Part shown: positions 1 through 26,079 of the stretch, in pieces
How positions within the stretch are numbered: the stretch's first letter is position 1
Layout of the letters: every line of letters starts with the position of its first letter
Source of the DNA: a virus
Lineage: Duplodnaviria > Caudoviricetes
Virus record (IMG/VR): IMGVR_UViG_3300032272_000064
Coordinates: 1-26,079 of that record
Strand: one strand, 5' to 3'
Length of the DNA stretch: 26,079 nt
Position numbers and translations under genes: made by a program
The notes under the pieces: generated by a model
Database searches by the model: none
Told to the model about the DNA's origin: nothing
The model's input: the letters and a program-made list of their open reading frames with translations, nothing else

Positions 1-1
1 T

Positions 2-829
2 GTATCTGTTGCAATCATACTATGCCTATATTGGATTAGTAGCCAGTGGACTAGAGCAGTGGCAACAGTGATTATTGGCCTACCAACATTATTGACTAGC
101 TACTATTATTATGCCAATACCAGCCTAGGAGATCGAGCCAGTGCCTTGTTAATGGCCTTAGCAATGTTATTGGTTATCCGTTCAACAGGTAATTTAATCT
201 CAACCAATGCCATCTATTGGATGACTACCATCAACCTAGGGGCAATCATCCTATCCAAAGCCTTATTTATAGACTGGGGAAATATAATCATAGACGAACA
301 CTTAGAAATCATCATTATTATTTTCTTTGCCAAGGGACTAATACTTGAACACAAACATCTAGCGGAAATAGAAAAGAGATTTACCATCGAGCAAGAACTA
401 CGCCAAGAAGCTGAATCTCATGCTCAAACAGAGAAACAAAAACGTCAAGTCGAAACAGAGAGACGCAGAGACGTAGAAGCACGATTAAAATCAGAACAAG
501 AAGCAACCAAGTTTAGAGAAGCCAACCGCAAGGCAAAAAATTTATTACAGAGCCACCGAGCAACTTTTGAACATGGAAAAATAATCAGTAAAAAACCAAA
601 GGAAAAAGAAAAGGGTTTATGGCTAACAATACTAGCCATAGACCCTGACACAAAAGAAGAAGATAATTTACCAATTGAAATACCTTATGATTTGCTAAAC
701 AGCAATGGAACTATTGCCTTAGACAAAGGAAACAGTATTAAACTAACTGGTAGACTGAAATCATTCAGACACCCGAAAGCTGGAAATCAAATCGTTATTA
801 GAGTTACAAAAATTGAAAACTTGAGCTAG
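2..829 (+). CDS. 5'-truncated multi-pass membrane protein with coiled coil and C-terminal OB-fold/SSB-like domain
   Basis: Frame is open from position 2 (VSVAIILCLYW...); several hydrophobic segments; E/R/Q-rich helix (AEIEKRFTIEQELRQEAE...); C-terminus ALDKGNSIKLTGRLKSF...IVIRVTKIENL resembles the OB-fold KG-x-V-x-V-x-GRL pattern. Confidence 0.6.
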   Translation, partial: VSVAIILCLYWISSQWTRAVATVIIGLPTLLTSYYYYANTSLGDRASALLMALAMLLVIRSTGNLISTNAIYWMTTINLGAIILSKALFIDWGNIIIDEHLEIIIIIFFAKGLILEHKHLAEIEKRFTIEQELRQEAESHAQTEKQKRQVETERRRDVEARLKSEQEATKFREANRKAKNLLQSHRATFEHGKIISKKPKEKEKGLWLTILAIDPDTKEEDNLPIEIPYDLLNSNGTIALDKGNSIKLTGRLKSFRHPKAGNQIVIRVTKIENLS

Positions 830-1050
830 GAACCCCATAAACCGAGTGTCTCAGGTTCTGGTATGGCCATAGCACTCGTTAATTTAGGGTTACTAGCAAA
901 AAAATCACGTTCAACGTCAGTTAATTGTGCTTCAAAAAGTGTTTGTTCAACATCACAAAAAAACTTTTCCCTAGTTTTCGGATTAATCATTAGTTGACCT
1001 ATAAATTTCTGGACATTATATGAATTTTCAAAAAAAATTGTTTTTAACAT
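826..1050 (-). CDS. Small protein resembling NHLP-clan (Os1348-like) leader peptides
   Basis: SD GGGAGG 7 nt upstream; extended -10 promoter; VQKFIGQLMINPKTREKFFCDVEQTLFEAQLTDVERDFF fits the pattern IG+x(3)DPxFRxxFxxDxxxxLxxxxLTxxE; stop overlaps upstream gene stop (CTAG). Confidence 0.55.
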   Translation of the reverse strand: MLKTIFFENSYNVQKFIGQLMINPKTREKFFCDVEQTLFEAQLTDVERDFFASNPKLTSAMAIPEPETLGLWGS

Positions 1051-1065
1051 TTAGCAACCTCCCAA

Positions 1066-1106
1066 CTTTATGCTATAATTATTATAGCATAAAGCTTGCT
1101 TTATGC
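1066..1106. promoter_or_regulatory. Palindromic bidirectional extended -10 promoter/operator
   Basis: CTTTATGCTATAAT-T-ATTATAGCATAAAG (1066-1094): each arm carries TGnTATAAT; overlapping second IR GCATAAAGC-TT-GCTTTATGC (1087-1106). Confidence 0.7.
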
Positions 1107-1190
1107 CATAAGTTAATAGCCTTATTTGAAGGTCAAATAAGGAGTAGTAGACTACGCCAAATTATATTTGGCCCTACACGTTTAAAACAG

Positions 1191-1272
1191 ACGCACCCTA
1201 CTACAACCAGCATCGCCAGCCCTCATTTTGGGACTGGTTACTTTCCGTTGGCTGTAGGAAGTGCGTTTTTTT
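1191..1272. other. Long interrupted stem-loop followed by T-run in the rep leader
   Basis: ACGCAC/GTGCGT, CTACAACCAGC/GTTGGCTGTAG and CCAGCCC/GGGACTGG nested arms, then T7. Confidence 0.5.
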
Positions 1273-1294
1273 ACAAATTTACCACTTTAAAATT

Positions 1295-1355
1295 AAAAAA
1301 CCTTCCCACCGCCAAGCAAGAAGGTTTTTTACGCAGTTGGAAACTGCCGCATTCA
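1295..1355 (-). ncRNA. Putative ~60-nt antisense sRNA (two hairpins, second is a terminator)
   Basis: Lies directly downstream of a consensus promoter; minus strand GCAG-TTTCCAA-CTGC, then AACCTTCTTGC-TTGGCG-GTGGGAAGGTT followed by Ts. Confidence 0.5.
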
Positions 1356-1361
1356 TTAGGA

Positions 1362-1390
1362 ATTATACCACCAAACCCCTTGGTTGTCAA
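1362..1390 (-). promoter_or_regulatory. Sigma70-type promoter, perfect consensus
   Basis: Minus strand TTGACA-17 bp-TATAAT. Confidence 0.8.
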
Positions 1391-1443
1391 TCCCCTATGT
1401 AAAAAACAGTTTCCCCTGCTACAAATTTAATATAAAACCCAAA

Positions 1444-1530
1444 GTTTAAATTTAAACGGTGGATAACGCTTATCCTACATTCAGCACCGCTAGGCGTAAT
1501 TTGGCATAATGCCATCGTTTAAATTTAAAC
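1444..1530. promoter_or_regulatory. Pair of palindromic operator-like sites GTTTAAATTTAAAC upstream of rep
   Basis: 14-bp palindromes at 1444-1457 and 1517-1530; related to the 22-bp array unit at 3682-3790. Confidence 0.6.
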
Positions 1531-1563
1531 CCCACTTATTTTAATGTAGAAGGAGAATTATAA

Positions 1564-2826
1564 ATGAGTACCTATAACAATACACCTGTTTTTGAAGATG
1601 AAGACGATAATGACATCACCCTCGTAATTCGCGACAATCGCGGTGGCAACTGGTTTTGGATCCACAACATTATCATAGACCATTACCAACCAATCATCGG
1701 CACAATGGGATTCAACATATACTCAATATACGCTCGCCAAGCCAATAATAAAACTGGCAAAGCCAAATTACCTAGAAACATAATTTTAGACCATCTAGGC
1801 ATAGGCACATCCTCCCTAACAGAATACAACAATATATTAGAATGGTGCGGGCTGATTTATATTGTTCGTGGGTATAAAAGGATAAACTCTATTTATTTAT
1901 TACAGCCTCGGCCAATCACAGGGGAATGGTTGGAATTAATTCGCCAAAGGGTTGTTGAAGGAACTGCTCCAAAAGGCAACAGGAAAAGCTATTCAAGATG
2001 TAGAAAAACCATCTTAAAACGGCTGAAAACTTGGCGGAGTCTTGAAGACAGAATCACTGAACATCAAATGTATATAGAACAAAAAATTCAAACAATCAAA
2101 GCTAAAGACTCAGAAAAACAACTAACATTTTTAAAGGACGAAGATGGAGACGATTCGGCAGGGGGACTCCAGGATTCGGCAGGGGGACTCCAGGATTCGG
2201 CAGGGGGACTCCAGGATTCGGCAGGGGGACTCTTTAAACAAGACTCAACAACAAGACTCAAACAAGACTCAAACAAGACTCAACAACAAGAGGTTGTTGC
2301 TGTTTTATTTTCTGAAATTGGAATCATCGAACCAGTTTTTTCAGAATTAATAAATTCTAATCCAATTGATGTAGAAGGTTGGCTAATCTACACCGAAAAC
2401 AATCTTAAAATCGAAGACCCCGCCGGCTTCGTCATCACCAAATTAAGAAATAATGAAAAGCCACCCCACCCCCAAAACGGAAAATTCGGCCACAGGACTC
2501 TAGACCAAATAGAAGCCCAAGCCCACGCCAATGAAGCAGAAGCAAAAGCCCAAGCCGCACAGCTCCGCACCGCAGGAGTCAGCCAGGAAGATGTAGCAAA
2601 TTGGAAGGCCACGCTCCAAACCCTCCAAACCCAAACAACCAACGCTCAATTTAGTTGGCTAAAAAACAGCCAACCAATTCGCCGCAATAACCAAACCTTA
2701 ATAATAGGCCTCAAAAGTCAGCAGGCGGTGGAATGGACTGAAGCCCGTTTAATTCCTGTTATAGAGCGAGCCGCCTCAAACCACAACCTAACCAACCTAA
2801 AATTTGAGGTAGAGCAAGATGCTTAA
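1564..2826 (+). CDS. Phage replication initiator (N-terminal wHTH, internal iterons, C-terminal DnaA domain I-like region)
   Basis: SD AAGGAG; replisome-organizer-like N-terminus (NWFWIHN...IYSIYARQAN...LEWCGLIYI); DSAGGLQ repeats; C-terminal WKATLQTLQ...FSWLKNSQPI...TLIIG...VEWTEARLIPVIERA resembles DnaA_N. Confidence 0.8.
   Translation: MSTYNNTPVFEDEDDNDITLVIRDNRGGNWFWIHNIIIDHYQPIIGTMGFNIYSIYARQANNKTGKAKLPRNIILDHLGIGTSSLTEYNNILEWCGLIYIVRGYKRINSIYLLQPRPITGEWLELIRQRVVEGTAPKGNRKSYSRCRKTILKRLKTWRSLEDRITEHQMYIEQKIQTIKAKDSEKQLTFLKDEDGDDSAGGLQDSAGGLQDSAGGLQDSAGGLFKQDSTTRLKQDSNKTQQQEVVAVLFSEIGIIEPVFSELINSNPIDVEGWLIYTENNLKIEDPAGFVITKLRNNEKPPHPQNGKFGHRTLDQIEAQAHANEAEAKAQAAQLRTAGVSQEDVANWKATLQTLQTQTTNAQFSWLKNSQPIRRNNQTLIIGLKSQQAVEWTEARLIPVIERAASNHNLTNLKFEVEQDA
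2152..2299 (+). repeat. Iteron array / probable phage origin inside rep
   Basis: GATTCGGCAGGGGGACTCCAG x3 plus a partial copy (2152-2232), AACAAGACTCA x4 (2237-2282), IR CAACAAC/GTTGTTG (2281-2299). Confidence 0.85.
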
Positions 2827-3292
2827 TGAAAACGCCAGAGAATTAAAGAAAATAGCTGAAGAACTTGGGGCAGATGTAATTGAAGGCCGTTTTTTCCCAT
2901 CAAAAGTGGGAAGACCAAAATTAGGAAACTATGACCTATCCAAACACCTCGACCACTATCAAGGTAAATCCCTCATTATAATAGTGGCTCCCCTCGATGA
3001 AGACGAAAACCACACCTGTGGTATATGTGGTTTTGCGATGGATGAGGTTCGGGAGTGCCCCCGGTGTAAACTCCAAGCCTTAGAATTAGCCGCAGAACTA
3101 GAGGGCAAAGTGCCAGGCATAGCCCCCAGGCCGCAATTTGACGATGCCACCATTACAGCCAGTCAAATATCCGCCGCTTTGGAGACTATTGGCAGGATTA
3201 TGGTCAGTGATGGCACTGAGGAAACCGCAGGCCACAATGCTAGTTGGTATTTAGATGCGGCCCAAATGATAGATTATTGGTGGTCAAAATGA
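2819..3292 (+). CDS. Hypothetical protein with zinc ribbon
   Basis: Overlaps rep stop; CGIC...CPRC. Confidence 0.75.
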   Translation: MLNENARELKKIAEELGADVIEGRFFPSKVGRPKLGNYDLSKHLDHYQGKSLIIIVAPLDEDENHTCGICGFAMDEVRECPRCKLQALELAAELEGKVPGIAPRPQFDDATITASQISAALETIGRIMVSDGTEETAGHNASWYLDAAQMIDYWWSK

Positions 3293-3320
3293 ATCAACTT
3301 AACAATAACCGCACCTTAAC

Positions 3321-3370
3321 AAATAGTCCCCAAAAAGAGACTACCAAAAACAACCAAAAGGGGGTACAAT
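3321..3370 (+). promoter_or_regulatory. Putative activator box plus -10 (copy 1)
   Basis: AAATAGTCCCCAAAAAGAGACTACCAA; TACAAT starts 21 nt after the ACTA half-site. Confidence 0.6.
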
Positions 3371-3374
3371 AATT

Positions 3375-3593
3375 ATGAAGAAGCAATACCCCCCAGCACC
3401 GGGGCGAAAAAAACTCACCTTGGCCCAAATCACCCGTTTGGATAACCTTGCCTACAGGTTATCCAAACTTACTGAAAAAACAGGCCGAGAAGCAGAAATT
3501 ATCATTAAAATCATAAAAGGCAATCCCCGCATACTTGGACGCTACATTGAAGAAACATTTGACCCAGAGGAATGTCAATCAGAACTAATCTAA
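3375..3593 (+). CDS. Small hypothetical protein, loosely YezD/DUF2292-like; possibly leaderless
   Basis: 72 aa; helix followed by EIIIKIIKGNPRIL beta pattern; ATG 4 nt after the -10. Confidence 0.55.
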   Translation: MKKQYPPAPGRKKLTLAQITRLDNLAYRLSKLTEKTGREAEIIIKIIKGNPRILGRYIEETFDPEECQSELI

Positions 3594-3627
3594 AAACCAA
3601 AAAAACACACCAGGCCCGACCGTCAAC

Positions 3628-3668
3628 AAACGGGGCTATCCGCAAAAACAGTGGATAGCCCCGTTTTT
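3628..3668 (+). terminator. Intrinsic terminator with overlapping alternative stem
   Basis: AAACGGGGCTATCC / GGATAGCCCCGTTT followed by Ts. Confidence 0.8.
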
Positions 3669-3681
3669 ATGTCCTTAAAGC

Positions 3682-3790
3682 CCATCGTTTAATATTAAAC
3701 GATGGAAGGTTTAATTCTAAACGATGGAAGGTTTAATTCTAAACGATGGAAGGTTTAATATTAAACGATGGAAGGTTTAGAATTAAACGA
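3682..3790. repeat. Non-coding 22-bp tandem array with five near-palindromic GTTTA-N4-TAAAC cores
   Basis: AAACGA recurs at 3697, 3719, 3741, 3763 and 3785; first unit lies in a perfect 24-bp palindrome CCATCGTTTAATATTAAACGATGG. Confidence 0.9.
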
Positions 3791-3892
3791 GCAATACCAG
3801 AGATTACAAATAAGACTACAAATAGATTACAAACAAAAATAACAACAGTAAGAATTTTACTATTATTGCTAAAATGCTAAAAGGAGTCCAAA

Positions 3893-4147
3893 GTGGAGCG
3901 TAGTGGAACTTTGGAAAAAACCAACCTTAACAACGCCATCAAACCAAAGCTAACCCCCCGCCAACGCGAGGCATTATATTTTGCGGCCCTTGGTCTAACC
4001 AACAAAGGCATAGCCCGTAAAATGACCATCACCCCCGATACTGTCAAAAAACACCTCACCGATGCCCGTACCACCCTCAACGCCAACAACCGCACCCACG
4101 CCGTTTTTATCGCCACCACAACTGGCCTAATATCAGCCCCCAATTAG
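3893..4147 (+). CDS. Stand-alone LuxR/GerE-family HTH transcriptional regulator
   Basis: SD AAGGAG before GTG; LTPRQREALYFAALGLTNKGIARKMTITPDTVKKHL...NRTHAV is a textbook LuxR HTH. Confidence 0.9.
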   Translation: MERSGTLEKTNLNNAIKPKLTPRQREALYFAALGLTNKGIARKMTITPDTVKKHLTDARTTLNANNRTHAVFIATTTGLISAPN

Positions 4148-4401
4148 CCATATCCACCAACCAAACCACAGGCCAGCCCTACCTCCACACCCTACTCAAC
4201 ACCACCCCCGCCCCACCATCCACCAGCCGCAGTTCCCCCCGCCCCAAACCAAAAAACAAAAAACCCACCAACTGGCTTAAAATCGCCCTCATAATTGGAG
4301 CCATCCTAACCGCCCTTATTCTTTGCCTCTGTGCTTGCTCCATCGTCCTAGCCCTCACCAACCCCACCACCATCCCCCAAATCCTACCCCCCATCCAGTA
4401 A
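4141..4401 (+). other. Start-less reading frame (Pro-rich linker plus transmembrane helix) in the -1 frame of the LuxR gene
   Basis: QLAISTNQ...RPKPKNKKPTNWLKIALIIGAILTALILCLCACSIVLALTNPTTIPQILPPIQ*; no ATG/GTG/TTG in frame. Confidence 0.5.
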
Positions 4402-4403
4402 AT

Positions 4404-4445
4404 AAAAAAAGCGTTTCCCAAAGTTTTCCTGGAAAACACTTTTTA
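4404..4445 (-). terminator. Intrinsic terminator of the leftward cassette (possibly bidirectional)
   Basis: Minus strand AGTGTTTTCCA/TGGGAAACGCT stem followed by T-run; between convergent genes. Confidence 0.7.
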
Positions 4446-4450
4446 TTTTA

Positions 4451-4798
4451 TTAACTGTGCTTTTTATTCCGACCCCAAGTGAGGTACAGATTATGCACAG
4501 GTATATGGTTCAAGTTCCCATATTCAGAAATATCAGGATTATTCACCTTCTCAATTTCTTCCACCAACTCACTACCCAAAAGTGTGTCTAAAAAATCATT
4601 TTGTTTATCACTTGACCGAACCTTTCTATATTTATTAAATGCTTCAATTCCACCAATTTCAAAAGCTTCTTGTAATTTTTGTCCTACTACTGATTCATCC
4701 AAAAACTTTAAATATTTATGTCCTAATGTTTGTTCTTTAAATTTATCTTCTTTCATAATTAAATCCTTTCTAATTAAATTTTTGTAATAAGGCCGCAA
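4451..4798 (-). CDS. Hypothetical protein (true start probably the internal MKEDK)
   Basis: AT-rich ORF, last of three co-oriented genes, ends at the terminator. Confidence 0.6.
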   Translation of the reverse strand: MRPYYKNLIRKDLIMKEDKFKEQTLGHKYLKFLDESVVGQKLQEAFEIGGIEAFNKYRKVRSSDKQNDFLDTLLGSELVEEIEKVNNPDISEYGNLNHIPVHNLYLTWGRNKKHS

Positions 4799-4813
4799 AT
4801 AGGCATTTACGGC

Positions 4814-5458
4814 TTAGTTTTTTGCTTTCATCCAATCTACAAAATCTCCTTGCTTAAAAACCCAATCCCGACCTACTTTTTTAGCTCCCTCTATCTCCCC
4901 TTCCCTACAAGCTAATGTAATAGATGAATTTGGCACATCAAACAAAAACGAGGCTTCGCTAGAGCTTATAGTCAATAAATCCATAATTCCCCGTATTTGG
5001 TCGGGGCTTATAGTAGCATCCGCTTGCCCTTTTTGCCGTAGTCGTATCAGAATATTCTCAGGCGTTGGTTTTTTCATTGCCTCACGCTTTTTGGGAGCAA
5101 CTTCGTGAGCCACATAATTCGCCCATGTGCGTCTAGCATGGTCGATATCAGCTATTAAAAGTGCCTCTGGTGTTTGTGAGGCTTTATACTCTGTGCAGCT
5201 TTCTACCCACGCTTCCCACATTTTATCCAAATCACTATTTCTAATCATAGCTTCAACATCGTTTATATCAAGCGAAAGCCACACCCCCGGTTTTTGTTCT
5301 TTAGTTGCCAACAATGATTGCAAAAATAATGCATACTGTTTTTTATTTGGCAACCCTGCTGGAGCGGCCACTATTCTATATTCGCTTCCTAAGCAGTCAG
5401 TCAAAAGTTTGTTTAATTGTTCAGCCGCAGATGGTGCAGTAACAGGTCCTAAAGCCAT
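4814..5458 (-). CDS. Protein with C-terminal excisionase/MerR-like HTH
   Basis: SD GGGAGG; ISSSEASFLFDVPNSSITLACREGEIEGAKKVGRDWVF. Confidence 0.75.
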   Translation of the reverse strand: MALGPVTAPSAAEQLNKLLTDCLGSEYRIVAAPAGLPNKKQYALFLQSLLATKEQKPGVWLSLDINDVEAMIRNSDLDKMWEAWVESCTEYKASQTPEALLIADIDHARRTWANYVAHEVAPKKREAMKKPTPENILIRLRQKGQADATISPDQIRGIMDLLTISSSEASFLFDVPNSSITLACREGEIEGAKKVGRDWVFKQGDFVDWMKAKN

Positions 5459-5460
5459 TT

Positions 5461-5733
5461 TTATGCCTCCCTTTGGTGTACAAAATAATATTTTTTATTA
5501 TAGCTACTGCCTCTAGTAGTACTACCTATTTGGCGGTTATTTTTCTCAAATTCAGTTCGATTCCTTCGCTTAGGCCATTGCCAATCTGAAGTTTCCTTAA
5601 CTTCAACATCTTCTAAGGTTAAGCCAGTTTCGTTCAAAAAAATTTCTATCTCCAAAAGGCGGTTGGGGCCTTGCTTGGCATTTAAGCCAGTTTCATTTTC
5701 GTAAAAATCTGCAATTGTATTTAAATCAGCCAT
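5461..5733 (-). CDS. Hypothetical protein
   Basis: SD AAGGAG; first gene after a strong promoter. Confidence 0.65.
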   Translation of the reverse strand: MADLNTIADFYENETGLNAKQGPNRLLEIEIFLNETGLTLEDVEVKETSDWQWPKRRNRTEFEKNNRQIGSTTRGSSYNKKYYFVHQREA

Positions 5734-5761
5734 AAATAAACTCCTTTATAAAATAATCATT

Positions 5762-5838
5762 TTAGCACAACACGCTAAGTTAGTTATAGTATACCACATC
5801 TTTAATACAATGTCAAGCAGTTTAGCGTAATTCGCTAT
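5762..5838 (-). promoter_or_regulatory. Sigma70 promoter flanked by two TTAGC-N7-GCTAW operators
   Basis: Minus strand TTGACA-17 bp-TATACT (5816-5788); TTAGCACAACACGCTAA (5762-5778) and TTAGCGTAATTCGCTAT (5822-5838). Confidence 0.75.
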
Positions 5839-5906
5839 ACTGATTTAATAGCTATTGTTTATATGTTTGTGGTTTAACCATAACCCAAACTTATATACCC
5901 CCACCA

Positions 5907-5956
5907 AAATAGTCCCCAAAAAGGCACTACCAATCTCTCCCAAAATATGATACCAT
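5907..5956 (+). promoter_or_regulatory. Putative activator box plus extended -10 (copy 2; candidate late promoter)
   Basis: AAATAGTCCCCAAAAAGGCACTACCAA (25/27 identical to 3321-3347); TACCAT 21 nt after ACTA, preceded by TG. Confidence 0.6.
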
Positions 5957-5972
5957 ATCATTAGGAGAAATT

Positions 5973-6518
5973 ATGAAAAACGACGCAAAAACCAATATAA
6001 TCATTTTCCTTATAATTATCACATTAATCAACATCACCAATACCCAACCCCCAACCCAACGGGCCAACCAATTCATTAGCCCCATCAATACCCCCATGGC
6101 CGCTGATACCCTCACCACCAGCCCCCTTGCCGCTCCATTAGAACAAGGCAAAAATACCCCTTTAGTAAATCCCCCTAAAAGCCCCCCACCCAAACCACCC
6201 AAACCACCCAAACTAAACAAGCTCCCTAAAGTCAAACTCGACCGCCCTCGACTTGGAAGCACCACCATCAGCGGCCGTGGCCCCGTTGGCCTACCTATAA
6301 AAATATACGAGGTCGCCAATACCGCAGACCTGCTTTGCACCACCACCATCAATAGAAGCGGTCAATTCACCTGCACCACCACCCGCCCCCTCCGCCGCAC
6401 CGAGCGCGTAGCCGTCACCGCCCCCAATGCCCCCTACACCCGCCACCAAATGCGCCAAATAAGGCTTGTAGATATTCCCACCTACGGCTACATCCTAGCC
6501 GAAAGGAAAGTCCGCTAA
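5973..6518 (+). CDS. Exported/membrane-anchored Pro-rich protein with Ig-like domain
   Basis: SD AGGAG; N-terminal hydrophobic segment; PPKPPKPPK linker; TTISGRGPVGLPIKIY...TTTINRSGQFT resembles bacterial Ig-like folds. Confidence 0.6.
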   Translation: MKNDAKTNIIIFLIIITLINITNTQPPTQRANQFISPINTPMAADTLTTSPLAAPLEQGKNTPLVNPPKSPPPKPPKPPKLNKLPKVKLDRPRLGSTTISGRGPVGLPIKIYEVANTADLLCTTTINRSGQFTCTTTRPLRRTERVAVTAPNAPYTRHQMRQIRLVDIPTYGYILAERKVR

Positions 6519-7072
6519 TGGCTAAAAGGAAAAAACTCCCACGCTGGCTAAAACAAGAGGAACGGGACAAACTACTAAAATTAAAAATGTCCCCCCGCAA
6601 CCGAGCCATAATAACCACATTTCTCTATGGCGGTATGCGCTGCAACGAGCTACGGATGCTAGACATCAAAGATATAGACCCCCAAGAAATGTCCATCGAC
6701 ATCCGCTTCGCCAAGCGAGGCAAACAACGCCTAATCCCCCTCCATCCAGAAGTAGGAGCGGCCACAGAACACTACCTCGAACAAAGTAGCCGTTCCTTCC
6801 AGAACACGGGGGCATTATTTCTCAGCAACCGCAACCAACGCATTAGCCTACGCCGCCTGCGGTCGCTAATCAACCAGCTAGGCAAAAAAGCAAACCTAAA
6901 AAAAGGAATCCACCCCCACGCCCTCCGCCACACCTTTGCCGTCTCATTAGTTGAAAAAAACATCAGCATAGAAGCCGTCCGAGATTTACTAGGCCATAGC
7001 TCCATCAGCGTCACCGACATCTACCTACATTGCACCCCCAACCGCCTCAAAGATGCAATCAACCAACTATAA
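6518..7072 (+). CDS. Tyrosine recombinase, catalytic domain only (184 aa)
   Basis: GMR...KRGKQR...HPHALRHTFA...LLGH...DIY catalytic R-K-H-R-H-Y set. Confidence 0.92.
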   Translation: MAKRKKLPRWLKQEERDKLLKLKMSPRNRAIITTFLYGGMRCNELRMLDIKDIDPQEMSIDIRFAKRGKQRLIPLHPEVGAATEHYLEQSSRSFQNTGALFLSNRNQRISLRRLRSLINQLGKKANLKKGIHPHALRHTFAVSLVEKNISIEAVRDLLGHSSISVTDIYLHCTPNRLKDAINQL

Positions 7073-7081
7073 AAAACAGTA

Positions 7082-7102
7082 AAACAAGTTGCTAACTTGT
7101 TT
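7082..7102. other. Inverted repeat (terminator-like or binding site)
   Basis: AAACAAGTT-GCT-AACTTGTTT followed by ATTTTT. Confidence 0.4.
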
Positions 7103-7122
7103 ATTTTTAATAAGAGGAACAA

Positions 7123-7503
7123 ATGCCAACCACAGTAAAACAACTCAAACAACAAGCTGAAGAACTGCTCAAATTAGCTCCAATGGTAGAGCGATACAAC
7201 CAACTCCAAACCCAAATTAAAGCAGGCTTAATTGAACTATCTTGGATGGAACTAAACACCCCCGCCGGGTCTATATCCATTTCCACCACCACCGAACTTA
7301 TCATCCCCCTTGACGTAGCCCAAAAAGCACTAGGCAGAGAACGGGCTAAACAAATCAGCATCACCCGTACCCAAACCACCGTCTCAACCAAAATAACCAA
7401 AGCTTTTGTTGATGAAGACCAAATCACCCCCGATGAATGGAACGAAATTAAACGACAAAGCGAAACTAAAACCATTACCCGCCTACACATCAGGCCAAAA
7501 TAA
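7123..7503 (+). CDS. Hypothetical phage protein
   Basis: SD GAGGA; 126-aa ORF in operon. Confidence 0.7.
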   Translation: MPTTVKQLKQQAEELLKLAPMVERYNQLQTQIKAGLIELSWMELNTPAGSISISTTTELIIPLDVAQKALGRERAKQISITRTQTTVSTKITKAFVDEDQITPDEWNEIKRQSETKTITRLHIRPK

Positions 7504-7513
7504 AGGAGATATT

Positions 7514-7912
7514 ATGCTACCAATTATACTGACACAAATGCCACAACCAACACAACAATTCATTATCGACTTCGCCAACGGCCCCACCCTCCCCACCACC
7601 GCCGAAGAAGCCCTAGCCCTAATAATGCCCCTAGCCCTAGCTTGGTTGGCTGGTTTAATTGGCAACGCCCTCACCGATTTTATTAAGGATTTGCCTTGGC
7701 CCGACATAGATGGAAAAAAACTTATCTCAGGCCCCATCGCTGACCTTGTGGCAGCCCTTACCAGCATTATAGGTGGGGTTGCATTATCCTATTTAGGCCC
7801 TTGGGCTGAATACCTCGATGAGCAAGGCATTTGGCTTATCATTGCTGCCGCTTGGCCTATTGCCAAAACGTGGTTTGAGGCTAAGAAAGGCCGCAAATGG
7901 TGGCCTCTATAA
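7514..7912 (+). CDS. Holin-like membrane protein (about 3 TM)
   Basis: SD AAGGAG supports ATG 7514 rather than 7406; hydrophobic helices; basic C-terminus. Confidence 0.55.
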   Translation: MLPIILTQMPQPTQQFIIDFANGPTLPTTAEEALALIMPLALAWLAGLIGNALTDFIKDLPWPDIDGKKLISGPIADLVAALTSIIGGVALSYLGPWAEYLDEQGIWLIIAAAWPIAKTWFEAKKGRKWWPL

Positions 7913-8337
7913 TGCCAATGCTAAAGCCCATCGTCCATCAATTAGCCACAGCCCTAGGAGCAATTAGCTTAGTTGCCATCACCATCATCGACCTAAAAAC
8001 AGACACTATCAATGTCCTACAATTAATCAATGCTCAAAATGTTTTAAGTGTATTGGTAGTAGTGGTTGTGGTAGGTGGTGGTAAATGGTTTGTTAAGGAT
8101 GTGTGGCCTTGGATTTGTGATTTTTTAGAGGCCAAGCAGAAATCAGAGCATGAGATTAAATTGAAAGAGCTTGCTGTATCAGCCGAAGCAGAGATGCGGT
8201 GGCAAGCCGTAGTCGAGCGAATGACACACAGCTATGCCACCTTCCAAAACACACTAGGCAAAGTAGAGGCCACCAACCATCAAATACTAGAATGGATGTC
8301 TGAGCTAAGGAAAGCCGATGCCCAAACGACCGCCTAG
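7897..8337 (+). CDS. Membrane protein with C-terminal coiled coil (holin/antiholin-like)
   Basis: Hydrophobic segments including VLSVLVVVVVVGGG, then amphipathic helix. Confidence 0.5.
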   Translation: MVASIMPMLKPIVHQLATALGAISLVAITIIDLKTDTINVLQLINAQNVLSVLVVVVVVGGGKWFVKDVWPWICDFLEAKQKSEHEIKLKELAVSAEAEMRWQAVVERMTHSYATFQNTLGKVEATNHQILEWMSELRKADAQTTA

Positions 8338-8638
8338 AGCTTGCCCCCACCCTGGTTGTCCTAATCTCAACTGCACCACCCACCGCCGCAAGCACCAGGA
8401 CAAACGACCATCAGCGGCCAAGCGCGGCTACAATCACAAGTGGCGTATCATACGCCTCCAGTTCCTCAGAGCCAATCCATTATGTGCCAAATGCAATCAA
8501 GCGGCCAAGGACATCCACCATCTAATCCCCAAAGCCGATGGTGGCACAAACCGATGGAGCAACCTCCAAGCACTCTGCCACAGTTGCCACAGCAAGGAGA
8601 CGCAGAGAGAAAAACGCAGAGGGGGAAGGGGGGGGTAA
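8318..8638 (+). CDS. Packaging-associated HNH endonuclease (HK97 gp74-like)
   Basis: MPKRPPRACPHPGC...RGYNHKW...CAKC...HHLIP...GGTN...NLQALCHSCHSKET; immediately before terS. Confidence 0.93.
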   Translation: MPKRPPRACPHPGCPNLNCTTHRRKHQDKRPSAAKRGYNHKWRIIRLQFLRANPLCAKCNQAAKDIHHLIPKADGGTNRWSNLQALCHSCHSKETQREKRRGGRGG

Positions 8639-8700
8639 ATTTCTAGGGCATCATTTTGCTAGACCGAGCGGGTGACAAAACTTTTACACCCGCGAATTAA
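8620..8700 (+). other. Probable cos/packaging-initiation region
   Basis: G-run GGGGGAAGGGGGGGGT, then GACCG and IR GCGGGTG...CACCCGC between HNH and terS, the usual cos position in HNH-TerS-TerL phages. Confidence 0.55.
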
Positions 8701-8720
8701 ACTAATTTTCATGGAGAATT

Positions 8721-9179
8721 ATGAGAGGCAGAACGCCTAAACCAACCGCCATAAAAAAGCTAGAAAACAATCCAGGCCATCGACCATTGCCTGAAAACGA
8801 GCCACAACCAGAACGCCAAATACCAGCGATGCCGCGAGGCATGGGAGAGGAGTTTAAAAACTTTTGGAAGCAAATAGCCCTACAGCTGGATGAGCTAAAT
8901 GTACTCACAGCTTTAGATGGACCAGCCTTAACCATTATGGCTGTTCATTATGCCAATGCTAAGGTGGCTGCCAAAATGTTAGCAAAAGAGGGATTACAGG
9001 CAGAGGATGAAAATGGAGCTTTACGCAAACATCCACTTAACCAGGTATTACGCGATAACAGTACCGCTTTCCGTCAATGGGCTATCCAGTTTGGTCTCAC
9101 ACCTGCATCCAGAGCCAGACTACAAATCTCCGAGCCAGACCAAATGGACGAATTAGAGGAATTTTTCAACAATGACTAA
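8721..9179 (+). CDS. terS: Terminase small subunit, P27 family
   Basis: MRGRTPKPTAIKKLENNPGHRPL...HP...FGLTPASRARL. Confidence 0.93.
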   Translation: MRGRTPKPTAIKKLENNPGHRPLPENEPQPERQIPAMPRGMGEEFKNFWKQIALQLDELNVLTALDGPALTIMAVHYANAKVAAKMLAKEGLQAEDENGALRKHPLNQVLRDNSTAFRQWAIQFGLTPASRARLQISEPDQMDELEEFFNND

Positions 9180-10110
9180 CTACACCTACATTCAATATAT
9201 AGATGATGTAATAAACAAAAAAATACCCACAGGCCACTTAGTCAAATTAGCCGTGCAACGTCATTTAAACGACCTTGAAACAGGCCATCGGCGAGGATTG
9301 TATTTTGATAAAAAAGCCGCTGAGGATGTAATTGATTTTATCTCTAGCCTTAATCATTACGCAGGTAAATTAGCTGGTCTAAAAATAAAATTAGAACCGT
9401 GGCAACAATTTATTCTAGCCATGTTATTTGGTTGGAAGCGGAGCGATGGTACCCGCCGTTTTCGCACGGGCTACCTTAGTGTAGCTCGTAAAAATGGTAA
9501 AACCACCCTATCACTAGCCATTGCCTTATATTTGATGTTGGTTGATGGGGTACCAAAAGCAGAAAACTATTTTGTATCCTCTACAAAATCAGCATCGGCA
9601 TTTTATTTGTCCAGGGCGATTTACATGGTTAATCGCCCAAAGTTTGTCTGCAAAAATCACACAATTACTGACACTTGGACAAAAAGCCAGCTAATTTCAA
9701 TTGGAGCCAAAACCAGACCAACATCATTGGATGGAATCAATCCGCATGGGGTAGTAATAGATGAATTATATAATCATCAATCAAGCAGATTGTGGGATGT
9801 ATCTAGATTTGCAATGGGTAATAATAAACAAGCATTATTATTTGCCACAACAACCGCAGGTATTTATCGAAATACTTTTTGCAGGTCAATCGATGATTAT
9901 ATTTCAATGATTTTGGATGGTACGGTGGAAGATGATAGTTGTTTTGGTATCATATACACCCTTGATGATAAAGATGATGATTTATACGAAGCCAACTGGA
10001 TTAAATCTAATCCCAACCTTGGTGTTTCTATTCAAAAATTACACTTACGTGATATGAGGAAAGAAAGAGAATTATTTAAAGTCAAGCACTTGAATATATG
10101 GCCTGACTAA
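9172..10110 (+). CDS. Terminase large subunit paralog, ATPase domain only (no nuclease domain)
   Basis: LEPWQQF, Walker A ARKNGKT, Walker B VVIDE, TTTAG; ends KHLNIWPD; colinear with the N-terminal half of the next gene. Confidence 0.85.
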   Translation: MTNYTYIQYIDDVINKKIPTGHLVKLAVQRHLNDLETGHRRGLYFDKKAAEDVIDFISSLNHYAGKLAGLKIKLEPWQQFILAMLFGWKRSDGTRRFRTGYLSVARKNGKTTLSLAIALYLMLVDGVPKAENYFVSSTKSASAFYLSRAIYMVNRPKFVCKNHTITDTWTKSQLISIGAKTRPTSLDGINPHGVVIDELYNHQSSRLWDVSRFAMGNNKQALLFATTTAGIYRNTFCRSIDDYISMILDGTVEDDSCFGIIYTLDDKDDDLYEANWIKSNPNLGVSIQKLHLRDMRKERELFKVKHLNIWPD

Positions 10111-10124
10111 AGGACAATCTCATC

Positions 10125-11801
10125 ATGGCTGTCAATTACACCTACAATCAATATATTGACGGTGTAATGAGCGGCGAAATAACAGCCTGCCACTGGGTAA
10201 AACTAGCGGTAAAACGCCATTTACACGACCTCGATACCGGCCACCAACGAGGGCTACACTTTGATGAAAAGGCAGCCAAGCGGGTTATAAGATTTTTTTC
10301 GTTTCTCAAACATAGCAAGGGGAAGTGGGCCGGGCAGAAAATTGAATTAGAACCGTGGCAACAATTCATCTTAGCCATGGTATTTGGCTGGAAGCGGAGC
10401 GATGGCACCCGCCGTTTCCGAACCGCCTACCTTGAAGTAGCTCGCAAAAACGGTAAGAGTACTCTCGCCGCAGGTATCGGCCTCTATTTAATGTTGGCCG
10501 ATGGTGAAGGCGGGGCAGAAGTTTATTCTGCGGCCACCAAAAAAGACCAGGCTAAAATCGTTTTTGATGAAGCCACCCGCATGGTGAGCCGTTCCCCTAG
10601 CCTTAGCAAAAGGCTAGAAATTTATAAGGAATCCATCACCGACCTAAAAACATTTAGCAAATTTGCCCCACTAGGTCGGGATAGTAAAACGCTAGATGGA
10701 CTTAACCCTCACGGAGCAGTTATTGACGAGCTTCACGCCCACCCCTCTGGGGAAATGTGGGGCGTACTTAAAACGGGGATGGGAGCTAGAGAGCAACCGC
10801 TCATTTTCGCCATCACCACTGCGGGTTTTAATCAGTATGGTTTTTGTCAGGAACAACGGGACTACACTACCCAAATCCTTGAGGATGTACACCAAAATGA
10901 TTCTTATTTTGGCATCATCTACACCCTTGATGATGAAGATGATTATTTTGATGAAGCTAACTGGATTAAAGCCAACCCTAATTTGGGTGTATCAGTCAAA
11001 CTCGATACATTCAGAGAAATGGCCCTTGAGGCCCAAGCCAAGCCCACAGAACGCCACGAATTTATTACCAAAAATCTCAATATCTGGACAAACTCTCAAA
11101 CCAGTTGGATTAATTGGGATAAATGGAAACTCTGTGGCGGTACAGTTGATGAAGATAAACTCATTAACCGCTCATGTTGGGCAGGACTCGACTTGTCCAG
11201 CACCATCGATATTACCGCTTTAGTTTTAGTTTTTCCATCCATAGATGATATTGAACATTACGACATCCTTTGCCGTTTTTGGATGCCAAGCGAAGGGTTA
11301 CGAGAACGCTCAAAAAATGACCAAGTAAATTATTGGGCGTGGAAGGAACAAGGTTTTATTGAGGCAACTGCAGGCGATGTGATTGACTACAAATTCATCT
11401 TAGCCGAGATAAAAGCACTCAATGAAAAATTCAAAGTTGAAGAAATCGCCTACGACCGTTGGGGAGCCAGCAAACTCCAAGCAGATTTACAAGACTCAGG
11501 TTTAACAGTTGTTGAATTTGGACAAGGATTTGCTTCAATGAACCCGGCACTGAGAGAACTTGAACGTATTTACACAGCCGGTTTACTCAACCATGGCAAC
11601 AACCCCGTCCTAAATTGGATGGCTTCAAATGTAACAGTCAAAACCGACCCGGCGGGTAACATCAAACCAGTCAAACCCGACCGGCACAAAAGCAAAATCA
11701 GGATTGATGGAATGGTAGCTTTACCAATGGCTCTAGACAGAGCCGTTAAAAACAAACCAAAAATCAGCGTCTACGAGACACGGGGTATAAGGACATTATG
11801 A
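10125..11801 (+). CDS. terL: Terminase large subunit (full length)
   Basis: VARKNGKS, AVIDELH, ITTAG, nuclease GLDLSSTIDITA, YDRW, RIDGMVA. Confidence 0.97.
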   Translation: MAVNYTYNQYIDGVMSGEITACHWVKLAVKRHLHDLDTGHQRGLHFDEKAAKRVIRFFSFLKHSKGKWAGQKIELEPWQQFILAMVFGWKRSDGTRRFRTAYLEVARKNGKSTLAAGIGLYLMLADGEGGAEVYSAATKKDQAKIVFDEATRMVSRSPSLSKRLEIYKESITDLKTFSKFAPLGRDSKTLDGLNPHGAVIDELHAHPSGEMWGVLKTGMGAREQPLIFAITTAGFNQYGFCQEQRDYTTQILEDVHQNDSYFGIIYTLDDEDDYFDEANWIKANPNLGVSVKLDTFREMALEAQAKPTERHEFITKNLNIWTNSQTSWINWDKWKLCGGTVDEDKLINRSCWAGLDLSSTIDITALVLVFPSIDDIEHYDILCRFWMPSEGLRERSKNDQVNYWAWKEQGFIEATAGDVIDYKFILAEIKALNEKFKVEEIAYDRWGASKLQADLQDSGLTVVEFGQGFASMNPALRELERIYTAGLLNHGNNPVLNWMASNVTVKTDPAGNIKPVKPDRHKSKIRIDGMVALPMALDRAVKNKPKISVYETRGIRTL

Positions 11802-13783
11802 ACCCATTTGCCAGCCTAAAAAGGTGGTGGTCTAATCGTTCCCACCCCTCCGACCCCAACACAGCCCGCCTATTCGGTGGTTTTTCAGAAACCAGCACGG
11901 GCCTACACGTAGACCCCAATGTAGCATTGGCACTACCCGCTGTATTTGGTTGCACAAAAGTTTTATCTGAAACTGAAGCCAGTTTACCGTTGAATTTTTA
12001 CAAACGTAGAGCCAATGGAGGCCGAGATGAAGCTACGAGCCACTCACTCTACCCCATCTTAAAATATAGCCCTAATCCTGAAATGACCTCGATGAAATTC
12101 CGCGAGGCAATGATGATAGCCATGTGTTTGCGCGGCAACTCCTACTCTGAAATTGAATGGACGCATGGGGGGCAGGTCAAAGCACTGTGGCCCCTGCGGG
12201 CTGATAAAATGCAAGTTAAACGGGTTAATCGAGAACTGGTCTATTTATACGATTTGCCCAATGGCCCAATAGCCCAATTACCCGCCTACCGAGTGTTACA
12301 CATCCGTGCTTTCGGAGATGCCCTAATGGGCTTTAACCCCATTGAATGGGGAGCAGAGACAATGGGGCTTGCTTTGGCAGCCGAACAATTCGCTGCTAAA
12401 TTTTTCAAAAATGGAGCAACCCCAAGCCTTATTTTCTCTCACCCCGGCGAATTGGGGGAGGGGGCTTACAACCGTTTGTTAAAATCCATTGAAAGTTTTA
12501 TGTCTGGGCTTACAAACGCTCACCGCATTGCCATTTTAGAGGAAGGGATGGAAGCCAAAGCCGTGGGTATCAGCCCCGAAGCGGCTCAAATTCTCAGTAC
12601 TCGCCATTTTCAAAAACGAGAGATTTGCGGCATGTACCGTGTACCACCACACATGATTGCAGACCTAGAACAAGCTCATTTCAACAATATCGAACACCTA
12701 GGAATGGGATTTATAGCATATTCAATGTTGCCTTGGTTTGTTCGTATTGAGACCCAAATAGCCCATTCCCTATTATCAACGGCAGAACAAAGAGAATACT
12801 TTTGCAAACACAATGTAGATGCAGTTTTACGGGGCGATACCAAAACCCGCTATGAGTCCTATGCCATAGGCCGCAATTGGGGCTGGCTTAGTGCCAATGA
12901 TGTCCGTAAAAAAGAAGATATGAACCCTATTGAGGGCGGGGACACCTACCTAAATCCCCTCAATATGATTCCTGCCACTGAGAGCCGTTTTAATGGCTTA
13001 AACTACCAAAACCGTTTCAATCCCACCCCTAACGGCACTAAAATTGCCTACAACGCCCGCCAAGCGGCTGGCAAACGTCAAAAAATAGCCCAAAACCAGA
13101 TAAATATCTTTGCAGGCCGCTTCAAATCCATCATAAATGATGAAATAAAGGCAGTTCGTGAGGGACTGAACAAGCTCCGCCAGCGTGATAGTAGCGATTT
13201 TTCCTTATGGCTCACCGAATTTTATCAAGGCCAAAATGAGCTTTGGCTTCAAAAAACATTGCCTTTATTCCGAGCCTACGCTCAAACCCTTGGCCTAGCC
13301 ATAGAAAAGGAACTAAACGGAGACTACCCCCTTGATGCAATCGCCCAATTTTTTGAGCAATACGTGGAATCATTCGCCAACCGCCAAGCTAATGAGAGTC
13401 TTCAACAACTCATTGCCTTGCTACGCCAGGCAATCGATGAGGAATCCGACCCCGTTCCCCTCATCGAGGAACGCTTAGATGGGTGGGAGGCCACCCGCTC
13501 AGAACAACTAGCTCATAATGAATCTTTCCGAGCAGGCAACGCCATCGCCAAAGCCTTTTTTATTGCCGCAGGTGTGTCACGCCTTCGTTGGATAGCCACC
13601 GGAGACAATTGCCCCTATTGCTCTAGTTTGGATGGTAAGGTAGTTGGCATCGAGACCAACTTCCTAGCCAAAAACACCGACTTTAACCCTGATGGAGCGG
13701 ACAAACCCATCAACGTCCGCAGTAACATCGGCCACCCGCCGCTCCATAAAAAATGTGATTGTATGATATCAGCTGAGGTATAA
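11798..13783 (+). CDS. HK97-family portal protein fused to a C-terminal minor-head (SPP1 gp7/Mu F-like) domain
   Basis: PNPEMT, RGNSY, FFKNGATPS, ILEEGM, YRVPPHMI, SANDVRKKEDMNPIEGGD; tail W...CPYC..LDG...HPPLHKKCDC. Confidence 0.92.
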   Translation: MNPFASLKRWWSNRSHPSDPNTARLFGGFSETSTGLHVDPNVALALPAVFGCTKVLSETEASLPLNFYKRRANGGRDEATSHSLYPILKYSPNPEMTSMKFREAMMIAMCLRGNSYSEIEWTHGGQVKALWPLRADKMQVKRVNRELVYLYDLPNGPIAQLPAYRVLHIRAFGDALMGFNPIEWGAETMGLALAAEQFAAKFFKNGATPSLIFSHPGELGEGAYNRLLKSIESFMSGLTNAHRIAILEEGMEAKAVGISPEAAQILSTRHFQKREICGMYRVPPHMIADLEQAHFNNIEHLGMGFIAYSMLPWFVRIETQIAHSLLSTAEQREYFCKHNVDAVLRGDTKTRYESYAIGRNWGWLSANDVRKKEDMNPIEGGDTYLNPLNMIPATESRFNGLNYQNRFNPTPNGTKIAYNARQAAGKRQKIAQNQINIFAGRFKSIINDEIKAVREGLNKLRQRDSSDFSLWLTEFYQGQNELWLQKTLPLFRAYAQTLGLAIEKELNGDYPLDAIAQFFEQYVESFANRQANESLQQLIALLRQAIDEESDPVPLIEERLDGWEATRSEQLAHNESFRAGNAIAKAFFIAAGVSRLRWIATGDNCPYCSSLDGKVVGIETNFLAKNTDFNPDGADKPINVRSNIGHPPLHKKCDCMISAEV

Positions 13784-13786
13784 ATT

Positions 13787-14413
13787 ATGGCTAAAGAAAC
13801 TAGAAATAACACTGAAAATCAAATTGAACGCCGTTTCATTACACGGGCTGTAAAATCAGAAACTGAAGGTAGAAAAATATACGGCTATGCCGCAGTTTAT
13901 AACCAACGTAGCGAAGACCTTGGTGGTTTTATTGAGACAATAGCCCTAGGTGCATTTAAAGATGTACTAGACCAGGACGTGCGGGCATTGCTCAATCACG
14001 ACCCAAATCACATTTTAGGCCGTACTTTGGCTGGTACACTGCGTTTGTTTGAAGATTCAACTGGCTTGGGCTTTGAAATTGACTTGCCAAACTCTCCATC
14101 TGGACAAAACGCACTTGAATCCGTCAGGCGTGGAGACGTTGACCAAGGCAGTTTCAGTTTTACGATTACTAGCAACGATGACACTTGGACCCCACCAGCC
14201 ACCTCCGATGATTTACCAATCCGTACCATTTTGCGGATAAAGCGGCTATATGATGTCAGTATAGTTACATTCGCCGCTTATTCCACAACAACGGCCCAAG
14301 TACGGTCCAGAGCCAAGGGATTTTTAATATCAGAAACCAACGCCGAAACTGTAGCCGCTAGGCTACAGCAACAACGGCGATTAGAAATAGATTTATTAGA
14401 ATTAGCAGTTTAG
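13787..14413 (+). CDS. HK97-family prohead protease
   Basis: GYAAVYN..SEDLGGFIETIA.GAF, LLNHD, LGRT, SFSF, LYDVSIVTFAAY. Confidence 0.95.
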   Translation: MAKETRNNTENQIERRFITRAVKSETEGRKIYGYAAVYNQRSEDLGGFIETIALGAFKDVLDQDVRALLNHDPNHILGRTLAGTLRLFEDSTGLGFEIDLPNSPSGQNALESVRRGDVDQGSFSFTITSNDDTWTPPATSDDLPIRTILRIKRLYDVSIVTFAAYSTTTAQVRSRAKGFLISETNAETVAARLQQQRRLEIDLLELAV

Positions 14414-14422
14414 GAGAAAATT

Positions 14423-15616
14423 ATGGCTAATAAATACAAAGATTTATGTGAAAAACGCAATGGCTTAATAGTAGAATTGCGTCAATTGGCAGAGGCCGAT
14501 GAACTTGGTGCAGAAGACCAAGAAAAATACAACAACCTAAAAACCGAAGTCAGAGGCATTAATGATAAAATTAAACGGATGCAGGAAGTCACAGGTTTTG
14601 AAGAAGAATTACGGCAAGCCGGTTTACCTGGCCCCCTTGCTGGTCAATCCGATGACCCCACACCCCCTACCCCCGCTGATGTAAATAAATATTTTGAGCG
14701 TTTTATCCGCTACGGCCAAACGGAACAAAGAAACCTTCAAGCCGATAGCGACCCAACGGGCGGTTATTTTGTTGCGCCAAAGCAATTTATTAAAGGTATC
14801 TTAAAAGGCATTGATGATACATTGTATTTGAGGGGGTTGGCTACTATTCACACTTTAAAAGGAGCCACCAGTTTGGGCATGGTAACATTAGAAAATGACC
14901 CCTCTGACCCCGACTGGACACCTGAATTAAAAGCTGGCTCAAAAGACAAACAAATGGAATTTGGGCAACGTGAACTAAACCCCCACCTGCTTTCCAAAAT
15001 GATATTAGTTTCTGAAAGATTATTACGGCACCGCCCTGATATAGTGAGTTACATGCAACAAAGATTAGCTCATAAATTTGCCACAGCCTTAGAAAACGTT
15101 TATATGAATGGCGATGGTGTCAGAAAACCTTTGGGAATTTTTGTGCCTAGCAATGATGGAATAAGCACCAGCCGCGACATCAGCACTGGTAATACCCCAA
15201 CCGCCATCACCTTCGACGGCCTAACCAGAGCCAAATACAACCTCAAACCCTATTATCGTTCAAAAGCCACTTGGATATTTCACACCGATGTATTAGTTGA
15301 ATTAGCCGTAATAAAAGACAAAAACGACAATTATATTTGGCGTGAAAGCACCCGCCAAGGAGAGCCAGGCACAATACTGGGCATAAATTACCTAGAAAGT
15401 GCTTATGCTCCCTCTAATATTTCTGCTGGCAAATATGTTGGTATCCTTGGTTATTTCAAAAATTACCACATTGTAGATGCTCTCAATATGCAAATCAAGC
15501 GTTTAGACGAATTGTATAGCGAAAAAAACCAAATCGGCTTCAAATCACAACTAGAAACCGATGGTATGCCTGTTTTAGAAGAAGCCTTTACCAGAATACA
15601 GCTTCCTACCCCATAG
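14423..15616 (+). CDS. Major capsid protein, HK97 fold
   Basis: N-terminal coiled-coil delta domain, GGYFVAP, GDGVRKPLGI, KDKNDNYIW. Confidence 0.95.
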   Translation: MANKYKDLCEKRNGLIVELRQLAEADELGAEDQEKYNNLKTEVRGINDKIKRMQEVTGFEEELRQAGLPGPLAGQSDDPTPPTPADVNKYFERFIRYGQTEQRNLQADSDPTGGYFVAPKQFIKGILKGIDDTLYLRGLATIHTLKGATSLGMVTLENDPSDPDWTPELKAGSKDKQMEFGQRELNPHLLSKMILVSERLLRHRPDIVSYMQQRLAHKFATALENVYMNGDGVRKPLGIFVPSNDGISTSRDISTGNTPTAITFDGLTRAKYNLKPYYRSKATWIFHTDVLVELAVIKDKNDNYIWRESTRQGEPGTILGINYLESAYAPSNISAGKYVGILGYFKNYHIVDALNMQIKRLDELYSEKNQIGFKSQLETDGMPVLEEAFTRIQLPTP

Positions 15617-15642
15617 TTTAATTTTAAACTCAGGAGATTATC

Positions 15643-16071
15643 ATGAACCTACTACCAAGAACAATCACCACCAAACTAGCTGCTGCCCAAGCCACCGGCA
15701 CCACCGCCTTTAACAGTGGTGTTATTGACACCCAAAACTGCGAGGGCGTTCAATTTTTTGCCTCAGTAGGCACGGCTGAAACAGACACCGGCGTAAAAAT
15801 CCAACAAGGCAACCAGCCCGACCTATCCGATGCCATCGACCTCCCCGATACCCTCACCCTAAGCGATGGCACCCAAACCGACTTTGTTATAGATGTTTAC
15901 CGTCCCACCAAACGCTACCTGCGGTTAGTTGTTTTACGTCCCACCACAACCACCACCATTGAATCAGTCTGGGCCATCCGCTACAGTCTCCGCCGAGCCA
16001 ACCTAAACGCCAACACCATCACCGCCCAAGCCGCTACATTATCTATTAGCCCTGATGAGGCTACCGCCTAA
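15643..16071 (+). CDS. Putative head decoration/structural protein
   Basis: SD AGGAG; beta-rich (IDT...KIQQG...DLSDA...KRYLRLVV); follows the capsid gene. Confidence 0.65.
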   Translation: MNLLPRTITTKLAAAQATGTTAFNSGVIDTQNCEGVQFFASVGTAETDTGVKIQQGNQPDLSDAIDLPDTLTLSDGTQTDFVIDVYRPTKRYLRLVVLRPTTTTTIESVWAIRYSLRRANLNANTITAQAATLSISPDEATA

Positions 16072-16072
16072 A

Positions 16073-16654
16073 ATGGCCTTCCAAATAATTTCACCCCCAG
16101 CCATCGAGCCAGTAACTTTAGCTGAAGCAAAACTCCACTGCCGCATCGACCACCCTGATGAAGATTCACTCCTCACTGGTTTAATCATCGCCGCTAGGCA
16201 GTGGATGGAGCAGGCTACCCGCCGCAGTTTCATCACCCAAACCCTGAAACTCAACCTCGCTGGGTGGCTCCAAACCATCCAACTCCCCCACCCCCCGCTA
16301 CAATCCGTTTCTAATGTAGCCTACATCAATTCAAATGGGGAAACGGTGGCAGTAGAATCAGCTAATTATACCGTTGTTTCAGCGTGCGAACCGGGTGAAA
16401 TTCTACCAAGCCAATCTTGGCCTAGCACCAGCCTAGCCCCCGGCCTACCAGTCCAAATTGAATACATCGCCGGTTATGGGGATACAGCTGATGCCGTCCC
16501 CCAACTTTACCGCCAAGCCATTTTATTGATGGTGGCCCACTGGTACGAGAATCGGGAGGCCACCTTACCGATGAACCTCCGCACCGTCCCTTTTGCAGTC
16601 CAAAGTATCATCAACATCGACCGCATCCCACCCATCAGAAACGAGGTAGCTTAA
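16073..16654 (+). CDS. Head-tail connector (gp6-like, phiE125 gp8 type)
   Basis: PAIEPVTLAEAKLHCRID...AGYG...QAILLMVAHWYENRE; ATG 16073 preferred over 16055. Confidence 0.92.
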   Translation: MAFQIISPPAIEPVTLAEAKLHCRIDHPDEDSLLTGLIIAARQWMEQATRRSFITQTLKLNLAGWLQTIQLPHPPLQSVSNVAYINSNGETVAVESANYTVVSACEPGEILPSQSWPSTSLAPGLPVQIEYIAGYGDTADAVPQLYRQAILLMVAHWYENREATLPMNLRTVPFAVQSIINIDRIPPIRNEVA

Positions 16655-16989
16655 TGCCCGCAGGTAAGTATCGCCATCGAGTCACTCTCCAGCAAGCCAC
16701 AGAGCCACAAGACAGCTACGGCCAACCCCAACAAAATTGGAGCGATGTAGCCACAATTTGGGCTAGTGTTGGGCCATTAGTGGGTAAGGAAGGCCACAGT
16801 AGCGAGGCCAACCAGACACTTGCCCAAAATACCACCCTCATCAAAACCCGCTACAAGGGCGAATTAACCACCAAAATGAGAGCCTTATTCAAGGAACAAG
16901 CCTTCAACATTACCTCAATCCAAAATATTAGCGGTCGTAGCAAAGAATTTCATTTATATTGTCAGAGGATTGAAGGCCATGAGCAATAA
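16654..16989 (+). CDS. Head closure / head-tail adaptor (SPP1 gp16-like)
   Basis: AGKYRHRVTLQ...DSYG...W..VATIWASV.P..GKE. Confidence 0.9.
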   Translation: MPAGKYRHRVTLQQATEPQDSYGQPQQNWSDVATIWASVGPLVGKEGHSSEANQTLAQNTTLIKTRYKGELTTKMRALFKEQAFNITSIQNISGRSKEFHLYCQRIEGHEQ

Positions 16990-17440
16990 ATTTAGCATCA
17001 CAGTTGAAGGCACAGCCGAAATCAACGCCGCATTAAAGCGGCTAGGGGCAGAGGCCACTGCTATTGCCACCGATGCCACAATGGCCGGTGCTGAGATAGT
17101 CCGAGCCGAGGCCGCTAAAAAAGCCGCTCAAACCAGCCAAAGATTAGCGAATGGGATGCTCAAAGAAGCCGATACCACCAAATCAAATGAGGTAACGGTC
17201 AAAGTCGGACCAGACAAGGAACTATTTTGGGGGCGATACATTGAATTTGGAGCCAGCCCCCATCACATTGCCCCCGACCAGGCTAAAGCGTTACAAATCG
17301 ACCTTAAACAATTCACTGCAAATGTCAACCACCCTGGCATAGATGCCAAGCCCTTCCTACGCCCCACCATCGACGAAACTGCGGATGCAGTACAGGCCGA
17401 GATAGCCAAGCAACTGAAGAAAAAGCTCAATTTAGAATGA
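16979..17440 (+). CDS. HK97 gp10-like tail component
   Basis: YIEFG...HPGIDAKPFLRP. Confidence 0.88.
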   Translation: MSNKFSITVEGTAEINAALKRLGAEATAIATDATMAGAEIVRAEAAKKAAQTSQRLANGMLKEADTTKSNEVTVKVGPDKELFWGRYIEFGASPHHIAPDQAKALQIDLKQFTANVNHPGIDAKPFLRPTIDETADAVQAEIAKQLKKKLNLE

Positions 17441-17814
17441 ATATCAAACAAGCTTTATTTGCCTATCTAAATAATTTGGTTGATGGTCGTATGTACCCAG
17501 GCCGATTACCTCAAGAGCCTACCTACCCCGCCATCACCTACCTGCGAGTAAGTGACAATGGCATTATAGCCCATGATGGAGCGGGTGACCTCAACACCGC
17601 TCGCTTTCAATTTGATTGCCACGGCACCCACGCCCAAGCTGATGCCACGGCCACTGCACTCCAAAAAACCTTAAACTGCTTCAGTGGCATAATGGGCGGA
17701 GAGGGGGGTGTAGAGATACACGGAGCATTTTGGAAAAATACCCACGATGCGTTTTCCGGGAAAACAAATATAGACAAAATTTCAATAGACTTTAAGATTT
17801 TATACAAGGAGTAA
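17437..17814 (+). CDS. Tail terminator/completion protein (DUF3168-like)
   Basis: GRMYP...PAITY...RFQFDC; synteny. Confidence 0.8.
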   Translation: MNIKQALFAYLNNLVDGRMYPGRLPQEPTYPAITYLRVSDNGIIAHDGAGDLNTARFQFDCHGTHAQADATATALQKTLNCFSGIMGGEGGVEIHGAFWKNTHDAFSGKTNIDKISIDFKILYKE

Positions 17815-17818
17815 AACT

Positions 17819-18277
17819 ATGTCTTACACCGGCGGTTTTGGAATAAAACTAAATATCGGCTCTGCCCCAATGGCTGACAATCCCACCTATACCCTAGCTG
17901 CCCAAGTGCAAAAAGTGGGGGATTTTGAAAGTAGTCTAGTAATGGCTGAGGTCACGGGTCACGATGCCGTAGATGGTTATGAGGAAAGCATTCCTAGCGG
18001 TAAGAAAAAACTTAAATCATTAGAACTAGAATTAGGCTTAGATATGGCCCAAGCTACCCACGCCAACAGCTCAGGTGGACTGTTACACGCCCACCAAAAT
18101 GAAACTTTATTAGCCTACCAACTCATTTATCCCGATGCCCAACAAACCACTTGGACATTTGATGCCTACCTAGAAAAATTCAGCATGGGGGCAGAGCAAG
18201 AAAAGGAATGGAAAGGCAAAGCCACCCTAAAAATCACTGGCAAACCCACTTTCAACACCACGCCCCCCGCCCCATAG
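17819..18277 (+). CDS. Major tail tube protein
   Basis: EVTGHD..DGYEESIPSG...YPD...WTFDAY...ATLKITGKPT. Confidence 0.85.
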   Translation: MSYTGGFGIKLNIGSAPMADNPTYTLAAQVQKVGDFESSLVMAEVTGHDAVDGYEESIPSGKKKLKSLELELGLDMAQATHANSSGGLLHAHQNETLLAYQLIYPDAQQTTWTFDAYLEKFSMGAEQEKEWKGKATLKITGKPTFNTTPPAP

Positions 18278-18282
18278 TTTAA

Positions 18283-18360
18283 AAGTCCCCACCTTTGGGG
18301 GGGATTTAGGGGGGGCAAAACCATTAATTATTAATTATTAACCATTAACTATTAACCATT
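18283..18360. repeat. Short palindrome with G-rich tail plus heptamer tandem repeat AAYYATT x6
   Basis: AAGTCCCCACCTTTGGGGGGATTTAGGGGGGG, then AAYYATT at 18319-18360. Confidence 0.75.
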
Positions 18361-18371
18361 AGGAGAAAACA

Positions 18372-18872
18372 ATGTCAAAAGAATCATTCATTATTGATGA
18401 TAAAGCTTTAGAATATTTAAACACAGCAGTAGTAAGATACCTAAATAGAAACGATATTTTAGGAGCCAACGATTTACCCACAGAAGATGTCAAAATCCCC
18501 GAATGGGGAGACTGTACTGTCCGTGTGAAAACCCTCACCGGTGCAGAGCGAGATGCCTTTGAAGATTTTATCACCAACCGCAACGGCAAAAAATCAAAAA
18601 TCACCACCCAAGATGCCAGAGCCAGATTGGTGGCTCGCACCGTGGTAGATGAACAAGGCAACCTAATGTTTACCCCCGACAAATACGAAATGAGACGGAG
18701 TAAACGGGCCTACATACCCGGTGACATTCCCGCCCTTACTAAAAAATCTGCTGCAGCCCTCGACCGCATCTTTGACGTTGCCATGCGACTGTGCGGCATG
18801 AAAAAAGAAGATATAGAGGAAATGACCGAAAATTTTACCGCAGGCCAGAGCGAAGATTCTATTTTAGACTAG
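18372..18872 (+). CDS. Tail assembly chaperone (lambda G-like)
   Basis: VKIPEWG...VKTLTGAERDAFE...ARLVARTVVDEQG...LDRIFDVAMRLCG. Confidence 0.88.
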   Translation: MSKESFIIDDKALEYLNTAVVRYLNRNDILGANDLPTEDVKIPEWGDCTVRVKTLTGAERDAFEDFITNRNGKKSKITTQDARARLVARTVVDEQGNLMFTPDKYEMRRSKRAYIPGDIPALTKKSAAALDRIFDVAMRLCGMKKEDIEEMTENFTAGQSEDSILD

Positions 18873-19183
18873 CTAAAGAATTGGGCTGGCCTTCAGTCGA
18901 ATGGGGCTTAAAACGCATCAATAGCCGCGAATTAACCGAATGGCAAGCCTACGCTCAAATAGAGCCATTCGGCGATGAGCGAGCCGATTTAAGAGCGGCC
19001 ATCATCGCCTGCACCATCGCCAACGCCCATCGAGACCCAGAGCAACACCCAGAGCCATTCACCCCCGCAGATTTTATGCCCCGCTTTGGCCCGCCAAGCC
19101 AAGCCGAAGCCGAAGCCGAAGCAGGGCAAAGCATCGAGCAACAAATGGCCTTGCTCAATGCCTTTATGCAAGCAAATTCATAA
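18830..19183 (+). CDS. Tail assembly chaperone extension (GT-like) via -1 frameshift
   Basis: Slippery A AAT TTT at 18830-18836; -1 frame FYFRLAKELG...SRELTEWQAY...EPFGDERADLRAAIIA. Confidence 0.8.
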   Translation, partial: KFYRRPERRFYFRLAKELGWPSVEWGLKRINSRELTEWQAYAQIEPFGDERADLRAAIIACTIANAHRDPEQHPEPFTPADFMPRFGPPSQAEAEAEAGQSIEQQMALLNAFMQANS

Positions 19184-19231
19184 AAAAGGACACAAAATAA
19201 GTTGCAGCCAATTCTATTTTGTGTCCTTTTT
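19183..19231. terminator. 17-bp stem hairpin, terminator-like, bidirectional
   Basis: AAAAAGGACACAAAATA / TATTTTGTGTCCTTTTT. Confidence 0.6.
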
Positions 19232-19247
19232 AAATAACCTCCAATTC

Positions 19248-19279
19248 TGTCATTCCCGCAGTCTTTTTAGCGGGAATCT
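19248..19279. repeat. REP-like palindrome GTCATTCCCGC...GCGGGAATCT
   Basis: ATTCCCGC/GCGGGAAT arms resemble a widespread dispersed bacterial palindrome. Confidence 0.5.
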
Positions 19280-19304
19280 ATTACCTTGAAAGCAAAAAAC
19301 GACA

Positions 19305-22300
19305 ATGGCTACAATAGGCACATTATTCGTCAACATAGGCACCAAATTAGACGGCCTCCGCAGTGGCCTCAATAACGCCAACACAATGGTTAGCCAGGCT
19401 AAAGGAAAGTTTTCAGCCCTTGGTTCAGCCATAAAAACTGGTTTAATTGGGGCAGCGGGGGCTGGCGTTGTTGCTTTGGGTGCATTGGGTGCATCAATCA
19501 CCAATACTTCATTGGAATTGAGCGATTCTATGAATCTCATCCAAGCCCGCACCGGAGCCACCACACAGGAGATGTCACATTTTCGCGATACCACCGTGAA
19601 CATCTTCAACAAAAACCTAGGCGATAGTCTCTCTGATGTAGCCGATGCCATGGGCACCGTCAAGTCGGTTACACAGGCCACCGGGGATGAACTAGAGAAC
19701 ATTGCCACTGATGGCCTAATTCTACGCAAGGTTTTTGATAAAGACATTGGTGAGAGTGTCCGAGCCGTTGATACAGCGATGGAAACCTTTGGTGATACGT
19801 CTACCACCACGTTTGACATGCTCACAACCGTCATTCAACGCACTGGCGACCCCGCCGATGACCTCCTCGATACCGTTAATGAATATGCAATTGTCCTTGA
19901 CCAAGCTGGTTTCACATCACAACAATTTTTTGGCATTTTAGAGAGCGGCCTTAACGCTGGGGCTATGAATTTTGATGTGGTAGCCGATGCAGTCAAAGAA
20001 TTTCAAATTCGGATTGTAGATGGTAGCGATACCACCACCGATGCTTTAAATGAACTCTTTGTAGCGGTTGGTGAGGGAAACCAAGAAATTGTAGATTTGC
20101 AAAACGAGTTGGGAGAAACAACCTTCGCCTTAGCTGAAAATCAAGCCGCTTTAGAAAGTGCAGAAGGGGCTTATGCTGCCAGTGAAGCAGTGGTTGATGA
20201 ATTGGGACAAGCCTTGAAAGATGCACAGCGAGAATTAAAAGGACTAGCCAGCCCTAATCTAGCGGGTATGGAAGCCTTTGACAATCAATTGTTTGCCCTA
20301 GAAATGCAAGCCAAACAAGCCAAATTAGCTCTATTAGATACCGTAAAAGGCACAGATGCCTACGATGCCGCTAAAGCCAATTTAGAAGCTATCAACACAC
20401 AGATGGACCGCATCAGCCTAGAACGTGATTTAACCATTGAACCTCAACTACGGGCTATTGAACAAGCCGCAAATGGAGCAACTGGAAGCGGGGGTAGTGG
20501 GGGGCTAGTTACGTTTGAGGAAGCTATGTCCCGTATTGCCCACAAAAAAGGCGAAATAGCCGAATTAGAAGGTGCATTTACGAGTGCAACGGCTGAAATG
20601 GAAGCCAACGGCCTCCAAGTCGAAAGCTTAACAGCCATTCAAGATGGTTTAGTTGCTAATATTGCTCAAATTGAGGCTAGTTTGGAGAGTGCGGATAATC
20701 CAGCCAGAGAATTTTTAAGCGGTTTGTCGGACGGTAGCATGACTGGAGCCGATGCGATGAGCCAGGTTATTCAAAAATTGCAAGAGGTTGAGGACCCTGT
20801 TTTGCAAAACCAAATTGGGGTTGCCTTATTTGGGTCCCTATGGGAGAATCTAGGCCCCCAAGTCATTTTAGCCCTTGACCCTGCTCAAAACGCTCTACAG
20901 GGTTTTGAGGGAGCGACCAAGGCCGCAGGAGAAGCGGTCAATCAAGGGTTGGGTCCAGCGTGGGAAACGTTCAAACGCACCGCAACCACCGCCTTATTGC
21001 CATTAGGCGACCTAATTGCCACGGGTATGAGCCTCGCTATCCCCTATCTAGTTAAGTTTGGTGATTGGTTGGCTATTGTCCTACCCGATGCCATCGCTAC
21101 TCTAGAGGGCTGGATTACAAACACCATTCTCCCCGCCCTCACCAATTTTGGCAACTGGTTCATTAATGAAGGCTGGCCTGCCCTTCAAGCCCTCCTACAG
21201 CCCATCCTAGCCCAACTGATACCAGGACTCATACAAATCGCAGAATGGGCTGGACAACTAGCCAGTGCAGTTCTACCATTGCTTTCCCAAGCTTGGCAGT
21301 GGATGGCCGATAATATGAATATTGTCCTCCCCATCCTTGGAGCCGTTGGTTTGGCAGTAATGGCCTTTACCGCCCCCATCAGCTTCGTAGTTGCGGGTAT
21401 AGCGGCCCTAGCTATGGCTTGGGCCAATAATTGGGGTGATATTCAAGGCAAAACAGCTACGTTTGTAGCGTGGTGGCAAGCCAATGTCCAGCCGTCCATC
21501 GATGAAGCTTTTGCTTGGATTGTAGACATCGCCCTCCCCACCCTTGCCGCTGCTTGGGATACAGCATGGGCAGGGGTACAAGCTGTTATCGACCGTGTTT
21601 TACCTATCCTAAAATCAGCCTTCCAAATGTTCCAAGCCGCATTTAATGGCGATTGGTATTTGTTTGGCGAGAAGTTAGGGGAAGTTTGGGACGGGGCTTG
21701 GGGGTTGATTGCTGATGTTTTGGAGGGAATCGGAGCAACATTCATTTCCTTAATGGATACCGCCATTGCAAACCTAATCGATTTTATTTTCAATACAGAC
21801 TGGGCCAGTGTTGGTTGGGGTATCATTGAGGGCATCGCTTTGGGTATCAGCAACGGTATCAGCCTCATTGAAGATGCTGCCACCGGAGCGGCCCAAGCCG
21901 CACTTGATTCAGCCAAGGGCTTTTTAGGCATCAGTTCACCCTCAACCGTCACCGAGAAAATTCTTGGGAATAATATGGTGGGGGGTATTGTAAGAGGGTT
22001 AGTTGCGGGTCGCTCATTAGTTAGCGGAGCGATGGAGAAGCTGGTCGGGGGCAATATGGTCACTGGGTTAGTGAGCCGTTTGGGGGAAGGACAGAAAAAG
22101 GTGCAGGGTGCAATCGCCAACTGGACACCGGGCAACCTTCAAAATAGAGGCCAAGCAACTGCCACAGCGTCTACCCAAGCACCAGGTCAAAATGTAGTTT
22201 TTGAAGCAGGCTCAATAGTAGTCCACGTTGGCAACGGCGACCCCGCCACCATAACCAATGCCACCGCCAACGGCGTGCTACGGGCCCTGCGAAATAGAGG

Positions 22301-22310
22301 GCTACGCTAA
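19305..22310 (+). CDS. Tape measure protein
   Basis: 1001 aa Ala/Gly-rich; DLLDTVNEY, DAVKEFQIR, GVALFG..WENLG, Trp-periodic repeats, FLGISSPS. Confidence 0.95.
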   Translation: MATIGTLFVNIGTKLDGLRSGLNNANTMVSQAKGKFSALGSAIKTGLIGAAGAGVVALGALGASITNTSLELSDSMNLIQARTGATTQEMSHFRDTTVNIFNKNLGDSLSDVADAMGTVKSVTQATGDELENIATDGLILRKVFDKDIGESVRAVDTAMETFGDTSTTTFDMLTTVIQRTGDPADDLLDTVNEYAIVLDQAGFTSQQFFGILESGLNAGAMNFDVVADAVKEFQIRIVDGSDTTTDALNELFVAVGEGNQEIVDLQNELGETTFALAENQAALESAEGAYAASEAVVDELGQALKDAQRELKGLASPNLAGMEAFDNQLFALEMQAKQAKLALLDTVKGTDAYDAAKANLEAINTQMDRISLERDLTIEPQLRAIEQAANGATGSGGSGGLVTFEEAMSRIAHKKGEIAELEGAFTSATAEMEANGLQVESLTAIQDGLVANIAQIEASLESADNPAREFLSGLSDGSMTGADAMSQVIQKLQEVEDPVLQNQIGVALFGSLWENLGPQVILALDPAQNALQGFEGATKAAGEAVNQGLGPAWETFKRTATTALLPLGDLIATGMSLAIPYLVKFGDWLAIVLPDAIATLEGWITNTILPALTNFGNWFINEGWPALQALLQPILAQLIPGLIQIAEWAGQLASAVLPLLSQAWQWMADNMNIVLPILGAVGLAVMAFTAPISFVVAGIAALAMAWANNWGDIQGKTATFVAWWQANVQPSIDEAFAWIVDIALPTLAAAWDTAWAGVQAVIDRVLPILKSAFQMFQAAFNGDWYLFGEKLGEVWDGAWGLIADVLEGIGATFISLMDTAIANLIDFIFNTDWASVGWGIIEGIALGISNGISLIEDAATGAAQAALDSAKGFLGISSPSTVTEKILGNNMVGGIVRGLVAGRSLVSGAMEKLVGGNMVTGLVSRLGEGQKKVQGAIANWTPGNLQNRGQATATASTQAPGQNVVFEAGSIVVHVGNGDPATITNATANGVLRALRNRGLR

Positions 22311-23074
22311 TGTACACAATCCACAAATTTGGCTCTACAATCCTACCCACCGCCCGCCCCACCGATGACCTTTCTACAGGCCAAGCCATTGCCCCCACCT
22401 TTCAACTACCGGGCGGGGGCATCTTTGACCCCACGGGCTTTGAAACAGCCCCCCGTGGGCCGCTCACACTATCTATAAGCCGAGTCGTATTGAATCAGGC
22501 CGAATTTGAGCATTTGCGGTCATTTCGCGGCCAACGCCAAAAACTGTGGCGTAAATGGAACAATAGCCGCGAGGATTGGACGTGGGCTAGGTGTTTGGGG
22601 TTGTCTGCCAAGCGGACAAGCGAGAACCGCAATTTTATCGAGTTTGATATGGTCTTCAGAATACTATCGCCCAACTGGTACGGAGCTAATCAGACCAGTC
22701 AAGGCGGGTCATTTAGTGGGGGGACAGCCACCATCACAGCCACTAACCAAGGCAATTGCTTCATTAATAATGCCTTGATTTTAATTACTGCACCAGCTAC
22801 CGCTACCGATACCACCACCCTCACCATTACCAAAACCGACCAAACCGAACTAATTTACACCAACACCCTAACCGCAGGTGATAATCTGATTATTGACTGC
22901 GGTATTCGCTCCATCCACAAAAATGGAGCCGATGACTACCTTAACCTTAATTTTGGTTCTAGCCACCGCCTAGCTGATTGGTTGCGTATCGAGCCAGGCT
23001 CAAATACAATCACAATTATCTTTGACGGCTCAGACCTAGACATTTACCTAAACTACTACGATGGATGGATATAA
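22310..23074 (+). CDS. Distal tail protein (Dit-like)
   Basis: Coupled to TMP (TAATG); P.WYG...TNQGN...LIID...WLRIEPGSNTI. Confidence 0.75.
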   Translation: MYTIHKFGSTILPTARPTDDLSTGQAIAPTFQLPGGGIFDPTGFETAPRGPLTLSISRVVLNQAEFEHLRSFRGQRQKLWRKWNNSREDWTWARCLGLSAKRTSENRNFIEFDMVFRILSPNWYGANQTSQGGSFSGGTATITATNQGNCFINNALILITAPATATDTTTLTITKTDQTELIYTNTLTAGDNLIIDCGIRSIHKNGADDYLNLNFGSSHRLADWLRIEPGSNTITIIFDGSDLDIYLNYYDGWI

Positions 23075-23076
23075 TT

Positions 23077-25116
23077 ATGGAATTTTGGACCGATGTACTT
23101 AATAAAAATGATGAAAAACAAGGTGATGGCCCCATTACCACCGCCACCAGCTTGAAAATCACCACTGCGATGGACCGCACCGGAGACTTTGAGCAACAGA
23201 TGCCCGCCGCTGACCCGCGAGCCGCTCTTATCCGCAGTAAAAGGCGGGGGCGATTTTGGGGCATATTAAACGGCCAACTCACCGAGTTTGGGGGGGGCGG
23301 TATTATTGATGGGGTAGGCTTTTCAGTCGCAGGCAAACAAACAATGCTCCACGTTGCCGGGGGGAGTATCGCCCGTGACTTAAAAAGCCGCTCCGTTGGT
23401 TTTCTAAAAATCCCCAATTTACCCGTAAATGAAGCCCTCACCCTCATTATGGATTTTGCTCCCCCTGGCTGGTCTTATAGCACGGCCCCCGGTGTAGCGG
23501 GGCTGGTTTATGCTCGATTTGCTGGAGAGAATATTTTACAGGCTTTAATCGCCGTTTGTGACCAATTAGGCAGTCATTTCTACCTCAACAGCTATAAAGC
23601 ACTCTATTTTACAGCCGCTCCCACTCCCGCCAACGTCCGAGCCATCCAAGCCACCGACCCTGCGGCCATCTATGATAAGCCAGAAATATGCCTCATTAAA
23701 TCCCTAAAGGTCGAGGAAGATTCCTACGACCAAGTGAATCGCATTTACCCCTTCGGCAATGGCAAAGGCGATGCCCGCCTAAACCTTAAATACTGCACCC
23801 GTACCCCACCAGCAGGTTACACCCTCAACATCGCCGAGAACTATTTACAATACGATGCTGGTGTAAACGAGGATGACATTATCGAGCAATACCTAGCCTA
23901 CAAACATATAGGCCCCATCTCCCACAGTGCCCCCGACCTCGAAAACGCTGCCAATGTTCTTTTTGACCAGGCACTCCTACAACTCAAACGCAATGCACAA
24001 CCCTACCAGAGCTACAGCCTAGAAGTTGTTGGCCTCAACAAAATCATATACCCTACCCAACTGATTCGGGTGGTCTATCGTGAGATGGTGGATAATTACC
24101 CCTTTATTGATATTGATGCCGATTTAATTATTTTGCAGACCACCACCACCATCGACCAAAACGGCCTAGCCACCACCGCCTTACAGGTAGCCACCACCGA
24201 CCGTTGGCCTAAAAATGATGTTGAGGAAATCGCCAGCCAAATGGCTGAGGGCCACACGGATACCTTTCACCCCCTCCGCTCTTTGAGTGAATCCCCTATA
24301 AGCGATGATAAACGGATTGGTCCCAATAGCCCTGTTCAATTTAAATGTAGAATTGGTCCTCATGTGGCAGAAATCAACTCAGCCACATTAGAATTTAGCA
24401 CAAAACCATTGGTTGCCAACATTGCCACCCTTGAAGCTGTGCAAGCGGTTGTTAAAAATACTGCTGATGGTGGAGCTACCACAGCTACATCTGCTGCAGG
24501 TGGTTCGGATGCTCCTACGTCAGAAGGCGGTACACCACACGGTCACACAATGGTCTTGCACAAAACCTTAGATACAACTGGTCTTACTACATTATACTGG
24601 CGTAGTTCTACAGGTGAGGTTTGCATTGTTGGCTCTGGAGCCAATGAAACATTTGATGCCCTTGATGCTGACGATACCCACCAGCACATTGTCAACATTC
24701 TCGCACACATCCACAAAGTTTCAATACCAGACCATCAACATCAATTTATTGTTCCTGAACACAATCACGAACAAATTTATGATTTATATAGTGATACGGA
24801 CTACCCCCAAAATATTTCTCTATTTATTATTGATAAAAACGGGACTAGCACTAACTTAACTGAAGAATTAGGAGGGCCTTGGGCACCAACTAATGAAGCG
24901 GTTGAAATAGAGGTCGATGTTCGGCCATACCTTGCCAATGCCCCTAGTGGTATGTGGCAAACACATAAATTTGAATTTAGATGCACGGCTGGCAAAGGAA
25001 CAATTGATTTTTATATGGACAGGGTATTAACCTTAGAAGCGATAGCAGCGTATGAATCAGAGGGTGGGATGGGTGGGCGAAAGGAGATGTCTTTTATACC
25101 ATTAGTTTTTGCCTAG
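23077..25116 (+). CDS. Tail tip/hub (Tal-like) protein with C-terminal HxH spike region
   Basis: Follows Dit; VNRIYPFG motif; five HxH motifs near the C-terminus. Confidence 0.75.
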   Translation: MEFWTDVLNKNDEKQGDGPITTATSLKITTAMDRTGDFEQQMPAADPRAALIRSKRRGRFWGILNGQLTEFGGGGIIDGVGFSVAGKQTMLHVAGGSIARDLKSRSVGFLKIPNLPVNEALTLIMDFAPPGWSYSTAPGVAGLVYARFAGENILQALIAVCDQLGSHFYLNSYKALYFTAAPTPANVRAIQATDPAAIYDKPEICLIKSLKVEEDSYDQVNRIYPFGNGKGDARLNLKYCTRTPPAGYTLNIAENYLQYDAGVNEDDIIEQYLAYKHIGPISHSAPDLENAANVLFDQALLQLKRNAQPYQSYSLEVVGLNKIIYPTQLIRVVYREMVDNYPFIDIDADLIILQTTTTIDQNGLATTALQVATTDRWPKNDVEEIASQMAEGHTDTFHPLRSLSESPISDDKRIGPNSPVQFKCRIGPHVAEINSATLEFSTKPLVANIATLEAVQAVVKNTADGGATTATSAAGGSDAPTSEGGTPHGHTMVLHKTLDTTGLTTLYWRSSTGEVCIVGSGANETFDALDADDTHQHIVNILAHIHKVSIPDHQHQFIVPEHNHEQIYDLYSDTDYPQNISLFIIDKNGTSTNLTEELGGPWAPTNEAVEIEVDVRPYLANAPSGMWQTHKFEFRCTAGKGTIDFYMDRVLTLEAIAAYESEGGMGGRKEMSFIPLVFA

Positions 25117-25490
25117 CTAGGTATTGCCTTGCTTGGCACTAAAAGTAGCTTTTCCAACCCACCACCATATTGCCCCTTCACTTCATCTTACTTCGTTTTA
25201 CTCCGTTTTACTCCGTTCAGTCGCAAAATGGTGTTGTAGCTCATAGCACAAGCAAAAAAAACACCGCCAACAATCTTCCCCAAACACACCCAACGCCTAC
25301 CCCACCCCTTGCCACGCCCGCTAAAACACAACTAAACGCTGTGTTTTACTGCGGGCTAGCAAAGGGTAATTGTTTGCGTTTATGTCCGAGATACAGGTTG
25401 TCCCCCTACCCTCCGTGTGCCTCTTACGGCACACAGCCACTTGCAACACCCCCCACAACTTTGGCTGGCTCTAGTAGGTGGTTTACAAGC

Positions 25491-25534
25491 AAAATGCCCC
25501 ACCATTGGCTTAATAGCCAATGGTGGGGCATTTT
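25491..25534. repeat. Perfect 20-bp inverted repeat
   Basis: AAAATGCCCCACCATTGGCT-TAAT-AGCCAATGGTGGGGCATTTT. Confidence 0.9.
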
Positions 25535-25552
25535 CTTCTGCACTAGTCGAAT

Positions 25553-25586
25553 AAAAAAAGGTGGTTGAAAACCAACCACCTTTTTT
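25553..25586 (-). terminator. Intrinsic terminator (bidirectional) for the minus-strand gene
   Basis: AAAAAAGGTGGTTG-AAAAC-CAACCACCTTTTTT. Confidence 0.8.
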
Positions 25587-25629
25587 CTTTATGTGTGCCA
25601 CCTCCTACGTGGAAAATCTACAATTTCAT

Positions 25630-26079
25630 CTATGAGGCAATCGCCGTAGCCCAAGCAGTAGCGTTTGTGCCATCAGGGTCGCCTGTCGCTGAATGGATGC
25701 CAATGCTATACAATGCCTTGGCTTGAGAGAATAATTGTTCGCCAGGTGTCATAGCCGCGTCCACGGCATAATCTAGCGAAACGGTTGCTAAATTAAGTGA
25801 GTTTGCTTCTGCTTCCCAAGTGTCCTTCTCCGCAGGTGTTAAAGCGGCAAAAATTGCCCGACTTGCTTGCAAAATAGAGTAATTTGGACCTAGCATAATC
25901 TTAACTAGGTACGAATTCCATCGATAGCTTTTGCTACCTGCATCAACAGCTGCTTCAGCAATCAGCATTTTTGTAGTATCACCAATCGCTTTTACAGATT
26001 TTTGAGCCGTACCAGTCATTTGCCGATTGTTGCCTTGTGTTTCAGTTTTACTGTCCGTAGGTTTTTTGTAAAACTTGGC
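25630..26079 (-). CDS. Hypothetical helical protein, start lies beyond the window
   Basis: Frame is open to the edge (AKFYKKPTDSKTETQGNNRQM...); followed by a terminator. Confidence 0.7.
   Translation of the reverse strand, partial: AKFYKKPTDSKTETQGNNRQMTGTAQKSVKAIGDTTKMLIAEAAVDAGSKSYRWNSYLVKIMLGPNYSILQASRAIFAALTPAEKDTWEAEANSLNLATVSLDYAVDAAMTPGEQLFSQAKALYSIGIHSATGDPDGTNATAWATAIAS

What the first reader, a model, noticed from the sequence alone, without database searches (positions are those of the whole stretch)
9172..10110. Intact ATPase-only TerL duplicate inserted between terS and the real terL
Seen: a 312-aa ORF overlapping the terS stop is colinear with the ATPase half of the adjacent 558-aa TerL. 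It shares LEPWQQFILAMxFGWKRSDGTRRFRT and a 22-bp identical DNA block (9389-9410 vs 10345-10366). It keeps Walker A (ARKNGKT), Walker B (VVIDE) and TTAG, and stops at KHLNIWPD, matching KNLNIWTNS at the ATPase/nuclease hinge. The conserved block has many synonymous changes and the frame has no stops, while the post-Walker A segment (YFVSSTKSASAF vs YSAATKKDQAKI) is strongly diverged. Established: TerL forms an oligomeric motor, and Avs STAND immune receptors recognise phage terminases. Inference: a selected nuclease-less paralog acting as an immune decoy, a dominant-negative inhibitor of competing phage packaging, or a modulator in a mixed ring.
Basis: partly seen in the sequence, partly recalled or inferred. 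Interest (0 to 1): 0.82.

Follow-up and report, generated by a model that had tools for sequence, protein, structure and literature searches.

The report
Nuclease-less terminase duplicate kept by selection
An HK97-like phage carries, between its two DNA-packaging genes, an old tandem copy of only the ATP-binding half of its packaging motor; the reading frame has stayed intact while the part that couples ATP use to DNA pumping has eroded, so it likely works as a non-motor binding partner of the packaging complex, or possibly as an immune decoy.

Summary
Confirmed. The 312-aa ORF is a tandem duplicate of the ATPase-plus-lid half of the adjacent TerL (55% identical). The 26 nt before terL match the terS 3' end (16 of 26), and that DNA supplies the stop at the hinge, so the duplication junction is still readable. 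Amino-acid change on the copy's branch is about 7 times that on terL (dN 0.33 vs 0.045), yet omega is 0.12-0.36 and there are no stops where 7-12 are expected. One ortholog exists (P0002, 65% identical, same end); it has lost the Walker A arginine and the Walker B glutamate, so catalysis is not what is kept. Both keep the N-terminal part, P-loop lysines and lid; residues 126-250, the family's most conserved segment, are their most diverged. A sister phage has a single terL. Best reading: a nucleotide-binding, uncoupled accessory subunit (0.35); decoy for two-domain sensors such as Avs3 (0.27); frame and fold upkeep only (0.23). A plain decoy is doubtful because isolated ATPase domains activate Avs2 and Upx. 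Truncated terminases beside terL are published for jumbo and T4-like phages, and this scan found such copies before on other DNA; this is a separate origin in the HK97-type family.

The parts
8318..8638 (+). HNH endonuclease (HK97 gp74-like position before terS)
   Evidence: PF01844, phrog_144
8721..9179 (+). terS, P27-family small terminase
   Evidence: PF05119, TIGR01558
9145..9171 (+). terS 3' end with the ribosome-binding site of the short gene; inferred left end of the duplicated unit (5-nt word shared with the terL hinge at 11085-11089)
9172..10110 (+). 312-aa nuclease-less TerL paralog (N-terminal helices, ATPase core, lid)
   Evidence: AlphaFold2 model mean pLDDT 96, pTM 0.94
9172..9546 (+). 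residues 1-125: conserved N-terminal part with adenine-pocket Gln and P-loop
   Evidence: 79% identical to P0002
9484..9504 (+). Walker A region; R106, K107, K110 correspond to HK97 R56, K57, K60
9547..9921 (+). residues 126-250: eroded core segment (glutamate-switch position changed, Walker B flank changed)
   Evidence: 39% identical to TerL and 46% to P0002, against 73% mean identity within the family
9760..9765 (+). Walker B Asp-Glu (HK97 D153, E154); the Glu is Val in P0002
9922..10107 (+). lid region; a 7-9 residue deletion in the helix that carries HK97 R254
   Evidence: 72% identical to P0002
10099..10124 (+). duplication junction: decayed copy of the terS 3' end that supplies the stop codon and the terL ribosome-binding site
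   Evidence: 16 of 26 ungapped matches to 9145-9170, tied best among about 26,000 window positions (7 reach 16)
10125..11801 (+). full-length terL, 558 aa, HK97-type (PF03354 + PF20441)
11798..13783 (+). HK97-family portal with C-terminal extension

Best explanation
The gene is a tandem duplicate of the 5' half of this phage's own terL whose frame has been kept open by selection, and its product likely acts as a nucleotide-binding but mechanically uncoupled, nuclease-free accessory subunit that is predicted to join the TerS/TerL complex and damp or time DNA cutting and motor assembly. Shown: the duplication, the junction match, the open frame, the uneven conservation, the loss of catalytic residues in the ortholog. 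Inferred: (1) one recombination event at a 5-nt word shared by the terS 3' end and the terL hinge copied about 954 bp, creating the stop and giving the intact terL its ribosome-binding site; (2) the product folds and binds Mg-ATP, since both members keep the adenine-pocket Gln, both Walker A lysines and the Walker B Asp; (3) it is not a motor, since both have lost the switch residue that couples ATP to DNA grip, P0002 has lost the catalytic Glu and Arg, and in HK97 the nuclease domain is the one next to the portal; (4) the conserved N-terminal part keeps TerS binding, by analogy with P22 and lambda, and the 8-nt overlap would make it together with TerS. Step 4 is untested.
For: Selection: 7.5-12.2 stops expected and 0 of 400 stop-free runs at each of 5 divergences; omega on the copy's branch 0.12-0.36, bootstrap 95% range 0.06-0.66 without and 0.03-0.35 with equal synonymous lengths; P0002 shares 42 derived residues and ends one residue earlier; the two form a 100/100 branch. 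Uneven constraint within the pair: 99 of 125, 54 of 117 and 44 of 61 identical in residues 1-125, 126-250, 251-312 (p 2e-7), while 126-250 is the most conserved segment among ordinary TerLs (0.73 vs 0.65 and 0.69). Derived residues are themselves kept (26 of 35 in 1-125), which gene conversion from terL cannot give. HK97 residue roles: PMC9410871, mapped through the 6z6d alignment. TerS binds the TerL N-terminus in P22 and through its C-terminal region in lambda and P22 (PMC9611059). Nuclease domain adjacent to portal in HK97 (PMC7617512). T4 motors tolerate an inactive subunit at lower speed (PMC8589836 abstract).
Against: No binding, expression or activity data. The sister phage G001/L025 (78-81% DNA identity over the region) has terS followed directly by one terL (record estimated 60% complete), so the copy is dispensable for packaging. 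Without the clock assumption omega = 1 is rejected only weakly (p 0.016 with 3 taxa, p 0.11 with 6). Substitutions are not clearly more conservative than stop-free neutral change (mean BLOSUM -0.45 vs about -0.63 +/- 0.16). The lid helix near the oligomer interface has a deletion, which argues against ring entry for this copy. Only two members are known and the neighbours of P0002 were not seen. The TerS-binding precedent comes from other terminase families. The AU test does not reject a tree with the full TerLs together and the copies outside (p 0.088).
Confidence: 0.35

Rival explanations
1. Immune decoy. The ATP-bound ATPase half occupies terminase sensors that need both domains to fire (Avs3 type) and so shields the real TerL; contacts read by sensors that fire on the ATPase alone (Avs2, Upx) would be the ones selected to change.
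For: SeAvs3 is stated to need both domains, Avs2-trypsin only the ATPase (bioRxiv 10.64898/2026.08.25.746987). Avs2 contacts on T4 terminase include R162, E198, E256 and a patch at 227-247 and 271-276; by offset from the Walker motifs (my inference, not a structural overlay) these fall on the Walker A Arg, the switch residue, the Walker B Glu and segments inside residues 126-250, i.e. what the short pair has changed. The working TerL is itself unusually divergent: 71% to the sister phage against 93% for portal, and it departs from the family most in residues 126-312. Evans et al. suggest that terminase-like activators such as vs.8 and Ksap may be anti-defence proteins (PMC13601566 Discussion).
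Against: Isolated ATPase domains strongly activate EcAvs2 (5 of 5 tested) and all three Upx homologs, and T4 vs.8, an ATPase-only homolog, is toxic with EcAvs2. The changed residues are also the catalytic ones, so their loss needs no immune cause. Host and its defence genes are unknown. No terminase decoy was found in print.
Confidence: 0.27
2. Slowly decaying duplication remnant. Selection only keeps the frame open and the protein foldable (a nonsense change would be polar on terL, portal and capsid genes downstream; a misfolded product would be costly); the protein does nothing specific.
For: dN about 7 times that of terL; 29 of 93 family-invariant residues changed; GC 36.7% against 46.7% for the matching part of terL; substitutions close to stop-free neutral in kind; the junction explains the end point without function; absent from the sister phage.
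Against: A useless tandem copy can be lost by deletion (established for tandem duplications, from knowledge), yet it persisted while synonymous sites saturated and two lineages diverged by 35%. Constraint is strongly regional and repeats in both lineages, with invariant runs of 19 and 15 residues (p 0.0014 for both).
Confidence: 0.23
3. Dominant-negative weapon against co-infecting related phages: it poisons their motors or titrates their TerS while sparing its own.
For: Inactive subunits slow T4 motors (PMC8589836 abstract); derived residues are conserved within the pair.
Against: It lies inside the late packaging operon with no promoter signal above chance (7 found, 7.9 expected), so it would be made only together with its own TerL, its closest target; in this homolog set it is most similar to its own TerL.
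Confidence: 0.08
4. Not an in-place duplicate but the 5' half of a foreign terL left by a module swap.
For: AU test p 0.088; terS and terL differ from the sister phage more than portal does.
Against: Best tree places the pair with the window's own TerL and P0309 (99/90); the spacer before terL matches this phage's own terS end; no ordinary TerL lacks so many invariant residues (copy 65 of 98, TerL 94 of 98).
Confidence: 0.07

Closest known systems
HK97 large terminase gp2 (PDB 6z6d; PF03354 + PF20441)
   Same: Only convincing solved relative of the full TerL (E 3e-66); same RKNGK[ST] Walker A with two lysines; HNH-terS-terL-portal order. The copy keeps the equivalents of Q33, R56, K57, K60, D153, E154, T186.
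   Different: The copy has no nuclease domain, has Ala at the Q92 switch position and a deletion in the R254 helix; P0002 also lacks R56 and E154. HK97 has no such second gene (from knowledge).
'Truncated large terminase' beside terL in Rak2-like jumbo phages (CBB_274) and Sinorhizobium phages phiM12, phiN3
   Same: A shortened terminase gene numbered directly before the full one, called unusual and left unexplained (PMC5259590, passage read).
   Different: Those are T4 gp17-type, weakly matching (E 1e-9) genes of large myoviruses. This one is PF03354-type, 55% identical to its neighbour, nested with its own terL in the tree, with a readable junction: a separate and younger origin.
T4 vs.8, and Ksap1/Ksap2
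   Same: vs.8 is an ATPase-only homolog of the T4 terminase ATPase with Walker motifs and unknown role (PMC13601566).
   Different: vs.8 and Ksap activate Avs2; vs.8 keeps its Walker motifs; nothing was tested for the present protein.
Split or contig-truncated terL genes
   Same: Many 290-420 aa TerL halves occur in the databases.
   Different: Of 51 such proteins checked, only P0002 was a clear degenerate case (2 others failed my Walker B pattern, not followed up); here a complete terL follows, so it is not a split gene.

Membership tests
HK97-type large terminase (PF03354/PF20441) | ASCE ATPase domain with lid | tested here: met
   PF03354 80 bits, cut-off 23.7; model pLDDT 96 (alignment mostly of full TerLs, so template-like); Atlas model TM 0.94 to a full TerL N-half
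HK97-type large terminase (PF03354/PF20441) | Walker A Arg and two Lys, Walker B Asp-Glu, C-motif Thr | tested here: met
   Present in the window's copy; Arg and Glu absent in P0002
HK97-type large terminase (PF03354/PF20441) | glutamate-switch residue (HK97 Q92) | tested here: not met
   Gln in 100% of 115 family members, Ala in the copy, Trp in P0002
HK97-type large terminase (PF03354/PF20441) | RNase H-like nuclease domain | tested here: not met
   Stop at 10108-10110; only positions 2-44 of 286 of PF20441 match
HK97-type large terminase (PF03354/PF20441) | ATP-driven DNA packaging in a portal-bound ring | not testable with these tools
   needs biochemistry
Rak2-like 'truncated large terminase' | shortened terminase gene adjacent to a full terL | tested here: met
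Rak2-like 'truncated large terminase' | T4 gp17-type lineage (PHA02533) in a T4-superfamily phage | tested here: not met
   PF03354/phrog_9 type, HK97-like head and siphovirus tail genes; branches with its own terL
Anti-Avs decoy | binds an Avs sensor without activating it and protects the phage | not testable with these tools
Pseudogene | stops or frameshifts, omega near 1 | tested here: not met
   0 stops where 7-12 are expected; omega 0.06-0.66

The most novel reading that the evidence does not exclude
Phages repeatedly turn a duplicate of their terminase ATPase half into an ATP-loaded decoy that jams two-domain terminase sensors (Avs3 type) while shedding the contacts that trigger Avs2 and Upx; this locus is a young, independent case in an HK97-like siphovirus, caught with its birth junction visible and with one lineage already catalytically dead.
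Probability: 0.27. Interest if true: 0.85.

Novelty: new variant of a known kind. Interest (0 to 1): 0.55.

Why it matters
Truncated terminase genes beside terL have been noted since 2017 and never explained. Those cases are old, highly diverged and in jumbo or T4-like phages. [quoted passage not shown] That makes the question 'packaging modulator or immune decoy' directly testable with a few small proteins. Repeated independent origins would point to a general pressure on terminases; if that pressure is immune sensing, it would be a new kind of anti-defence protein made from the sensed pattern itself.

Tried and rejected
More orthologs: none. Back-translated motif of the pair: 0 matches in viral contigs, 0 in genomes, 1 in metagenome contigs, the window's own contig L098. 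Profile searches with the two-sequence alignment found no third member (best 8000 candidates scored, 1.84 billion representatives, next hit 276 bits vs 671). Of 180 loci fetched (several repeat the same contig; 121 have 1.5 kb or more upstream) only L098 has two ATPase copies; L146 is a frameshift split. GenBank phages: 2192 records with 2196 places, so at most 4 records have a second place; not inspected. Close relatives by clade motif, terS and portal: only G001. P0309 (89% to TerL, 5.9-kb contig) and P0002 (1.3-kb contig) could not be seen in context; that P0002 ends at a true stop is inferred from its matching end point. Sequencing runs: no RNA holder listed; X2 and X3 hold short pieces of related terL genes and nothing long over the short gene, which is no evidence either way. 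Mis-assembly rejected. Split gene or programmed read-through rejected: a complete terL with its own start follows. Recent gene conversion rejected. One search's omega values were discarded (optimizer fault) and replaced. No PADLOC match for 17 window proteins. Literature searches found no paper on an HK97-type terminase duplicate or a terminase decoy; the library lacks most subscription papers, and the supplements of PMC13601566 (vs.8 phylogeny), which I did not open, may list further ATPase-only paralogs.

Full report
Setting. The window is a 26,079-base virus record with an HK97-like head module and siphovirus tail genes. Gene order at the finding: HNH 8318-8638, terS 8721-9179, the 312-aa ORF 9172-10110, terL 10125-11801, portal 11798-13783, protease, major capsid. 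The host is unknown.

Observation. Every stated feature is present. The two proteins are 55% identical over the shared part. Synonymous sites are close to saturation (pS 0.77, pN 0.28; four-fold sites 23 of 64 identical, 27% expected), so the copy is old. It is AT-richer than its template (36.7% vs 46.7% GC). A contig from run X1, possibly the source sample, spans terS, the copy and the start of terL with 0 differences.

Origin. The 26 bases from 10099 to 10124 match the terS 3' end (9145-9170) at 16 of 26 positions without gaps; only 7 of about 26,000 window positions do as well. Part of that match is the ribosome-binding site, which both places need. The terS end begins with a 5-nt word also found at the terL hinge (11085-11089), and read in the frame of the copy it gives Trp, two residues, stop, exactly the pattern at the copy's end. 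Inference: one tandem duplication of about 954 bp at this microhomology produced the truncated copy next to terS and moved the intact terL downstream with a copy of the ribosome-binding site. Shared words of 5 nt are common (one search lists many), so the word alone proves nothing; the register of the stop and the spacer match carry the argument. The best tree places the copy with the window's own TerL and P0309 (99/90), although the AU test does not reject the alternative (p 0.088). The sister phage G001/L025 has terS followed by one terL.

Ortholog. Among 2159 hits of 171-546 aa (best 120 listed), P0002 stands apart: 313 aa, 62% by BLAST, 65% in alignment, next hit 46%. It shares 42 derived residues with the copy, forms a 100/100 branch with it and ends one residue earlier. 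Its contig is 1338 bp and could not be read. No third member was found.

Selection. Codon models give dN 0.33 on the copy's branch and 0.04-0.05 on terL; omega is 0.20 (3 taxa) or 0.36 (6 taxa) with free lengths and 0.12 or 0.21 with equal synonymous lengths. omega = 1 is rejected at p 0.016 and 0.11 (free) and below 1e-12 (equal lengths); equality with the background omega is rejected at p 0.0005 or less. Bootstrap 95% range 0.06-0.66 free, 0.03-0.35 equal, 205 replicates. Neutral simulation gives 7.5-12.2 stops and 0 of 400 stop-free runs at each of five divergences. Against strong protein-level selection: the substitutions are only slightly more conservative than stop-free neutral ones. For it: constraint is regional. 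Against the inferred ancestor the copy keeps 78 of 108, 37 of 89 and 33 of 47 residues in the three regions (p 2e-5), and the two copies share 79%, 46% and 72% (p 2e-7), whereas the middle region is the best conserved among ordinary TerLs.

What is kept and lost. Mapped to HK97 gp2 through the 6z6d alignment (counted by hand, offset 10) and the roles in PMC9410871 (passages): both copies keep Q33, K57, K60, D153, T186 and a lysine at the pore position R90; both lack the Q92 switch; the window's copy keeps R56 and E154, P0002 has Leu and Val there and an 8-residue gap after the C-motif. E154A abolishes HK97 ATPase and packaging, so P0002 is predicted to be inactive; the window's copy may still hydrolyse ATP but is predicted to be uncoupled. 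The AlphaFold2 model has pLDDT 96 and pTM 0.94 but leans on an alignment of 121 mostly full-length TerLs; Atlas models give pTM 0.92 and 0.90 for the copy and P0002.

Mechanism. The kept parts form the nucleotide pocket and the N-terminal extension; the lost parts serve hydrolysis, coupling, cutting and portal contact. That describes a binding protein, not a motor. I rank binding to its own packaging complex first (0.35), on the precedent that TerS binds the TerL N-terminus in P22 (PMC9611059, passages) and on co-expression from the terS overlap. It remains open for SeAvs3-type sensors, said there to need both domains, and it gains from the fact that the Avs2-contacted positions map, by motif offset, to what the copies have changed. 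Upkeep of frame and fold alone (0.23) is not excluded.

Prior knowledge. PMC5259590 (passages) notes a truncated terminase beside terL in Rak2-like phages, phiM12 and phiN3. PMC13601566 describes T4 vs.8. PMC11564622 and PMC13581612 (passages) gave no terminase decoy. PMC7617512 (passages) and PMC8589836 (abstract) supplied the motor orientation and tolerance of dead subunits. Earlier notes of this scan report similar dead ATPase copies in other phage genomes, mostly jumbo or T4-like and none with similar sequence; they led me to the CBB paper and are otherwise unchecked.

Verdict. Real, selected, rare (1 contig among 180 loci fetched; two sequences in all), and of a kind already noted but unexplained. 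It is a new variant: separate origin, different terminase family, readable birth junction. Function remains inferred. Interest 0.55.

Noticed in passing
window 10125-11801 vs L025 7992-9692: The working TerL is only 71% identical to that of the sister phage, while portal is 93%, capsid 87% and the recombinase 91%; it departs from the family most in residues 126-312. TerL is usually among the most conserved genes (from knowledge), so this suggests a module swap or diversifying pressure.
   Followed up: partly
window 11798-13783: Portal of 661 aa with about 270 extra C-terminal residues ending in two Cys-x-x-Cys-like motifs; matches phrog_2662 over its length and is 93% conserved in L025; looks like a portal fused to a head-morphogenesis domain.
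   Followed up: no
window 6518-7072: 184-aa tyrosine recombinase with only the catalytic domain, upstream of the lysis/packaging genes; 91% identical in L025.
   Followed up: no
window 3682-3788: About 100 bp of non-coding DNA before the LuxR/sigma-type regulator (3893-4147) matches both strands of L025 2713-2841, suggesting a conserved inverted or repeated element.
   Followed up: no
window 59-3593: Five left-arm ORFs have no Pfam, PHROG or PADLOC match; 1564-2826 has a weak DnaA N-terminal match at its C-terminus (E 5e-4), possibly a replication initiator.
   Followed up: no
window 4179-5733, minus strand: Four reverse-strand ORFs sit where L025 has different genes, a variable accessory slot; one has a weak HTH_17 match.
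   Followed up: no
L146 556-1516: terL split by a frameshift near residue 60.
   Followed up: no
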